Assembly (NCBI GenBank): GCA_043774805.1
Contig: JAYVTB010000151.1
Coordinates: forward strand, 7-64,006
Length of the DNA stretch: 64,000 nucleotides
Direction: 5' to 3'
From: Cyclobacteriaceae bacterium
GTDB lineage: Bacteria; Bacteroidota; Bacteroidia; Cytophagales; Cyclobacteriaceae
How positions within the stretch are numbered: the first letter of the stretch is position 1; every line of letters starts with the position of its first letter. A program made the position numbers and the translations under genes. Below are positions 1 to 64,000 of the stretch, piece by piece. The notes below the pieces were generated by a model. It searched no databases. It saw only the letters and a program-made list of their open reading frames with translations, and was not told the origin of the DNA.

Positions 1-1
1 T

Positions 2-694
2 TATGGTTTTCAGATTGCTATTGAGAACATCCATTCCGAAACTTACTCTTTATTAATAGACACCTACGTAAAGGACCCAAGAGAAAAAGACAAACTCTTC
101 CACGGGGTTGACACCATGGACTGCGTGAAGAAAAAAGCTGACTGGGCACTGCGCTGGATTTCTCAGGGTACTTTTCAGGAGCGGCTCATCGCCTTCGCAG
201 CCGTAGAAGGAATTTTCTTTTCAGGTTCGTTCTGCTCTATCTTCTGGCTGAAGAAACGCGGGTTGATGCCAGGACTGACTTTTTCCAATGAACTGATCTC
301 CAGAGATGAAGGCTTGCATTGTGATTTCGCTTGTCATCTTTACACCAAGCATGTGGTCAATCATTTACCTGTTGAAAAGGTAATTGATATCATAAAAGAT
401 GCTGTGGAGATCGAGAAAGAGTTTGTGACCGATGCACTTCCTGTAAACCTGATTGGCATGAATGCATTACAAATGCGACAGTACATTGAATTTGTCGCAG
501 ATCGCTTACTTAACGAATTGGTTGGAAAGAAAATTTACAATACTGCCAACCCATTCGACTTCATGGACATGATCTCACTGCGAGGAAAAACAAATTTCTT
601 CGAAAAGCGCGTGGCCGAATATCAAAAAGCCGGAGTTATGAACAGCATGGAAAAAGATTCCAGTCCGAAGTTTTCATTGAACGAAGATTTTTGA
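2..694 (+). CDS. nrdB: Ribonucleotide reductase class Ia beta subunit, 5'-truncated by the window edge
   Basis: The frame is open from base 2 ([22 protein letters not shown]...). It carries the metal ligands [14 protein letters not shown] and DEGLH and the C-terminal [11 protein letters not shown]. Confidence 0.97.
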
Positions 695-749
695 TACATT
701 CGATCACATTTTTTAAACTTTCTTTTTACACCAAACAACCCTATTCTAA

Positions 750-3212
750 ATGCTCGTATTAAAACGTGACGGACACAGGGAGTCCGTAAAGTTTGATAAA
801 ATCACCGCCCGTATTGAAAAACTCTGCTATGGTTTAGATCCCAATTTTGTCAACCCGGTAGAAGTGGCTATGAAGGTGATCAACGGTCTGTATGACGGTG
901 TTTCAACTCAAGAACTTGACAACCTTGCCGCAGAGATTGCAGCAACACTCACCACCAAACATCCGGACTTCGCCAAGTTGGCAGCACGCATCGCTGTTTC
1001 CAACTTGCATAAAGTCACCAGTAAGTCTTTTTCAAACACGATGAAAAGACTTTATACCTATGTAGATCCGAAGACCGGCCAGAACGCTCCACTTATCTCC
1101 AAAGAAACGTGGAAGGTAATTCATGAACATGCGGCTGAATTGGATGAAGCGATCCTCTATGATCGGGATTTCAGTTACGATTACTTCGGGTTTAAAACAC
1201 TGGAGCGCTCTTACCTCATGAAAATTGATGGTAAAGTAGTAGAGCGCCCTCAGCATTTGTTAATGCGCGTAGCGGTAGGCATTCATGGAGAAGATCTTCC
1301 TGGTGCCATTGAAACGTATAACCTGCTATCAGAGAAGTGGTTCACCCATGCTACTCCAACTCTGTTCAATGCAGGAACTCCAAAGCCTCAACTTTCATCC
1401 TGCTTCCTTCTCACCATGAAGGACGACAGCATCGATGGAATTTATGATACCTTAAAACAAACCGCCAAGATTTCGCAGTCTGCTGGTGGTATTGGTCTAA
1501 GCATTCACAATGTGCGAGCAAAAGGCTCTTATATTAAAGGAACCGGTGGCACATCCAATGGTATTGTGCCCATGCTGAGAAATTTTGACATGACAGCACG
1601 TTATGTGGATCAGGGAGGTGGCAAACGCAAAGGCAGTTTCGCGATCTATCTTGAACCCTGGCATGCCGATGTGTTTGAATTCCTCGAACTAAAGAAGAAC
1701 CATGGAAAAGAAGAAATGCGCGCACGCGATCTGTTCTATGCGATGTGGATTCCTGATTTGTTCATGAAGCGCATTGAAAGTAATGAGATGTGGTCACTCT
1801 TCTGCCCTAATGAAGCTCCCGGGCTTGCTGATTGCTATGGCGATGAGTTTGAGCGTCTCTACGAGAAATACGAAAAAGAAGGAAAAGCACGCAGACAAGT
1901 TAAAGCACAGGACTTGTGGTTTGAAATTCTGGAAGCACAGATTGAGACCGGCACACCTTATATGTTATATAAAGATGCTGCCAACAAGAAATCGAACCAG
2001 AAGAACCTTGGCACGATCAAATCAAGTAATCTCTGCACCGAGATCATGGAGTACACTTCACCCGATGAAGTGGCCGTTTGTAATCTCGCTTCCATCGCAC
2101 TTCCAAAATTCGTAACCGAAGATGGCAAGTTCGATCACCAGAAGTTATATGAAATCACCAAAGTAGTTACGCGCAACCTGAACAAGGTGATTGATGTGAA
2201 CTACTACCCAGTGCCTGAGGCTAAGTATTCAAACATGCGTCACCGCCCGATTGGTATTGGTGTGCAAGGATTAGCGGATGCCTTCATTTTACTTCGCATG
2301 CCATTTGAGTCTGACGAAGCCCGTGGATTGAACATAGCCATTCATGAGACCATCTATTTTGCAGCGATGGAAACTTCCATGGAGTTAGCAAAACTGAATG
2401 GCCCTTACGAAACCTTCAAAGGATCACCCGTGTCAAAAGGAATTTTCCAGTTTGATATGTGGGGAGTAACTCCGGATTCTGGCCGTTGGGATTGGGACAA
2501 TCTTAAGAAAGACGTGAAGCAACACGGTGTTCGCAACTCATTGTTGCTGGCTCCTATGCCTACCGCTTCTACTTCACAGATTTTAGGTAACAACGAATGT
2601 TTTGAGCCATATACCTCAAACATCTACACCCGCAGAACGCTATCAGGCGAATTCATCATTGCCAACAAGCACCTGATGAAAGATCTGATCAGTCTTGGGT
2701 TGTGGAGTGAAAACATGCGCCAGAAACTGATTTCCACTAACGGTTCTGTACAGCCTATTCCTGAGATTCCTCAAAACATCAAGGACATCTATAAAACGGT
2801 ATGGGAAATTTCGCAGAAGTCCATCATTGATATGAGTGCCGACCGCGGAGCCTATATCTGCCAGTCGCAGAGTTTGAACATTCACCTGACAGATCCAAAC
2901 TTTGGCAAACTCACTTCGATGCACTTCTATGCCTGGAAGAAAGGCCTGAAAACAGGTATGTATTACCTGCGCTCTACAGCCGCTGCGGACGCTATCAAGT
3001 TTACACTTGACAAGAATGCTGCACAGCAACCTTTTACTCCAGTCGTTTCAACTCCAGTTGTCGCCACGGTGACTGAGCCTGTTGCTATCTATGCAGTAAA
3101 ATCAGAAACGCAACAATCCATTCCGTATGAACAAGTCAGCGATGAACAGAAGCGTTCTGATATGGCCTGCTCGCTGGATAATCCGGAAGCGTGTGAAGCG
3201 TGCGGATCCTAA
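750..3212 (+). CDS. nrdA: Ribonucleotide reductase class Ia alpha subunit with N-terminal ATP cone
   Basis: ATP cone ([16 protein letters not shown]), [37 protein letters not shown] and C-terminal CEACGS. Confidence 0.98.
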
Positions 3213-3235
3213 AATCGAGAGTAACATTAAAATTG

Positions 3236-3265
3236 AAAAAGCCCCTCATCATGTGGGGCTTTTTT
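3236..3265 (+). terminator. Intrinsic terminator after nrdA
   Basis: AAAAAGCCCC-loop-GGGGCTTTTTT hairpin with a T-tract. Confidence 0.85.
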
Positions 3266-3281
3266 ATTTACCTACATCAAT

Positions 3282-3450
3282 TTAACCTGGATTATGCAAT
3301 AGCCGCGACCTTCAGGTCGGGGGGAATAAACAAAAAAATATTTGGCTTTAGCCAAAATTATCTTTGGGCTAAAGCCCCTTTTGGATTGTTTTCATTTGTT
3401 CCCCGACATAAATGTCGGGGCTATTTTTCTAATGCATAATCCGGGTTTAA
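3282..3450. repeat. Nested-palindrome REPIN/MITE-like element, copy 1
   Basis: Near-identical copy at 14035-14195. Terminal imperfect inverted repeats (ttaacctggattatgca / tgcataatccgggtttaa), two inverted ATAGCC-footed hairpins and two inner GGCTTTAGCC / GGCTAAAGCC palindromes. Confidence 0.85.
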
Positions 3451-3465
3451 CCGTAAATTGACAGT

Positions 3466-4458
3466 ATGAAAATCGCATTCTTCAGTACGCAACCCTACGA
3501 CAAGACCTTTTTTGAACTGCACAATTTAGGATTCGGTTTAACAATTGAATATTATGAAGCGACCCTAAATGAAAAGACAGTTAATCTATTGGGAAATGTT
3601 GAGGCTGTTTGTGTGTTTGTAAACGATCAAATCAATAGACCTGTCATTCAAGCTTTAGCTGGTAAAGGAATAAAAATAATAGCCTTACGTTGTGCCGGTT
3701 TTAATAACGTTGACCTGGAGGCAGCTAAAGAATTTGATATTAAAATCGTTCGTGTTCCTGCATATTCCCCTTATGCAGTCGCGGAGCATGCTGTTGCCAT
3801 GATTATGACATTGAATAGAAAAACGCACAAAGCATATAATCGGGTGCGTGAGCAAAACTTTTCACTCAATGGTCTTCTCGGCTTTGATCTTCATGGAAAA
3901 ACGGTGGGTGTGGTTGGGACTGGAAATATCGGACAGGTATTTTGTACCATTATGAATGGCTTCGGTTGCAAGGTGCTCGCCTATGATATTCATCCCAAAG
4001 AGGCACTGATTTCGCTAGGGGTGCAATACGTTCCGCTGGCAGAAATATTTACACAATCAGATATTATTTCACTTCATTGTCCGCTCAATGAACATACACG
4101 GTACCTCATCAATGATCAGTCTGTTCAGCAAATGAAAAAAGGAGTTATGCTAATCAATACCAGTAGAGGTGCACTCATTGATACACGAACAGCGATACAA
4201 GCACTTAAGTCGAGAGTTATCGGTTCATTGGGAATTGATGTTTATGAGCAAGAAGAAAAGTTATTCTTCCGCGATCTTTCTGAAAAAATCATTCAGGATG
4301 ATATAATTACCCGTCTTAGCAGTTTTCCAAATGTGCTAATTACAGCGCATCAGGGGTTCTTCACCCATGAAGCATTGACACAAATGGCATTGACTACGCT
4401 CTCCAATATTACAAGTTATCAAAAGGGAGAGCCTTTAATCAATGAGGTTAAGTTTTAA
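3466..4458 (+). CDS. ldhA: D-lactate dehydrogenase / D-2-hydroxyacid dehydrogenase
   Basis: MKIAFFSTQPYD start, RCAGFNNVD, GVVGTGNIG, LINTSRG, DVYEQE, TAHQ. Confidence 0.9.
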   Translation: MKIAFFSTQPYDKTFFELHNLGFGLTIEYYEATLNEKTVNLLGNVEAVCVFVNDQINRPVIQALAGKGIKIIALRCAGFNNVDLEAAKEFDIKIVRVPAYSPYAVAEHAVAMIMTLNRKTHKAYNRVREQNFSLNGLLGFDLHGKTVGVVGTGNIGQVFCTIMNGFGCKVLAYDIHPKEALISLGVQYVPLAEIFTQSDIISLHCPLNEHTRYLINDQSVQQMKKGVMLINTSRGALIDTRTAIQALKSRVIGSLGIDVYEQEEKLFFRDLSEKIIQDDIITRLSSFPNVLITAHQGFFTHEALTQMALTTLSNITSYQKGEPLINEVKF

Positions 4459-4464
4459 ATGAAG

Positions 4465-4500
4465 AGTGATGATTTACCGCTAAAACGGTAAATCATCACT
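4465..4500. repeat. Perfect 15-bp inverted repeat spanning the stop codon of the DUF3127-like gene
   Basis: AGTGATGATTTACCG-CTAAAA-CGGTAAATCATCACT. Confidence 0.9.
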
Positions 4501-4830
4501 AGCCGTATTATCAGGAATAAAGGAATCATCGGTTGGTGGTGGCGCAGAGTCCTTACCAGATGCACCGGTTTGTTTCGCTACCTTCCATGCACGTGCTTCG
4601 GTGTACCAACGACCATTGTATTCGCGGCTTTCCAAATTGATGGAGGCGGTAATTTTTTCGCCAATAGACAATTTGATTTCATCTACCTTTTCGCCCCATA
4701 AGGAAAGGCACACTTTCTTGGGATATTGGCCAGGCGTTTCAAGTATAAATTCCTGCTTCTTCCACACTCCGTTTTTGCCTTGTCCGGTTTGCAAAGGCAA
4801 AAGACTAACTACTGTTCCTGCTATTTCCAT
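4480..4830 (-). CDS. DUF3127-like putative OB-fold ssDNA-binding protein with an SSB-type tail
   Basis: W-K-K-Q-E-F...QYPKK...SREYNGRWYT pattern recalled as DUF3127. A low-complexity linker ends in DDLPF. Confidence 0.8.
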   Translation of the reverse strand: MEIAGTVVSLLPLQTGQGKNGVWKKQEFILETPGQYPKKVCLSLWGEKVDEIKLSIGEKITASINLESREYNGRWYTEARAWKVAKQTGASGKDSAPPPTDDSFIPDNTASDDLPF

Positions 4831-4837
4831 AAATAAA

Positions 4838-5419
4838 TTACAATAAAGATTTCAACTCAAACACTAATCCGGGCATCACTTCCATGCCTTCCAATTTCTC
4901 ATCAAAAGAAATAATAGTTTTTACCAATCCCTTTTGCGAAAATACCCATGCTTTTTTTTCTAAAGGATCGATGAGCCATGCCAGCTGGCAGCCATTTTTA
5001 ATCCAATCTTCCATTTTGGATTTTAATTGATGGATTGAATCCGATGGGGATCTAACTTCAATAATAAAATCAGGACAAAGCGGAGGAAATTTTTCGCGCT
5101 GAATATGAGTAAGGGCATCCCACCTTTCCTTCAACACAAAAGCAGCATCTGGTGCCAGCACGGAATTGTCAGGAAGTCTAAACCCAACAGAAGAATCCAA
5201 CAGAATGCCTTTGTTTTCATGAGCATCATACCAATGAACCAAAGCCCTGTATATTTTAAAGTGAGTGGTTCCTGTTGTTCCGCCTGAAGGTGACATGATT
5301 ATTAATTGGCCGTCTTTGTTACGTTCAATGTGAAACCAATCATTGGCTATGCAGAAATCAAACAATTCATCATCCGTGAATGCACTTCTCTCAGGAAATT
5401 TCAATACTATAGGTTCCAT
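4838..5419 (-). CDS. Uma2 (DUF820) family PD-(D/E)xK endonuclease-like protein
   Basis: LAPDAAFV, CPDFIIEVRSPSD, KMEDW..NG..LAWLIDP. Confidence 0.88.
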   Translation of the reverse strand: MEPIVLKFPERSAFTDDELFDFCIANDWFHIERNKDGQLIIMSPSGGTTGTTHFKIYRALVHWYDAHENKGILLDSSVGFRLPDNSVLAPDAAFVLKERWDALTHIQREKFPPLCPDFIIEVRSPSDSIHQLKSKMEDWIKNGCQLAWLIDPLEKKAWVFSQKGLVKTIISFDEKLEGMEVMPGLVFELKSLL

Positions 5420-5449
5420 GCACTGTAAAGATATGGAATTCGACTTTCG

Positions 5450-7342
5450 TTATAAAGCGCCATTCTTGATCTCCTCCACCACCGTAGGATCAACCAATGT
5501 AGACGTGTCGCCTAAATTGCTGGTTTCGCCTTCTGCCACCTTGCGCAAAATCCTGCGCATAATTTTTCCTGAGCGGGTTTTTGGCAATCCGCTTACAAAC
5601 TGAATTTTATCGGGCTTGGCTATCGGGCCTATGATTTTAGAAACCATCTCACGGATTTCCTTTCTCAGGTTTTCTTCTTCATGAGGCATATCATAACACG
5701 TTACGTACGCATAGACACCTTGCCCTTTGATATCGTGAGGGTAACCTACAACAGCCGACTCGCATACGGATGAGTGTTCATCAATAGCACTCTCAATTTC
5801 TGCTGTACCCATATTGTGGCCTGACACTATAATAATATCATCCACTCTTCCAGTGATGCGATAGTATCCTTCTTCATCGCGCTTGCATCCATCTCCTGTA
5901 AAATATTTTCCGGGGAAGGTGGAGAAGTAGGTGTCCTTAAACCGTTGATGATCGCCATAGATGGTTCGTGCCATGGAGGGCCATGGAAACTTAATGGTTA
6001 ATCTTCCCTCCACCCCGTTCTCTGATATTTCATTTCCACTTTCATCCATCACTGCAGGTTGAACACCAGGCAAAGGCAATGTTGCAAAGGCCGGTTTCAA
6101 TTTGGTCACATTAGCAATGGGAGAGATCATGATTCCTCCTGTTTCGGTTTGCCACCACGTATCTACAATCGGGCACTCACCCCGACCAATATGCTCGTGA
6201 TACCAATGCCATGCCTCCTCATTGATGGGCTCACCCACTGTTCCCAAAATCTTTATCTCTTGAAGATCATAATTATTTACAAAACTTAGTGGTGCTTTCT
6301 CCAACGATCGAATTGCCGTTGGGGCGGTATAAAAAATATTTACCTTATGCTTCTCAACCACATGCCAGAATCTTCCCATGTCTGGCCAGGATGGAACTCC
6401 TTCAAATATTACTGTTGTTGCTCCAGCCGACAATGGACCATATAAAATATAAGAGTGGCCAGTCACCCAACCCACATCGGCTGTGCACCAGAACACCTGA
6501 CCTTCCTGATATTGAAATACAGTGCGGAATGTATAATTGGTGAACACCATGTAGCCACCACACGTGTGGACCATCCCTTTGGGTTTGCCGGTAGATCCAG
6601 AAGTATAGAGAATGAAGAGTAAGTCTTCGGCATCCATTGCTTCAGCCGGACATTCCGCTGAAACTTTAGCGATTTCGTCATGCCACCATAGATCGCGACC
6701 GGGTTTCATCGTAACCGGATTCAATGTTCTTTGATAGACAATAGTCTTTTCTACCGTGGGGCATTTTAACAGGGCCTCATCTACAATTATCTTCAAATCG
6801 ATTTTTTTATCACCACGATATGATCCATCTGTGGTAAGCACAATTTTGCAACCCGAATCATTAATGCGATCAATCAGGGAACCAGCAGAAAATCCTGCAA
6901 ATACAACTGAGTGCACCGCACCGATACGGGCGCAACCCAAAATGGCATAGGCTACTTCAGGAATCATCGGCATATAAATGCAAACACGATCTCCTTTTTT
7001 CACGCCTTGATTCTTGAGCATGTTACCTACACGGCAAACATTATCATACAATTCCTGATAGGTGATGTGTCTGGATGGTTCATGGGGATCATTCGATTCC
7101 CAAATAATGGCATGTTGATTTGCCCGGTGAGGCAAATGGCGATCGATACAATTTTCGGTAATGTTCAACTTACCACCCAGAAACCACTTTACCTGAGCCT
7201 TATAGAAGTCCCATTCAAGTACCTTATCCCATTTCTTCTTCCATTGAAAATCTGATGCTACATCTGCCCAAAAAGCTTCGGGCTCTTCAACACTCTTTTT
7301 GTAGGTAGATAAGTACGCTTGTTGTGATCGGATAATTTCCAT
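5450..7342 (-). CDS. acs: Acetyl-CoA synthetase (AMP-forming)
   Basis: LYTSGSTGKPKG, VDTWWQTETG, ITGRVDD, LPKTRSGKIMRR. Confidence 0.97.
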   Translation of the reverse strand: MEIIRSQQAYLSTYKKSVEEPEAFWADVASDFQWKKKWDKVLEWDFYKAQVKWFLGGKLNITENCIDRHLPHRANQHAIIWESNDPHEPSRHITYQELYDNVCRVGNMLKNQGVKKGDRVCIYMPMIPEVAYAILGCARIGAVHSVVFAGFSAGSLIDRINDSGCKIVLTTDGSYRGDKKIDLKIIVDEALLKCPTVEKTIVYQRTLNPVTMKPGRDLWWHDEIAKVSAECPAEAMDAEDLLFILYTSGSTGKPKGMVHTCGGYMVFTNYTFRTVFQYQEGQVFWCTADVGWVTGHSYILYGPLSAGATTVIFEGVPSWPDMGRFWHVVEKHKVNIFYTAPTAIRSLEKAPLSFVNNYDLQEIKILGTVGEPINEEAWHWYHEHIGRGECPIVDTWWQTETGGIMISPIANVTKLKPAFATLPLPGVQPAVMDESGNEISENGVEGRLTIKFPWPSMARTIYGDHQRFKDTYFSTFPGKYFTGDGCKRDEEGYYRITGRVDDIIIVSGHNMGTAEIESAIDEHSSVCESAVVGYPHDIKGQGVYAYVTCYDMPHEEENLRKEIREMVSKIIGPIAKPDKIQFVSGLPKTRSGKIMRRILRKVAEGETSNLGDTSTLVDPTVVEEIKNGAL

Positions 7343-7477
7343 AATGAAATCAGAATTGGTAGTAGAATCACTAAAATCCGCCTTTTCTTTTAATATTCAA
7401 ATTGATTCTATCCGGAATGGAAAAAAGTGGTCGTCTTTGGCAACAGTTGAAGAATAACCGAATTGAATGAAGGAATA

Positions 7478-8245
7478 TTAAATAAGATATTCTACGGCAA
7501 CTGCCACAAGCGCTCCGACCACAGCAACTGCCAGTTTTTTTGCGTGAAAGCGGTGCTCAGGGCTACTTTCAAATACTATGGTGGTTGAAATGTGAAGGAA
7601 ATTCCCACTCACCAAGGCATATAAATAAATCAGGGAGGTATCGGACATGACATTACTCTCAATAAAGTAGGAACTAATGAACAAACCGACTGGAGCGGCA
7701 ACTGAAAACCCGATCAGGTAAGGAATTGCCTTTCTCTTCGAATGAAGTTGAGAAGCCAATACCGTCATCAGTGCAAAAGCAGCAGGCGCACGATGCAATG
7801 CAATGCCCAACAATACGGCATTTACATCATACCCAAAGCCGATGGTGGCAGGCTGCGCGAGCATACTTCCTTCCAAAAATGCATGCACACATAAAGCAGC
7901 TAATAAAACAAGAGCAGACACAGTTTGATGAGTGTGTGAGTGATGATGGCTATGATCGTGTTCATGATCATGGGTATGAACGTGACCGTGCTCTACACCA
8001 GACGTAAAATATTCCAACAACTGCTGTAGAAAAAAACCGGCCAGCACAAACAAACCAATTAATTCTACCTCACTGTTTTGTAAATAAAGTTGTGGCAGTA
8101 TGTGTGTTACGGTAATCGAAAAAAGGTATGACCCTGCAAATACAAGCAATAGTTTGAAATTACTTCCTTTCGCTGATGGAACCAGGTAGACCATTAACCC
8201 TGCCAGCAAGGGAGTAAAAAAAAGAACGATCAGTTTAATTGCCAT
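7478..8245 (-). CDS. ZIP family divalent metal transporter
   Basis: Multi-TM protein with HAFLEG and LHRAPAAF signature helices and a His-rich loop. Confidence 0.85.
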   Translation of the reverse strand: MAIKLIVLFFTPLLAGLMVYLVPSAKGSNFKLLLVFAGSYLFSITVTHILPQLYLQNSEVELIGLFVLAGFFLQQLLEYFTSGVEHGHVHTHDHEHDHSHHHSHTHQTVSALVLLAALCVHAFLEGSMLAQPATIGFGYDVNAVLLGIALHRAPAAFALMTVLASQLHSKRKAIPYLIGFSVAAPVGLFISSYFIESNVMSDTSLIYLYALVSGNFLHISTTIVFESSPEHRFHAKKLAVAVVGALVAVAVEYLI

Positions 8246-8273
8246 GTCTTTATCCGAAGATAACTTTGAATTG

Positions 8274-9302
8274 CTAGGGATTGATTTTTAGTTGTGTTCG
8301 TATTTTTTCCGTGGCAAAGGTAGCTAAACCTTCGGGTGCGGAATAAATTAAAAATGCATCGATCTCGGGATGCTTCTTCAAAATCTCCATTGCCTTTTCA
8401 TGTCCCATCGCCATAAAAGCAGTGCCCCAAACGTCCGCAGTCGTTGCATTATCAGCAAACACAGAGGCACTCAGGATTGCCCGGGAGGCAGGATAGCCTG
8501 TGAATGGATCAATGGTATGAGAATACTTCTTGCCATCTACTTCCCGATAATTAAAATAATTTCCTGAAGTGGTGAAGGACTTGTCGGAAAGCGTGACATA
8601 AGCTTTGAAGAATTGATTTTCATTTGTGGAGTTCGGATCGAGAATGCCCAACTCCCAGGGCTTGCCTGATTGAAGATTCATTCCTACTGCCATACCTTCA
8701 CCGCCCAACTCTACCAACATGTTTTTAATACCTTTTGTCTTTAAATAGTCGGTGATTACATCGGCTCCATAACCCTGACCTATTCCTCCAAAATCGATCT
8801 GAGCTCTCGGGTCAAGTTTCCAGATACTATCATGATTGAACTGAATTTTATTAAAGCCGATAAAACTTCTGATCGAATCAATTTTAGAACTATCTGGCCG
8901 CGAAACTTTCTGATGACCAAATCCCCACAAATTTACCAGGGGCATTACCGATGGATCAAAAGCTCCTTCCGAATCTTTATAAACCTGTTGAGCAACTTTA
9001 AGTGGTGGATACAGATAAGGAAGTTTAAAACGAAATCCGTTTGACTTATTAAATATCGAAACCTCTGAATACGGGTTGTAATTATTGATTGACAGATTCA
9101 CCAAAACGAGCAATGAATCAACATCTTTTTTAAAATTGCGTTGCTCCGGATCGAAATAGGTAATATGGTACGTAGTGGCCATTGTCTCTCCTTCAATCTT
9201 GATTGGCGCTGTTGGTATCTCGGGATTTCTCCATTTCCAAACCACAAACATGGCTATGAGCAGGATCACCGAATAAATTGCGTTCTTCCAACGATTGTCC
9301 AT
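8274..9302 (-). CDS. apbE: FAD:protein FMN transferase
   Basis: GETMATTYHI, FDPSV.PLVNLWGF, DFGGIGQG, TSGNY, SHTIDP.TG. Confidence 0.9.
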   Translation of the reverse strand: MDNRWKNAIYSVILLIAMFVVWKWRNPEIPTAPIKIEGETMATTYHITYFDPEQRNFKKDVDSLLVLVNLSINNYNPYSEVSIFNKSNGFRFKLPYLYPPLKVAQQVYKDSEGAFDPSVMPLVNLWGFGHQKVSRPDSSKIDSIRSFIGFNKIQFNHDSIWKLDPRAQIDFGGIGQGYGADVITDYLKTKGIKNMLVELGGEGMAVGMNLQSGKPWELGILDPNSTNENQFFKAYVTLSDKSFTTSGNYFNYREVDGKKYSHTIDPFTGYPASRAILSASVFADNATTADVWGTAFMAMGHEKAMEILKKHPEIDAFLIYSAPEGLATFATEKIRTQLKINP

Positions 9303-9397
9303 GAGTTTGAATTTTGGCGGTGCAATTTAGAACCATGCCGATCCGATTAAAACACTTTTAGTGGTTTATTTGCTTAACTTTCGATTGAGAAATACCT

Positions 9398-10426
9398 ATG
9401 CGCGAGGATTATTTAAAAGGAGAACCAGAAGGTCTTAATTCTGCAGAAAAAGAAATCGAGAAAGCACTTCGTCCTCTTTCGTTTCATGACTTTAGTGGTC
9501 AGCAGAAAGTAGTAGATAATATTAAAATCTTTGTGCTTGCTGCTAAACAAAGATCCGAGTCGTTGGATCACGTGTTATTGCATGGCCCTCCGGGCTTGGG
9601 GAAAACAACACTATCGTTCATCATTGCCAATGAATTGGGATCCAATATTAAAATTACTTCAGGGCCTGTATTAGATAAACCCAGCGACCTGGCAGGGCTT
9701 CTCACCAACCTTGAAACCAATGATGTTTTATTCATTGATGAGATTCACCGACTCAATCCCATCGTTGAAGAATATTTGTATTCCGCCATGGAAGATTTCA
9801 GAATCGATATCATGCTCGATTCAGGACCCAATGCAAGATCCGTTCAGATTTCATTAAATCCATTCACCTTAATTGGAGCCACCACCCGGGCAGGCTTACT
9901 TACTTCACCTTTACGCGCACGTTTTGGAATTAATGCCCGATTGGAATATTATGATTCGCAATTGCTAACCAAAATTGTGCATCGTTCTGCAAGCATCCTT
10001 GCGACACCTATTGTAGATGACGCTGCGTTTGAAATTGCAAGACGAAGCCGAGGTACTCCGCGTATTGCGAATAATCTATTAAGGCGCACACGTGACTTTG
10101 CACAAATAAAAGGAGACGGCACCATCACCAAAGCTATTGCACAAATGGCACTGAAGGCGTTGGATGTTGATGAAAATGGTTTGGACGATATGGACAATCG
10201 CATCCTGAGTGCCATCATTGAAAAATTCAAAGGAGGACCTGTGGGGTTGACTACGATCGCCACGGCCGTGGGAGAAGAAGCCGAAACCATTGAAGAAGTG
10301 TATGAACCGTTTCTGATCCAGGAGGGATATATTAAACGCACATCGCGGGGAAGAGAAGCCACTGAAAAATCCTACAAACATTTAAAGATTGTTCCTCCAT
10401 CAAGAACACAAGGATTGTTTGATTGA
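9398..10426 (+). CDS. ruvB: Holliday junction branch migration helicase RuvB
   Basis: GPPGLGKTT Walker [32 protein letters not shown]. Confidence 0.98.
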
Positions 10427-10464
10427 GTTTCCAATCATCTTTCCGGAGTTTAAAATGATGGTTG

Positions 10465-11829
10465 CTATTCTATGATAAATTTCTTCCGCGTTGTCTTCAG
10501 TCCATCAGAAGTCATGAGGGTATAAATACCCGTGGGAAGTGACGTTATGGATTGATGGATAATGTCTTCGTTCATTGCATGAATCTGAAATATTTCCCTG
10601 CCGGGAAGATCATAGAAAATTATGGACACACTACCTTCAAAGCCATACGCTTTAATATTCAGTTCCGTTGATGCCGGTATTGGATAAAGCTCAACTCCAT
10701 GAGTTTCCTTCCGAGTTGTAATAGCCATTATGGGATCATTGCCGTACAGGGATGGAATCTCATTTCCAAAAATAATATACGGTGATTGCATAAAACTAAT
10801 GAAGCTATTTTTAGCGGATTGACCACTCATCGAATAGGGTACATAGGGAAACGACCAACTTGCATTAATCCAGGTTAATAGCCAGCTTATTTTCCATGCC
10901 TTTTCATCTGGATCATTTAATAGCGTTGGGAGTATCGTATCATTCCAATACAAACTTGCATTATCACCACTTACCCGGTTACCGGTCTCCGACAAGACGG
11001 CTATCTTATCATGTTGCGCTGCAAAATCAACCAGTGAACCAAGTTGTGTTCTTAACGAAGTTGAATTGATTTCATAATAGTCCAGGCCAACAAAGTCTAT
11101 GTATTCGTCACCGGGATAATAATTGAAATCCAATGGGAAATTGGGAGACCAGCAAAACAAAACACTTTTAGTTCTGTCTTTCACGTAGTTAACTGTTAGT
11201 GCGTATAATGCTCGATAATTAGTAGTTGAAGTAGCTGCGCTTCCCCACCAAAACCAATTTCCATTCATTTCATGAAAAGGCCGAAAGACGATAGGAATGG
11301 CATCATTACCAACCTTAAGATCATTGTTAATGATGTTGATTACTTTGTCTAGTTCCCCAAAAAACCACGCCCGATCACCATTTAAGTCGGCAACAATATT
11401 ATTTACCAGATCAGGAGGCGAACCAGCATATTGATAAGAGGATGTACCCCTGGCACTCAGATGCCAATCAAAGGTGACTACGTAACCAAGTTCATAGGCC
11501 CATTTCACAGCTTCGGTGTGATACGATCTTTCGGCATCACTTTTCTCCAGGTAATAATGAAAGTCAGAGCCCAACACAGCCGGATGCGAGCCGGTTACTG
11601 CTTTGGAATCTGAATAATCCTTTTCACCATGCGCACCACCTGAACTGTATCGGAAACTATTAAAAAACTCCTGACCGAAGAGTATGTTCTTACTATCTTG
11701 AATAATCTTCAGATTTTTATAAAGCGATTTTGTTTTGGTAGTTACATCCGAATCAACTTGAGCATAACCGTTTAAGAATGACATCAAGTATGCTAATGAA
11801 ACAAGTAATAGCTCAAATTTTACTTTCAT
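10465..11829 (-). CDS. Secreted GH26 glycoside hydrolase (beta-mannanase-like) with T9SS C-terminal sorting domain; ATG 11829 preferred over TTG 11850
   Basis: Signal peptide, RPFHEMNG (acid/base Glu), WFWWG, YYPGDEYIDFVGLDYY, LSETG (nucleophile), and a CTD (LYPIPA...YDLPGREI...GIY...KKFIIE). Confidence 0.88.
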   Translation of the reverse strand: MKVKFELLLVSLAYLMSFLNGYAQVDSDVTTKTKSLYKNLKIIQDSKNILFGQEFFNSFRYSSGGAHGEKDYSDSKAVTGSHPAVLGSDFHYYLEKSDAERSYHTEAVKWAYELGYVVTFDWHLSARGTSSYQYAGSPPDLVNNIVADLNGDRAWFFGELDKVINIINNDLKVGNDAIPIVFRPFHEMNGNWFWWGSAATSTTNYRALYALTVNYVKDRTKSVLFCWSPNFPLDFNYYPGDEYIDFVGLDYYEINSTSLRTQLGSLVDFAAQHDKIAVLSETGNRVSGDNASLYWNDTILPTLLNDPDEKAWKISWLLTWINASWSFPYVPYSMSGQSAKNSFISFMQSPYIIFGNEIPSLYGNDPIMAITTRKETHGVELYPIPASTELNIKAYGFEGSVSIIFYDLPGREIFQIHAMNEDIIHQSITSLPTGIYTLMTSDGLKTTRKKFIIE

Positions 11830-11908
11830 GGTTTTAACCTTGAAGCTCAAACTACTTCAATCCGTGATGTTGCAATTAACTGCATGAATACCTCTGAATG
11901 GAGTATGA

Positions 11909-12751
11909 TTAAATTACCTGAACAGTATTGGTCAACGTACCAATTCCTTCGATGGAAATTGAAACTTCATCATTTGCCTGAAGAGTGAATTCATTGGAGG
12001 GTACGATGCCTGTTCCGGTCATAAGGAAACTACCATATTCAAACTTGCATGCCCTGTAAAGCCACGAAGCTAATTCGGGAAGATTTCTCTTCATCCGATT
12101 GAGTTGAATCGAATTGCTAAACACATCCTGGTGATTTCTCTTTATGGAAATTGAGATCAGAGTCTCCTGTGAAATAGGTTGCTCAGGAACAAATAAGCAG
12201 GGTCCTAGCGCACAACTACGTTCATACACTTTCGCCTGAGGCAGGTATAAAGGATTTTCTCCTTCAATACTGCGTGAACTCATATCGTTGCCAACCGTGT
12301 AGGCCTGAATTTCGCCCTTTGAATTGATGTACAAAGTGAGCTCCGGTTCTGGAACATTCCACGATGAATCTTCACGAATGTATACTTCCTCATCGGGTGC
12401 GCTAACGCGATGAGGAAGTGCTTTAAAAAATAATTCGGGGCGTTCAGCATCATATACTTTTGAATAAACATCAGAAGCTCCCGATTCTTTGGATTCTTCC
12501 ATGCGCGCATCACGACTGCGCAAATAGGTTACACCGGCCGCCCAAACTTCCTGATTTCCGATAGGCGCAAGAACCTGACTTAATAGTTGCTTTCCCTCAT
12601 CAAACGGAAGTGGTTGTGAAATTTGCGAGAGTCCAGCCAGGTGTTGATGAAGGTTTGATCGGTTAATCACTACATCCCAATCTTCCGTCAAGAGAAATGC
12701 TTTATTTCCGTTCACCAGCAATGCGCCTTGCTTCGTTTTATATAATTGCAT
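11909..12751 (-). CDS. Fumarylacetoacetate hydrolase-family protein, 2-keto-3-deoxy-pentonate dehydratase (XylX/KdaD-like)
   Basis: [52 protein letters not shown]. Confidence 0.8.
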
Positions 12752-12754
12752 GAT

Positions 12755-13969
12755 TTACTTTTTAATTTTGCTTAAATCTACACCTAAAATATTTTTAGCC
12801 AACTCGTTCATCTTTTCAAAATCGCCCTCAAAATGACAGGTTAGTTGCTTGTAGCTTTTACTTTCTCCTGCCTTCAATTCAAGTGCTGACGAGGAAGATT
12901 CCAATTCATAGAAGGGCCCTAGTTGAGAGCCATCTGCCAATGGGCCGTCATTATATGAGTTTACGGCATCTCCCCGATATGGCTCTTCTTGCAATTCCCA
13001 TTTCGAATTCACATAAGCGGCATCGGGTGCGATTTCAAATCGTGTAACCGTGAGCACATTATTCTGGAAATCGTAACTGGCTGATAATGGTTTGGCAATA
13101 ATGGGAGACAAACCAATTTTACTGCGATACTTTCCATCGCACGTAAAAAACAAAACACTGTCTTGAATCGCGATGCGGTCAGCGGGAATTTCTCCAAAGT
13201 AGGTAGTGGTAATTAAATTTTTTGCATTCGCTGTCGGTTTGAATGGAATGATCACGATGGTTTGATCTGATGGTGTAAACATTCCCAGCAACCAAATGGA
13301 AAGCAAACCGGTTTCTTTTTTCCAATCATTGGCGCTAACATTCTTAATTTGATTCTCAGTTTGATAGCTCACAAACTTAACGCCAACAGGAACTTTTGCA
13401 CTTAACTCCAATTCCAGCTCATTTTTATTGAGCAACGAAATTTTTCTTTCAATGTAAAGATCAAAAACGGTTCCGCTATAATTCGTAATGGAAGCCTGTT
13501 TTGAAAATGTGGCGCTCAATGCGTTGCTTTCCACTACTTCAAATTCTTCAGTGTCAATTATGGCCGGCACCTGCCAGTTTTTAATCTCGAAGGAATCACC
13601 CTGATGAAAATAAAGAGAATACTGCCCGCCTTCCGGTCCTAACCAAAAACGCTCCTCACCTCCTACCGGATTAAATTGTTGTTTTTTTTCGCCAGAAGCA
13701 ATCAGGTTATAATTAAGCCAACCATAACTGGTTCCTTTATCCCCCGAGGCGGTGCTGGTCATAACCCGGCCCTGATAGTCGCCAGATAGCAACACCTTCG
13801 ACTCACCCGTTGCATCGCTCAGCTCGATGATACTTTTGGTATGCTTCTTTAAAAATCCAATGTCATCACCATAACTGCCAACGGCCTTATCGCTACTATT
13901 TTCTGTTCTACATCCTGAAACCATGGTCATCAAGAAAAGGAAAATGAAAATTTGCACTGAAAATTTCAT
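12755..13969 (-). CDS. DUF6786-like lipoprotein; start ATG 13969 (the ORF-track start 14032 is probably too long)
   Basis: Lipoprotein-like N-terminus ending in VSGC. The motifs GGEERFWLGPEGGQ and NSYNDGP...LGPFYELESSS were recalled as DUF6786. Confidence 0.65.
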   Translation of the reverse strand: MKFSVQIFIFLFLMTMVSGCRTENSSDKAVGSYGDDIGFLKKHTKSIIELSDATGESKVLLSGDYQGRVMTSTASGDKGTSYGWLNYNLIASGEKKQQFNPVGGEERFWLGPEGGQYSLYFHQGDSFEIKNWQVPAIIDTEEFEVVESNALSATFSKQASITNYSGTVFDLYIERKISLLNKNELELELSAKVPVGVKFVSYQTENQIKNVSANDWKKETGLLSIWLLGMFTPSDQTIVIIPFKPTANAKNLITTTYFGEIPADRIAIQDSVLFFTCDGKYRSKIGLSPIIAKPLSASYDFQNNVLTVTRFEIAPDAAYVNSKWELQEEPYRGDAVNSYNDGPLADGSQLGPFYELESSSSALELKAGESKSYKQLTCHFEGDFEKMNELAKNILGVDLSKIKK

Positions 13970-14034
13970 ACATAATGATTTGAATACTTTTTTAAGAATG
14001 TCATTTAAACAATTGTGACAACAGTTCAACACGA

Positions 14035-14195
14035 ATTATGCAATAGCCCCGAGACATTCAGGTCAGGGAAAATAAACAAAAAAAATTTGGCTTTAGCCAA
14101 AATTATCTTTGGGCTAAAGCCCTTCTGGATTGCTTTCATTTGTCCCCCGACATAAATGTCGGGGCTATTTTTCTAATACATAATAATCCAGGCTC
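14035..14195. repeat. Nested-palindrome REPIN/MITE-like element, copy 2
   Basis: Shares exact blocks with copy 1: 14086-14122 = 3341-3377 (37 bp) and 14145-14177 = 3401-3433 (33 bp). Confidence 0.85.
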
Positions 14196-14230
14196 AAGCT
14201 ATAAAGTTAACTCGTAAACCCCACTTCAAG

Positions 14231-14268
14231 AAAAAAAATTGCCTCATACCAAATGGCATGAGGCAATT
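14231..14268 (-). terminator. Intrinsic terminator downstream of the SusD relic
   Basis: AATTGCCTCAT / ATGAGGCAATT 11-bp stem, followed on the minus strand by a T-run. Confidence 0.8.
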
Positions 14269-14290
14269 ATCAATGATTAAAAGTGATAGT

Positions 14291-14404
14291 TTAGTTATAT
14301 CCAGGATTCTGGGTAAGGGTGGCTGCACCATCTTTCTTACTATTCAGAATCTCCTGAATAGTAATCGGAAAATATTCATGTTTCCCTTTTACAAACTGCA
14401 ACCT
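14291..14404 (-). pseudogene. RagB/SusD family C-terminal remnant
   Basis: Minus-strand frame reads RLQFVKGKHEYFPITIQEILNSKKDGAATLTQNPGYN*, the typical SusD terminal motif. An in-frame stop lies at 14405-14407 and there is no start codon. Confidence 0.75.
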
Positions 14405-14641
14405 CTAAGTTAACTGCCTTTATTGCCCTCTATAAGAGTTGATTTGATAATTAATGGCAGGAGCTGGTTTTAAAACAAGTCGGCTGGGTTAATCGCACGT
14501 GCTCTTACCAGGGGAGTACATCATAAGCTGCGTTGATGTTAGTGTGCATTTGGATATCAGCGGTATTTCATACATTCGATAATCAGTGTGTGATGCGTCA
14601 GAGCGATTCTTTTAATTAACTTACCTCCTTATTGCATTTCT

Positions 14642-15568
14642 TTGAGTAATACGCAAACCATAAAATCATTAGCGGCTAATCTTGGCTTCAGCTTTTGTGG
14701 AATATCGAAGGCAGCATTTCTGGAAGAAGAAGCACCCCGATTGGAAGAATGGTTGAGACGAGGATATCAAGGCTCAATGAGCTACCTGGAGAATCATTTT
14801 GACAAACGACTTGATCCAACGTTACTAGTACCGGGGGCAAAATCGGTAATCAGCCTGGTCTATAATTATTATCCAAAAAAGGATCTCGCCCATGAAAATC
14901 CGGATAATCTTAAGATCGCGAAGTATGCTTACGGTGAAGATTATCACTTCGTCATCAAGGAAAAACTGAAAACATTCCTTACCAAAATTCAACAAGAAAT
15001 TGGAGACGTGAATGGCCGCGCATTCGTTGATTCTGCCCCTGTGCACGAAAGAGCGTGGGCAACAAAATCGGGGTTAGGATGGATTGGGAAAAATAGCTTG
15101 CTGCTAAATCGCTCGATGGGAAGTTTCTTCTTCCTGGCAGAACTCATTGTGGATATTGAACTAGCGTATGATGGGCCCATCAAAGATTATTGTGGCACAT
15201 GTACTGCCTGTATGGATGCTTGCCCCACAGACGCCATACCGCAGCCCTATGTGGTAGATGGAAGCAAATGCATTTCTTACTTCACCATCGAACTTAAAGA
15301 AGAGCTTCCTGCCGCGGTGAAAGGTAAATTTGAAAATTGGGTTTTCGGTTGTGATATCTGTCAGGATGTTTGCCCGTGGAATAGTTTTTCACAATCGAAC
15401 CATGAAAATCGCTTTCAACCTCATCCTGATCTTGAGAAGATGAGCTCGCAAGATTGGAAAGAAATTACGGAGGAGGTCTTTGAGAAGTTGTTTGAGAAAT
15501 CAGCAGTGAAGCGAACCAAACGGGAAGGACTTAAGAGAAATATTGCGTTTGTTACCGGCAACAAATAA
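14642..15568 (+). CDS. queG: Epoxyqueuosine reductase (TTG start)
   Basis: [50 protein letters not shown]. Confidence 0.95.
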
Positions 15569-15595
15569 AAAATCCTGCTGTATGGCAGGATTTTT
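15567..15595. terminator. Bidirectional intrinsic terminator between queG and a small convergent gene
   Basis: AAAAAATCCTGC-loop-GCAGGATTTTT. Confidence 0.8.
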
Positions 15596-15616
15596 CTGAT
15601 TAGACATGGTAGAGAC

Positions 15617-15808
15617 TTAAGCTGCTACAAAGCATCGGTTCAAGATGGCTTCGTATTCCCCCCGGTAATTGGCGTAGCACCAACGCTGGAGTTCCAGTAC
15701 TTCATCGGCTATCAATAATTTGATGGCCTTTCTTAACTCTTTTTCGAAGAGCCGTGCGTCAAAACTCACCCTTGTGAGTATTTGCTTTACATAACTGAGC
15801 ATTTTCAT
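15617..15808 (-). CDS. Small hypothetical protein (63 aa), resembles a conserved Bacteroidota small protein
   Basis: ML.YVK.IL.RVSFD..LFEKELRKAI pattern recalled from Bacteroidota genomes. It fills an intergenic gap and ends at a bidirectional terminator. Confidence 0.7.
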   Translation of the reverse strand: MKMLSYVKQILTRVSFDARLFEKELRKAIKLLIADEVLELQRWCYANYRGEYEAILNRCFVAA

Positions 15809-15896
15809 TAAAAATTGTAAAGTACGTTTGTCGATTATTCAACATGCGTTGCAGATATGAAAATACAAAAGCAATTGAAGAATTAAAAGAAGGCTT

Positions 15897-15904
15897 TACT
15901 TTTG
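15897..15904 (+). promoter_or_regulatory. Bacteroidota sigma70 -7 element upstream of the batD-like gene
   Basis: TACTTTTG matches TAnnTTTG. Confidence 0.55.
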
Positions 15905-15929
15905 TGTTCCTGCAACGAATTGCGGAACC

Positions 15930-17381
15930 ATGTGTATTATGACTTTTTTAACCAGAACGACATTTTTTACCTCTTTATTACTTATTGCAATTCTTGCCAA
16001 AGGCCAAAATCCGATTCAAATCGCACTTGGTCCTGATGAAATCGGTGAAAATCAAGCGTGGACGATTACGGTCACAGTAAATAATGACCGATTAAAAAGT
16101 TATGAGAATTTTCCTGACATCGATGGTTTTCGCAAAAGAGGCACTTCCAACCAATCACAAACCAGTATTGTAAACGGGCAAATGAGTTCGTCACAAAGCG
16201 TAGTCATGACCTACACGCCTACTAAACAAGGTATGTTTACAGTACCTTCTTTTAAAATGAAAGTCAACGATCAGATCATTTCTGTAACTGGAAAAAAAGT
16301 GAAGGTAGGTCCGGCCGCGCAGGCACAACGCGATCCCTTTCGAAGCATTTTTGACGATCCCGCTGATGGTTTTTTTGGTCGTGGCGAAACGGAGTTTATC
16401 GATGTGAAGGAGGATGCGATTCTGGCACTCACTACCAGTAAAAGCGAGGTGTACGTTGGCGAAGGATTTACTGCAACACTTTCCTTTTTAGTAGCTGACA
16501 ATAATCGAGCGCCCATGCAATTTTATGAACTTGGAAAGCAACTTTCTGATATTCTTAAAAAACTAAAACCCGCCAATTGCTGGGAAGAGAATTTTAATAT
16601 TGAAAACATTGAAGGTGAGCCTATCGACATAAATGGTAAAGGTTATACCCAATACAAAATTTACCAGGCAGCGTTCTATCCATTAAATTCCCAACTATTA
16701 AATTTCCCCAGTGTTGGCCTGGAGATGATCAAATTTAAGGTAGCCAAAAACCCCTCCTTCTTTGGTCAAAACCGGCAGGAAGATTTTAAAACATTTTATT
16801 CCAGACCGATATCGGTGAAGGTTAAAGAACTGCCTCCTCATCCTCTTCGCAATTCAGTTGCTGTAGGAGATTATCAGTTGGCTGAACAGTTTTCGGCAAC
16901 TCATCCAAAAACAGGTCAAAGCATGGGTTACGAATTTCGGATTACAGGAGAAGGCAATATCACCGCAATCGAAAAGCCGGGCGTTAATAACGATGGCAAT
17001 TTTGATTTCTACGAACCGAATATGAAACAAAACATCAGGCGTGAAGGAGGTCATGTATCCGGGAACAAAACATTCAACTACTTTATGATTCCAAAAGAGC
17101 CTGGCGAATTTAAGTTGGGTGATTACTTTCAATGGGTGTTTTTCAATCCCAAATCAAAAAAATACGATACGCTAAGATCACAATATACCTTACGCGTAGA
17201 CGGAGAAAGTCAAAAGAATCAATTCATAGAGAGTACCGATCTCGGATCATTTTATGATCGGCTGGATGCCTCAGCAAATAAACTTCAACAGGTAGGTTCG
17301 TTGGATTGGATGAAGGTAAGTCTTAATATTTTTATTTTAGTGATGCTGGCAGGGTCAGCCTATCTTATCGTTAAAAAATAA
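15930..17381 (+). CDS. BatD family protein
   Basis: Signal peptide, VNGQMSSS, P.F.MKVN, KSEVYVGE, VKVKELP.HP, AVG.Y, ITGEGNI and a C-terminal TM helix. Confidence 0.8.
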   Translation: MCIMTFLTRTTFFTSLLLIAILAKGQNPIQIALGPDEIGENQAWTITVTVNNDRLKSYENFPDIDGFRKRGTSNQSQTSIVNGQMSSSQSVVMTYTPTKQGMFTVPSFKMKVNDQIISVTGKKVKVGPAAQAQRDPFRSIFDDPADGFFGRGETEFIDVKEDAILALTTSKSEVYVGEGFTATLSFLVADNNRAPMQFYELGKQLSDILKKLKPANCWEENFNIENIEGEPIDINGKGYTQYKIYQAAFYPLNSQLLNFPSVGLEMIKFKVAKNPSFFGQNRQEDFKTFYSRPISVKVKELPPHPLRNSVAVGDYQLAEQFSATHPKTGQSMGYEFRITGEGNITAIEKPGVNNDGNFDFYEPNMKQNIRREGGHVSGNKTFNYFMIPKEPGEFKLGDYFQWVFFNPKSKKYDTLRSQYTLRVDGESQKNQFIESTDLGSFYDRLDASANKLQQVGSLDWMKVSLNIFILVMLAGSAYLIVKK

Positions 17382-17433
17382 TTCAAAATTTAATATTGAT
17401 ATTGCTAATCTTGACTTTTGAATATTGAATTAA

Positions 17434-18504
17434 ATGAATTCCTACGGAACACTTTTTAGAATTAGCACCTTTGGTGAATCACACGGACCCGCGATCGGGG
17501 TTATCATCGATGGATGCCCTGCCGGACTAGAGATCGATGAAGCGTTCATTCAATCTGAACTGGATCGCAGGAAACCTGGTCAATCAAAAATCACCACACA
17601 GCGCAAGGAAGACGATACATTCAAAATCCTTTCCGGAGTGTTTGAAGGAAAATCGACCGGAACTCCGATTGCTATCGTGATCGAAAATCAGGATCAGCGT
17701 AGCAAAGACTATTCTCACATTCAAAATGCGTTTCGCCCATCGCACGCTGACTTCACCTACGAATCAAAATATGGGGTTCGCGATTACCGCGGTGGTGGAA
17801 GAAGTTCGGCCAGGGAAACCGCTGCCCGGGTTGCTGCCGGTGCCATTGCCAAACTCTTCCTGAAACAATCTGGAATTGAGGTGAATGCCTATGTTTCTCA
17901 AGTTGGCGAAATTCTGGCACCTCCTTACTCCCAATTGGATTTTACTAAAACAGAACACAACATCGTGCGCTGCCCGGATGCTATAACAGCCGAGAAAATG
18001 ATTGCGCTCATCGACCATGTTCGGCTGGATCGTGATACCATTGGAGGTGTGGTTACCTGTGTCATAAAAAATACACCTGTTGGATTGGGTGAACCTGTAT
18101 TTGATAAGCTTCATGCTGAACTCGGCAAAGCCATGCTCAGCATCAATGCCGTGAAAGGTTTTGAATATGGCAGTGGCTTTGACGGTGTAACATTGCGCGG
18201 CTCACAACACAATGATGAGTTTTATAATGATGGCACCAAGATAAGAACGAAGACAAACCACTCGGGAGGCGTTCAGGGTGGCATCAGCAATGGTGAAGAC
18301 ATTTATTTCAATGTTGCATTCAAGCCGGTAGCTACCATCATGCAAGACCAGCCCAGCGTAGATAAAGATGGAAATGAAACAATCGTGTCCGGGAAGGGAA
18401 GGCATGATCCCTGTGTAGTGCCACGGGCCGTGCCCATCGTAGAGGCGATGGCCGCTCTCGTAATTGCTGATTTTTATTTGCGGGCAAAGACAAGCAAACT
18501 CTAA
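17434..18504 (+). CDS. aroC: Chorismate synthase
   Basis: [28 protein letters not shown]. Confidence 0.98.
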
Positions 18505-18597
18505 GATTGCACCGAAAATCCGATCAACTCATGTTTAGTTTGCACTAAACTGATTATTCGCTATACTTACCTCCTTAGAACGTAAACTATTTTGAAC

Positions 18598-20001
18598 ATG
18601 GAGTTACCCAGCGCGCCCCAGAAAAAAAGTAAACTTACTTTATACATCATCATTGCGTTGTTTGCCGGTATCGCGATGGGCTTTGTTCTTAATAAAAGTT
18701 ACATCAGCACAGAAAATCAATCCATTTCCGCTTTACAGAAAAATATTGATGAAGTGACAGAAACCATAAGCATTACTACCGATAGTCTGACACATGCACA
18801 ATTGATTGAAAAGAAAAAAAGTCTGAGCAAAGAACAAAGCGCTCTACTGACTGCACGTGATGACAAGGTTGAACCATTTTCTATACTGGCCGATATTTTT
18901 CTAAGGTTAATAAAAATGATTGTTGCTCCATTGGTTCTTACCACCCTTATTGTAGGTGTGGCAAAACTGGGCGATATCAATTCAGTAGGTCGGATTGGCG
19001 GCAAAACACTACTATGGTTTATCGGAGCATCACTCACCAGTTTGCTGTTGGGTTTGATTCTGGTTAACCTCTTTAAACCAGGCATTGCCATGGATCTTCC
19101 GTTACCGGATGTTACTGAAGATAGCGGTGTTGCTCGCGCAGGGTTAACATTGAAGGGATTCTTATACCATGTTTTTCCAACCAGCTTGATTGAAGCCATG
19201 GCGAAAAATGAAATTCTTCAAATTGTAGTATTCTCATTGTTCTTTGGGGTAGCCACTGCAGCCATTGGTGAACAAGGCAAGATCGTAATCAACTTTCTGG
19301 ATGCCGTAGCACACGTTATTTTGAGATTAACTGGCTACGTCATGGGCCTGGCACCTGTGGCTGTATTTGGTGCCATGGCAGCAATCATCGGCAAACAAGG
19401 TTTGGGAATATTAACTACCTACTCCATCTTCATTGGCGAGTTTTATTTAGGACTCCTCCTCCTCTGGATTGTTCTTGGTCTCGCAGGTTCAGTGGTCATT
19501 GGAAACCGAATCGTTACCCTTATTAAAACAGTAAGAGAACCCATCATTCTTGCATTTAGCACCTCCAGCAGCGAAGCCGCTTTTCCAAAAACTATGGAGT
19601 TGTTGCAGAAGTTTGGATGCAAAGACAAGATCGTAAGTTTCGTTCTGCCTTTGGGTTATTCATTCAACCTTGATGGCAGCATGATGTATATGACATTTGC
19701 TTCTTTATTCATTGCTCAATCCTATGGCATCGCCCTGTCTATCCCCACACAAATCTCGATGCTGCTTGTGCTGATGCTCACCAGTAAAGGAATTGCAGGA
19801 GTGCCAAGGGCATCTCTTGTGGTTATTGCCGGCACATTGGCAACCTTTGATATTCCTGAAGCAGGGCTTGCACTGTTATTGGGAATTGATCCTCTGTTGG
19901 ATATGGGAAGAAGTGCCACCAATGTTGTAGGAAATAGCATTGCAACGGCTGTTGTCAGCAAGTGGGAAAATTCGCTGGAAAAACCGGAAGTCGGGATTTA
20001 A
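18598..20001 (+). CDS. Dicarboxylate/amino acid:cation symporter (GltP/DctA family)
   Basis: FLRLIKMIVAPLV, AFSTSSSEA, PLGYSFNLDG, SKGIAGVPRAS. ATG at 18598 (ORF-track TTG at 18592). Confidence 0.92.
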   Translation: MELPSAPQKKSKLTLYIIIALFAGIAMGFVLNKSYISTENQSISALQKNIDEVTETISITTDSLTHAQLIEKKKSLSKEQSALLTARDDKVEPFSILADIFLRLIKMIVAPLVLTTLIVGVAKLGDINSVGRIGGKTLLWFIGASLTSLLLGLILVNLFKPGIAMDLPLPDVTEDSGVARAGLTLKGFLYHVFPTSLIEAMAKNEILQIVVFSLFFGVATAAIGEQGKIVINFLDAVAHVILRLTGYVMGLAPVAVFGAMAAIIGKQGLGILTTYSIFIGEFYLGLLLLWIVLGLAGSVVIGNRIVTLIKTVREPIILAFSTSSSEAAFPKTMELLQKFGCKDKIVSFVLPLGYSFNLDGSMMYMTFASLFIAQSYGIALSIPTQISMLLVLMLTSKGIAGVPRASLVVIAGTLATFDIPEAGLALLLGIDPLLDMGRSATNVVGNSIATAVVSKWENSLEKPEVGI

Positions 20002-20084
20002 AGCAATAAGTACTCTCGCCATTCAGGAATGAACTTAAAGTATTTAAATTTGTTCCTCTATTACTTCAAAAACATTGAAAAACT

Positions 20085-20660
20085 ATGCTTAAGGCTGCCC
20101 CCAAAAACATACATATCTATTTAGAATCAAACCCCAACCCGAATTCTTTAAAATTCGTGGTCAGCGAAATGCTGGTTCCTGAAGGAATGAGTTTTGATTT
20201 CCCTAATCCTGCTTCTGCAGAAGAAACTCCACTGGCTCAGGAATTATTCATGTATCCATATGTTGATCGCGTATTTTACATGAGCAATTTTATAACCGTT
20301 ACAAAAAAGGAAGATGTGGAGTGGTTAGAAATTCAGGAAACCATTAAAAGTCATATCCGCACATTTTTAGAATCTGGCAAATTGATTCTGGATCTGAAAG
20401 CACCCGCTGAAAATCCTCAGGAAGAAACGGAAACTATTAAAAAAATTAAAACCATCCTGGAAGAATACATTCGTCCGGCTGTAGAACAAGATGGTGGTGC
20501 GATTACCTTTCATTCTTATCACGACAAAAAAGTTACCGTAGCGCTACAGGGTTCATGTAGTGGTTGCCCATCATCTACCGTTACACTCAAGGCGGGGATT
20601 GAAAATCTTTTTAAGAAGATGATGCCAGAAGAAGTGCAGGAAGTGGAAGCACTTGGTTAA
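20085..20660 (+). CDS. NifU/Nfu-type Fe-S cluster carrier protein
   Basis: N-terminal E.NPNP.SLKF scaffold domain; C-terminal IRPAV..DGG and LQGSCSGCPSS. Confidence 0.9.
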   Translation: MLKAAPKNIHIYLESNPNPNSLKFVVSEMLVPEGMSFDFPNPASAEETPLAQELFMYPYVDRVFYMSNFITVTKKEDVEWLEIQETIKSHIRTFLESGKLILDLKAPAENPQEETETIKKIKTILEEYIRPAVEQDGGAITFHSYHDKKVTVALQGSCSGCPSSTVTLKAGIENLFKKMMPEEVQEVEALG

Positions 20661-20682
20661 GAAAAATAAGCCTATTTTTTAT

Positions 20683-20725
20683 AGCCGCTGATTCACAGAT
20701 CATTTTAACCTGTGAATCAGCGGCT
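20683..20725. repeat. REP-like hairpin, family 2
   Basis: Perfect 16-bp stem AGCCGCTGATTCACAG / CTGTGAATCAGCGGCT preceded by AT (ATAG foot). Confidence 0.75.
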
Positions 20726-20765
20726 CGATTTTTTAGTCTTCACTCATCCGCTAATATCTTTAACC

Positions 20766-21599
20766 ATGCGAAAACTAAACAGTCTTATCCTTTTACTATT
20801 TCTGGTGGTTTCTTCAAATGCGCAACCTGTGAAAGTGATGAGCTACAACATCCGGTTGGATACAAAGGTCGATGGCGTAAATCAGTGGGGCAACCGCATA
20901 GACAAAGTAAGCCAGCTAATCAAGCAAAATAATCCAGATCTCTTAGGCGTGCAGGAAGCCTTGCATAACCAAATGATGGATTTAAAAAGTAATCTTCCCG
21001 AATATGATTTTGTTGGCGTTGGCCGTGATGACGGAAAAGAGAAGGGTGAATACTCAGCCATCTTTTATAAAAGAGACAGGTTTGATGTGATCCAAACAAA
21101 AACATTCTGGCTATCTGAAACACCAGAAGTTCCGGGAAGCAAAGGTTGGGATGCCGCCATTACCCGCGTTGTAACCTACGCTATCTTAAAAAACAAATCA
21201 ACGGGAAAATCTTTTGCTTATTTCAATACCCATTTTGATCACATCGGCAAGGAGGCAAGAAAGAACAGCGCCAAACTGATTAAATCTCAGGTAGCCAAAA
21301 TAGCCAGCAAAAAAACTCCGGTAATTGTATCTGGTGATTTTAATTCCGAACCAACGGATGAGCCTTACAAAACCATGATCGATGGAACCGTGGTGAAATT
21401 ATTTGACTCGCGTCCAGTCAGTGATCTTACAGGCACCGCGTGTGGCTTTGAGGTGAGTGCCCAGAAGTGCAAAACCATTGACTACTTGTTTTACTCGACA
21501 CATTGGAAGACCGAAGGCTACGAGGTGATACAAGACCTTGACGGAAAATATTATCCATCGGATCACCTTCCGGTGATCGCATTATTTAATCTTAATTGA
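20766..21599 (+). CDS. Secreted endonuclease/exonuclease/phosphatase family protein; start ATG 20766
   Basis: Signal peptide, VMSYNIR, GVQEA, NTHFDH, GDFN, IDY, YPSDHLPV. Confidence 0.9.
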   Translation: MRKLNSLILLLFLVVSSNAQPVKVMSYNIRLDTKVDGVNQWGNRIDKVSQLIKQNNPDLLGVQEALHNQMMDLKSNLPEYDFVGVGRDDGKEKGEYSAIFYKRDRFDVIQTKTFWLSETPEVPGSKGWDAAITRVVTYAILKNKSTGKSFAYFNTHFDHIGKEARKNSAKLIKSQVAKIASKKTPVIVSGDFNSEPTDEPYKTMIDGTVVKLFDSRPVSDLTGTACGFEVSAQKCKTIDYLFYSTHWKTEGYEVIQDLDGKYYPSDHLPVIALFNLN

Positions 21600-21607
21600 T
21601 AAAAATT

Positions 21608-21653
21608 GATTCACAGATTCTACAATTGGTTATTCAGTGAATCTGTTGGCTAT
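21608..21653. repeat. REP-like hairpin, family 2 (degenerate)
   Basis: GATTCACAGATTC...CAGTGAATCTGTTGGCTAT, located between convergent genes. Confidence 0.6.
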
Positions 21654-21656
21654 TAA

Positions 21657-22535
21657 TTATTTCTTGTTGGCAAGATAGACTCCAACAAGGATTGCTGCCA
21701 TTCCAATGAAATGGCCCGGCAACAATTGCTCGCCATCAATCACTCCCCACATGACCGCCACAATCGGCATGATGTAGGTGACAGAACTTGCAAACAGCGG
21801 GGAGGATACACGCAGTAATTTATTGAAAAGCAAACCGGCAACGGCTGTGCCCATGAACGCGAGCAACACAATAAAGCCAAACGCTTTCCAGGCACCAGGT
21901 TGATGTGTCAATGTGTAAATGAAATCCGTAAAGAAAAAAAGGTAGGTGGCAGCAAGAGGTCCGACAAATAAAATAGATATACTGGTGATGGTGATTGATC
22001 CTAAGTCATGAATTTTAAATTTCACCCAATTGAGATTGGCGCCATAGAAAGCACAAGCAACAACAATAAGAAGCGCATAAACATTAAATCCTGTTATCGT
22101 TCCACCGCTCCGTGATAATGCGAGCATGATCGCACCAACAAAAGAAAGAATAATGCCCAGGACGGCATATCCGCGAAAGCGCTGTGTGAAGAAAAGAGCT
22201 CCCAGTATCATTGTCCATAGAGGAGAGAGTGTATTTAAAATTCCAGTCAGTGAACTATTCAATTTTGTTTGCGCAAAGGCAAAAAGAAATGCAGGAAAAA
22301 ATATTCCCATTAAGCCAGACACTAATAACCTGAATGGATCACCGGGTTTCAATTCTTTGATTCGTGGAATCGCCAGGGGAAATAAAAACAGAGCAGCGGC
22401 AGTTACACGTAGTGCACCAACAATATCAGGTGAAAATGCCTTAAGACCTTGTTTGATCAAAATAAATGAGGTGCCCCAGATCAACGACAATGTAAGGAGC
22501 AGAATAAGAGCCGGGACGTTCTTGTTTTGAGACAT
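21657..22535 (-). CDS. DMT/EamA family transporter; start ATG 22535
   Basis: LSLIWGTSF, about 10 hydrophobic segments, ASSVTYIMPIVAVMWG..DGE. Confidence 0.9.
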   Translation of the reverse strand: MSQNKNVPALILLLTLSLIWGTSFILIKQGLKAFSPDIVGALRVTAAALFLFPLAIPRIKELKPGDPFRLLVSGLMGIFFPAFLFAFAQTKLNSSLTGILNTLSPLWTMILGALFFTQRFRGYAVLGIILSFVGAIMLALSRSGGTITGFNVYALLIVVACAFYGANLNWVKFKIHDLGSITITSISILFVGPLAATYLFFFTDFIYTLTHQPGAWKAFGFIVLLAFMGTAVAGLLFNKLLRVSSPLFASSVTYIMPIVAVMWGVIDGEQLLPGHFIGMAAILVGVYLANKK

Positions 22536-22627
22536 TGTTGAGATATAAACTGGGGAGCTGAAAAGCGGTGACAAAGAACGATAATCACCTCACTAATTCA
22601 AATGCGCTTTGTTGCTATTATTTAAGG

Positions 22628-23617
22628 CTACACGGCCACGTCACTAAAGACGTTGATGATTTCATCCAGCACCTGATTTATTTCTCCAACCGTTAGTGCC
22701 TCAACCAGCCGAGTTCTGTAGGGTTTAAAATCCGGTGTGCCTTTGAAGTAGTTTGTGTAATGTCTGCGCATTTCAAAAATGCCAAGCTTATCTCCTTTCC
22801 AACGAATAGAAAACTCAAGATGCTTTCGTGTAATATTTACTCGCTCCGTCATATCGGGTGGAAGGAGTATCTCACCCGTTTTGAAATAATGCTTGATCTC
22901 ATTGAAAACCCAGGGCGAACCAATGGCTGCTCGACCAATCATTATTCCATCAATGCCGTAGCGATTGCGATACTCTGCCGCTTTTTGTGGTGAATCGATA
23001 TCGCCATTTCCAAACACCGGAATGTGCATGCGTGGATTTTCTTTGATCTTGCCAATCAGTTCCCAATCAGCTGAGCCTTTATACATCTGAACGCGCGTGC
23101 GACCGTGAATCGTAAGCGCCTTGATTCCAATATCCTGTAAGCGTTCTGCAACGTCAACCACATTCTTAGTGGAGTCATCCCAGCCTAGTCTTGTTTTCAC
23201 GGTTACGGGAAGGTGGGTGGCCTTTACAATTTCTTCCGTCATTTTCACCATCTTAGGAATATCCTGAAGCAATGCTGCTCCGGCACCACGACACGCCACT
23301 GCCTTTACCGGACAACCATAGTTGATATCAATCAAATCAGGGTTTACCTCCGTAGCAATCTCTGCCGACTGTACCATATTGCCAATATCTCCACCAAACA
23401 ACTGAATGCCAATGGGACGTTCGTATTCAAATATGTCTAGCTTTTGACGACTTTTTGCTGCATCGCGAATTAATCCTTCGGAAGAAATGAACTCCGTGTA
23501 CATCAAATCCGCACCCCCCTCTTTGCAAACGGCACGAAAGGGTGGATCACTAACGTCCTCCATAGGCGCAAGCAGAAGTGGAAACTCTCCTAACTCAATG
23601 TCACCGATCTTTGTCAA
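22628..23617 (-). CDS. dusB: tRNA dihydrouridine synthase DusB
   Basis: LAPMEDVSD, DINYGCP, TVKTRLGWD, IHGRT, GNGDI, MIGRAAIG. Confidence 0.93.
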   Translation of the reverse strand: MTKIGDIELGEFPLLLAPMEDVSDPPFRAVCKEGGADLMYTEFISSEGLIRDAAKSRQKLDIFEYERPIGIQLFGGDIGNMVQSAEIATEVNPDLIDINYGCPVKAVACRGAGAALLQDIPKMVKMTEEIVKATHLPVTVKTRLGWDDSTKNVVDVAERLQDIGIKALTIHGRTRVQMYKGSADWELIGKIKENPRMHIPVFGNGDIDSPQKAAEYRNRYGIDGIMIGRAAIGSPWVFNEIKHYFKTGEILLPPDMTERVNITRKHLEFSIRWKGDKLGIFEMRRHYTNYFKGTPDFKPYRTRLVEALTVGEINQVLDEIINVFSDVAV

Positions 23618-23677
23618 GTTTGATAATTTGGTTAAAACTATGTTGTTTGCGGGGGCAAAATTAACTCTTTTGTTGAG

Positions 23678-24613
23678 ATGTCGGAACTGACAGGAATTTC
23701 AAATAGGCCAGCATGGTTATCCATTATTTTAGTACTCATAACCGCCACTCTTGGCTTTGTAGTAATCGGTCCGCTCATCGGCTTTTTGGTGGCCATGCCA
23801 TTTTATGATGGCTCCCTGTTTGACCTCACCTCTAAATTAACCGATCCTGTTTCGCACCCTGAAGTACGAATACCGATTCTGATCATGCAAGGTTGTGCCA
23901 CCTTGATCGGGCTGATACTGATTCCGGCTTTATATGTCAGCTCCATCGAAAAAAAGAATCCCTTATCCTGGATTACTGAGAAGGCTCAACCGATGTTGAT
24001 GATAGCAGTAACCGTACTCATCGTACTGTCCTTCATGGCTATCAACTCTATATTTATTGAATGGAATGCCAATTTTGTCTTCCCGGATTTTCTTAAAGAA
24101 TTTGGAGATTGGGCACGCGAGCACGAGAAGCAAGGAGAAGAACTCACTAAATTTTTCACCACCTTCAATTCAACAGGAGATTTTCTGATAGGTGTATTTG
24201 TTATTGCATTCCTGCCTGCCATTGGCGAAGAATTAGTATTCCGCGGCATGCTACAACCTGAAGTCTATCGCGCCACCGGCAATCAACATATTGCCATTTG
24301 GATTTCGGCTATCGTCTTTAGTGCATTTCATGTTCAGTTTTTTGGGTTCGTTCCACGCATGTTGTTAGGTGCGCTATTCGGATACCTCTACATATGGTCC
24401 GGGCATTTCTTAATTCCAGTAGTGGCTCATTTTGTCAATAATGGATTTTCCGTTCTGATGATATATCTGTTTCAGAAAGGGGTGATTACTGTGGATATGG
24501 AAACTCCTGAAGCAGTGCCACTTCCATTTGTCGCAAGCCTTACCGTGCTGTTTGCTGGACTTATGGTCTATTTTAAAAAATATTACAGTACTCATAATCC
24601 AGCCACCGAGTGA
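23678..24613 (+). CDS. CPBP family intramembrane metalloprotease
   Basis: PAIGEELVFRG, FSAFH, AHFVNN. Confidence 0.9.
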   Translation: MSELTGISNRPAWLSIILVLITATLGFVVIGPLIGFLVAMPFYDGSLFDLTSKLTDPVSHPEVRIPILIMQGCATLIGLILIPALYVSSIEKKNPLSWITEKAQPMLMIAVTVLIVLSFMAINSIFIEWNANFVFPDFLKEFGDWAREHEKQGEELTKFFTTFNSTGDFLIGVFVIAFLPAIGEELVFRGMLQPEVYRATGNQHIAIWISAIVFSAFHVQFFGFVPRMLLGALFGYLYIWSGHFLIPVVAHFVNNGFSVLMIYLFQKGVITVDMETPEAVPLPFVASLTVLFAGLMVYFKKYYSTHNPATE

Positions 24614-25455
24614 CGACCTCAAAGAAATTCACGAATCTTTCGCAGCGATTTATTACCGCGCTATTAGGTGCTGCAGGCATCGTCTTCAGCATCATGTTTA
24701 GTGAGTGGACATATTTTTTCGTGTTTTTTATCATTTGTCTTTTTGCACTATTAGAGTTTTATAAACTCTCAGGCCTGGATGGCATGATTCCACAAAAGAC
24801 GTTTGGAACGATCTGCGGGATATTAATTTTTTGCCTTTCGTTCTTTATTGAACGTGGGGACATTTCCTATCGCTACTACTTCCTGATTTTCCCGGTGGTG
24901 TCGTGCGTGTATATGATCAAGCTCTATAAAAAGAAAGAGCGAAAGCCCTTCACCAACATCGCTTTCACATTCCTTGGTATATTTTATGTTGCTGTGCCGA
25001 TCGCATTGCTCAACATCGCCACATTTGAAAACCAAGTGTATGACTACCAGATTATTTTCGGTTGTTTATTTATTCTTTGGGCCAGCGATACCGGGGCTTA
25101 TTTTGCCGGTTCCCTATTTGGAAAACGAAAACTATTTGAACGCATCTCACCAAAAAAATCCTGGGAAGGTTTTGCCGGTGGCGCAGTACTGGCAATGGCC
25201 TTTGCCTACGGATTGCCCTACTTTTTTTCTTCTATAGGGCACGAACCAACCATACGTTCATGGCAATGGATGGTGATTGGAGTAATCATAGTTATTGGCG
25301 GCACCTTTGGCGATCTGGTAGAATCTCTCCTTAAACGAAGTATTGAAATCAAGGACTCCGGCAGCAGCTTGCCAGGCCACGGTGGCTTTCTTGATCGCTT
25401 TGATGGGTTATTAATTTCCGCCCCGTTTATCGTGGCTTTTTTGGAGATTTTTTAA
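24610..25455 (+). CDS. cdsA: Phosphatidate cytidylyltransferase
   Basis: WASDTGAY, ISPKKSWEG, GDLVESLLKR...KDSG..LPGHGGFLDRFD. Confidence 0.95.
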   Translation: MTTSKKFTNLSQRFITALLGAAGIVFSIMFSEWTYFFVFFIICLFALLEFYKLSGLDGMIPQKTFGTICGILIFCLSFFIERGDISYRYYFLIFPVVSCVYMIKLYKKKERKPFTNIAFTFLGIFYVAVPIALLNIATFENQVYDYQIIFGCLFILWASDTGAYFAGSLFGKRKLFERISPKKSWEGFAGGAVLAMAFAYGLPYFFSSIGHEPTIRSWQWMVIGVIIVIGGTFGDLVESLLKRSIEIKDSGSSLPGHGGFLDRFDGLLISAPFIVAFLEIF

Positions 25456-25498
25456 CCGATTTCGCGACCCATACTTCTTTACCGGCATCTTATTTCTA

Positions 25499-25506
25499 TA
25501 TCTTTG
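25499..25506 (+). promoter_or_regulatory. Bacteroidota -7 promoter element upstream of gdh
   Basis: TATCTTTG matches TAnnTTTG. Confidence 0.6.
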
Positions 25507-25585
25507 CAACCGTTTTAGGGGGCCTTTTTTAGCGGATTTTAGCCAAAAGACCCAGACCTAATAAAACTTAAAAATCTGGCACTTT

Positions 25586-26860
25586 ATGGCATATATTGAA
25601 CCCGCTCCGATTGTTGACAAGGAAAATCCTTTCGAAGCAATGATGTCTCGTTTTCATACGGCTTCGCAAATTTTAGGACTTGAAGATGAAGTTTATAATG
25701 TACTGAAGTCTCCCGCCAAACAGGTAATCGTCTCTTTACCGGTTACGATGGATGATGGAAGCATAAAAGTATTTGAAGGATACCGGGTAATACACTCCAC
25801 GATATTAGGCCCCTCCAAAGGGGGCATCCGTTTCGATCCCCATGTAAATCTTGATGAAGTAAAAGCACTGGCCGCCTGGATGACCTGGAAATGTGCCGTT
25901 GTTGACATTCCTTATGGTGGCGCCAAAGGTGGAGTTGCCTGCAACCCGCGCGAAATGTCGGCCGGTGAAATTGAGCGACTGATGCGTTCTTATACACAGG
26001 CAATGATGGATGTTTTTGGTCCTGATCAGGATATTCCTGCCCCTGATATGGGGACGGGTCCTCGTGAAATGGCCTGGTTGATGGACCAATACTCAAGAAA
26101 TAAAGGTATGACGGTAGCTTCTGTAGTTACGGGCAAACCAATTGTAATGGGAGGATCATTAGGAAGAACCGAAGCCACCGGTCGTGGCGTAATGGTCTCT
26201 GCGCTGGCCGCGATGGAGAAACTAAAGATCAACCCCTATAATGCTACCTGTGCAGTACAGGGATTTGGAAACGTGGGCTCGTGGGCCGCAAGACTGCTGG
26301 CCGAAAGAGGTTTGAAAATAGTAGCAGTCAGCGATATCTCAGGTGCCTATTACAATGAAAACGGTATCGACATAGAATCCGCAGTGGTTTATCGCGATAA
26401 GAACAAGGGTTCTTTGGAGGGGTATGCTGAAGTGCAAAAAATAGCAGGCCATGATCTTTTAACCTTACCAGTAGATTTACTAGTGCCCGCTGCTACTGAA
26501 GACGTTATTACTCATGCAAATGCAGGAAAAATTCAGGCAAAACTAATTGTGGAGGGTGCAAATGGACCTACATCATCGAAAGCAGACAGTATTATTTATG
26601 AGAAAGGTATCAGCGTGGTGCCTGATATTCTTGCCAATGCCGGTGGCGTAACCGTTTCCTATTTTGAGTGGGTGCAAAACCGTTTGGGGTATAAGTGGAC
26701 TGCCGAGCGGGTAAACCGCAGAAGCGACCGGATTATGAAAGACGCATTCAATATTGTATATAAAACAGCCGTGCAATACAAAGTATCATTGCGTATTGCT
26801 GCGTATATGGTTGCCATCGATAAAGTAGCAAAGACCTATAAATTCCGCGGAGGCTTCTAA
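25586..26860 (+). CDS. gdhA: Glutamate dehydrogenase (Glu/Leu/Phe/Val dehydrogenase family)
   Basis: GPSKGGIRF, PYGGAKGG, DIPAPD, GRTEATG, QGFGNVG, EGANGP, PDILANAGGV. Confidence 0.92.
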   Translation: MAYIEPAPIVDKENPFEAMMSRFHTASQILGLEDEVYNVLKSPAKQVIVSLPVTMDDGSIKVFEGYRVIHSTILGPSKGGIRFDPHVNLDEVKALAAWMTWKCAVVDIPYGGAKGGVACNPREMSAGEIERLMRSYTQAMMDVFGPDQDIPAPDMGTGPREMAWLMDQYSRNKGMTVASVVTGKPIVMGGSLGRTEATGRGVMVSALAAMEKLKINPYNATCAVQGFGNVGSWAARLLAERGLKIVAVSDISGAYYNENGIDIESAVVYRDKNKGSLEGYAEVQKIAGHDLLTLPVDLLVPAATEDVITHANAGKIQAKLIVEGANGPTSSKADSIIYEKGISVVPDILANAGGVTVSYFEWVQNRLGYKWTAERVNRRSDRIMKDAFNIVYKTAVQYKVSLRIAAYMVAIDKVAKTYKFRGGF

Positions 26861-26904
26861 TCCATTACAGCAAGGATTTGTTATGAGTTAAGGGTTTGTG
26901 CCCT

Positions 26905-26912
26905 TACCTTTG
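26905..26912 (+). promoter_or_regulatory. Bacteroidota -7 promoter element upstream of psd
   Basis: TACCTTTG; supports ATG 26931 as the true start. Confidence 0.6.
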
Positions 26913-26930
26913 CGCATTAATTTACTGATC

Positions 26931-27587
26931 ATGACCATTCATCGCGAAGGCCGCACGTTGTTGTTTATTCTGCTTTTGGCTCTTTTTGCGCTTAACTGGG
27001 CTATTTCCCGCTACTTTACAGATGCCATTGTCTTACAAAATATCGTAATGGGCATAAGCATAATATTTTATCTCCTTATCCTCCAATTCTTCCGTATTCC
27101 TGTTTTTGAAATCCAAAAGGATACAAAAAAAGTATTGGCTCCAGCCGATGGAAAAGTGGTCGTGATCGAGGAAACAGACGAAACTGAATATCTGAAATCC
27201 AGGAGAAAGCAAATATCCATTTTCATGTCACCGGTAAACGTTCACGTAAATCGCATGCCAGTGGCCGGTTCTGTCTCTTACTTCAAATATCATCCAGGTA
27301 AATATTTAGTGGCATGGCACCCAAAATCAAGCACTGAAAATGAGCGCACCACCGTGGTGGCAAAAATGAATAATGGCACCGAAATCTTATTCAGACAAAT
27401 TGCCGGTGCACTTGCGCGTAGAATAAAATACTATGTGAAGGAAGGACAAAAACTGGAGCAGGGAGATGAGTTTGGTTTCATCAAGTTTGGTTCCCGGGTT
27501 GATATTTTCCTGCCACTGGATGCAAAAGTGACTGTTCAGGTGGGGCAGGTCACCAAAGGAGGCAAAACTGTAATCGCTGAGTTCTGA
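26931..27587 (+). CDS. psd: Phosphatidylserine decarboxylase proenzyme (short type); start ATG 26931
   Basis: APADGKVV, IFMSPVNVHVNR, ENERT, IKFGSRVD self-cleavage motif. Confidence 0.92.
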   Translation: MTIHREGRTLLFILLLALFALNWAISRYFTDAIVLQNIVMGISIIFYLLILQFFRIPVFEIQKDTKKVLAPADGKVVVIEETDETEYLKSRRKQISIFMSPVNVHVNRMPVAGSVSYFKYHPGKYLVAWHPKSSTENERTTVVAKMNNGTEILFRQIAGALARRIKYYVKEGQKLEQGDEFGFIKFGSRVDIFLPLDAKVTVQVGQVTKGGKTVIAEF

Positions 27588-27730
27588 TTACCATCGCTGG
27601 GACCAAAAATACCGTTTTTCAAAAATCTTAACCCTTGGATTTTTATCTTTACTCAAATGCGTACCTTTAGAAATTCGGTTTTTCACATTTCGCAAGATCA
27701 TACTTAGAAAGATAACTCATCAATACCTCT

Positions 27731-28855
27731 ATGAGTATTAACCTCAATTTAAAGTTTGCCAATAAGCAACAGGATTTCTTTATCACGCTCAACCAGCGCG
27801 TTAATCAATACTTCAAATCGAATAACAAAGAGCGCACTGGAAACGCGGAGATGGTGATAAAAACCATTGTGATGTTTTCGATTTATTTTATTCCCTATTT
27901 TATATTGATCTCCGGTGTTGTTTCAAATGTATGGGGCATGTTGGGTCTTTGTGCCATTATGGGTTTTGGCCTTGCCGGGATTGGTCTCTCCGTCATGCAT
28001 GATGCAAACCACAGAGCCTATTCGAACAAAAGTTGGGTAAATAATTTAATGAGTCTTTCGCTCAATCTGGTTGGCGGCCACGCCACGAATTGGAAAGTTC
28101 AGCATAATGTGCTTCACCACACTTACACTAACATACACGATGTAGATGAAGATATCAGCCCTCGCGGTATTATCAGAATGGGCCCCGAATCAAAATGGAA
28201 GCCCATTCACAAATTTCAGCACTATTACGCCTGGTTCTTTTATGGATTCATGACCTTGGTTTGGGTGATCAGCAAAGACTTTGCAAGAATGATTAAATAT
28301 CAGCGCGAGGGACTGATAAAAAAACAACGTACCACCGCCACCAAAGAATGGATGGTAATGCTTGCCACCAAACTGGTTTATTACGGATACATCTTTGTCA
28401 TTCCAATGCTCCTGCTTCCTGTAACATTTGGTCAGTTTTTGATTGGGTTTTTTGTGATGCACTATATTGGTGGATTTATTTTAGCCATAATCTTTCAACC
28501 GGCCCACGTGGTGGAAGGAACAGATTATCCCATGCCTGATGAAAATGGAAATCTCGAAAACAATTGGGCCATTCATCAGCTTTGCACGACAACCAACTTT
28601 GGTCACCGGGCTAAATTTTTCTCCTGGTATGTGGGTGGATTAAACTATCAGGTTGAACACCACTTATTCCCAAATATTTGTCATGTTCATTATCGCGAAA
28701 TAGCCAAGATTGTTGAACAAACTGCCAAAGAATTCGGGTTACCCTATAAATCAAAAGAAACCTTTATCGAAGCGGTTGTTGCCCACGCAAAACAATTGAA
28801 GATTCTTAGCGAGAAACCTAAAAGGGTATTGGCATCCGTCTCGGTTGCCGCCTGA
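27731..28855 (+). CDS. Membrane fatty-acid (acyl-CoA) desaturase
   Basis: Three His boxes: HDANH, HNVLHH and QVEHHLFP. Confidence 0.92.
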   Translation: MSINLNLKFANKQQDFFITLNQRVNQYFKSNNKERTGNAEMVIKTIVMFSIYFIPYFILISGVVSNVWGMLGLCAIMGFGLAGIGLSVMHDANHRAYSNKSWVNNLMSLSLNLVGGHATNWKVQHNVLHHTYTNIHDVDEDISPRGIIRMGPESKWKPIHKFQHYYAWFFYGFMTLVWVISKDFARMIKYQREGLIKKQRTTATKEWMVMLATKLVYYGYIFVIPMLLLPVTFGQFLIGFFVMHYIGGFILAIIFQPAHVVEGTDYPMPDENGNLENNWAIHQLCTTTNFGHRAKFFSWYVGGLNYQVEHHLFPNICHVHYREIAKIVEQTAKEFGLPYKSKETFIEAVVAHAKQLKILSEKPKRVLASVSVAA

Positions 28856-28872
28856 TTGAAACACGAAGTGCT

Positions 28873-29535
28873 TTAGCTTAAGACCTCTTTAAGCACAGCC
28901 ACCGATTTCATTTCTCCGAAATTGTCAGAATGAACCTGGTAAAATCTCAGCAGTACAGAAAGGATATTTTTTCTATGTTCATACGTTAAAGATATCTCCT
29001 CATCATCTTGCAAAAGCATTTTCTGTAGCGCTTTTTCTTCGTCTTCACCGATCATCCTTCCTCCCAATACTTCACTTGATCGGTTTGGACCAAAACCCAA
29101 ATGCTTGCTCAATCCAATCAGAAATGTCAAGTGGAAATTTTCAGGATGCTGAAGCAGGTCAAGATGGATTAACGAATCGGCAATAAAATTGAAAATATCC
29201 TGAGGGTGGCTTTGCTCCTTTACCGATTTGTTTAAGATCTCATTAATGAACATGGCAATGGCTGCCTTGCGCACATCTGCATTGATAAAGTGATAAGGAT
29301 GAAAACACTTCACCTCCTTAATGTGCATGATGCCGCCACTCTCTTTGTGATACACCACCATATCCAGCAACGTCAGCGGTTGAAACAAGGCAATCCTGCT
29401 TTTACGAGAATTGGTTCTGACGCCTTTCACCACATAACTCTGCAATCCAAATTGCTCGGTGAAGATATTGGCGATGATGGAGGTCTCACCAAACTTCACA
29501 AACCTGAAAACTATTCCTCTGGTTTTATGGAGCAC
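28873..29535 (-). CDS. recO: DNA repair protein RecO
   Basis: KTRGIV...FGETSII...TEQFGLQSY, LFQPLTLL. Confidence 0.9.
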   Translation of the reverse strand: MLHKTRGIVFRFVKFGETSIIANIFTEQFGLQSYVVKGVRTNSRKSRIALFQPLTLLDMVVYHKESGGIMHIKEVKCFHPYHFINADVRKAAIAMFINEILNKSVKEQSHPQDIFNFIADSLIHLDLLQHPENFHLTFLIGLSKHLGFGPNRSSEVLGGRMIGEDEEKALQKMLLQDDEEISLTYEHRKNILSVLLRFYQVHSDNFGEMKSVAVLKEVLS

Positions 29536-29537
29536 AC

Positions 29538-30140
29538 TTACTTTTTACGATTTTTCATTCCTTCAAAAAACGACTCCCGGCTACGCGCCTCATACGTGTC
29601 CTTTTCACCAAGCATGACCATGACCTGCGCGCTGTTTTCATTTAACCTGAATGAAAAGGAGGCGATTTCTCCTGTCTCCGCGCAAATCGCATGAACCTTC
29701 GTTACAAATTCTGCCACCGCCAATAAATTAGGCATTGGCCCAAATGGCTTCCCTTCGTAATCCATGTCCAGCCCGGCTATGATCACACGCTTGCCACCAT
29801 TTGCCAATAGGTTACAGACTTCAATGATCGACTCATCAAAGAACTGAGCCTCATCAATACCCACCACATCGCAATCACCCGCCAGCAATATAATATCATT
29901 GGCAAAGTTTACCGGGGTCGCCCTTATTTCACGTTCATTGTGCGATACGATTTTCTCTAGGTGATATCGGGTGTCAATCCTTGGTTTGAATATCTCCACT
30001 TTTTGTTTGGCAATGAGAGCCCGGTTTAATCTCCGGATAAGTTCTTCTGTCTTACCCGAAAACATACACCCACAAATTACTTCAATCCAACCATTACGGC
30101 CGCCCGTTTTTGATCTACCTAAATGAGGCTCAATGAACAT
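29538..30140 (-). CDS. tdk: Thymidine kinase
   Basis: GCMFSGKTEELIRR, KPRIDTRY, GIDEAQFF, AGLDMD..G.PF, KVHAIC. Confidence 0.95.
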   Translation of the reverse strand: MFIEPHLGRSKTGGRNGWIEVICGCMFSGKTEELIRRLNRALIAKQKVEIFKPRIDTRYHLEKIVSHNEREIRATPVNFANDIILLAGDCDVVGIDEAQFFDESIIEVCNLLANGGKRVIIAGLDMDYEGKPFGPMPNLLAVAEFVTKVHAICAETGEIASFSFRLNENSAQVMVMLGEKDTYEARSRESFFEGMKNRKK

Positions 30141-30191
30141 ACCTGCAATTTAGGATTTGGCAAGAAGATATAACCACTGCAAAACTGGATT

Positions 30192-30515
30192 TTAAGCCGT
30201 ATAATCAACGTGAGGCATTTTGTTTTCTTCGCTAACACGAATCCTGCAATAGCCCAGTGCCTTAGTCTGGCAAGCAAGCCGCTCATTTTCTGCCAACTCG
30301 CCATGGCTTTGATACTTTAATTCTGAATGAGTTCGTGGTGATAGATTTTCCATTCCTTCAACCACGATCATTTTACATGTCGTGCAGCGCCCCTTACCTC
30401 CGCAGGCATGCATCCAATCGATATAATCAGATAACATCAACTCCAGGATGGAACTGGTCGGATCGATAAATGATAGTTCTTTTTGAGCCAAATTTTCAAT
30501 CACTATCTTTACCAT
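30192..30515 (-). CDS. 2Fe-2S ferredoxin-type protein
   Basis: HACGGKGRCTTC ... RLACQ. Confidence 0.9.
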   Translation of the reverse strand: MVKIVIENLAQKELSFIDPTSSILELMLSDYIDWMHACGGKGRCTTCKMIVVEGMENLSPRTHSELKYQSHGELAENERLACQTKALGYCRIRVSEENKMPHVDYTA

Positions 30516-30576
30516 GTAAGACCAATTTAAATCCGTTAACTTGGTTTATTAACAACATTACAGAAATTTTTTGCTC

Positions 30577-31566
30577 ATGGACGAAAAGATAAGTTTGAAA
30601 TCAGTAGATCAATATGCTCAGCAGTATTCACTATCCCTCGTCAATTCCTTCTTTTCGAAAAAGAATAAGATAACTGGCCCGGAAATACTTCAGTTGTCGG
30701 CTGTCAAACAAGTGAACCTTTTTGTTGTGCACGATCTGTTGATGGCCTGGAAGAAGGAAATTGAAAAGTTAAAAAGTCCATATTTTGACTATCATTCTCA
30801 GGATGTCAATGATGCCCTGGTTGCCTTTCAAAATACGCTTAGCAATCACATATTAATTGGAAAAGAGCATTTTCTTCCGCTGCTGACAAAAGCGGTTAGC
30901 CAAACGATCTACCTCATCCTTGATCCCTATGATTTCTATTCGGACACGTTGGATAAAAAAGAAGGTATGCCCTTAAATTCATCAGACTTAAAAAATGAGG
31001 TGAAATATATCAAAATCAACAAGGCGCCACTCGAAAAACTGGTAATCCGATTAGAAGAGAAGAAAATGATTTCCATTTCAGGGAACGAAGCATTCGCCAT
31101 GCTTGATCAAATCCTGGAAGAAGTAAATTTTACTCCGGAAGAAGTTGACTCATATCTGCAGCTGTTCAACAAGGTGGTGCCATTGAGAACAGAAAATTTT
31201 TATGAAGCAAAACCACTGTCTTCTCAGCCACTTGTTTTAAAACCTGAAGTGATCGTTTCCACCAGCACAGAGCGGGCAGTACCTACAGCGCAAAAGGAAA
31301 CCAAGCAAACGCTGGCGGATGATCTGGCTAAGAAAAAAATAATCTTACTGAAACAGAATCTTACCATCAACCAAAAATTCATGTTCACCAAGATTCTGTT
31401 TCATGGTGACTTTGAAATTTTTTCGGAGACCATTGATAAATTGGATCGATTTGATAGCATGGCTCAGGCAATGCGATTTATTGATGACGCCTATCCTCAT
31501 TGGGATAGAGAAAGCGAGGAGTATCTTGAGTTTATTGAGATTATTGAAAAGAGATTTGATCATTAA
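30577..31566 (+). CDS. Hypothetical protein, mostly helical
   Basis: Long ORF filling the gap. The C-terminal LTINQKFMFTKILFHGD motif resembles a Bacteroidota-conserved domain. Confidence 0.75.
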   Translation: MDEKISLKSVDQYAQQYSLSLVNSFFSKKNKITGPEILQLSAVKQVNLFVVHDLLMAWKKEIEKLKSPYFDYHSQDVNDALVAFQNTLSNHILIGKEHFLPLLTKAVSQTIYLILDPYDFYSDTLDKKEGMPLNSSDLKNEVKYIKINKAPLEKLVIRLEEKKMISISGNEAFAMLDQILEEVNFTPEEVDSYLQLFNKVVPLRTENFYEAKPLSSQPLVLKPEVIVSTSTERAVPTAQKETKQTLADDLAKKKIILLKQNLTINQKFMFTKILFHGDFEIFSETIDKLDRFDSMAQAMRFIDDAYPHWDRESEEYLEFIEIIEKRFDH

Positions 31567-32837
31567 ACGCGCTGTAACATCTGACTGCGGTGCGCATCTA
31601 ACTTAAGCAGCACAAACAACAGAATAGTAAATCCCCACAAAGAGGAACCTCCGTAGCTAAAAAACGGGAGAGGAATACCAATAACGGGGAAAAGTCCGAT
31701 CGTCATACCGATGTTCACGGCAAAGTGAAAGAAGAAAATACAGGCTACAGCATACCCATACGACCTGGCAAATTTGCTCTTCTGGCGTTCGGCAATAAAG
31801 AGGACTCGCAACAAGAAGAACACAAACAGTGCAATCATCACCAGGCTGCCAATCCAACCGTGCTCCTCACCGATCGTACAGAAAATAAAATCTGTACTTT
31901 GCTCAGGCACAAAATCATACTTAGTCTGTGTTCCTTCCAGAAAGCCCTTTCCTGAAAAGCCGCCACTGCCAATTGCAATTTTAGATTGAGTCACATTCCA
32001 GTTGATGCCCATCGGGTCAAAATTGGGATTCACTAATGCCTCCAATCTGTTTTTATGACGCACCGGCAACACATTATTAATAACATAATTAAAGCTTTGG
32101 ATAGTGACCATTATGATTAATGCCCCTGTGCTTAGCATCATAATACGCCTGGGTTTCCGCTTTCCCGAAAAAATCAGGACAGCGAGGATGACAAGAATTG
32201 CACCGTGCAGATACCAATTATTATCCACGATCAAAGTAAGGATAGCAATGAAGGCCATTGAGATTCCAACGATCAAGATGAATGGTGACATACCCTCGCG
32301 ATAGTACACTAATAGAAAAGAAGCAAACACGATAGCGGTTCCAAAATCTTTTTGGAGTATAATCAAACCCATGGGCACCCCAATCAATGCAAAGAGAATG
32401 GCCTGGTTGCGCGGGTTGTCCATACGGAAACCTACGGTTCCAATATACTTCGCTACGGCTAATGCGGTAATGAATTTCGCAAACTCCGAAGGCTGAATGC
32501 TAAACGAACCCATGCCAATCCACGATTTATTTCCACCTACCTCCTTGCCAATTATGGGCACCAGGAGCAGAGCAAAGATTATTATTCCGTAAAACAGGTA
32601 GGCAAACGTCTCATAGAACCGCACGTCCAACACAACAATGATCAAGATGATCACCATGGAAGCTGCAATGAAAATTAACTGACGGCCGGAATTTAATGAG
32701 AGATCAAAAATAGATTGATTAATGGCACCGTCATATACCACCGCAAAGATGTTAAGCCACCCCATTGTAACGAGCATTACATACAGGAGTACTGTCACCC
32801 AATCCAATTTGCCCGATATGTCTTCTTCCCTACTCAC
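31563..32837 (-). CDS. rodA: Rod shape-determining peptidoglycan polymerase RodA
   Basis: IQPSEFAK, QSKIAIGSGG, VPEQSTDFIF...GEE.G, PFFSYGGSS; mre/mrd operon context. Confidence 0.95.
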   Translation of the reverse strand: MSREEDISGKLDWVTVLLYVMLVTMGWLNIFAVVYDGAINQSIFDLSLNSGRQLIFIAASMVIILIIVVLDVRFYETFAYLFYGIIIFALLLVPIIGKEVGGNKSWIGMGSFSIQPSEFAKFITALAVAKYIGTVGFRMDNPRNQAILFALIGVPMGLIILQKDFGTAIVFASFLLVYYREGMSPFILIVGISMAFIAILTLIVDNNWYLHGAILVILAVLIFSGKRKPRRIMMLSTGALIIMVTIQSFNYVINNVLPVRHKNRLEALVNPNFDPMGINWNVTQSKIAIGSGGFSGKGFLEGTQTKYDFVPEQSTDFIFCTIGEEHGWIGSLVMIALFVFFLLRVLFIAERQKSKFARSYGYAVACIFFFHFAVNIGMTIGLFPVIGIPLPFFSYGGSSLWGFTILLFVLLKLDAHRSQMLQRV

Positions 32838-34645
32838 TCAAACTTATTGTTAAGCACGTATTGTTCTATATGAGGTCGTTTGGTTTTCCCAAACAAATAT
32901 TTTTCAATTATCAAGCTGGCGATGGAGGCGGCTGCCCGCGCGCCTTGCCCTGCATCTTCCACATACACTGACACCGCAATCTTTGGATTATCTTTTGGTG
33001 CAAAGGCAATGAAGACCGAATGATCAAAGAGCGGGGGAGCATTTTCTACTGTTCCGGTCTTTCCGCAGACAATCACATCAGCAAGCTTTGCACGTTGACC
33101 TGTTCCTTCTCTTACCACTTGTTCCATAGCATCAACTGCAATCATAAAATAAGATGAATCGATAGAAGTATAATTTCGCTCCGCATATTTTGGTAAAGGT
33201 TTACCATCTCCGCCAATGGTCTTAACCAAATGAGGTGTGTAATAGAAGCCACGATTTGCGATGGTGGCAGCAAAGTTTGCCATTTGAATAGGCACGACCA
33301 GGTTCTCACCTTCGCCAATGGCAATTGAATATATGTTAGAAAATTTCCAAGGCCTGTTTCGATACGCACGATCGTAATAGGCCGGTGTTGGAATAAGTCC
33401 GCCCTTTTCATTCGGCAGGTCTATACCCAACGCATGACCAAATCCAAAACTGGTGATGTGCTTATCCCATTCCGCCAGACCAATGCGCGTGTCTTCAAAT
33501 GGATCAGTCGATGTCCCCTTATTAAGCATGCGTCTTAATACAGTGTGAAAGTAGGGATTACACGAATTAGCGATGGCTCCCCGCAAATCTTCGTTGGAGT
33601 GTGCCCCGTGACAATTGATAATAGACCGGTCACATCGAATGCGTGTTTCTGGCGTAATCACTTTTTCCTGAAGTGCCGTCATCGCCTGCGCGATTTTAAA
33701 AATTGAGCCTGGTCTGTATTGTGCCATGAGGGGCCGGTTAAACAACGGCTTCAACGTGTCGGAATTAATCAACTTAAAATTGGTACTATAGTTCTTGCCG
33801 GTTAACAAAACCGGATCATAGGAAGGGCCCGATACCAATGACAATATTTCACCCGATGAAGGTTCGATAGCAACAATGCTTCCTGACTTTCCCTTCATTA
33901 AAAATTCCCCGTATTGCTGCAAGTCGATATCAATTCCCGTTATAAGATTTTGACCGGGGACAGAAAGTGTGTCATATTTTCCACCATTGAACGAGCCTTT
34001 CTCAATACCCTTTACATCGCGCAGTTTAAAACGAACACCACGCTTACCCCGCAATTGTTGTTCATAAAATGCTTCAATGCCGCTCTGCCCAATATAATCT
34101 CCTTGTTTATAGATTCGTGATTTATCTTTACTCAGCTGATCTTTATTGATTTCACTTACATAACCCAACGCATTTGCCAGGGCACTTGACGAATAGGCAC
34201 GTGTCGTTCGCGCCTGTATGTAAATCCCAGGAAACTCATCCATCCGATCCTGCACCCGAGCAAAATCAACGTTGGAAAGTTGATCAATGAAAAGCGTAGG
34301 TTTGAATTGAGAGTATTCCTTTCGTGCCTTCATCTCTTTAAACTTGGCACGCAACTGCTCGCGAGTCATTTCAAACGTTTCACAAAACTTAACAGAGTCA
34401 AACTTCCTGATGTCTTTGACAATGACTTCAATATCATACTCTGGAGTATTGTAGACGATCAACTTTTTATTACGATCATAAATAAGTCCACGAAAAGGAT
34501 ATTCTACCTGACGAAGGATGGCATTACCTTCTGCCATTTCAGCATAACGCTTATCCAATACCTGGATGGAGAAAAGTTTGATCAGGAAAATTACCCCGAC
34601 CAGGATCATTACAATTTGCACTATTTCTTTGCGCGAATCATTCAT
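32834..34645 (-). CDS. mrdA: Penicillin-binding protein 2
   Basis: RGLIYDRN, PGSIFK (SxxK), SCN, GKTGT. Confidence 0.95.
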   Translation of the reverse strand: MNDSRKEIVQIVMILVGVIFLIKLFSIQVLDKRYAEMAEGNAILRQVEYPFRGLIYDRNKKLIVYNTPEYDIEVIVKDIRKFDSVKFCETFEMTREQLRAKFKEMKARKEYSQFKPTLFIDQLSNVDFARVQDRMDEFPGIYIQARTTRAYSSSALANALGYVSEINKDQLSKDKSRIYKQGDYIGQSGIEAFYEQQLRGKRGVRFKLRDVKGIEKGSFNGGKYDTLSVPGQNLITGIDIDLQQYGEFLMKGKSGSIVAIEPSSGEILSLVSGPSYDPVLLTGKNYSTNFKLINSDTLKPLFNRPLMAQYRPGSIFKIAQAMTALQEKVITPETRIRCDRSIINCHGAHSNEDLRGAIANSCNPYFHTVLRRMLNKGTSTDPFEDTRIGLAEWDKHITSFGFGHALGIDLPNEKGGLIPTPAYYDRAYRNRPWKFSNIYSIAIGEGENLVVPIQMANFAATIANRGFYYTPHLVKTIGGDGKPLPKYAERNYTSIDSSYFMIAVDAMEQVVREGTGQRAKLADVIVCGKTGTVENAPPLFDHSVFIAFAPKDNPKIAVSVYVEDAGQGARAAASIASLIIEKYLFGKTKRPHIEQYVLNNKFE

Positions 34646-35157
34646 ACTCTTTTCCGCTGCGGAACAAGGAATTGTAAAAACACAATCACAATCATGGTAA
34701 AGAACAAGCTACTGATGATCTTCAACATGGTGAACCAAAAAAGATCAAACCCTGAGGCCTCTAAAAAAAACAACACAAAATGATGCGTGAAAACTAAAGG
34801 TATAGCGTACACCAAAAACCACTGCACTCCATTAGATGCCATCGTGGGAGAATTTCCCGCCTCATATCCGCCTTGCGGTGTAATAACGGATAACCAATAG
34901 TTGCGCAAATAACTCATCAGGACGGTAGCAAAAGCATGAAGGCCCATGCTGTCATAAAAAATATCAATCGAGAAGCCCACCAAAAATCCAATCAGAATAG
35001 TCATCATGGTGCTTAGTTCAAATGGGAGCAGCAGGATAAAGACCACATATAAAAAACAAAATGCTGAATCAAACAGAACGAGGTTCTTCAATAGCATCAC
35101 TTGTACCGTGATGTACACAAAAAAAAGAACAACATGAATAATGCCCGATCTGATCAT
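34642..35157 (-). CDS. mreD: Rod shape-determining protein MreD
   Basis: Hydrophobic protein with GFSIDIF...GLHA, located between mreC and mrdA. Confidence 0.85.
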   Translation of the reverse strand: MIRSGIIHVVLFFVYITVQVMLLKNLVLFDSAFCFLYVVFILLLPFELSTMMTILIGFLVGFSIDIFYDSMGLHAFATVLMSYLRNYWLSVITPQGGYEAGNSPTMASNGVQWFLVYAIPLVFTHHFVLFFLEASGFDLFWFTMLKIISSLFFTMIVIVFLQFLVPQRKRV

Positions 35158-35993
35158 TGTATTTCTCCAATAGTAACCATGACTAGCGAGTCTCTTTCTT
35201 TTTTCAGGTTGCTTTTCACCAACTCCACAAATGACAGCTTGCTGAAGTCTTGTGCCAACTCAACCTGGATATTCCAAAAAGGTGATTCTTCACTCAGTGT
35301 TGCAGCGTGCACCACGCCCACTAAAATTCCCTTTGGGAAAACCGCATTAAACCCAGAAGTTATTATAGTGTCACCAACCGCTGGGTTTGCATGACGGGGA
35401 ATATACCGGAGATTTGTAAAACGGGCATCGGATCCATCCCATTGTGCTGTTCCAAAATAATCTTTATCCTTAACAATGCAGGACACCATTTCATCCGTGT
35501 GCAGTAATGAAATCAATACTGAAAAATGATCTGATACTGATTTTACTTTTCCCACTGCTCCTGAAAAACTTATGGCTGCCATACCAGGCTGAATTCCATC
35601 TAATTTTCCTTTATCTACCGTAATGTAGTTTTTATAAAGCTGGGTCGAGTTCGATATTACCTTGGCGCTTATGTATTCAAACCGATGACTGATTGCCGAA
35701 TCACTTAGCTCAGGTATCCGGGCAGCATATATTCTTTGATTGCGCTGTTCCAGTGCTGTACGAAGAATTGCATTTTCCTGCGCCAGTTCCTCATTGATCG
35801 TTCTCAATGAAAAATATTCCCTGACCCCTTGTGAGAAACCCAAAATATTTGCGGCCACGCGATTGGAGGAATTGAAATAAGCCGAACTCTGGTACTGATT
35901 GTTCTCCACAATCAACCAGGCGCACATCAACTCTAAAAAAATAAACGTAATAAAAGCCCGATACTCGTAAATAAACTTTAGGAGCCTCTCCAT
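35154..35993 (-). CDS. mreC: Rod shape-determining protein MreC
   Basis: Coiled coil, ITVDKG..DGI..GMA, GDTIITSG...FPKGI.VG. Confidence 0.93.
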   Translation of the reverse strand: MERLLKFIYEYRAFITFIFLELMCAWLIVENNQYQSSAYFNSSNRVAANILGFSQGVREYFSLRTINEELAQENAILRTALEQRNQRIYAARIPELSDSAISHRFEYISAKVISNSTQLYKNYITVDKGKLDGIQPGMAAISFSGAVGKVKSVSDHFSVLISLLHTDEMVSCIVKDKDYFGTAQWDGSDARFTNLRYIPRHANPAVGDTIITSGFNAVFPKGILVGVVHAATLSEESPFWNIQVELAQDFSKLSFVELVKSNLKKERDSLVMVTIGEIQ

Positions 35994-35997
35994 TGGT

Positions 35998-37023
35998 TTA
36001 TGTCATCAAAACCTTCCTGAATTTTTCGAGGTCTTTCAAGGCAGCACCGGTGCCTCTCACCACCGCTCTCAACGGATCATCCGCCACATGAATGGGCAAT
36101 TTTGTTTTCAGTGAAAGACGTTTGTCAAGGCCGCGAAGCATAGCCCCTCCACCGGTAAGATAGATGCCTTGCTCATAGATGTCCGCTGACAGTTCGGGAG
36201 GAGAAAGTTCTAGCGCTTTGAGCACTGCTTCTTCTAATTTCGATATCGATTTATCCAGTGCGAAAGCAACTTCAGAATACGATATCTTTATTGTTTTAGG
36301 GATACCCGTCATTAAATCACGGCCACGTATTTCATAATCTTCAGGGCCGTCATCTAATTCCGTGAGGGCGGAACCTACTTCAATTTTCACACGCTCAGCT
36401 GAGCGCTCCCCGATCAACAGGTTATGTTGCCTGCGCATGTAATCCAGTATATCACGATTGAATGTGTCACCCGCAATGCGTATCGATTGATCACATACAA
36501 TTCCTGAAAGGGCAATCACCGCGATGTCCGTTGTGCCTCCACCAATATCAACAATCATATTCCCTACCGGCTCTTCAATGTCAATGCCAATTCCAATGGC
36601 AGCAGCAATGGGTTCATGAATCATGTACACTTCTTTTGCATTGGCATGTTCTGCTGAGTCACGCACCGCGCGTTTCTCAACTTCTGTAATTGCAGAAGGA
36701 ATGCAGATCACCATGCGCAAAGAGGGTGGGAAAAGTCTCCGACCAGTGTCGATCATTTTAATCATACCACGAATCATCATCTCCGCAGCGTGAAAATCAG
36801 CAATAACGCCTTCCTTTAATGGGCGAATCGTTTTGATATTATCGTGTGTCTTCTCGTGCATCTGCATGGCTTCACGACCAATGGCGAGCACCTTGCCCGT
36901 GATCCGATCAAGAGCGATGATTGATGGCTCATCTACGACAACTTTATCTTTGTGAATAATCAGTGTATTGGCAGTTCCCAGGTCGATCGCAATGTCACTG
37001 GTGAAGAAATCAAAAAGTCCCAT
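35998..37023 (-). CDS. mreB: Actin-like rod shape protein MreB
   Basis: AIDLGTANT, IRPLKEGVIADF, VDIGGGTT, LTGGGAMLRGLD. Confidence 0.98.
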   Translation of the reverse strand: MGLFDFFTSDIAIDLGTANTLIIHKDKVVVDEPSIIALDRITGKVLAIGREAMQMHEKTHDNIKTIRPLKEGVIADFHAAEMMIRGMIKMIDTGRRLFPPSLRMVICIPSAITEVEKRAVRDSAEHANAKEVYMIHEPIAAAIGIGIDIEEPVGNMIVDIGGGTTDIAVIALSGIVCDQSIRIAGDTFNRDILDYMRRQHNLLIGERSAERVKIEVGSALTELDDGPEDYEIRGRDLMTGIPKTIKISYSEVAFALDKSISKLEEAVLKALELSPPELSADIYEQGIYLTGGGAMLRGLDKRLSLKTKLPIHVADDPLRAVVRGTGAALKDLEKFRKVLMT

Positions 37024-37116
37024 TCGTTACTCCCCTTTGTATAGTTAAATAAAACACGAAATTACAGAAATATTCCGTGGAATTTTTACCGTAATCTGCT
37101 GAAAAACTTACACCTT

Positions 37117-38643
37117 CTAATGCTTGAAATGGCGAGTGCCTGTGAAGACCATAGCCATATCGTTGTGATCACAATAATCGATCGAGTCCTGATCTTTGAT
37201 GGAGCCACCAGGTTGAATCACTGCCACTATTCCTTGCTGATGGGCAATCTCCACACAATCTGGGAAGGGAAAGAAAGCATCCGATGCCATTACTGCTCCT
37301 TTCAGATCAAATCCAAAGGCATCTGCTTTCTCGATCGCCTGCTTCAATGCATCCACGCGACTGGTTTGACCAACACCACTGGCAAGCAGTTGACCATTCA
37401 CCGCCAGAATGATTGTGTTTGACTTGGTGTGTTTGCAAATCTTGCTGGCAAAGAGAAGTGCATCCACTTGTTCTGATGAAGGTGCGCGTTTCGTAACCTC
37501 TCTCAAATCAGCTTTTGAATCAGTTTTTAAATCCAAATCCTGCTCTATAACTCCATTCAATAGACTCTTGAATTGTTTTTTGGCTGTGATCGACTGTTTT
37601 TGCGTTAGTATAATTCTGTTCTTTTTAGATTTCAACAACTCAAGCGCGACAGAATCATAACCCGGAGCGATCAAAATCTCAAAGAACAACTTATTGATTT
37701 CTTCAGCTGCCGACACGTCAATTTTCTGGTTCGATGCCAACACGCCTCCAAAAGCTGAAATAGTATCCGCCTGAAAAGCTTTTAGGTATGCCTCCTTCAC
37801 GGTGGCACCCGTTGCTACGCCACATGCATTGGTGTGTTTAATAATGACGAAGGAAGTTTCGCCTTCAAATTCCTTAACGAGGTGAATAGCCGCATCAACA
37901 TCCACAAGGTTGTTGTAAGAAAGCTCCTTACCGTTTAACTGATCAAAAAGATTTTCAAGATTACCAAAAAATACACCTTGCTGGTGAGGGTTTTCTCCAT
38001 AACGCAAAATCTTACCTTGTTTTATGCTGGCTTTGAAACTTGAGATGCCCTGCTCCTGATTGAAATACTCAAAGATGGCAGCATCATAATGAGAAGTAAC
38101 ATCAAAGGCCCTGGCGGCAAAATGCTTTCTGTCTGCCAGGTCAGATGAACCATTCTTCGCCATTAGTAAATCAAGTAACTGCTGATATTGTGTCCGCTCA
38201 GAAACTATCAGCACATCATTGAAATTCTTTGCTGCACCACGAATAAGAGAAATGCCTCCAATGTCAATTTTCTCAACGATATCTTCTTCTGCACCTCCTT
38301 TGGCTACTGTTTCTTCAAATGGATATAAATCAACGATCACTAAATCAATAGCAGAAATATTGAACTCGCTGGCTTGTTTCAAGTCACCTGCATCATCGCG
38401 CCTGTAAAGGATTCCACCAAAAACGGCAGGATGTAATGTCTTCACGCGGCCTCCGAAAATAGAAGGATAACCCGTTAGTTTTTCAACTGGAATTACCGGG
38501 TAGCCAAGTTTTTCAATGAAGTCCTGAGTACCTCCGGTGGATACAAATTCAACTCCTCGCTTAGCCAGTTCATGAATGATCGGCTCAAGATTATCCTTAT
38601 AATAAACTGAAATGAGGGCACGGGAAATTTTCTTTGATGACAT
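37117..38643 (-). CDS. purH: Bifunctional AICAR transformylase/IMP cyclohydrolase; start ATG 38643
   Basis: ALISVY.K, GGRVKTLHP, IDIGG, LRYGENPHQ, ASDAFFPF, QPGGSIKD, TGTRHFKH. Confidence 0.97.
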   Translation of the reverse strand: MSSKKISRALISVYYKDNLEPIIHELAKRGVEFVSTGGTQDFIEKLGYPVIPVEKLTGYPSIFGGRVKTLHPAVFGGILYRRDDAGDLKQASEFNISAIDLVIVDLYPFEETVAKGGAEEDIVEKIDIGGISLIRGAAKNFNDVLIVSERTQYQQLLDLLMAKNGSSDLADRKHFAARAFDVTSHYDAAIFEYFNQEQGISSFKASIKQGKILRYGENPHQQGVFFGNLENLFDQLNGKELSYNNLVDVDAAIHLVKEFEGETSFVIIKHTNACGVATGATVKEAYLKAFQADTISAFGGVLASNQKIDVSAAEEINKLFFEILIAPGYDSVALELLKSKKNRIILTQKQSITAKKQFKSLLNGVIEQDLDLKTDSKADLREVTKRAPSSEQVDALLFASKICKHTKSNTIILAVNGQLLASGVGQTSRVDALKQAIEKADAFGFDLKGAVMASDAFFPFPDCVEIAHQQGIVAVIQPGGSIKDQDSIDYCDHNDMAMVFTGTRHFKH

Positions 38644-38763
38644 GGTATTGAATTGAGGTGCAAAAATGCGGGAATTAAATGTTCCGCGCAAAGACACAGC
38701 GAAAGCAAAAGCCTTTTCTTTGATTTAACTTAGTGATTTCATTATTGCTGCTGACATACTGAA

Positions 38764-39156
38764 ATGAAACTCTTTCTTCACCTGGAACTTCGTCCCTGGC
38801 AGGATACTGGCTACGAAAAGCCATTACTATCGTTTGCTTCTTCTCTTTCGAGTGATGTGATCGGGGCCGAGATTGATAATCAGTCGGATGGCGCTATCGT
38901 TGAAGTCGTAGTAAAACTCTGCGGCCAGGTAGATCAAATTTTTGTATTAATTCAGGCCAGTCCCGATCAGGCCATCGGTTCAACACTAAAACTACTGAAT
39001 CACCTCCTAAGAAATGACCACCAGGTTTATACTGTCGTGCTATCAGGGAATCACGAACAAGCTGAAAAATTACTTCGTACCCTCGATCAGCGGTTTAAGA
39101 AGGAAGATGATCAGGAAAAAATAAAAGAGTTGATTAAAGCTTTCGCGTTAGCTTAA
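38764..39156 (+). CDS. Hypothetical protein (130 aa)
   Basis: The only ORF filling the gap divergent from purH; alternating strand/helix pattern. Confidence 0.65.
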   Translation: MKLFLHLELRPWQDTGYEKPLLSFASSLSSDVIGAEIDNQSDGAIVEVVVKLCGQVDQIFVLIQASPDQAIGSTLKLLNHLLRNDHQVYTVVLSGNHEQAEKLLRTLDQRFKKEDDQEKIKELIKAFALA

Positions 39157-39984
39157 TCCGTGAAGAAAATCGCGCTCTTCAAATTCTTCCAGTTCAATGG
39201 TGAAATCATCGGCATCTAAAAAGGCTGGAAACTTATCGCGATAGGACTGAAGTGCATGCGCGTTTAAAGACAAGGTCTTTATTGCTTCGACACCCTCAAC
39301 AGAGAAGAATGTATCTCCCTTAGGTCCAATAAATGCCGAATGTCCATTATATTCAATGCCATTGCCATCCAGGCCTACCCTGTTCACACCAATAGCATAG
39401 CTTAGATTCTCAATCGCTCTTGCTTTTAATAATATTTCCCAGGCGGTTGATCGCACCATTGGCCAGTTGGCCACATAAACCAGCAAATCATAGGAAGGTT
39501 TCTTCAACGAAGGATTCCACCGGTTGCGGCTCCAGACAGGGAACCGTAGATCATAACAAACCAACGGGCAAATCCTCCAGCCCTTCCAATGTCCGATTAA
39601 CAGACTTTCTCCGGGTGCAAAAACCTGATTTTCTTCCGCCATGCGGAAGAGATGACGTTTATCGTACGTTTTGAAATTTCCGCCCGGTTCCATCCACAAC
39701 AATCGGTTATAAAACCGGTCGTGAACATTGGCAATAAAACTTCCTAAAATCAACGCACCGGTTTGATCTGCCATTTGCTTCATCCACTTGAAGGTGCGCA
39801 TGTTCATATGTTCAGCCAGCTTGGGTGCATTCATGGTGAACCCTGTAGTGAACATTTCGGGAAGTACGATCACGTCAGTTGACTCACCAATCCTCCATAT
39901 TTTTTCTTCAAACATGGCCAAATTGGCTACGGGATCTTCCCAATGAAGATCTGCTTGAATAATGGTGATTTTTAAGTCCTGCAT
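39148..39984 (-). CDS. Nitrilase-family amidohydrolase (omega-amidase, YafV-like); start ATG 39984
   Basis: VLPEMFTTG, YDKRHLF, VCYDLRFP (E-K-C triad), LKARAIEN. Confidence 0.9.
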   Translation of the reverse strand: MQDLKITIIQADLHWEDPVANLAMFEEKIWRIGESTDVIVLPEMFTTGFTMNAPKLAEHMNMRTFKWMKQMADQTGALILGSFIANVHDRFYNRLLWMEPGGNFKTYDKRHLFRMAEENQVFAPGESLLIGHWKGWRICPLVCYDLRFPVWSRNRWNPSLKKPSYDLLVYVANWPMVRSTAWEILLKARAIENLSYAIGVNRVGLDGNGIEYNGHSAFIGPKGDTFFSVEGVEAIKTLSLNAHALQSYRDKFPAFLDADDFTIELEEFEERDFLHGLS

Positions 39985-40055
39985 AATGACCGTGAAACGG
40001 TCTGCAAAGAAAGCAATACGAAAGCAATTATTGAACCTCCTGAAAAATAAAAGCC

Positions 40056-41201
40056 TTAAAGTTTTCGCAGAATGGCTCCGGCTTTTTCCAACGTCTCCTC
40101 CCCTTTGGCAAAGCAAAATCTCAGCAACTTGTGATCGGCTTTGTCATGATAAAATGCTGATACGGGTATGGGGGCGAGCTTTTTCTCTTTGGTCATCCAC
40201 TCGGCCATTTCATGTTCCTTTAATTCAGAGACTGAGTCATACGAGAGTAACTGAAAATAACTTCCGTAGCTCGTGATTGGCTGAAACGAAGAACCTTTAA
40301 TCTGATCCAGGAAAAAATCCCTCTTTTTCTGATAAAATGCTCCTAGCTGGAGATAATGGTCAGGGTTGGTGAGATACTCCGCTAGCGCGAGTTGCACAGG
40401 TGTGTTGACACTAAACGTAACAAATTGGTGAGCCTTTCGGATTTCGCGGGTGAGTATTTCGGGGGCAACAGTGTAGCCAACCTTCCAGCCGGTAGCGTGA
40501 AATGTTTTTCCAAAGGAAAACACGGCTACGCTTTGTGCTGATAGGGCAGGAAATTTCAGCACACTCTGATGAACTTTCTGATCGAAAATGATGCGCTCAT
40601 ATACTTCATCGCTCAGCACAATCAATCCAAATTCGAGCGCCAGTTTTTCCAACGCTAAAAGGTCTGCTTCTTCCAGCACTGATCCTGTAGGATTGTGCGG
40701 GGTGTTGATCATGATCATTTTGGTGCGTGGCGTAATCTTATCACGCACTTCCTGCCAGTTGATTGAAAAATGTGGCGGCTTTAATTTGATGTGCATTAGT
40801 GTTCCGCCATTTAAGCGAATTGAAGGATCATAGGAATCATAGGCCGGATCAAATACAATTACTTCATCGCCTGCTTTGACCAGCGCTGCAATGGTTGAAT
40901 AGATTGACTCCGTGGCGCCTGCTGTTATGATTACTTCATTTTCAGGGTCGGTTGGACGATTGAATGATTTTGTAACTACCTCTGCGATTGATTTTTTCAA
41001 TTCAGGAGCCCCTGGCATTGGAGCATACTGGTTATGCCCCGCCTTCATGTTTTTATAAATAAGTTCGATCAACTCCTGTGATACTGGAAAGTCGGGAAAC
41101 CCTTGCGAAAGATTGATAGCATTGTGTTCCAGAGCCATGCGGGACATGACTGTGAAAATAGAAGTTCCTACTTCAGGAAGGCGGGAGGTTATGTTTATCA
41201 T
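40056..41201 (-). CDS. ybdL: PLP-dependent methionine aminotransferase (YbdL-like)
   Basis: AINLSQGFPDF, NTPHNPTG, LSDEVYE, SFGKTFHATGWKVGY, LRFCFAK. Confidence 0.88.
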   Translation of the reverse strand: MINITSRLPEVGTSIFTVMSRMALEHNAINLSQGFPDFPVSQELIELIYKNMKAGHNQYAPMPGAPELKKSIAEVVTKSFNRPTDPENEVIITAGATESIYSTIAALVKAGDEVIVFDPAYDSYDPSIRLNGGTLMHIKLKPPHFSINWQEVRDKITPRTKMIMINTPHNPTGSVLEEADLLALEKLALEFGLIVLSDEVYERIIFDQKVHQSVLKFPALSAQSVAVFSFGKTFHATGWKVGYTVAPEILTREIRKAHQFVTFSVNTPVQLALAEYLTNPDHYLQLGAFYQKKRDFFLDQIKGSSFQPITSYGSYFQLLSYDSVSELKEHEMAEWMTKEKKLAPIPVSAFYHDKADHKLLRFCFAKGEETLEKAGAILRKL

Positions 41202-41206
41202 TAAAA

Positions 41207-41404
41207 TTAACTTTTATCCAAACCCGCTTGTTTCAAAATTCCATAGTAAGTTCCTTTAGGTAAATCCTTGTTACCATGTATTGGGACTACCGTTATTTTC
41301 TTAGTTACCGGATTTTCATAGATGTGATGACTTCCTTTTGAACGTTTGAACTCAAATCCATTTCTAACAAGAATAGATATTAGCTCTTTTGCCGAGTAGC
41401 TCAA
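41207..41404 (-). CDS. hicA: HicA family toxin (TTG start overlapping the hicB stop)
   Basis: L..NGF...RSKGSHHIY, TVVPIH...LPKGT..ILKQAG. Confidence 0.9.
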   Translation of the reverse strand: MSYSAKELISILVRNGFEFKRSKGSHHIYENPVTKKITVVPIHGNKDLPKGTYYGILKQAGLDKS

Positions 41405-41631
41405 GTTGTTGTGAGGTTTAACGAATATTCAAGGGTTTCACTATCGTCTGGAATTGCCTCACCTTTTTCGCGAAGGAGTTCAATATAAAGTTCAATGGCC
41501 TCTTTCGCCATGGAAATAGCTTGATCAATATTTTCTCCGTAGGTGATGCAACCCGGAAGAGCGGGCACAGTAGCCGTATAAGCTCCTTCAGGCTCCTTGG
41601 TGAGTAAAATTTTATAAGTCAAACTCTTCAT
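41401..41631 (-). CDS. hicB: HicB family antitoxin, short form
   Basis: Y.A.VPALPGCITYGE..DQA..MAKEAIELYIE. Confidence 0.9.
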   Translation of the reverse strand: MKSLTYKILLTKEPEGAYTATVPALPGCITYGENIDQAISMAKEAIELYIELLREKGEAIPDDSETLEYSLNLTTT

Positions 41632-41660
41632 GTCTTTCCCTCTAATTTATGGAATCAATA

Positions 41661-42215
41661 TTACTTTCTCAATGGAGCTAAAATACGATACTCCGTATCC
41701 ACATCCCCCTTGCTGATATCGGCAAGCTTCCCTTTCAGCATTCTTTTTTTCAAGGGAGTGAGGTAGTCGATAAACAATTTGCCTTCAATGTGATCGTATT
41801 CGTGCTGAATGATGCGTGCCTTCATCCCATCAAAGTATTCTTCCTTTAATTGCCAGTTTTCGTCAAAGTACCTCACCGTGATTTTTTCCTTACGGGAAAT
41901 ATCCTCGCGAATGTTGGGTATGCTTAAGCAACCCTCTTCGAAGTTCCATTCTGTGCCCGTTTCATCTAAAATTACCGGATTAATAAATGCCTGCTTAAAG
42001 TCCTTGAGTGTTGGTTCATCTTCCAATGTTGTACCATCCACAACAAAAAGTCGGATACTTTTACCAATCTGTGGCGCTGCCAGGCCTATGCCATGCGCGG
42101 CATACATGGTTTCATACATGTCCAGAATCAACTGTTTTAAGTCGGTGCCCTTGTTGATGTCGGTAGCCCTCTTTCTCAAAACAGCATCGCCATACACTAC
42201 AATCGGATAAATCAT
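41661..42215 (-). CDS. def: Peptide deformylase
   Basis: GIGLAAPQIG, EGCLSIP, QHEYDHIEG. Confidence 0.98.
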   Translation of the reverse strand: MIYPIVVYGDAVLRKRATDINKGTDLKQLILDMYETMYAAHGIGLAAPQIGKSIRLFVVDGTTLEDEPTLKDFKQAFINPVILDETGTEWNFEEGCLSIPNIREDISRKEKITVRYFDENWQLKEEYFDGMKARIIQHEYDHIEGKLFIDYLTPLKKRMLKGKLADISKGDVDTEYRILAPLRK

Positions 42216-42271
42216 GCTTTTCTCTAATTATATCGAACTGCAAAATTAATCAATATTCGATTTTTATCCGA

Positions 42272-42682
42272 TTAAAAGCCCTGCATGTAAGATTGGAGGA
42301 TGAGGACCGCACTTATTTTATCAACATTTCCTTTTACCTGGCGGTCTTTCTTCTTCATACCCCCTGTAATCATAGCTTTTTTAGCCATTGAACTTGTGAA
42401 CCGCTCGTCTACGGTTTGAATTGGTTTTTCAGGAAATGTTTCTTTGAAAGTCTCGATAAACTTGCGCACAGCGGGTGCCGTTTCCGAGTCCGTGTTATCC
42501 AGCCGCTTGGGTAGGCCGATAATTGCTTTTTCAACCGCTTCCTTTTGAAAATACTTGTTGAGGTAAGCTATAAGATTGGCCGTTTCTACCGTATCCAATG
42601 CCGTGGCAATGATCCGTAATGGATCAGTAACGGCAAGTCCAGTGCGCTTCATTCCGTAGTCAATTGCCAGAATTCTGCCCAT
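42272..42682 (-). CDS. ruvX: Holliday junction resolvase-like protein RuvX/YqgF
   Basis: ILAIDYG.KRTGLAV, IGLP, DERFTS, VDKISA..ILQSY. Confidence 0.93.
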   Translation of the reverse strand: MGRILAIDYGMKRTGLAVTDPLRIIATALDTVETANLIAYLNKYFQKEAVEKAIIGLPKRLDNTDSETAPAVRKFIETFKETFPEKPIQTVDERFTSSMAKKAMITGGMKKKDRQVKGNVDKISAVLILQSYMQGF

Positions 42683-42709
42683 TTAAAAAACTTGGATCAC
42701 AAAACAGGA

Positions 42710-43468
42710 TTAATTAAAGCGGGTCTTTTCATAGAATTTCTTCTTCACCACATTTTCCAGCGCCATGGCTTTCGGAAATAGTATTTCATTTTCGACCCGG
42801 GCATGTTCCTGAAGCACTCGTTCAAATGAGATCAGCTCAGAATAAATCACTTTTACATGAAGTGGCGCATCGGGGGTAAGATGATAATCTTTTGTTATCC
42901 TGCGAATTCCTTGCATTTCATCATCGTGGGCTTCATGCTCCATCGCGCATTTTTGAAGGGAATATTTCTCCATCTTATGATAAAGCTGTGAGGGGTTGTA
43001 ATGTCCCTTTTCTGCTCTCTCAAGTAGCTTTATGTACGTAAACAAGGTGTCTTCCTCTTCGTAGATGTGATGAATGAAATCTTCTGAAAAAAGTGGAAAA
43101 AGAGTCTTCAAATCCTTCTCGACAATCAGGTATTCCTGATGACTGGCCTTAAAGCTTTCGACTAGCTTGCCAATATAGGGTAGTTTATGTTTGACAAATA
43201 AAAAGTGAGTATGCTTTAAATATTCTATGATCAGATCGACCGGGTAACTGATTAAGGGAAGATCAACCTCTTTAAAATTTTCGCCAGGGAACTCCAACTC
43301 TCGCACCACTGATTCCACCATCAGTCCTTTTTCCTGGCAAACTTGCTCCAGGGTGTGTTCTGGAAATTCAAAAAACTTGATACCGAAGTAATACAATACA
43401 TGCGCTCGCAAGTTGTCCTGATCAACAAGCTCTGCAATTCTCCTGTATTTCAAGGTTTCTTTTTCCAT
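42710..43468 (-). CDS. Hemerythrin-domain Fe-S cluster repair protein-like (Ric/YtfE/ScdA family, divergent)
   Basis: LIIEYLKHTH, HIYEEE, MEHE, IRRITKDY..TPDA, EHARVENEILFPKA. Confidence 0.78.
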   Translation of the reverse strand: MEKETLKYRRIAELVDQDNLRAHVLYYFGIKFFEFPEHTLEQVCQEKGLMVESVVRELEFPGENFKEVDLPLISYPVDLIIEYLKHTHFLFVKHKLPYIGKLVESFKASHQEYLIVEKDLKTLFPLFSEDFIHHIYEEEDTLFTYIKLLERAEKGHYNPSQLYHKMEKYSLQKCAMEHEAHDDEMQGIRRITKDYHLTPDAPLHVKVIYSELISFERVLQEHARVENEILFPKAMALENVVKKKFYEKTRFN

Positions 43469-43564
43469 GAAAAGTAAATATAGTAAACCTAACTATCGAA
43501 AATCTAACCCCAACAATTAATTTGGCACTCCGTTATAGGAACTAATCTTTCTCAAAGATAAACT

Positions 43565-45190
43565 ATGGAAGAACAAAAGAATTCAAATTATCAGATCAGT
43601 TTACCGCTCATTCTGTGTATTGGCCTGGCAGCAGGTGTGTTGATTGGAGCCAGCCTTACGAGTAAAAGCGGTTCTGGCGATGTGGGTGAAGAAGTTCAGA
43701 AAGTTAGAGAAGTACTCAGCCTGATCAAAAATGAATATGTAGATACAACCAATACCGAAGTGCTCGTGGAAGATGCAATCGAACACATGCTTGGCAAACT
43801 CGACCCGCACTCTTCCTATATTTCAGCAAAAGACATTGTTGAGGCAAACGAAGACCTAAGAGGGAATTTTGAAGGCATTGGCATTGAGTTCAGCATTTTT
43901 CATGATACTCTCGTGGTCGTGAGCGCACTTAGCGGAGGTCCATCCGAAAGTGTTGGACTACAATCGGGAGACCAGATTATAAAGGTTAATGACAAAAACA
44001 TAGCTGGCATTCACTTATCTACCCGTGATGTTCAAACCCATTTAAAAGGTCCCAAAGGCACGGAAGTTAAAATCGAAGTAGTCAGAAAGAATACCACCAA
44101 GCCCATCATATTCACCATTATCCGCGATAAGATACCTCAGTTTTCTGTGGATGCTTCCTACATGATCGACCACGAGATCGGGTACATTAAAGTAAACCGG
44201 TTTGCACAAACTACTTATGCGGAAGTGAAAGAAGCTATGGCGAAATTAAAGAAGGATGGAATGAAAAAATTGATTCTTGACTTGCAGGGAAACCCGGGCG
44301 GCTATATGGATCAAGCAATCAACATCGCAGATGAGTTTCTGCCCAAAGGAGAAAAAATTGTTTTCACAAAAGGCCAGGAAGAAAAGTATGATGAAAATGC
44401 CTTCGCCACTGAGCAAGGTGACTTTGAGCGAGGTGACCTCATTGTTTTGGTAAATGAAGGCAGTGCCTCCGCGTCTGAAATTGTTGCCGGGGCCCTTCAA
44501 GACAATGACCGTGCATTGGTAGTAGGTCGAAGATCATATGGAAAGGGCCTGGTGCAACGGCCATTTGATTTGAATGACGGATCGGAGGTTCGGTTAACTA
44601 TTTCCAGGTATTATACTCCCAGTGGTCGCTCTATTCAAAAACCCTACAACAACATGGATGAGTATGAGAAAGATTTACTTCACCGCTATAAGAAAGGCGA
44701 GTTCTTCTCTGCCGATAGTATTCGATTTAATGATTCATTGAAATTTGAAACCGTGGGAGGCCGTTCTGTGTATGGCGGAGGTGGCATCATGCCTGATTAT
44801 TTTGTGCCCTTAGATACCACCGGCAACAGCCGGTATTTCAATCAACTATTTAACGCCACCATCTTACGCGAATACGCCTTGCGCTATGCCAATGAAAATA
44901 AAGAAGCATTAAAAGAAAAAGGTTACACCTCTTATCTTCAAAATTTCGAAGTCACCCAATCGATGATTAATGAAGTGGTTGAAATGGGACGCAAGGATAA
45001 AATTGAACCGGATTATAAAGACCTGATGAAGAACAAAAGGCTATTCCAGGTATATATTAAAGCTGAAGTAGCCCGTCACACGTGGAAAAATGAAAACTTC
45101 TATCCCGTCTTCAACGAAACCAACGAAGTGCTTCAACAAGCCATCAAACTGTTTGACCGCATCCCTGAATTGAACAGGAGCAAGATGTAG
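43565..45190 (+). CDS. S41 carboxy-terminal processing protease (PDZ-containing)
   Basis: LDPHSSY, F.GIGIEF, LDLQGNPGG, SASASEIVAGALQD, SYGKGLVQ, RYYTPSGRSIQ. Confidence 0.95.
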   Translation: MEEQKNSNYQISLPLILCIGLAAGVLIGASLTSKSGSGDVGEEVQKVREVLSLIKNEYVDTTNTEVLVEDAIEHMLGKLDPHSSYISAKDIVEANEDLRGNFEGIGIEFSIFHDTLVVVSALSGGPSESVGLQSGDQIIKVNDKNIAGIHLSTRDVQTHLKGPKGTEVKIEVVRKNTTKPIIFTIIRDKIPQFSVDASYMIDHEIGYIKVNRFAQTTYAEVKEAMAKLKKDGMKKLILDLQGNPGGYMDQAINIADEFLPKGEKIVFTKGQEEKYDENAFATEQGDFERGDLIVLVNEGSASASEIVAGALQDNDRALVVGRRSYGKGLVQRPFDLNDGSEVRLTISRYYTPSGRSIQKPYNNMDEYEKDLLHRYKKGEFFSADSIRFNDSLKFETVGGRSVYGGGGIMPDYFVPLDTTGNSRYFNQLFNATILREYALRYANENKEALKEKGYTSYLQNFEVTQSMINEVVEMGRKDKIEPDYKDLMKNKRLFQVYIKAEVARHTWKNENFYPVFNETNEVLQQAIKLFDRIPELNRSKM

Positions 45191-45208
45191 AACAAGTGTT
45201 TCAGAAAC

Positions 45209-45256
45209 GACCTCATCTTCCTTGTTTTTTTGACAAGCGCGATGAGGTCTTTTTTT
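45209..45256 (+). terminator. Intrinsic terminator after the S41 protease gene
   Basis: GACCTCATC...GATGAGGTC stem with an inner CTTGT/ACAAG stem, followed by a T-run. Confidence 0.75.
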
Positions 45257-45281
45257 GTACCTTCAGAGAAGATAATGATTT

Positions 45282-45677
45282 ATGAAAAAATCAAAGCTTT
45301 TTGGAGCAGCATTGGTGATAGTTTTTATTGTCGGTGGCTTTTTATTCTTAACTCATCAACAAGACATGAAAATTAAAAGCGTATTTGAAGAATATCCGTT
45401 TGTATTAAAGGAAGAAAGGATTGATGGCCTAGTTACCGAAATATTTGAGCCATCAACAGGTATAACAAATAAAAGCCCTCATGGTGCATTTCTTTTAATC
45501 AATGATTCGATTAAAAAAAGTATTTCCGTTGGATACGAGCTGAGAAATCATTCTATGCTAAATGACATTTTGGATCATGGTTTGATGATATTTAAAAAAG
45601 CAGGTAGTGACACCCTTTATCTTTACAAGGTTACTCCTAACGATAGCATGATCCAATTTATGTTTGTTTTGAGATGA
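45282..45677 (+). CDS. Hypothetical membrane-anchored protein, AT-rich; candidate orphan immunity protein
   Basis: N-terminal TM/signal segment, visibly AT-richer than neighbours, adjacent to the Rhs relic. Confidence 0.65.
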   Translation: MKKSKLFGAALVIVFIVGGFLFLTHQQDMKIKSVFEEYPFVLKEERIDGLVTEIFEPSTGITNKSPHGAFLLINDSIKKSISVGYELRNHSMLNDILDHGLMIFKKAGSDTLYLYKVTPNDSMIQFMFVLR

Positions 45678-45741
45678 GGAGAGCAATCTTTATGCAAGAA
45701 ATTGCTTAAATCGTTTGACTATATATTAATGCCGTAAGATA

Positions 45742-46009
45742 TCAGATGGTGGATTCATATCTCCAACGAGCAGCCCGACCAAATCGATGTTTACTTCGAT
45801 GATGTGAAGATGACCTGCACACCTGGCTATGTGAAACAGCACAATGAGTACTGTCCATTCGGAATACAGACAGCTAACTCGTTGACCAGAGAAAACAGCA
45901 CGGCAAATAACTTCCCTGCCAATGGGGGCACAGAGTTGAATACAGCCTCCAATATGTATGATCTGGACTTTAGAAATATGATCCTATGTTAGGAGGAATG
46001 CACCAGATA
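45742..46009 (+). pseudogene. Rhs/YD-repeat associated core fragment
   Basis: ISNEQPDQIDVYFDDVKM...QHNEYCPFGIQTANSLTREN...NGGTELN....MYDLDFRN, then after a frameshift DPMLGGMHQ. This matches the Rhs-core pattern EYYPFG...YNG.E...YD...R.YDP.LGR..Q. Confidence 0.8.
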
Positions 46010-46136
46010 TGGATGTTTTTGTTGATAAGTTGGAGCAATGAAAGAATCAGATTCCTATATATATTTCGAGAAAATAAAGTGCCAGGTGAAAACTTTATTA
46101 CTTAAGGAAACCGTACCTTTTCATTAATCATTCACT

Positions 46137-47330
46137 ATGTACTACCATCGACTAGGAAATATCCCGCATAAGCGTCACACGCAATTCAGGCAACCGGATG
46201 GCAGTTTATATAAGGAGGAATTGGTGAGTTCAGAAGGATTTTCAGGGATATATTCCAACCTCTATCACATCCATCCGCCAACAAGAATCAAAGCAATAAA
46301 AGAACCTGTAAAATACGGTCCGAAAGTAATTCAGGATTATGCCTTGCGCCAAACTCACCTTAATACCTCTAAAGTAACTTCAACAGGAGATGATTATTTA
46401 TCAGCACGTAAAGTACTTCTTGCCAATAGTGATTGTTCCATTTCCATTTGCTCTCCCTCAAAACGCAAAATGGAATACTTTTATAAAAATGCCGAGGGAG
46501 ATGAAGTCCTCTATATTCATGATGGAAGCGGTGTATTAATTTCTCAATTCGGAAAACTCATCATCCGCCAGGGAGATTATGTGGTTATTCCCCGCACGGT
46601 AATTTATAAACTAGAATTTGATGAAGGCCCATTGCGGCTGCTAATCATTGAATCCGCATCTCCCATAGAAACAGTTAAGCGATATCGAAATCAGCTTGGT
46701 CAACTCGGTGAACATGCGCCTTATTGCGAACGCGACATCCGGCCACCACAAGAACTAGTCACCGATATCAGTAAAGGTGAATTTCTGATGAAGATCAAAA
46801 AACAAGGTTATCTGCATCAGTATGTCTATGATTACAGTCCATTGGACTTAGTAGGCTGGGACGGATATTTATGGCCCTATGCATTCTCTGTACACGACTT
46901 TGAGCCCATCACGGGCCGCATTCATCAGCCTCCACCCGTACACCAAACTTTCCAGGCCCACAATTTTGTGATCTGTTCGTTTGTGCCGCGATTATTTGAT
47001 TACCATCCACAGGCTATACCGGCACCCTACAATCACAGCAACATTGATAGCGATGAAGTGTTGTACTATGCCGAAGGAAATTTTATGAGCCGAAGAGGAA
47101 TTGAGCGAGGCTCTTTCACATTGCATCCGGGTGGGTTGCCTCATGGACCTCATCCAGGAACAGTGGAAAAAAGTATTGGGGCAAAAGAAACACACGAGTT
47201 AGCGGTGATGATCGATACATTCCGTCCGCTATTTCTCACCGAAGACTCATTACCCTTTCTTGATGAGCGTTATCCAATGAGTTGGACTGACAATTCTGAC
47301 ACAGGATTTCACGAAGTGAATACTCCTTGA
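46137..47330 (+). CDS. hmgA: Homogentisate 1,2-dioxygenase
   Basis: FYKNAEGDE, GWDGYLWPY, HQPPPVH, PYNHSNIDSDEVLYY, LHPGGLPHGPHPG. Confidence 0.9.
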   Translation: MYYHRLGNIPHKRHTQFRQPDGSLYKEELVSSEGFSGIYSNLYHIHPPTRIKAIKEPVKYGPKVIQDYALRQTHLNTSKVTSTGDDYLSARKVLLANSDCSISICSPSKRKMEYFYKNAEGDEVLYIHDGSGVLISQFGKLIIRQGDYVVIPRTVIYKLEFDEGPLRLLIIESASPIETVKRYRNQLGQLGEHAPYCERDIRPPQELVTDISKGEFLMKIKKQGYLHQYVYDYSPLDLVGWDGYLWPYAFSVHDFEPITGRIHQPPPVHQTFQAHNFVICSFVPRLFDYHPQAIPAPYNHSNIDSDEVLYYAEGNFMSRRGIERGSFTLHPGGLPHGPHPGTVEKSIGAKETHELAVMIDTFRPLFLTEDSLPFLDERYPMSWTDNSDTGFHEVNTP

Positions 47331-47346
47331 GGAATAAATTAATTCT

Positions 47347-48060
47347 ATGCGCATGAAAAACATTGTTTTATTTTTCCTGATGATCCATGGTTCTTCCCTA
47401 CTTGCTCAGGATCTTTCTGGTGCCTGGCAAAGTGGTTCGGAAGAAAATCATTCCACCATGATCGTTGCCGGGAAATTTTTCTCCGTAGCCGTCTACAATT
47501 TGAAAGATAATATCTACACAAGGGCTTATGGTGGTCAGTGGCATCTCGATAAGAATCAATTTATTGAAACCCAGGAGTTCAATTCCATGAAGCCAGAATT
47601 GATTGGCGTAGAGCAATCCGCTGAAATCAAAATCCAAAAAGACAAACTGATTTTCAAGGCCAGCAATGTCACACAGGAATTTCTTCGAATTGATGACGGC
47701 AAGCCTGGTGAACTGGCTGGTGCCTGGTTGATTAGCGGTCGTATGGTAGATGGAAGCATTCAAAAGAGAACTCAAGGAGCGCGCAAAACCATGAAGATGC
47801 TTTCCGGTACGTGCTTTCAATGGATTGCTTATAACAATGAAACTAAGGAATTTTTTGGCACCGGTGGAGGCACTTTCACCACGAAAGATGGTGAGCATAC
47901 AGAAACCATAATGTTCTTCTCCAGGGACAATAGCCGCGTTGGTGCGAAATTGGAATTCGATTTCTCCTTAGCAGAAGGTGATTGGCGTCACCGCGGCAAG
48001 AGCAGCAAAGGTGAAGCCATTGATGAAATCTGGTCGAAGCGGGAAAAGATTGGCATCTAA
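47347..48060 (+). CDS. Secreted hypothetical protein with two tandem beta-rich repeats
   Basis: Signal peptide; internal repeat LSGAW...GGQW...E / LAGAW...GGGTF...E. Confidence 0.75.
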   Translation: MRMKNIVLFFLMIHGSSLLAQDLSGAWQSGSEENHSTMIVAGKFFSVAVYNLKDNIYTRAYGGQWHLDKNQFIETQEFNSMKPELIGVEQSAEIKIQKDKLIFKASNVTQEFLRIDDGKPGELAGAWLISGRMVDGSIQKRTQGARKTMKMLSGTCFQWIAYNNETKEFFGTGGGTFTTKDGEHTETIMFFSRDNSRVGAKLEFDFSLAEGDWRHRGKSSKGEAIDEIWSKREKIGI

Positions 48061-48099
48061 TTGTGGTTCCATCAGCTCAAGCTATTTCTTATTATTCCC

Positions 48100-48546
48100 A
48101 TGGATAAATATTCTCTCCCCATCCAAGTTCGCTGGTCTGACATCGATCAAAATCGACATCTTCGTCATTCTGCGTATTACGATTATGGGGCTACCGTACG
48201 CATCGCTTGTTTTTCTCAATACGGACTCACCAATATCAAATTTGAGGAGTTGCGTATTGGTCCGATTTTATTTCGTGAAGAAGCGGTATTCAAACGCGAA
48301 ATAAAATTTGAAGATCGCGTTACGGTTGATCTCATTGTCACCAAAGCTACTCCTGACTTTTCACGATGGAGTATGCGGCATCATTTCTATAAAGAAGATG
48401 GAACCCTAGCCGCAATCATTAATCTCGATGGTGCCTGGATGAATATATTGGCCAGAAAACTGGCTGTGCCTGATGAACTTATTCAAAACGTATTTAAAGA
48501 TTTTCCAAAAGCAATCGACTTTGAACTTATCCCAAAAAAAAATTAA
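48100..48546 (+). CDS. Hotdog-fold acyl-CoA thioesterase (4HBT-like); start ATG 48100
   Basis: VRWSDIDQNRHLRHSAYYD, GPILFREEAVFKREI. Confidence 0.85.
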   Translation: MDKYSLPIQVRWSDIDQNRHLRHSAYYDYGATVRIACFSQYGLTNIKFEELRIGPILFREEAVFKREIKFEDRVTVDLIVTKATPDFSRWSMRHHFYKEDGTLAAIINLDGAWMNILARKLAVPDELIQNVFKDFPKAIDFELIPKKN

Positions 48547-49122
48547 CTATCGAGTAATCCATTCCTCAATGACGCGTGGATAATGCAAATGCTCCAGTCG
48601 TTGAACCTTATCGGCAATGTCCGTTGGTGAATCAGCGCTATCTATTTCGCACACTGCCTGAAATAACATTTTTCCTTCGTCATATTTTTCGTCCACTTCA
48701 TGGATCGTGATTCCCGTTTGCTGATCGGATGAAGCCCTTACTGCTTCATGTACTTTCAGGCCATACATGCCCTTGCCGCCAAACTTAGGTAAGAGAGCCG
48801 GGTGGATATTAATAATGCGATTGGGAAATGCTCTAATCAGATAGGACGGCACGAGCCAAAGAAATCCAGCCAATACGATGTGGGTAATCCCCGCTTCAGT
48901 CAGCCAATACAATACCTCTTCACTTTCGCGGAATTGCTCACGAGTAAAAAAGTTTGATGAGATGGAATACTTTTTAGCTCGTTCCAAGCCATAGGCATCA
49001 GGATTATTACTGAGAACTAATTCTACCTTTATCGTAGGATGATTTTGGAAGTATGAAAAAATAGCTTCGGCATTAGAGCCGCTTCCTGAAATAAAAATTG
49101 CCAATCGTGCCTGCTTCATCAA
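48547..49122 (-). CDS. purN: Phosphoribosylglycinamide formyltransferase
   Basis: AIFISGSGSNA, VLAGFL, INIHPALLPKFGG, TGITIH.V...YDEG. Confidence 0.95.
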   Translation of the reverse strand: MMKQARLAIFISGSGSNAEAIFSYFQNHPTIKVELVLSNNPDAYGLERAKKYSISSNFFTREQFRESEEVLYWLTEAGITHIVLAGFLWLVPSYLIRAFPNRIINIHPALLPKFGGKGMYGLKVHEAVRASSDQQTGITIHEVDEKYDEGKMLFQAVCEIDSADSPTDIADKVQRLEHLHYPRVIEEWITR

Positions 49123-49131
49123 CTTATAACA

Positions 49132-49989
49132 TCAATTCACAAAAGCCATACTGATAATACCTAACACCATGATCGCCTTGCACCATTGACTAAGCATATA
49201 AAAGTCACGTTTTGTATCGGCCCGCACAAGGACGAATAAAAATATACTTAATGGAGCAAACAAGAATACCAGGAAATAGTAAAAAGGCATTTGCGTATAC
49301 ATTGCATTGATCAAAATTACCAGCGATGAAAAAAGAGTCAATAAAACATAAACAACCACTTTTGTTTTGCGGATACCCCAGACGATAGGAAGCGTTTTAC
49401 ACCCAAATGTATTGTCACCCTTTAAGTCCTCCATATCCTTGATAATTTCACGAACCAAGGTCATGAAAAAAGCAAAGAGTGAATAGATAATTACGAAAGT
49501 ATTATTGAAATCATACAACACATTGACCAGCAAGATTGACAAACCCGTGAGCATGGCCACCATGAAATTTCCTATGAAGGGTTGTCGTTTGAGGCTATTG
49601 GAATACCACCACAGAATAAAGGAAGAGAATAGATGAATAAATCCCAGGCGCCAACCTAACAAAAATCCAAGAGCCACCCCGGAAAACGAAAGAACACTAT
49701 GAAACAATAAAGCGTACCTACGGGCAATATCCTTACCGATAACCACCCGGTCTGGTTTGTTGATTAAATCAATTTTGATATCATAATAGTCATTAATAAT
49801 ATATCCTGCTCCGGCTATGATGGCGGTAGAAGAAGCCAGCACCATCAGTCTCCAATCAAACAGCAACTCAACATCAATCAGGAATAGAGCAGCAAAATAC
49901 TGAGCCAAGCCGATTATAAACAGATTCCAAAAGCGGGTTAAGCGCAGGAAGGCCTTCAACGTAAAATTTGGATTATTCTTCCTGGGCAT
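49132..49989 (-). CDS. UbiA-family prenyltransferase (DGGGP-synthase-like); start ATG 49989
   Basis: GYIINDYYDIKIDLINKP.R and REIIKDMEDLKGD Asp-rich motifs; a TACCTTTG promoter lies just upstream (49995-50002). Confidence 0.85.
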   Translation of the reverse strand: MPRKNNPNFTLKAFLRLTRFWNLFIIGLAQYFAALFLIDVELLFDWRLMVLASSTAIIAGAGYIINDYYDIKIDLINKPDRVVIGKDIARRYALLFHSVLSFSGVALGFLLGWRLGFIHLFSSFILWWYSNSLKRQPFIGNFMVAMLTGLSILLVNVLYDFNNTFVIIYSLFAFFMTLVREIIKDMEDLKGDNTFGCKTLPIVWGIRKTKVVVYVLLTLFSSLVILINAMYTQMPFYYFLVFLFAPLSIFLFVLVRADTKRDFYMLSQWCKAIMVLGIISMAFVN

Positions 49990-50087
49990 AGCCGCAAAGG
50001 TAATGGATTCTCGATACTCGATTCCTGATACCATGCTTTGGGATTAAATAATCTTCTCAATCAAGTATCCATATCGAACGCCCGAAA

Positions 50088-52538
50088 TCAAAATCGCAAG
50101 GCCAGCATCACCATATAATTTCTGCCTGCCTGTGGATAGTAATAATTCTGCCGGTATGCCGCTGACCCTCCCAGGTATCCATAGGTGTAGCCATTGGACG
50201 AATACATTTTATTCAACACGTTATTGGCTAATAGGCTTATAGAAATTTCCCTCATGAATGAAGGCCGCCAGATATACGACAATCTCACATCATTGATAAA
50301 GTACGCATCAATCTTTCTGGATTCATTAGTGGTATTATCCAGGAATTGTTTACCCACATATTTAGTAAGGAGGCCTAATTCAATTCCTTTTATTGGTGAA
50401 TACATCATCCCGGAACCTATGATCACATTCGGAGAAAATGAGATATCTGTATTATGGTGTACGTTAACTACCTCATTGTATTCATCAAAGTTTGCCCCGT
50501 AGTCGTAAAGTACTTCTTCAAAATTCTTTATTTTATTTCTACTTAGTGTCAGGTTCGCATTCCATAATAATGTGCGGCTTACTCTCAGTGAACCCTCCAA
50601 TTCAATTCCCGTACGGTAACTTTCATCTACATTGGCGCGTATCAATGCGCCCACATCATTCAGCTTACCGGTAGGCACCAATTGATTTTTGTAATCCATC
50701 AGATAATAGTTGGCGGTTAGCGTAACATTTTGTTTTCTCAAACGCCATCCTGCTTCAATATTATGCAAGGTTTCGTGCTTCGGCACCGTGCCCGCCAGGG
50801 CATTAATAAAATCTTCCCGCACCGGCTCACGATTGCCCACGCTGTAGGAAGCATACCATTGTTGGTCATGGGGCACCTCATAGGTGAGGCCGACTTTTGG
50901 GTTGAAGAAATTGAATTGCTGATCGATGGTGAAATTGTATTGTTTGTCCTCAATGCCAGAGGCCTTATAATCTACCCTTCTGTATTGCAAATCCAGAAAG
51001 CCATTAAGCTTCTTTGTAAGCTGGTAGTTATTTTTCCAATAAATAGTAAAGTCGTTTTTCTTACCATTATTAAAATAGTATTGATAATCTTTAGGAACAG
51101 CAGAAACCTGTGCCCAGGTAATCTCACCAAAGTGATCACCATCGTATTGATTCCATGCTCCACCCAAAATGGAATTGAGCTTTTCCTTTTCATAGCTGAT
51201 GGAGTACGTGAAACCATAAAAATTATTGTCAAGCCACCTTCTTCGAACCAGGTCGCTGGAGGAAATTGTTTCATTTCCGATGGTGACATCGGCAAGGCCA
51301 TAGTCAGCAAAATTGTCATCATATCGAAATTCTTCGTAGAAGCCGCGACCGTAAGTGTAATGCAAAGCTCCATTCGCTGTCAGCGCTTCTGAAAAACGAT
51401 GCGATACATGAAGTTGATAATGATCCTGTGCATAATTATCCACCTGATTTTTATAGGTATAAATGTTAAATGTGCGTCCGGAAGAAAGCAAATTATCAGT
51501 TTGCTCCTGATTCCAGCCTTCAATCGATGCGGTCTCCAACATAGCGGCCTGGTCATTCTTTAATCTTGATTCCGGCACGCCATACCAACTTTGGTAGGTG
51601 ATTTCCTTCCCTCCAAAAACGATTGCCTTGATCATCGTTTTCTTACCATAATATCCGCCCGACAAGTAGTATGATTTCAAGTCAGAACTCGCGCGATCGA
51701 TATACCCATCCGAAGCGATCTGAGATATTCGTCCGTCAAACACAAACTTCTCATTGATAAGGCCCGTACCGAAAGCAACGGTATGTCTGTGCGTGTTAAA
51801 TGAACCAGCGGAATTAATCACATCCGCATAGGCCAGATCATTTCGCGTATTGGTTTGGAGATTTACACTTGCTCCGAAAGCTCCGGCCCCATTCGTGGAT
51901 GTGCCAACACCACGTTGCACCTGAACACTTTGGGTTGAAGTAGCAAGGTCAGGCGTATTTACCCAAAACACACCTTGGCTTTCGCTATCATTTACTGGAA
52001 TACCATTGATCGTGACGTTGATGCGGGTGGCATCGCTTCCGCGGATACGCAAGCCGGTGTAACCTACTCCGGCTCCGGCATCGGAGGTAGTCACTAATGA
52101 TGGAGTCCAATTTAAAGTGAGCGGCAAGTCCTGACCAAAATTTTGCTTTTGAAGAGTTAACTTGTTGATGGTGCTGTAAGTAGTCGGTGTTTTTTCATTT
52201 ACCCTGGTGGCCGACACAATCACCTGATCGGTCATTATCACATCCTCCTCCATCAAAATAATTAATGGTTCTTCCGTGGGCACCGACACTTTAAGTTCCT
52301 TCAACTTATAACCCAAAAACCGAACCTCTGCCTGATAAGCACCAGCAGGTAGCTTTTGCAGTTCGAAATCGCCTCGCTCATTGGTGACCGCATACCGATT
52401 GATTTCTTTCAACGCAATAGTAGCTCCGACTAACTGGGCGTTTGACTTACTGTCTTTCACATAGCCGCGAACAGTATGTTGCGCTTCTGAAATGAGTGAA
52501 CAGACCATGATGGCTGTTGCAATACAAATTTTTAACAT
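50088..52538 (-). CDS. TonB-dependent receptor, probably for thiamine
   Basis: Signal peptide, CarboxypepD-like domain, plug (LRIRG...INVTINGIP, VQRGVGTSTNGAGAFG), C-terminal ...LALRF; preceded by a TPP riboswitch. Confidence 0.92.
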   Translation of the reverse strand: MLKICIATAIMVCSLISEAQHTVRGYVKDSKSNAQLVGATIALKEINRYAVTNERGDFELQKLPAGAYQAEVRFLGYKLKELKVSVPTEEPLIILMEEDVIMTDQVIVSATRVNEKTPTTYSTINKLTLQKQNFGQDLPLTLNWTPSLVTTSDAGAGVGYTGLRIRGSDATRINVTINGIPVNDSESQGVFWVNTPDLATSTQSVQVQRGVGTSTNGAGAFGASVNLQTNTRNDLAYADVINSAGSFNTHRHTVAFGTGLINEKFVFDGRISQIASDGYIDRASSDLKSYYLSGGYYGKKTMIKAIVFGGKEITYQSWYGVPESRLKNDQAAMLETASIEGWNQEQTDNLLSSGRTFNIYTYKNQVDNYAQDHYQLHVSHRFSEALTANGALHYTYGRGFYEEFRYDDNFADYGLADVTIGNETISSSDLVRRRWLDNNFYGFTYSISYEKEKLNSILGGAWNQYDGDHFGEITWAQVSAVPKDYQYYFNNGKKNDFTIYWKNNYQLTKKLNGFLDLQYRRVDYKASGIEDKQYNFTIDQQFNFFNPKVGLTYEVPHDQQWYASYSVGNREPVREDFINALAGTVPKHETLHNIEAGWRLRKQNVTLTANYYLMDYKNQLVPTGKLNDVGALIRANVDESYRTGIELEGSLRVSRTLLWNANLTLSRNKIKNFEEVLYDYGANFDEYNEVVNVHHNTDISFSPNVIIGSGMMYSPIKGIELGLLTKYVGKQFLDNTTNESRKIDAYFINDVRLSYIWRPSFMREISISLLANNVLNKMYSSNGYTYGYLGGSAAYRQNYYYPQAGRNYMVMLALRF

Positions 52539-52599
52539 GTTTGTTTTCGTTTAAACCCGCAGGCACATCGGGGAATGTACCTTACTTACGTGTTTACTC

Positions 52600-52678
52600 T
52601 GCCTCCCTTCGTCCGCATTACCGGCATCAGGTTCTATGGGTATAATCTCAGCCCTTGTTTTTAGGCACCCCCCTTGCC
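52600..52678 (-). ncRNA. TPP (THI-box) riboswitch
   Basis: Minus strand reads GGGGTGCC-TAAAAACAA-GGGCTGAGA-TTATACCC-ATAGAACCTGAT-GCCGGTAATGCGGACG-AAGGGA, matching the TPP consensus landmarks. Confidence 0.88.
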
Positions 52679-52697
52679 ACGATTACTCGCAGCGATG

Positions 52698-52705
52698 CAA
52701 ATGTA
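52698..52705 (-). promoter_or_regulatory. -7 promoter element for the riboswitch-TBDR transcript
   Basis: TACATTTG on the minus strand, about 20 nt upstream of the aptamer. Confidence 0.65.
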
Positions 52706-52805
52706 CGCTCATTATTTTCTCATTTCCAAGGAATGACAGGTTGGATACAGGAAAGAATAAAGCTTTAAGTACCGGATTCCATCATCAAATTTTTATTTTT
52801 ACGAT

Positions 52806-53300
52806 ATGTATAAAGCGTCCGTTAACAAGAGAACATTCGAGATTGATCAGCATGATCAAACTATTATGGTAAATGGTGAAGCGTTTCTGTGGGACCTTAA
52901 TAAGGTGAGTGATGGCTATTTTCACATACTCTATGAAAATAAGGGTTATCGCGCTGAACTTGTTAAGACAGACATCGCTTCCAAAACCATTATCCTGAAA
53001 ATCAACGGAAGAAATTATTCAGTTGAATTAAAAGACAAGTTTGACTTGCTTCTTGAGAAGATGGGGATGAATCACTCGGCTGTGCACAAGGTGAACTCCA
53101 TCAAAGCTCCGATGCCCGGTCTAATTATTGACTTAAAAATAAAGGCGGGCGACACCGTAAAACAAGGTGAACCACTTCTTGTTCTGGAGGCCATGAAGAT
53201 GGAGAACATTTTAAAATCTCCAGGTGAAGGAGTGATTAAGAATGTGAAAGTGAAGAAAGGAGATAATGTGGAGAAGGGGCAAGTTTTGATTGAGTTTTGA
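52806..53300 (+). CDS. Biotin carboxyl carrier protein subunit
   Basis: IKAPMPG.I, VLEAMKMEN biotinylation motif. Confidence 0.92.
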   Translation: MYKASVNKRTFEIDQHDQTIMVNGEAFLWDLNKVSDGYFHILYENKGYRAELVKTDIASKTIILKINGRNYSVELKDKFDLLLEKMGMNHSAVHKVNSIKAPMPGLIIDLKIKAGDTVKQGEPLLVLEAMKMENILKSPGEGVIKNVKVKKGDNVEKGQVLIEF

Positions 53301-53357
53301 GCACGAGTTCGCATCTGGAGCCAGGTCAAAGAAGAAGCCTCAAACAACAAAAGACAA

Positions 53358-53403
53358 AGCCACAGATTCTCTAATTAAATACAATCAGTGAATCTGTGGC
53401 TAT
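53358..53403. repeat. REP-like hairpin, family 2
   Basis: Perfect 12-bp stem AGCCACAGATTC / GAATCTGTGGCT followed by AT, located between convergent genes. Confidence 0.75.
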
Positions 53404-53421
53404 GTATTTTTAGACTCTCTT

Positions 53422-54504
53422 TTATTTCACCACTACCCGATTGGTAGAAGTAAAATCAGCAGAAATATATTTAGCGTAATAGATTCCTGATGCTAGTTTC
53501 ACGGGCATTACCAATTCAGACTTTTCACCTGAAACTTCATAACGTGCAATTTCTGACCCCAGTGTTGAGTAGATCGCAACAAAGGCTCGCGTTTGTGGAA
53601 CAAAGTTAGTCTCGGTAGTAAAGGTGATTCCATCGAAAGGGTTAGGTGACACTGAAAACGCTTTGCTTCCATCAAAGTCAACCATTACCACATTGAAATA
53701 TTCTGTGTATCCATCAAAATCCACTGACTTAAGGCGATAGTAGTTTTTACCTATATAGGGCTTTTCATCTACCATAGCATAGTCATTGCGTTCGTTGGTG
53801 GTGCCATGACCTGTTATCCTGGAAATATTTTGAAATATTTTGCCATCAGCCGATTTTTCGATATCGAAATAATCGAAATTTAATTCTGAGGAGGTGGCCC
53901 ATGAAAGGGATATTTTATTGAGAGATTTCGATCCTTTGAAAAAGAGAAGTTCAATTGGCAGACCTGATTCAGTTAAAACGATTGGGCCCGTGAATCCACC
54001 AGAAGGCTCACAATATGGTATGGGGCCAGCAGGATATGTATTGCAGCCCGAAGTTCCACCCCTGGCTATTTCAACACCGCAAATGCTTAATCGATCTGGT
54101 GTGGAACCTAGTATGTCAACGGTACCTCCTGAATTTATAGTAAGTGTGTATCCGCAACCGCCAGAACTACCAATATTTATCTTACTATCAATTTTTAGGA
54201 TTCCTCCGGACTTTACCAACATAGAACTATTTATCGTAACCTGACCGGGAGCACTAATTAAAAGTGTACCAAAAATATCAATTCTGGTGCCTGTCCATGT
54301 ATCTCCATTGTCGTCGAAATCTAAAGTAACACCTGCCGGAATAACCAAAATTGTAGCTGTTGCCGTAGTAACACCTCCTTCTACACATGTGGGAGTCGTC
54401 AGCGGGTTCCATGCTATTGTACCGGATCCAGATATTGTACAAGTCTGTGAAAAGGCCGAAAAGCCTATCCCTGTCACAATAAGGAATGTTATTAACCTCT
54501 TCAT
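53422..54504 (-). CDS. Secreted T9SS cargo protein of unknown function
   Basis: Signal peptide, Gly/Cys-rich N-domain, LPIELLFF...W.T.SE.NFDYF.IEKS.DG...YYRLK.VD.DG Ig-like module and a degenerate CTD (VSPNP...GIY...NRVVVK). Confidence 0.82.
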   Translation of the reverse strand: MKRLITFLIVTGIGFSAFSQTCTISGSGTIAWNPLTTPTCVEGGVTTATATILVIPAGVTLDFDDNGDTWTGTRIDIFGTLLISAPGQVTINSSMLVKSGGILKIDSKINIGSSGGCGYTLTINSGGTVDILGSTPDRLSICGVEIARGGTSGCNTYPAGPIPYCEPSGGFTGPIVLTESGLPIELLFFKGSKSLNKISLSWATSSELNFDYFDIEKSADGKIFQNISRITGHGTTNERNDYAMVDEKPYIGKNYYRLKSVDFDGYTEYFNVVMVDFDGSKAFSVSPNPFDGITFTTETNFVPQTRAFVAIYSTLGSEIARYEVSGEKSELVMPVKLASGIYYAKYISADFTSTNRVVVK

Positions 54505-54656
54505 TAAAACTATTTAGCTAATATTTAATACTGAATCAGAAACAAAAGTAATTAATTATTGGGGTAACAAAAGCCTAATTTATTATAAAAATAATCAATA
54601 CATAACCTTTTTCAGTGTTAATTAGCGATCATCATTAACCAAACTTCTGAAAAAGG

Positions 54657-56114
54657 TTGAATAAACTGTCCCGTCTCGCAGGTGAAACAGCTCTTTATGG
54701 CTTAGGCAGTATTTTGCCCAGGGTCCTCAATTTCTTACTCGTTCCCCTTCACACCATCAATATGTTTGATCAGGCCGAGTATGGCCAGATCACGAAGCTT
54801 TACGCCTTTGTAGGTGTAATCAACATTGTTTACATGTTCGGCATGGAGACGGCTTATTTTCGGTTCTCGACCAAACCTGATGCCGACCAACAAAAGATTT
54901 TTAACCTTAGCCAGACTACCGTTGTCTTTGTCAGTTTACTGTTATCGGTTGTTTTCATATCTTTTTCAACACCCATTGCACGTGGCTTCAATGTTACTGC
55001 ACATCCTGAGTTTATCATTTGGCTTACCCTCACCATGTTTGTTGATGCATTGGTCGCCATTCCCTTTGCCCGCCTTCGCCTGGAGAAAAAGGCGCTCTTG
55101 TTTGTCCTGGCCAAAATCTTTAATGTAGGTGTACTGATTGGTTTGAATTTCTACTTTTTGAAATTCAATTTTGATCCGGCCATTGGCATTGGTTATGTTT
55201 TCCTGGCCAATCTTATCTCCAACTCGTTCTTTATCCTCTTCTTTATTAAAACCATTTTTACCTGGCGACCCACATGGGATAAAACCATTTCACCTCAGCT
55301 GCTGCACTATGCCTACCCGGTTATGATTACCGGTGTGGCTGGCATGATCAATGAAATGTTTTCAAGAAGTATGCTGGACTGGTGGCTGCCTGAAAACTTT
55401 TATCCCAACACCACGCGGGAAGAGGCGGGAGGAATTTTTGGTGCCTGTTACAAATTTGCGGTGTTCATGAACCTGGGCATTCAGGCATTCCGGTATGCTG
55501 CCGAACCGTTTTTCTTCTCCAACGCATCAGACAAAAACTCGCCTGCGCTTTTTGCCAAAGTCAATCATTATTTTGTGATTGTCTGTTGTGTGGTGTTATT
55601 GGGCATCAGTATCAATCTGGATTTTATAAAACAATTCTTTGTCGGTAAGGAGTATTGGGTAGGGTTGCGAATTGTTCCGGTTTTATTACTTGCTTACCTT
55701 TTTCTTGGCATCTACTACAACATGAGCGTTTGGTTCAAACTTACCAACAAGACGCACTATGGAACAATCATTACAACAATCGGTGCTTTTATTACCATTG
55801 TTGGTAACTTCCTTTTGATTCCCGTTGCCGGATATATGGGTAGTAGTATTGCTGCATTACTCTGTTACTTTGCGATGACCGTAATTTGCTACGTAATCGG
55901 CCAACGATACTTTCCTATTCCTTATACTATTGCAAAAGATATGGGATACATTTTAGTGACCTATTGCATCGCCATCGCCATCGCAAGAATTAGTTTTGGA
56001 AACCTATGGATCAATTTAGGTTTTGATTTCATGGTTATTTTTGTTTTCTGTGCACTGATTTTTCTAATCGAAAGAAAAGGACTTTCAAAATCACTCGCTT
56101 CAGGAATTTATTAG
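54657..56114 (+). CDS. Polysaccharide flippase-like protein (Wzx/MOP family)
   Basis: LAGETALYGL, YMFGMETAYFRF, QAFRYAAEPFFF; about 12-14 hydrophobic segments. Confidence 0.85.
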   Translation: MNKLSRLAGETALYGLGSILPRVLNFLLVPLHTINMFDQAEYGQITKLYAFVGVINIVYMFGMETAYFRFSTKPDADQQKIFNLSQTTVVFVSLLLSVVFISFSTPIARGFNVTAHPEFIIWLTLTMFVDALVAIPFARLRLEKKALLFVLAKIFNVGVLIGLNFYFLKFNFDPAIGIGYVFLANLISNSFFILFFIKTIFTWRPTWDKTISPQLLHYAYPVMITGVAGMINEMFSRSMLDWWLPENFYPNTTREEAGGIFGACYKFAVFMNLGIQAFRYAAEPFFFSNASDKNSPALFAKVNHYFVIVCCVVLLGISINLDFIKQFFVGKEYWVGLRIVPVLLLAYLFLGIYYNMSVWFKLTNKTHYGTIITTIGAFITIVGNFLLIPVAGYMGSSIAALLCYFAMTVICYVIGQRYFPIPYTIAKDMGYILVTYCIAIAIARISFGNLWINLGFDFMVIFVFCALIFLIERKGLSKSLASGIY

Positions 56115-56140
56115 CTTTACTTCAATAAAATTCTACTTGC

Positions 56141-57142
56141 ATGAACATTATCATTCCAATGGCGGGTTTAGGCAAACGTCTGCGACCACACACATTGACA
56201 ACTGCCAAACCATTATTACCGATTGCAGGTAAACCCATTGTTCATCGATTGGTGGAAGATATTGCCCGTGTATGTCCTGAAAAAATTAATCAAATCGGAT
56301 TTATTGTTCACCCCTCTTTCGGCAAACAGGTAGAAGATGATCTGAAGGCCGTAGCCAAGGCAGTAGGTGCCGAAGGAAGGATTTATTACCAGGATCAGGC
56401 GCTTGGAATTTCTCATGCACTTCTTTTTGCTAAAGAATTATTTACCGGAAAAGTAATTGTAGCCTTTGCAGACACGTTGTTTAAAGCCGATTTCCAACTT
56501 GACACAAGCCGCGATGGCACCATCTGGGTTCAAAAAGTTGCCAATCCCTCTCAGTTTGGAGTAGTGAAACTCAATGAGAGGGGGGAAATCACTGAGTTAA
56601 TAGAAAAACCGTCTACGTTTGTTTCTGACCTTGCCATCATCGGAATTTATTTCTTTAAGAATGGAGCAACCTTGAAGGATGAAATGCAGCACCTAATCGA
56701 TCATAACATCCGGGAGAAAGGCGAGTTTCAGTTTACCACAGCCCTGGAAAACATGAAAAAGAAAGGTGCCATCTTTGTTCCTGGTGAAGTGGAAGAATGG
56801 CTCGACTGTGGCAACAAGAACAATATGGTTCAAACCAACCAGCGCTACCTGGAGATCATCAAAGAACAAAAGCTGGTTTCAGAAAAAGCAAAAATCACCA
56901 ATAGTATCCTTATTCCGCCTGTATTTATCGGAGATAATGTATCGATTGAAAACTCAATCGTTGGGCCGTACGTGTCCATCAGTGAAGGGACCTCTATCAT
57001 TGATTCAAGAATAACCAACTCTATTATTCAAAAACACAGCCAGGTCAGGAAAGGAATTTTAGACAACAGCCTGTTAGGAAATTTCGTTAATTTTGAGGGA
57101 AAGTCCGCAGAAGTGGACCTCGGAGATTACAGTACGATTTGA
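56141..57142 (+). CDS. Sugar-phosphate nucleotidyltransferase
   Basis: IIPMAGLGKRLRPHT...KPLLPIAGKP, FGVV, WLDCG, and C-terminal hexapeptide-like repeats. Confidence 0.9.
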   Translation: MNIIIPMAGLGKRLRPHTLTTAKPLLPIAGKPIVHRLVEDIARVCPEKINQIGFIVHPSFGKQVEDDLKAVAKAVGAEGRIYYQDQALGISHALLFAKELFTGKVIVAFADTLFKADFQLDTSRDGTIWVQKVANPSQFGVVKLNERGEITELIEKPSTFVSDLAIIGIYFFKNGATLKDEMQHLIDHNIREKGEFQFTTALENMKKKGAIFVPGEVEEWLDCGNKNNMVQTNQRYLEIIKEQKLVSEKAKITNSILIPPVFIGDNVSIENSIVGPYVSISEGTSIIDSRITNSIIQKHSQVRKGILDNSLLGNFVNFEGKSAEVDLGDYSTI

Positions 57143-57152
57143 TCCCTAGCCG

Positions 57153-58910
57153 TTGACAAAAAGAATTTCAATCCTGTTTTTTATCGCACTTTTTGTGCTG
57201 TCGACAAATAACTTGTTCGCGCAGAAAAAAAAGGCACCTGCTCCTGAGCTGCATTCCGCAGAGGCGCGTCTTCGCGAAGCGGAGTTTTTCTTTACCGAAG
57301 CCCAGAAGTATTTTATTCTTGAAGACTACGCGAAAGCGCTGGTTTACTTTCAGCGTGTAGCGGAATTGAATCCAACCAACGGCACCGTTCATTATAAAAT
57401 TGCAGAAATACTGGCGAAAGGAACGAAGGAAGAAGATTTGATTAAGGCTTCACAAAGTATTGAGACTGCCCTCAAATACGAAAAGGGTAACAAATACTTT
57501 TACTTGCTGGCCTCAAACATCTATGCGACCCGCAACGAGTTTGGCAAGGCTACCAACGCACTTGAAGTCATGCTCAAGGAAGTGAAAGGCACAGAAGAAT
57601 ATTTATATGAACTGGCTGCGCTATACATCTTTGACAAAAAAGAAGATGAGGCACTAAAAGTATATGACCGGGCGGAAATCATCATGGGAATTGATGAAGT
57701 GTCATCCTTACAAAAGCAACGCATTTACCTGGAAAAAGGAAACATAGAAAAGGCAATTGCCGAAGGCGAAAAACTTCTTCAGGCTTTTCCGGATGAAGAA
57801 CGCTATCTTCTTGGTTTTGCAGAAACACTCTCCCGATACGGTCAAACCCAAAAAGCAATCGGGTATGTAGAAAATTTCATTAAAGATCATCCGGATGCGG
57901 GCAGCGCGAAAATGATGCTGGCCGGATTTTATCGGGACAGCGGACAAGAACAGAAATCCAGGGATTATGTGCTTCAGGTGATTGATGATCCATCCGTTGA
58001 AGTGAACAGTAAAGTACTGATGATGGGTGTTTATGCCAACACCCTTTCTTCTAATAAAAGTAAAAATGTTTCCGATAAAGAGCTTGAATCATTCTCTCTT
58101 GATCTCTTTAAGAAATTAGAAACAAGCTACCCTGCCGACCCGAATGTGCATCTGGTTGGTGGCGACCTGTATATGACGCTAGATAACGACAAGGAAGCAC
58201 TTGAGCAATACTTAAAAGCGGTAAGGGGTGGCTCTGGCAGTTTTGATGCGTGGCAAAACCTCTTGTTCCTCGAAAGTAAGGCGAATCAGCTGGACAGCCT
58301 GATCAAACACTCTGAAGAAGCGTTGGAGCTATTCCCCAACCAGGCCATGGCCTACTATTTCAACGGATATGGATTTCTGCGCAAAAAGAAGTTCCCCGAG
58401 GGATCGCATGCACTCGAGCAGGCGAAAAGGCTTTCAGTAAACAACCCTGCATTCATCAGCGAACTCAATTCGATGTTGGGCGATGCTTACCAGGGATCAA
58501 TGGAGTACACCAAATCAAATGCTGCTTACGAGGAGGCCCTAACGTACAATCCTAATAATGATATTGTGCTTAACAATTACAGCTACTACCTTGCCTTGCG
58601 AGAAGAAAATCTCGACAAAGCAGATAAGATGTCGGCCCTACTCATCAAACTGTATCCTGAAAATGAGTCTTACCTGGATACACGTGCATGGGTTTTGTTT
58701 GCGCAGGAAAAGTATAAGGATGCACGTAAAGCGATAGAGAAGGCAATTGAGATGGGGCATGTTTCGGCCACTCATTTAGAACACTACGGAGATATTCTTT
58801 TTCAGTTAGGTGAGGTTGATCTGGCAGTTACGCAATGGCAAAAGGCCAAGCAAACGGGTGGAGATAATATCGCATTAGATAAAAAAATCAATAACCGAAA
58901 ATTGAACTAA
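57153..58910 (+). CDS. Secreted tetratricopeptide repeat protein
   Basis: Signal peptide, multiple TPR-like helices, LNNYSYYLA, YLDTRAWV, HYGDIL. Confidence 0.88.
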   Translation: MTKRISILFFIALFVLSTNNLFAQKKKAPAPELHSAEARLREAEFFFTEAQKYFILEDYAKALVYFQRVAELNPTNGTVHYKIAEILAKGTKEEDLIKASQSIETALKYEKGNKYFYLLASNIYATRNEFGKATNALEVMLKEVKGTEEYLYELAALYIFDKKEDEALKVYDRAEIIMGIDEVSSLQKQRIYLEKGNIEKAIAEGEKLLQAFPDEERYLLGFAETLSRYGQTQKAIGYVENFIKDHPDAGSAKMMLAGFYRDSGQEQKSRDYVLQVIDDPSVEVNSKVLMMGVYANTLSSNKSKNVSDKELESFSLDLFKKLETSYPADPNVHLVGGDLYMTLDNDKEALEQYLKAVRGGSGSFDAWQNLLFLESKANQLDSLIKHSEEALELFPNQAMAYYFNGYGFLRKKKFPEGSHALEQAKRLSVNNPAFISELNSMLGDAYQGSMEYTKSNAAYEEALTYNPNNDIVLNNYSYYLALREENLDKADKMSALLIKLYPENESYLDTRAWVLFAQEKYKDARKAIEKAIEMGHVSATHLEHYGDILFQLGEVDLAVTQWQKAKQTGGDNIALDKKINNRKLN

Positions 58911-58932
58911 CCCAAACGGCCTAACCCTGCCC

Positions 58933-59688
58933 ATGCAAAAAATACCTTGCCTCCTTTTCGCAACCATCTTGTTGCTCGCCTCCCAGTCTTGCAGCAAAAA
59001 GACAATACCAACGTTGCCCACTGCGCCCAAGACGCTGGATATTGAGCAAATTGAATTTGGTTATTTACATGCAAAAGCAAGGCTTTCCTATCAAACCGAA
59101 AAAGGAGTGAATGATGCAAAGGCATCCATCCGCATAAGAAAAGACAGTGTGATTTGGATTGCCTTCTCACAGGTTGGAGTAGTTGGAGTAAAGGTGATTA
59201 TTAATAAAGACTCTGTTACTATTCTTGACAATCAAAAAAGGGAATACGAAACCTATGGCTATGAAGAACTATCGAGAATTGTCAATTTTAAAATTGATTA
59301 CTCTATGATTGAAGCAGCCTTATTGGGTAATCCAATCAAAAGTGACAATTCTGAAAATGAAATTGGACGCGAAGGAGAAAGTGATAAATTAGTTCAAACG
59401 GAAGGACCTATATCCATCAAGACATTGATTAATCCCATCACCAAAAAAATTGAAAGTGTGGAGTTGACGGAGGCAACTACAAATAATTCACTGAAATCAG
59501 AATATTCCAATTTTCAGCCGTTGGGTGATAAGTATTTTCCTTATAACGAAATAATTAAAGTGTTTTATAAGAGCGCTTCGGGAACGCTCAATAATTTTAC
59601 TATTACCATTGAATACAATAAAGCCGAAGTAGGCGATAAGGAATTGAAATTCCCTTTCAATATCCCCAAGCGATATGTGCGTAGGTAG
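58933..59688 (+). CDS. DUF4292-like lipoprotein (LolA/LolB-like fold)
   Basis: Lipobox-like SQSC, IRIRKDSVIWI, C-terminal FPFNIPKRY; lies between the TPR and EnvC-like genes. Confidence 0.78.
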   Translation: MQKIPCLLFATILLLASQSCSKKTIPTLPTAPKTLDIEQIEFGYLHAKARLSYQTEKGVNDAKASIRIRKDSVIWIAFSQVGVVGVKVIINKDSVTILDNQKREYETYGYEELSRIVNFKIDYSMIEAALLGNPIKSDNSENEIGREGESDKLVQTEGPISIKTLINPITKKIESVELTEATTNNSLKSEYSNFQPLGDKYFPYNEIIKVFYKSASGTLNNFTITIEYNKAEVGDKELKFPFNIPKRYVRR

Positions 59689-60883
59689 ATATCTTTATTT
59701 ATCATTCATCTTCTCACTACTTTGCTTTGCTGCACATGGGCAAAAATCAAAAGCTCAACTGCAGCGCGAAAAGCAACAGAACCTGGCTAAAATTAAAGAG
59801 ACTGAAAAGATTCTTAATGAAACCCGGGTAGAAAAGAAAAATACACTAGGAGAATTAACCGCTCTTAATCAGCGCATCTCACAACAGGAATCGTTAATCA
59901 AATCGATCAAGAACGAAATTTCGTTTCTTGATTATGATATCAGCGAGAACAATCAAATTATCCAGGCATTGGAAAAAGATGTCAATAAGTTGAAAGCGGA
60001 GTATGCGGCTATGATCTTCTCAGCGCAAAAGGCAAGTGGCAAAGTAGACAAACTCACCTTTCTTTTTTCAGCGAAATCATTCGACCAATTAATGATGAGG
60101 CTGAAGTACATGGAACAATATGGTAAGGCACGGCAAAGCCAGGCCGAAGCCATCGGAAAAGTGCAGCAGATTTTACGTGAACAGGTGAACATCACAGAAC
60201 TAAAGCGAAATGAAAAGAATAATTTGCTTGGTGATGAAGTGAAAGAAAATACAGAGCTCACCAGTTTGAAAGAAAAGCAAAGATTGGTGGTGAGGTCACT
60301 TGAAAAACAAGAAAAACAATTGCGAAAGGACCTCGAAGCAACAAAAAAAGCAGTGACAGAACTGGATGACTTGATTGCAAAAATTATTAAAGAGGAGTTG
60401 GAAAGAGCAGCCCGTGAAGCACGGGAAAAAGACGGAAAAAAGGGTAAAGAAATTTCTGATGCCGCCATCGCCTTATCCAATTCCTTTGAGGAAAATAGAA
60501 ACAAATTTCCATGGCCAGTTTCCGGCTTTGTGTCACAAAAATTCGGGCGACAAAAACATCCCGTATTGAAAGGAATTGAAATCCAAAACGATGGCGTGAA
60601 TATTCAGACCAAGCAAGGAGAAGAAGTGCACTCCATTTTTAATGGCGAAGTCAGTCGAGTGGCGTTCACCCCTGGAATGGGCAATACCATTATTATTAAA
60701 CATGGTGAATACTTTACCGTGTATACCGGCTTGAAAGACATCTCCGTTAAACAAGGGCAACAAGTAACTACTAACCAGCAGCTCGGAAAAGTATTATCCA
60801 ATGGTGAGGGTATTTCGGAACTGCGGTTCCAGATTCGTAAGAATTTCGATGCCCTGAATCCTCAGGAATGGCTTAGAAATTAG
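59675..60883 (+). CDS. Murein hydrolase activator EnvC-like (coiled coil plus M23-like domain)
   Basis: Long coiled coil, FPWPV.G, NDGVNI, IIIKHG.Y.TVY, LRFQIRK...LNPQEWL. The M23 HxxxD/HxH zinc ligands are not evident. Confidence 0.88.
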   Translation: MCVGRYLYLSFIFSLLCFAAHGQKSKAQLQREKQQNLAKIKETEKILNETRVEKKNTLGELTALNQRISQQESLIKSIKNEISFLDYDISENNQIIQALEKDVNKLKAEYAAMIFSAQKASGKVDKLTFLFSAKSFDQLMMRLKYMEQYGKARQSQAEAIGKVQQILREQVNITELKRNEKNNLLGDEVKENTELTSLKEKQRLVVRSLEKQEKQLRKDLEATKKAVTELDDLIAKIIKEELERAAREAREKDGKKGKEISDAAIALSNSFEENRNKFPWPVSGFVSQKFGRQKHPVLKGIEIQNDGVNIQTKQGEEVHSIFNGEVSRVAFTPGMGNTIIIKHGEYFTVYTGLKDISVKQGQQVTTNQQLGKVLSNGEGISELRFQIRKNFDALNPQEWLRN

Positions 60884-60991
60884 TTAAGCGGTCAAAAAAG
60901 GCCTGATTCGGCTCTATTTTAGTTGCACAATAAATACCTGACTACTTGTGTTTACCTTATTTCGTTATCTTTACACTCTTAATTAATTACT

Positions 60992-61201
60992 ATGAGTACA
61001 ATTCTTTTGATAGGGATGCCCGGCATGGGCGAGTGGGTGGTCATCGGATTATTCGTGTTGGTTTTCTTTGGGGCAAAAAAAATTCCTGAATTTGCCAAAG
61101 GACTTGGTAAAGGAATACGTGAATTTAAAGATGCTGTAAAGGACGTGAAGAAAGAGGTAGATGAAGCCGGCAACGAAGTTCCGAAGATTGACGGAAAGTA
61201 A
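60992..61201 (+). CDS. tatA: Twin-arginine translocase TatA/TatE subunit
   Basis: LVFFGAKKIPEFAKGLGKGIREFKDA. Confidence 0.93.
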   Translation: MSTILLIGMPGMGEWVVIGLFVLVFFGAKKIPEFAKGLGKGIREFKDAVKDVKKEVDEAGNEVPKIDGK

Positions 61202-61204
61202 GCG

Positions 61205-62635
61205 TTGGAGACATACGCTAATTTAAAAGATCTACAACACAGCCTCTTCAACGGATCTCTCTCCTGCCTTGACAGGGTCGATTATTTTTTGGCCAACATT
61301 GAAAAGAAAAAACACCTCAATGTTTTTTTGAGTGTGTATAGCGATGAAGCAAGAGAGCGCGCCTCACAGGTCGATGAAAAAATAAAAAATGGCACGGCTG
61401 GCAAGCTGGCAGGATTAGTCGTTGGGCTTAAAGATGTTCTTTCTTATAAAGACCATCCCGTTCAAGCCGGCAGCAAAATCCTGAATGGCTTTGTTTGTCA
61501 ATTCACAGCTACTTCAGTTCAACGACTTATTGACGAAGATGCCATTATCATTGGTCGGCAAAATTGCGATGAATTTGCAATGGGTTCCTCCAATGAAAAT
61601 TCTGCCTTTGGCCCCGTTTTAAATGACATCGACAATACCCGGGTTCCTGGTGGATCATCCGGAGGCTCGGCAGTAGCCGTCATGGCCGACTTATGTGATA
61701 TCTCCATTGGATCTGATACGGGTGGTTCCGTACGGCAGCCAGCTGCATTTTGTGGTGTCATCGGTTTAAAACCAACCTATTCCCGCATTTCGCGCCATGG
61801 GCTTATTGCCTACGGTTCATCGTTTGATTGCATCGGAATATTTTCCAGGGATCTCTACGATGTTGCTCTGGCACTTGAAATCATGGCAGGGAAAGATGAC
61901 TTCGACAGCACGGTGTCTACGCAAGCTGTTCCTTCCTATAGTGAAGCACTAACGGCTTCTTCAAACAAAAAGTATCGGGTTGCTTATATGCGTGATACGC
62001 TTGAATCAGAAGCGATACAACCTGAAATCAAAGAGAGCATCTATAAAAAAATTGATCAGCTCAAGCGTCACGGTCATTCCGTTGAAGCCATTGACTTTCC
62101 GTTGAATGAATATGTGTTGCCAACGTACTACATTCTGGCCACTGCAGAAGCAAGCTCCAATTTATCACGCTATGACGGTGTGCGTTATGGTCATCGTTCT
62201 ACTTCATCGCATGACTTATCTGCGTTATATAAAAAAACACGGTCGGAAGGATTTGGAAAAGAAGTGCAGCGAAGAATAATGCTTGGAACGTTTGTGCTCA
62301 GCGCAAGTTATTATGATGCTTACTATACCAAAGCACAAAAAGTGAGGAGACTCATACGCGATAGCATCAAAGCTATTTTTGCAGACCACGATTTTATTAT
62401 TCTCCCCACTACGCCTACTACGGCATTCAAATTGGGTGAGCACACCAACAATCCTGTCGAAATGTACCTGGCGGATTTATATTCTGTTCAGGCTAATGTA
62501 GCTGGTGTTCCAGGTATTTCTGTTCCGTGCGGTTGGGACGCAAAAGGATTACCCATTGGAATTCAGATCATGGCCGATGATTTCGAAGAGTTGAAGCTGT
62601 TTCAGTTTTCGGAAATAATTCAGAACTTGACGTGA
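61205..62635 (+). CDS. gatA: Asp/Glu-tRNA amidotransferase subunit A (TTG start)
   Basis: NCDEFAMGSSNENS, PGGSSGGSA, GSDTGGSVRQPA, LSRYDGVRYG, RRIMLGTFVLS. Confidence 0.95.
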   Translation: METYANLKDLQHSLFNGSLSCLDRVDYFLANIEKKKHLNVFLSVYSDEARERASQVDEKIKNGTAGKLAGLVVGLKDVLSYKDHPVQAGSKILNGFVCQFTATSVQRLIDEDAIIIGRQNCDEFAMGSSNENSAFGPVLNDIDNTRVPGGSSGGSAVAVMADLCDISIGSDTGGSVRQPAAFCGVIGLKPTYSRISRHGLIAYGSSFDCIGIFSRDLYDVALALEIMAGKDDFDSTVSTQAVPSYSEALTASSNKKYRVAYMRDTLESEAIQPEIKESIYKKIDQLKRHGHSVEAIDFPLNEYVLPTYYILATAEASSNLSRYDGVRYGHRSTSSHDLSALYKKTRSEGFGKEVQRRIMLGTFVLSASYYDAYYTKAQKVRRLIRDSIKAIFADHDFIILPTTPTTAFKLGEHTNNPVEMYLADLYSVQANVAGVPGISVPCGWDAKGLPIGIQIMADDFEELKLFQFSEIIQNLT

Positions 62636-62680
62636 GTTTCAGGAGAAACTTCAGAATAAATAGAAAAACTTGAAGGTGAT

Positions 62681-64000
62681 ATGATGAGGTATTTTGTTCT
62701 GCTTATATTTTTAATCTTTTCAACTACTATCTTATTTGCTCAGGAAGAGAAAGAAGAGACTGAGGTAGATACGTTAGAGATTCCTGCGCCAACAGGAGAT
62801 TTAATTCCTTTGGATAGTTTACCTATTACCATGTTGACACTTCCCAGCGACCTCGAGTATATCCCAGCGGATGACACTCCCGAGTTACTGTCCGATCGAT
62901 TAACTTGTCTTCAGCAGACCATACCGCTTACGTACAACAATACAGTGCATGGATTCATTAACTACTTTACCGTTCGCAATCGGGAATATACCCGCAGTAT
63001 GCAGCGCAAGAAAGATTTGTTCTTTCCAATGTTTGAACAACGGCTTGAGCAGTATCATCTTCCCGATGAATTAAAGTATCTATCCATTATTGAATCCGCT
63101 CTTAATCCGCGTGCTGTTTCCATTGCAAGAGCCGTTGGACTATGGCAATTTATGTCTGGAACAGGAAGATACATGGGGCTTCATTCAGACTGGTATGTAG
63201 ATGAAAGAATGGATCCCGAAAAATCAACTGATGCAGCTTGCCGCTATTTGTCACAATTGTACTCTATATTTCACGACTGGGAATTGGCCCTTGCTGCCTA
63301 TAACTCCGGACCAGGCACTGTACGCAAAGCCATTCGAAGATCCGGATACAAAAAAACATTCTGGGAAATTTATCCTCATCTGCCAAGAGAGACACGCGCT
63401 TATGTGCCACAATTTATTGCCGTGATCTATGCACTGAATTATACGGAGCAGCACAATTTGTTAGAAACTGCGCGTGAAGAATTACCTCCTTCCGACACTC
63501 TTGCTATACGGCAATTTGTACACTTTGAAACGCTTGCTTCATTAACCGGCACCTGCCTCGAAGATCTGCAAAAGCTGAATCCCTCCGTTCAACGCAACGC
63601 GCTACCCGACAATGGCAAAGTCCACATCATGAAAATGCCATTGCATGCAAAAGAAACTCTTAATCTGAATCGAGTAACCATTCTTGATTCTGTTTCCCGT
63701 GCTGGTAAAAAAGAAATTGAAGACCTGGCAAAAAAATATGCAGGTGGAAGCATCGAAGGGCGTGAGCTCATTTCATATCGGGTACGATCAGGTGATGTGC
63801 TGGGATCAATCGCGATGCACTATCGGGTAAGGGTGACGGATATCAAAAAATGGAACAACCTTTACACCGACAGGATTCACCAAGGTCAGCGACTTGCCAT
63901 CTGGGTAATTCCTTCTGGCGCAGTCGCTTCCGCCAAGTCTCCGTCAACAACACAGCCCTCTTTATTATCTCCGGATACAAAGACCTACATCGTTCAACCC
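62681..64000 (+). CDS. mltD: Lytic murein transglycosylase with LysM domain (MltD-like), 3'-truncated; absent from the ORF track
   Basis: Translated by hand: signal peptide, LKYLSIIESALNP, AVGLWQFM, VDERMDPEKST, ALAAYNSGPG, ETRAYVPQF, and LysM YRVRSGDVLGSIA. Confidence 0.9.
   Translation, partial: MMRYFVLLIFLIFSTTILFAQEEKEETEVDTLEIPAPTGDLIPLDSLPITMLTLPSDLEYIPADDTPELLSDRLTCLQQTIPLTYNNTVHGFINYFTVRNREYTRSMQRKKDLFFPMFEQRLEQYHLPDELKYLSIIESALNPRAVSIARAVGLWQFMSGTGRYMGLHSDWYVDERMDPEKSTDAACRYLSQLYSIFHDWELALAAYNSGPGTVRKAIRRSGYKKTFWEIYPHLPRETRAYVPQFIAVIYALNYTEQHNLLETAREELPPSDTLAIRQFVHFETLASLTGTCLEDLQKLNPSVQRNALPDNGKVHIMKMPLHAKETLNLNRVTILDSVSRAGKKEIEDLAKKYAGGSIEGRELISYRVRSGDVLGSIAMHYRVRVTDIKKWNNLYTDRIHQGQRLAIWVIPSGAVASAKSPSTTQPSLLSPDTKTYIVQP

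Follow-up and report, generated by a model that had tools for sequence, protein, structure and literature searches.

A compact, hairpin-rich element of some 160 bp lies directly upstream of a lactate dehydrogenase gene in a Cyclobacteriaceae bacterium, and a second copy occurs in the same 64,000-nt stretch of DNA (hereafter the window), raising the question of which kind of enzyme dispersed it, and of whether its ends and its interior share one origin. In the initial annotation both copies were regarded as nested palindromes of the REP/REPIN type, with a tetranucleotide ATAG foot, belonging to a non-autonomous family mobilised in trans by an HUH (RAYT or IS200-like Y1) transposase. The sequence strings on which that reading was built are found where they were said to lie, and the two copies are 88% identical across ~165 bp; of the two exact blocks described as common to them, the 33-bp block (3401–3433 = 14145–14177) stands, while the longest, given as 37 bp, measures 38 bp (3340–3377 = 14085–14122). 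Refined coordinates for both copies are collected in Table 1.

Table 1. Features of the two element copies and their surroundings, in window coordinates (A2 and A3 are the alignments, R1 the covariance model, X3 the metagenome run and L043, L049 and L051 the IS1380-family loci described in the text).
Feature	Position	Strand	Remarks
Copy 1 of MITE	3286–3445		refined coordinates; one TTTAA duplicated at 3281–3285 / 3446–3450
Left target-site duplication, copy 1, TTTAA	3281–3285		same 5-mer at 3446–3450; single TTTAA at X3 empty site; permutation test, 15 copies
Right target-site duplication, copy 1, TTTAA	3446–3450		pairs with 3281–3285
Left terminal inverted repeat, copy 1, CCTGGATTATGCAATAG	3286–3302	+	IS1380-type left end; matches L049/L051 CCCAGATTACGCAATAG
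Right terminal inverted repeat, copy 1, TTTTTCTAATGCATAATCCGGG	3424–3445	+	IS1380-type; 21/22 bases as in L043 right end TTTTCTAATGCATAATCTGGG
Cargo of copy 1, four-hairpin doublet cassette, ATAG foot to CTAT foot	3299–3424	+	covariance model R1, 129.5 bits
Hairpin 1, CCGCGACC-TTCA-GGTCGGGG	3303–3322	+	changes on both sides: 4/8 pairs in A2, 8/8 in A3
Mini-hairpin 1, TGGC-TTTA-GCCA	3343–3354	+	covariation in A2/A3; beyond the repeat copies, its 10-mer palindrome clusters at the C158 Y1 locus
Mini-hairpin 2, GGGC-TAAA-GCCC	3366–3377	+	covariation in A2/A3
Hairpin 2, CCCCGACA-TAAA-TGTCGGGG, then CTATTTTT	3401–3420	+	covaries in A3; intrinsic-terminator-like
Left target-site duplication, copy 2, TTCAA	14026–14030		4/5 bases agree with CTCAA at 14193–14197
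Copy 2 of MITE, left end CACGAATTATGCAATAG, right end ...TACATAATAATCCAGG, cargo 14043–14168	14031–14192	+	R1, 108 bits
Right target-site duplication, copy 2, CTCAA	14193–14197		4/5 bases agree with TTCAA
D-2-hydroxyacid (lactate) dehydrogenase gene (ldhA), context only	3466–4458	+	ORF; Pfam 2-Hacid_dh and 2-Hacid_dh_C

In the sediment-metagenome assembly from which it comes (5.72 Mb, 195 contigs, 41.8% G+C), the window constitutes contig C151, and BLAST and pattern scans across all contigs located 16–17 family loci on 13 of them, at 78–98% identity to copy 1. Read depth on the element in the source runs amounts to 10–40x that of the flanks. A copy is typically ~160 bp long, within a family range of 126–193 bp, and holds no ORF; variants of 171–193 bp carry an additional small hairpin within the loop of hairpin 1, internally deleted copies measure 126–132 bp, three loci are fragments, and one 36-bp member comprises two ends alone. 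Duplication of a local segment inside the window, for which the presence of just two copies in its 64 kb might speak, is refuted by this dispersal over 13 contigs and retains a probability as good as nil; that the family is mobile and non-autonomous, as initially claimed, is upheld. The full element was not found in 24 other genomes of the genus or 16 of the order, with its terminal 25–30 nt matched in a few of them.

Nearly all copies are bounded by the inverted repeats CCCGGATTATGCAATAG ... CTAATGCATAATCCGGG, at which similarity between aligned copies ends. Terminal inverted repeats had been recognised from the outset, although the outermost TTTAA that was counted into them lies outside the repeat, as a 5-bp target-site duplication. 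Flanking 5-mers vary among copies and agree within a copy (TTTAA/TTTAA, ATAAA/ATAAA, TTAAA/TTAAA, CTAC/CTAC and others): across 15 copies, the 5-mers on the two sides agree at 59 of 75 positions, compared with 44.6 ± 2.9 for re-paired flanks, and none of 20,000 permutations reaches 59. Terminal inverted repeats combined with a fixed 5-bp target duplication are the signature of DDE transposases, not of Y1 ‘peel and paste’ transposition.

An empty orthologous site was looked for and found upstream of ldhA in a relative, ~90% identical to the window, held in Logan contigs of another sediment metagenome (run X3). The X3 contig joins window position 3273 directly to 3446 (...ACCTACATCAA-TTTAA-CCGTAAATT), with no element and one TTTAA, which fixes copy 1 as 3286–3445 together with one duplicated TTTAA and places its insertion later than the split of the two lineages. 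At the site of copy 2 the X3 contig omits 13974–14193 and has 56 other letters between, which is consistent with an empty site, less clean than that of copy 1.

The ends of the copies (CCCGGATTATGCA...TGCATAATCCGGG) match those of full IS1380-family insertion sequences in four congeneric genomes (G014, G081, G056 and G015); related IS1380-family elements were identified in 7 of 81 genomes from the genus. The complete element L043 of G014, with ends CCCAGATTATTCATTAAGAAA and TTTTCTAATGCATAATCTGGG and a 5-bp duplication ATTAT, encodes a 438-aa transposase (NCBIfam transpos_IS1380, NF033539, 272 bits, cut-off 180; Pfam DDE_Tnp_1_4, 178 bits), the reading frame of which terminates within a right end identical at 21 of 22 bases to that of the MITE. 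In G056 and G015 the IS1380 elements begin with CCCAGATTACGCAATAG and finish with CCCAGATTACGCATTAG, and TTAAA is duplicated in both; their left end reads GCAATAG where the right end reads GCATTAG, the same left/right difference as in the MITE; the left ‘ATAG foot’ therefore overlaps the IS1380 left end. The generation of 5-bp duplications has been described for ISEcp1, a member of the IS1380 family (PMC2887853), and IS1380 is not mentioned in a 2024 review of prokaryotic MITEs (PMC10969869); MITEs derived from this family are scarcely documented. With matching ends and duplications of this kind, the outer shell of the family can be identified with high confidence as an IS1380-type MITE. Taken together, IS1380-type ends, duplicated pentamers and the one TTTAA left at the empty site argue that in this genome the family spread as a DDE-moved MITE and not as a RAYT-moved REPIN, and the RAYT mobilisation first proposed is not supported.

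Further details of these insertion sequences were recorded. A second, multi-copy variant of the L043 element (G014:C190) breaks three G014 contigs (C20, C631 and C451), and L043 itself looks to us to interrupt a TonB-dependent receptor (SusC-like) gene, as read from two ORF halves. In L049 and L051 (G056 and G015), a shortened version of the right end (TTTTCTAATGCGTA), together with another GCAATAGC, lies 6 nt beyond the left end, an arrangement which, from its sequence, resembles a minimal shell echoed internally. Two end-like matches in the genome under study, at C142:3441 and C195:5600, were rejected as element ends, being chance matches within paralogous coding genes.

All copies are intergenic. 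Among the 32 neighbouring gene ends, 23 are 3' ends, and 9 of 16 copies lie between convergent genes, such that a position upstream of genes, initially pointed out for the two copies in the window, does not hold as a rule. Several copies begin 2–14 nt past a stop codon, the TAA of which often falls within the target pentamer. Copy 1 is atypical, as it lies after the terminator of an upstream 820-aa gene and 20 nt before the ldhA ATG, a position from which it follows that the ldhA promoter would lie within the element or read through it. Any effect on neighbouring genes, whether by the terminator-like hairpin 2 or by copy 1 near ldhA, would be a side effect of insertion. The consequences for this genome are modest: copies mark insertion-tolerant sites past stop codons and break short-read assemblies, and copy 1 parts ldhA from its previous upstream region.

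The interior of the element, 126 nt in length, comprises four local hairpins with TTTA/TAAA-type tetraloops and ATAG-type feet. Left-half loops are TTTA or TTCA and right-half loops are TAAA, by which the cassette resolves into two inverted half-units, each consisting of an ATAG-type foot, an 8-bp GC-rich hairpin (TTTA/TTCA loop), a spacer of ~25 nt and a GGC-TTTA-GCC mini-hairpin; ATAG, ATTG or GTAG are the tetranucleotide feet seen in the family. Copy 1 folds with exceptional stability (RNA, -73.2 kcal/mol, z = -8.3; DNA, z = -8.8), which none of 200 shuffles equals. A single long hairpin spanning the whole element is the thermodynamic optimum, yet was rejected, as its long-range pairing (79.5%) equals that of shuffled alignments and shows no covariation. 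In an alignment of 19 cassettes (A2), by contrast, the four local hairpins are 96.5% paired, with eight pairs changed on both sides and a covariation of 0.173 against 0.054 when shuffled (0/500) and <=0.05 with slid partners. In a wider set of 89 model matches (A3), which were not chosen by 20-mer but were fitted to the model, with both strands counted, all 24 of 24 pairs have changed on both sides, and covariation rises to 0.495 against 0.120. The ‘nested palindrome’ of the initial annotation is thus replaced by four covarying local hairpins; its comparison of the ATAG-foot hairpins with REP/REPIN elements is sustained, since a foot and a GC-rich hairpin recur in inverted, covarying doublets.

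Strong covarying hairpins would also suit a regulatory element or a structured RNA without coding function (such as a small RNA, terminator or attenuator) duplicated near genes, as would the resemblance of hairpin 2 and its T-run to an intrinsic terminator, and that of the element centre, TATCTTTG, to a Bacteroidota -7 box. Such an origin is nevertheless highly improbable: no Rfam family matches, a scan of 3000–14500 at E <= 1 having returned three chance-level matches (E = 0.075–0.14) below gathering scores; the element shows two-fold symmetry and lies in either orientation with respect to the genes beside it; and it is bounded by transposon ends and target duplications, with an empty site in a relative.

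The hairpin cassette extends far beyond this genome. The exact 20-mer of hairpin 2, CCCCGACATAAATGTCGGGG, is found in >116 stretches of a species-representative genome collection where ~1 would be expected by chance, with hosts that are mostly Bacteroidota (including Ignavibacteria-type MAGs), plus other phyla, and with many matches at contig ends. A layout recurs before the 20-mer, namely foot, hairpin 1, TGGCTTTAGCCA, spacer, GGGCTAAAGCCC, ~25 nt, hairpin 2 and foot, and covariance model R1 detects the cassette in 76 of 301 genomes sampled from the phylum, and in 48 of 143 genera. Stretches with the 20-mer (L054–L133) also include MAGs labelled as CPR, Omnitrophota, Planctomycetota, Altiarchaeota and Micrarchaeota, a taxon spread which suggests either broad horizontal transfer or binning artefacts.

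Smaller hairpins were observed alongside the cassette. Five MITE copies (C135:145267–145452, C89:108676–108868, and others on C147, C65 and C183) have a tiny hairpin, CCTGCC..CCGGACAGGCAGG (21–33 nt), inserted in the hairpin 1 loop, and it also occurs alone at C3:6731, C3:6998 and C111:54210; comparable loop insertions are present in other genomes (L130, L120, L106 and L065), such that TTTA loops seem to be favoured points of insertion. A further family, of hairpins with long stems (GCCxCAGATTC...GAATCTGxGGC), has three members in the window, at 20681–20725, 21608–21653 and 53358–53403; these end in GGCTAT or start with ATAGCC, and the cassette model gave no match to them.

Three Y1_Tnp genes are present in the genome under study, one of which (C158:48075–48533, 153 aa) scores 69.8 bits against NCBIfam IS200 (cut-off 55) and 37 bits against REP_Tyr_transpos (cut-off 80), with motifs EWQDQY (WQ) and YIKNQEMHH (Y---Q--HH) and an HuH motif of EHCH, as against DH[IV]H in PMC6006769. 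Subclass 1.2 of Quentin et al. (2018) is characterised by a length of ~148 aa, a WQ motif, a Y---Q--HH motif and the entry ‘REP: no’ (PMC6006769), and the C158 protein agrees with it in length and in both the WQ and Y---Q--HH motifs; as judged from its sequence, the enzyme is assigned to IS200-like subclass 1.2 and not to the RAYT class. The gene is bracketed on both sides by ~390-bp direct repeats (76% identical, each internally duplicated; region 47640–48930), containing four CAATAGCC-CATGAGC-TTTA-GCTCATGG hairpins and seven GGCTWWAGCC palindromes, the latter with ~3 further occurrences in the genome beyond the MITE copies and the C158 locus. All four ATAG-foot hairpins lie on the strand of the Y1 gene, an arrangement that is IS200-like and not inverted and REPtron-like. 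The stems at this locus (CCATGAGC) differ from those of the cargo (CCCCGACC), and within the genome the C158 flanks match themselves alone, with no dispersed REP family derived from them. Every dispersed copy in the genome is shelled, a genome scan having returned no bare copy of this cargo; given the differing stems and the lack of bare copies, nothing shows that the C158 enzyme acted on these copies. A second, bare REP-like family was also observed, with a unit of ~100 nt and three hairpins (ACCCCnnnGGGGT; GTAG/ATAG-CCACGGGT-TTTA-ACCCGTGG; CGCGCC...GGCGCG), at C105:9513, 12444, 13535 and 13846, C13:1407, C162:85936, C187:18447, C72:14193 and C124:1202; it is similar to the sequence flanking the two remaining Y1 genes (C99:153–497 and C172:255–494).

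Across the phylum, the association between cassette and gene is close. Model hits adjoin the Y1 gene, on one or both sides, in all 30 of 30 loci examined, where cassettes have no shell ends, and in some genomes (G275 and G185) tandem hairpin arrays adjoin it. In the 301-genome sample, with Y1 homologues defined by E <= 1e-40 to the C158 gene, the cassette is present in 44 of 50 genomes with such a gene and 32 of 251 without (odds ratio 50, Fisher p = 1e-25, kinship ignored), and in 4 of 23 genomes with IS1380 and 72 of 278 without (odds ratio 0.6, p = 0.46, kinship likewise ignored). Near 80 hairpin-bearing loci of the genome collection, one Y1 gene (L058) and no IS1380 gene were found. The anticipated Y1 gene flanked by the same hairpins is thus borne out as to hairpin type, at C158 and at 30 of 30 homologous loci, but not as to stem sequence, which at C158 differs from that of the repeats, nor as to a RAYT enzyme. 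A link between the cassette and subclass-1.2 Y1 genes is likely on this evidence, and, as the subclass is listed with ‘REP: no’, the association is new to that literature.

The same observations bear on the reading from which the analysis started, in which a RAYT/Y1 enzyme moves the entire 160-bp palindrome in trans as a REP doublet, with no role for a DDE transposase. Inverted pairs of ATAG-foot hairpins fit REPIN architecture, the genome has a Y1 gene with the same hairpin type, and Y1 genes and cassette are associated in the phylum at large. To our knowledge, however, Y1 enzymes leave no target duplication, and the copies have co-varying 5-bp duplications and a single-TTTAA empty site; their ends are those of DDE-encoding IS1380 elements and are missing from the Y1 loci, and copy number is just ~16. 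Mobilisation by a Y1 enzyme alone is accordingly very unlikely.

At C128:26840–26875 a 36-bp element, CCCGGATTATGCAAT|TTTTCTAATGCATAATTTGGG, with flanks TTTAT and TTCAT, constitutes a shell without cargo, equivalent to the MITE minus its cassette within three ambiguous bases; it represents either a pre-capture shell or precise loss of the cassette. Shelled cassettes with the same IS1380-type ends are found in Chryseolinea and Cytophagales MAGs, and in genomes of other classes (G323, G115 and G279) cassettes have related ends, ACTGAWGTTACGCAA (TTAYGCAA in common), with perfect, variable 5-bp duplications and several shelled copies identical within one genome. It is these perfect, variable duplications for which the Ignavibacteria-type ends ACTGAWGTTACGCAA were rejected as a third hairpin. 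Among 20 complete doublets found in genomes other than this one, the ends are of TTAYGCA type in ~10 and inverted but of another kind in 3, and ~6 show no inverted ends. With doublets found bare, beside Y1 genes and in shells of different kinds, the capture may date far back or have happened more than once, and shell and cargo may form an old unit rather than a recent capture.

On another reading, the hairpin interior belongs intrinsically to an old MITE lineage and is retained by selection, for example for a role in transposition or termination, while Y1 genes sit in or next to such elements, for instance through use as landing sites, and do not act on them. The joint occurrence of shell and cassette in distant classes, with related TTAYGCAA ends and 5-bp duplications, favours such an origin, as does the shelling of all dispersed copies here. 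It is nonetheless unlikely, in that ~6 of 20 complete doublets elsewhere are without detectable inverted ends and 3 have unrelated ends, cassettes are bare at Y1 loci, a cargo-less shell exists at C128, and chance landing hardly accounts for flanking in 30 of 30 loci, directly at gene borders.

The reading preferred here is that the element is an IS1380-type MITE carrying a REPIN-like doublet cargo linked to subclass-1.2 Y1 genes, which is quite probable; it is a nested mobile element, and probably a fossil. The shell is a minimal MITE made from both IS1380-family ends, 17–22 bp each, which an IS1380-type DDE transposase would bind in trans and insert into AT-rich pentamers (WTWAA), with 5-bp staggered cuts leaving the 5-bp duplication; all ~16 copies in this genome are taken to have arisen so. 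The cassette is a REPIN-like doublet of a phylum-wide family accompanying subclass-1.2 Y1 (HUH) enzymes, and we infer that the Y1 enzyme most likely recognises its hairpins as single-stranded DNA. The doublet would have entered a bare shell, and then been amplified as a passenger. More tentatively, at somewhat less than an even chance, the cassette could be the missing DNA partner of the orphan subclass-1.2 Y1 enzymes, for which the literature records neither REPs nor insertion-sequence ends; it would then be an ATAG-foot, TTTA-loop REPIN-type doublet present across several phyla and spreading largely inside transposase-less shells; if this is true, two unrelated transposition chemistries cooperate in one element.

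The partner transposase of the shell was sought in the assembly by tblastn and HMM searches, neither of which found an IS1380 homologue, so that the copies are orphaned or are served by an unbinned element. The source metagenome holds short contigs ~80% identical to the G014 transposase gene over nearly its full length, at a depth of 15–21, similar to the 11–12 of this genome; these contigs could derive from this or from another organism. The copies are probably stranded fossils, or else their partner transposase was not binned. No IS1380 match was obtained in G323, G115 or G279, though cassette-bearing shells are present there, and identical shelled copies without a matching DDE gene (G323 and G115) could perhaps have been mobilised by a non-DDE enzyme. 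In G323, a 1.56-kb element at ~271–1843 of L217 (G323:C4:36100–38200), with ends ACTGAAGTTACGCAA and a 5-bp duplication TAATA, both resembling those of local cassette-bearing MITEs, encodes an IS110-family RNA-guided transposase (NF033542, 186.6 bits); it is either an IS110 nested in an empty shell or the true partner of the G323 MITEs. A search for autonomous partners returned L217 as the only long element of G323 with the same ends and duplication, and none in G115 or G279. An IS110-family homologue ~40% identical to the G323 protein also occurs in the genome under study (C128:7488–8572, in two tblastn pieces); its frame may be broken, and no MITE-type ends were found nearby.

Should the link to Y1 genes hold, a candidate DNA substrate is provided for HUH/Y1 subclass 1.2, which is entered as ‘REP: no’ in the 2018 classification. 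The family shows, moreover, that a DDE transposase unrelated to REP-type hairpin doublets can amplify them once they sit inside a MITE shell, which counsels caution in inferring the mobilising enzyme from repeat architecture alone.

Each constituent of the element has a likeness among known systems. With IS1380-family insertion sequences such as ISEcp1, and with DDE-derived MITEs, it shares matching ends, a 5-bp AT-rich duplication, small size, non-coding sequence, multiple copies and intergenic location; it differs in that no partner transposase is found in the assembly, and in an interior that is an independent hairpin cassette rather than leftover insertion-sequence DNA. The REP/REPIN and RAYT systems, and BIMEs, have in common with the cassette a tetranucleotide foot with a GC-rich hairpin, inverted doublets, and a low-copy Y1 gene flanked by the same kind of hairpin. 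The enzyme here is, however, IS200-like subclass 1.2 and not a class 2 TnpA-REP (PMC6006769); each half-unit has a second mini-hairpin, with TTTA/TAAA-type tetraloops throughout and low copy number; and copies have transposon ends and target duplications, whereas REPINs are without both. As in IS200/IS605 elements and PATEs, the C158 Y1 protein passes the NCBIfam IS200 cut-off and hairpins adjoin the gene ends, although the gene is single-copy, the C158 hairpins lie in ~390-bp direct repeats and the dispersed form is an inverted doublet; in addition, PATEs insert without duplicating their target, on the 3' side of a fixed tetra- or pentanucleotide, whereas the 5-mers flanking this family are variable and duplicated. 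Transposase-less transposon ends around passenger DNA, moved in trans, have been described as Tn3-derived TIMEs (PMC4133298), and with these and mobile insertion cassettes the element shares transposase-less ends that enclose an unrelated passenger, whereas its passenger is a repeat of mobile-element type rather than a gene, and its shell belongs to the IS1380 family.

Follow-up and report, generated by a model that had tools for sequence, protein, structure and literature searches.

The window, the whole stretch of 64,000 nt analysed here, carries between ruvB and queG a minus-strand cluster of three genes that encode a GH26 glycoside hydrolase, a protein of the FAA-hydrolase family and a DUF6786 lipoprotein, and on the queG side of this cluster lie a dispersed repeat, a terminator-like hairpin and the degraded end of a susD gene that are the subject of this report (Table 1). 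SusD/RagB proteins are glycan-binding lipoproteins of the outer membrane (PF07980 plus PF14322) that act as the partners of SusC TonB-dependent transporters in the PULs of the Bacteroidota. Genomes of the same genus used for comparison are denoted by G and a number.

Table 1. Features of the ruvB-queG slot in the window, in order of position.
Feature	Positions	Strand	Remarks
ruvB	9398-10426	+	Other conserved flank of the slot; Pfam RuvB_N/C
GH26 glycoside hydrolase with T9SS C-terminal sorting domain	10465-11850	-	PF02156 7.5e-36, PF18962
FAA-hydrolase-family gene	11909-12751	-	Second surviving gene; PF01557; 85% aa identity to G172 orthologue
DUF6786 lipoprotein gene	12755-13969	-	First surviving gene; PF20583 1.5e-159; probable true start ATG 13969
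Dispersed palindromic repeat (MITE/REP-like), ~150 bp	14035-14184		Separates the DUF6786 gene from the terminator of the relic
Relic piece B	14434-14228	-	Profile positions 465-664; E 1.5e-26 genome-wide (nhmmer)
Intrinsic-terminator-like hairpin of the putatively lost susD	14229-14268	-	Stem 14268-14237, T-tract to 14231
Original susD stop, TAA	14291-14293	-	Aligned with the G170 stop
In-frame tail of the susD relic	14294-14398	-	35 codons, QFVKGKHEYFPITIQEILNSKKDGAATLTQNPGYN
Frameshifted part of piece B, ..LIEGNKGS*LRG	14399-14434	-	1-nt deletion; TAA for a conserved Tyr codon
Relic piece A, VRARAINPADLF*NQLLP..	14432-14511	-	More decayed; profile positions 238-324 (nhmmer)
Spacer from piece A to the queG start, 130 nt	14512-14641		No assignable homology
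queG (epoxyqueuosine reductase)	14642-15568	+	PF08331 6e-25, Fer4_16; divergent from the putatively lost susC

An earlier note, made from the letters of this DNA, had read a peptide on the minus strand between 14404 and 14291, missing from its list of open reading frames, and had taken it for the C-terminal remnant of a SusD protein. The exact reading was reproduced: Arg and Leu are followed by 35 residues running from Gln to Asn and then by TAA. The tail is contained in an ORF of 36 codons with a TTG start (14401-14291), a length under ordinary ORF cut-offs. The 35-mer was searched in six frames against 177 genomes of the same genus, with E values calculated per genome, and it matches the extreme C-terminus of open frames of 576-591 aa with identities of 61-85% (E 6e-15 to 1e-7). 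The best matches are found in G017 (85%, E 5.8e-15), G170 (83%, E 1.8e-14) and G060 (79%), with others in G117 (76%), G172 (73%) and G002 (73%). As evidenced by Pfam, the matched full-length proteins are genuine members of the family, with E values for PF07980 between 1e-37 and 1e-47, alignments that run through profile position 297 of 297, and PF14322 in addition; the assignment to SusD made from the letters was thus borne out, as was the similarity to SusD C-termini on which the earlier note had staked it. At whole-genome scope, tblastn with the tail peptide yields an E value of 8e-11. The same type of search against the window's own genome retrieved no close paralogue, which rules out that the stub arose by recent duplication of another SusD.

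A scan with the PF07980 profile, which the earlier note had also proposed, remained below threshold. The 37-aa peptide gave no match, a 48-aa read-through reached 12.4 bits (E 0.12) against a cut-off of 23.1 bits, aligned to profile positions 276-297 of 297, and a PF07980 scan over the own genome did not include the relic site among its matches. This is expected for a fragment that covers about 7% of the profile, and the family assignment consequently rests on orthology to full-length SusD proteins. Judged as a SusD protein in its own right, the relic has no gathering-score match to PF07980, no susC directly upstream and no complete ORF; judged by descent, it is homologous to bona fide full-length members of the family.

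The tail corresponds approximately to residues 542-576 of the 576-aa SusD of G170. Note that the stop codon lies one codon earlier in most other orthologues than in the relic and in G170. The proline of the FPIP motif, present in 9 of 9 orthologues compared, is a threonine in the relic. Differences to G170 at codon positions 1, 2 and 3 number 3, 4 and 12, so that 12 of 19 fall on the third position, and the corresponding counts for G017 are 6, 3 and 16.

For the DNA upstream of the tail we built a DNA profile from 14 aligned orthologues, comprising the last ~600 nt of susD and ~90 nt downstream, and searched it with nhmmer against the whole genome of 5.7 Mb (195 contigs) and against a local region of 501 nt. 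The stronger of two matches, piece B, holds the frameshifted LIEGNKGS*LRG segment, the open tail of 35 codons, the stop codon and the terminator. The earlier note had pointed to an upstream stop and a shifted frame and had suggested that the latter might be further decayed coding sequence. Both features are real, as LIEGNKGS*LRG can be aligned codon for codon with the sequence L-V-E-G-T-K-R-S-Y-L-K-G of the orthologues, and the single-nucleotide deletion lies directly before CAG. The relic moreover proved longer than had been proposed; it reaches ~14511, and ~140 nt are missing inside it. Its upstream part, piece A, is homologous to the SusD segment 'IR(A/T)RAANPAGFV...NPAANY..TY', approximately residues 455-481 of G170 SusD; the E value is 0.18 genome-wide, 1.3e-5 in the 501-nt local search and 1.8e-6 in another search. 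Piece A adjoins piece B on the same strand and in collinear order and carries further small deletions and stops, and its identity to the orthologues has a maximum of 63% and a median of 52%. Between the two pieces about 140 profile positions (~46 codons) are gone. In the numbering of G170 the surviving SusD residues are thus approximately 455-481 and 528-576 of 576, and of ~1,740 nt of susD about 223 nt are left (~13%), interrupted by stops and frameshifts.

Behind the stop codon the earlier note had described a terminator with an 11-bp stem at a distance of about 20 bp. The hairpin and its T-tract are present and begin 22 nt after the stop; the stem, however, comprises 14 pairs (one of them G-U) and closes on a loop of 4 nt. 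With a calculated free energy of -22.6 kcal/mol the structure has a z-score of -6.2, and 0 of 200 shuffled sequences fold equally well. The stem AATTGCCTCATG.../...CATGAGGCAATT is common to the terminators found 3' of susD in G060, G170 and G066. As a G+C-rich hairpin that lies behind a stop codon and runs directly into a U-tract, the element is predicted to be a Rho-independent terminator.

The spacer of 130 nt from piece A to queG could not be assigned. A Smith-Waterman comparison with the complete queG-susC-susD loci of G170 and G172 scored no better than shuffled sequences, and a MAFFT alignment with the spacers of the relatives was unconvincing and allowed no assignment to susC, to susD or to the queG-susC spacer. 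We infer that this segment is a remnant of the queG-susC intergenic region and that the upstream breakpoint of the deletion lies within it; as it matches nothing, the breakpoint is bracketed only.

The slot itself is readily recognized in related genomes. A blastn comparison of window positions 9300-15700 with the G170 locus returned three collinear blocks in the right order and orientation: ruvB (77%), queG (77%, from window position 14660) and, between them, positions 14231-14400 against the 3' end of susD and its terminator (75.7% DNA identity, E 1e-27). In G170 and G066 the space between ruvB and queG is occupied by susC and susD, with susC next to queG and both genes reading towards ruvB, while G139 has an additional FAA-like gene between susD and ruvB. 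In G106, the genes from queG towards ruvB encode SusC (1090 aa), SusD (625 aa), a DUF6786 protein and an FAA hydrolase, which is the exact arrangement of the window, but with susCD intact and GH26 absent. The G172 locus (contig CAYGGY010000010.1, deposited as 'uncultured Ohtaekwangia sp.') reads queG, susC, susD, DUF6786 and FAA, followed by a TIM-barrel gene. G106, G170, G139, G066 and G172 thus all have an intact susC-susD pair on the queG side of the place that the relic takes in the window, in agreement with the large deletion next to queG that had been claimed from the letters. The window shares the flanking genes and the DUF6786-FAA pair with the intact G106 and G172 loci, whereas the ~150-bp repeat after the terminator and the GH26/T9SS gene at the distal end are its own. 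A third situation is found in three other species (G184, G169 and G144), where queG stands directly beside DUF6786-FAA without susCD; no SusD relic was found in their short queG-DUF6786 spacers. A rule by which DUF6786 always lies 3' of susCD was ruled out by its differing contexts in G003, G029, G035 and G022. In G060 (contig C11, 9590-16769) the susD frame is broken (378 and 183 aa), as is that of susC (490, 200 and 325 aa), and queG is also short; these broken frames are either a second pseudogenization or assembly errors in this MAG, which is 88% complete and 7% contaminated.

Although the flanks of the slot are the same as in these relatives, no susC was found between relic and queG in the window. 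Measured from the start codon of susC, the first of the retained susD codons lies 4,625 nt away in G170 and 4,666 nt away in G172, and judged by these intact loci at least 4.6 kb would have been lost, namely susC and about 455 codons of susD. A SusCD orthologue elsewhere in the genome was not found. The best matches to the SusD and SusC proteins of G170 and G172 in the own genome are paralogues with 27-34% identity, from which we conclude that susC-susD was lost rather than moved. In a blastn comparison with the own genome, neither a repeat nor an IS element that might account for the deletion turned up at the junction; the only repeated sequence was the ~150-bp element downstream of the terminator. 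Note that more than one event may underlie the loss.

In its similarity to the orthologues (maximum 76%, median 62%), piece B falls within the range seen among the orthologues themselves (maxima 62-78%, medians 55-66%), which indicates that most of its divergence accrued under purifying selection; the similarity of piece A is about 8 points lower. The substitutions in the tail relative to G170 are concentrated at third codon positions. From these sequence comparisons the inactivation appears to be recent when set against the divergence of the species in the genus, and it would at the same time date back far enough for about five indels, several stop codons and the exchange of Pro for Thr in FPIP to have accumulated. 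Neither an exact look-up of the FAA-hydrolase protein nor a metagenome scan with DUF6786 found a closer strain, and the nearest relative among the genomes compared has ~83% DNA identity in queG.

The relic is not most similar to the genome that its flanks resemble most. Its DNA identity is 76% to G170 and 73% to G017, against 58% to G106 and 57% to G172, whereas the flanking proteins of the window are 93% identical to those of G106 and 84% to those of G170. As SusD and SusC of G170 and G172 share only 64% and 63% amino acid identity, respectively, two diverged types of susCD must occupy the slot in the genus, and a relic of the G170/G017 type between flanks nearer to G106 implies that in the history of the slot the susCD types either diverged earlier or were exchanged. 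In a flank tree built from ruvB, an acetyl-CoA-synthetase-like protein and queG, the susCD-bearing G139 and G106 lie between the genome of the window (G000) and the susCD-less G184 and G169, a placement by which susCD was lost from the slot at least twice, independently. DUF6786-FAA was retained in G184, G169 and G144 in spite of the absence of susCD.

The genes that survive in the window correspond closely to those downstream of intact susD. The DUF6786 protein has 75% amino acid identity to the product of the gene directly 3' of susD in G172. In the window its ORF, started with GTG, spans 425 aa (12755-14032). This reading is probably over-extended across 13969-14032, since the homology of the relatives begins at the internal ATG 13969, and the alignment to G172 sets in only at residue 22 of the longer reading; the ATG opens a lipoprotein-like signal MKFSVQ..VSGC (MKFSVQIFIFLFLMTMVSGC). 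The slot lacks GH26 in G106, G184 and G169, where ruvB directly adjoins the FAA-hydrolase gene, and GH26 is a lineage-specific addition. At least 15 copies of the ~150-bp repeat with 80-95% identity were found by blastn in the own genome, one of them at about 3291-3440 of the window. The repeat has internal hairpins, and the corresponding susD-DUF6786 spacer in G172, with 148 nt, is too short to hold it. The DUF6786-FAA-GH26 genes are presumably now expressed from a promoter of their own between the terminator and the DUF6786 start, as genomes of the G184 type run DUF6786 from the short spacer on the queG side. An exact TAnnTTTG (-7 motif) was not seen upstream of DUF6786 in a check by eye.

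The reading we prefer, with a probability of roughly 93%, is that 14511-14229 on the minus strand is a non-functional SusD pseudogene stub with its own terminator, left behind by a deletion in place of susC and most of susD. An ancestor would have carried a PUL operon of susC, susD, DUF6786 and FAA hydrolase between ruvB and queG, divergent from queG. One or more deletions would then have removed all of susC (~3.25 kb) and ~455 codons from the 5' end of susD, and the surviving 3' stub would have eroded further by the internal loss of ~140 nt, small indels, in-frame stops and the replacement of the FPIP proline. The comparisons make plain the homology, the synteny, how far the relic extends and the lack of an orthologue in the rest of the genome, and to these we add that the loss probably took place in situ and that the stub presumably serves no function at present.

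Very unlikely, in our judgement, is that the stub was imported already truncated, in a DUF6786-FAA(-GH26) segment from a susCD-bearing donor whose recombination end fell inside susD, so that no susC-susD was ever deleted beside queG in this lineage. The nearest relatives by flanks do include genomes with queG beside DUF6786 and without susCD (G184, G169, G144), and the mismatch of a G170/G017-type tail with G106-like flanks would follow naturally from an import, as would the lineage-specific GH26, by which the slot has taken up DNA before. Yet susC-susD occupies this exact slot and orientation in at least five genomes of the genus, susCD-bearing genomes bracket G000 in the tree, the relic matches the DNA of G170 as closely (75.7%) as ruvB and queG on either side do (77%), and the internal loss of ~140 nt together with the small indels shows a stepwise erosion in place. 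Even less credence is due to selection for the 36-codon ORF or the hairpin or both, be it as a small protein or as an insulator or terminator against transcription from the old susC promoter. This reading is suggested by the contrast between 35 open codons with an intact 14-pair terminator and a much more decayed upstream part, but in the functional orthologues, too, no part is better conserved than the C-terminal block, which accounts for the gradient in the relic. Furthermore an otherwise constant proline has been replaced, the start of the ORF is just a TTG directly after the frameshift, and the susCD-less G184, G169 and G144 keep no such element in their spacers.

That the resemblance to a SusD end is due to chance, or that the contig is chimeric at this point, is hardly conceivable. 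It is true that the fragment is short and by itself scores below the Pfam threshold, but the similarity at the DNA (1.5e-26) and peptide (8e-11) levels is found in the right order and orientation between syntenic flanks, and a chimeric join predicts an abrupt break in intact sequence, where we see a second, collinear and decayed piece with indels and stops. Beyond the pseudogene stub left by deletion in place, the loss could be part of a repeated and selected re-tooling from SusCD-based capture to foraging with secreted enzymes such as the T9SS GH26, in which the terminator stub serves as an insulator. This proposal draws on the loss of susCD at least twice in the slot, on the constant retention of DUF6786-FAA and on the coincident gain of GH26 here, and we consider it a long shot.

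Compared to a SusD/RagB gene, the orthology of the relic covers the last ~48 codons and ~27 further upstream, and slot, orientation and terminator are shared, but the relic is devoid of a start, a lipoprotein signal, the TPR-like body and a SusC partner. Gene remnants persist beside intact neighbours in bacteria, and PUL content varies among related Bacteroidota. The locus follows the course of bacterial pseudogene decay, with a large loss first and then small indels, stop codons and a deletion within the remnant, beside neighbours that stayed intact, and no mechanistic difference to that process was found. A literature search on SusD pseudogenes returned nothing specifically relevant. It is well supported that what remains here of susD is a genuine pseudogene remnant of a decapitated PUL, an ordinary and well-documented type of feature; it reveals no new kind of element and opens no new question.

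For annotation, the finding means that a pseudogene feature belongs in the 600-bp 'intergenic' region. A PUL is usually defined by a susC/susD pair beside genes for carbohydrate-active enzymes, and with no intact susC or susD the DUF6786-FAA-GH26 cluster is by this definition a former PUL. With respect to physiology it should be described as such, a cluster of DUF6786, FAA hydrolase and GH26 without SusC/SusD import machinery. The locus provides a small, clean example of PUL erosion and marks the ruvB-queG slot as a variable PUL site in this genus of the Cytophagales.
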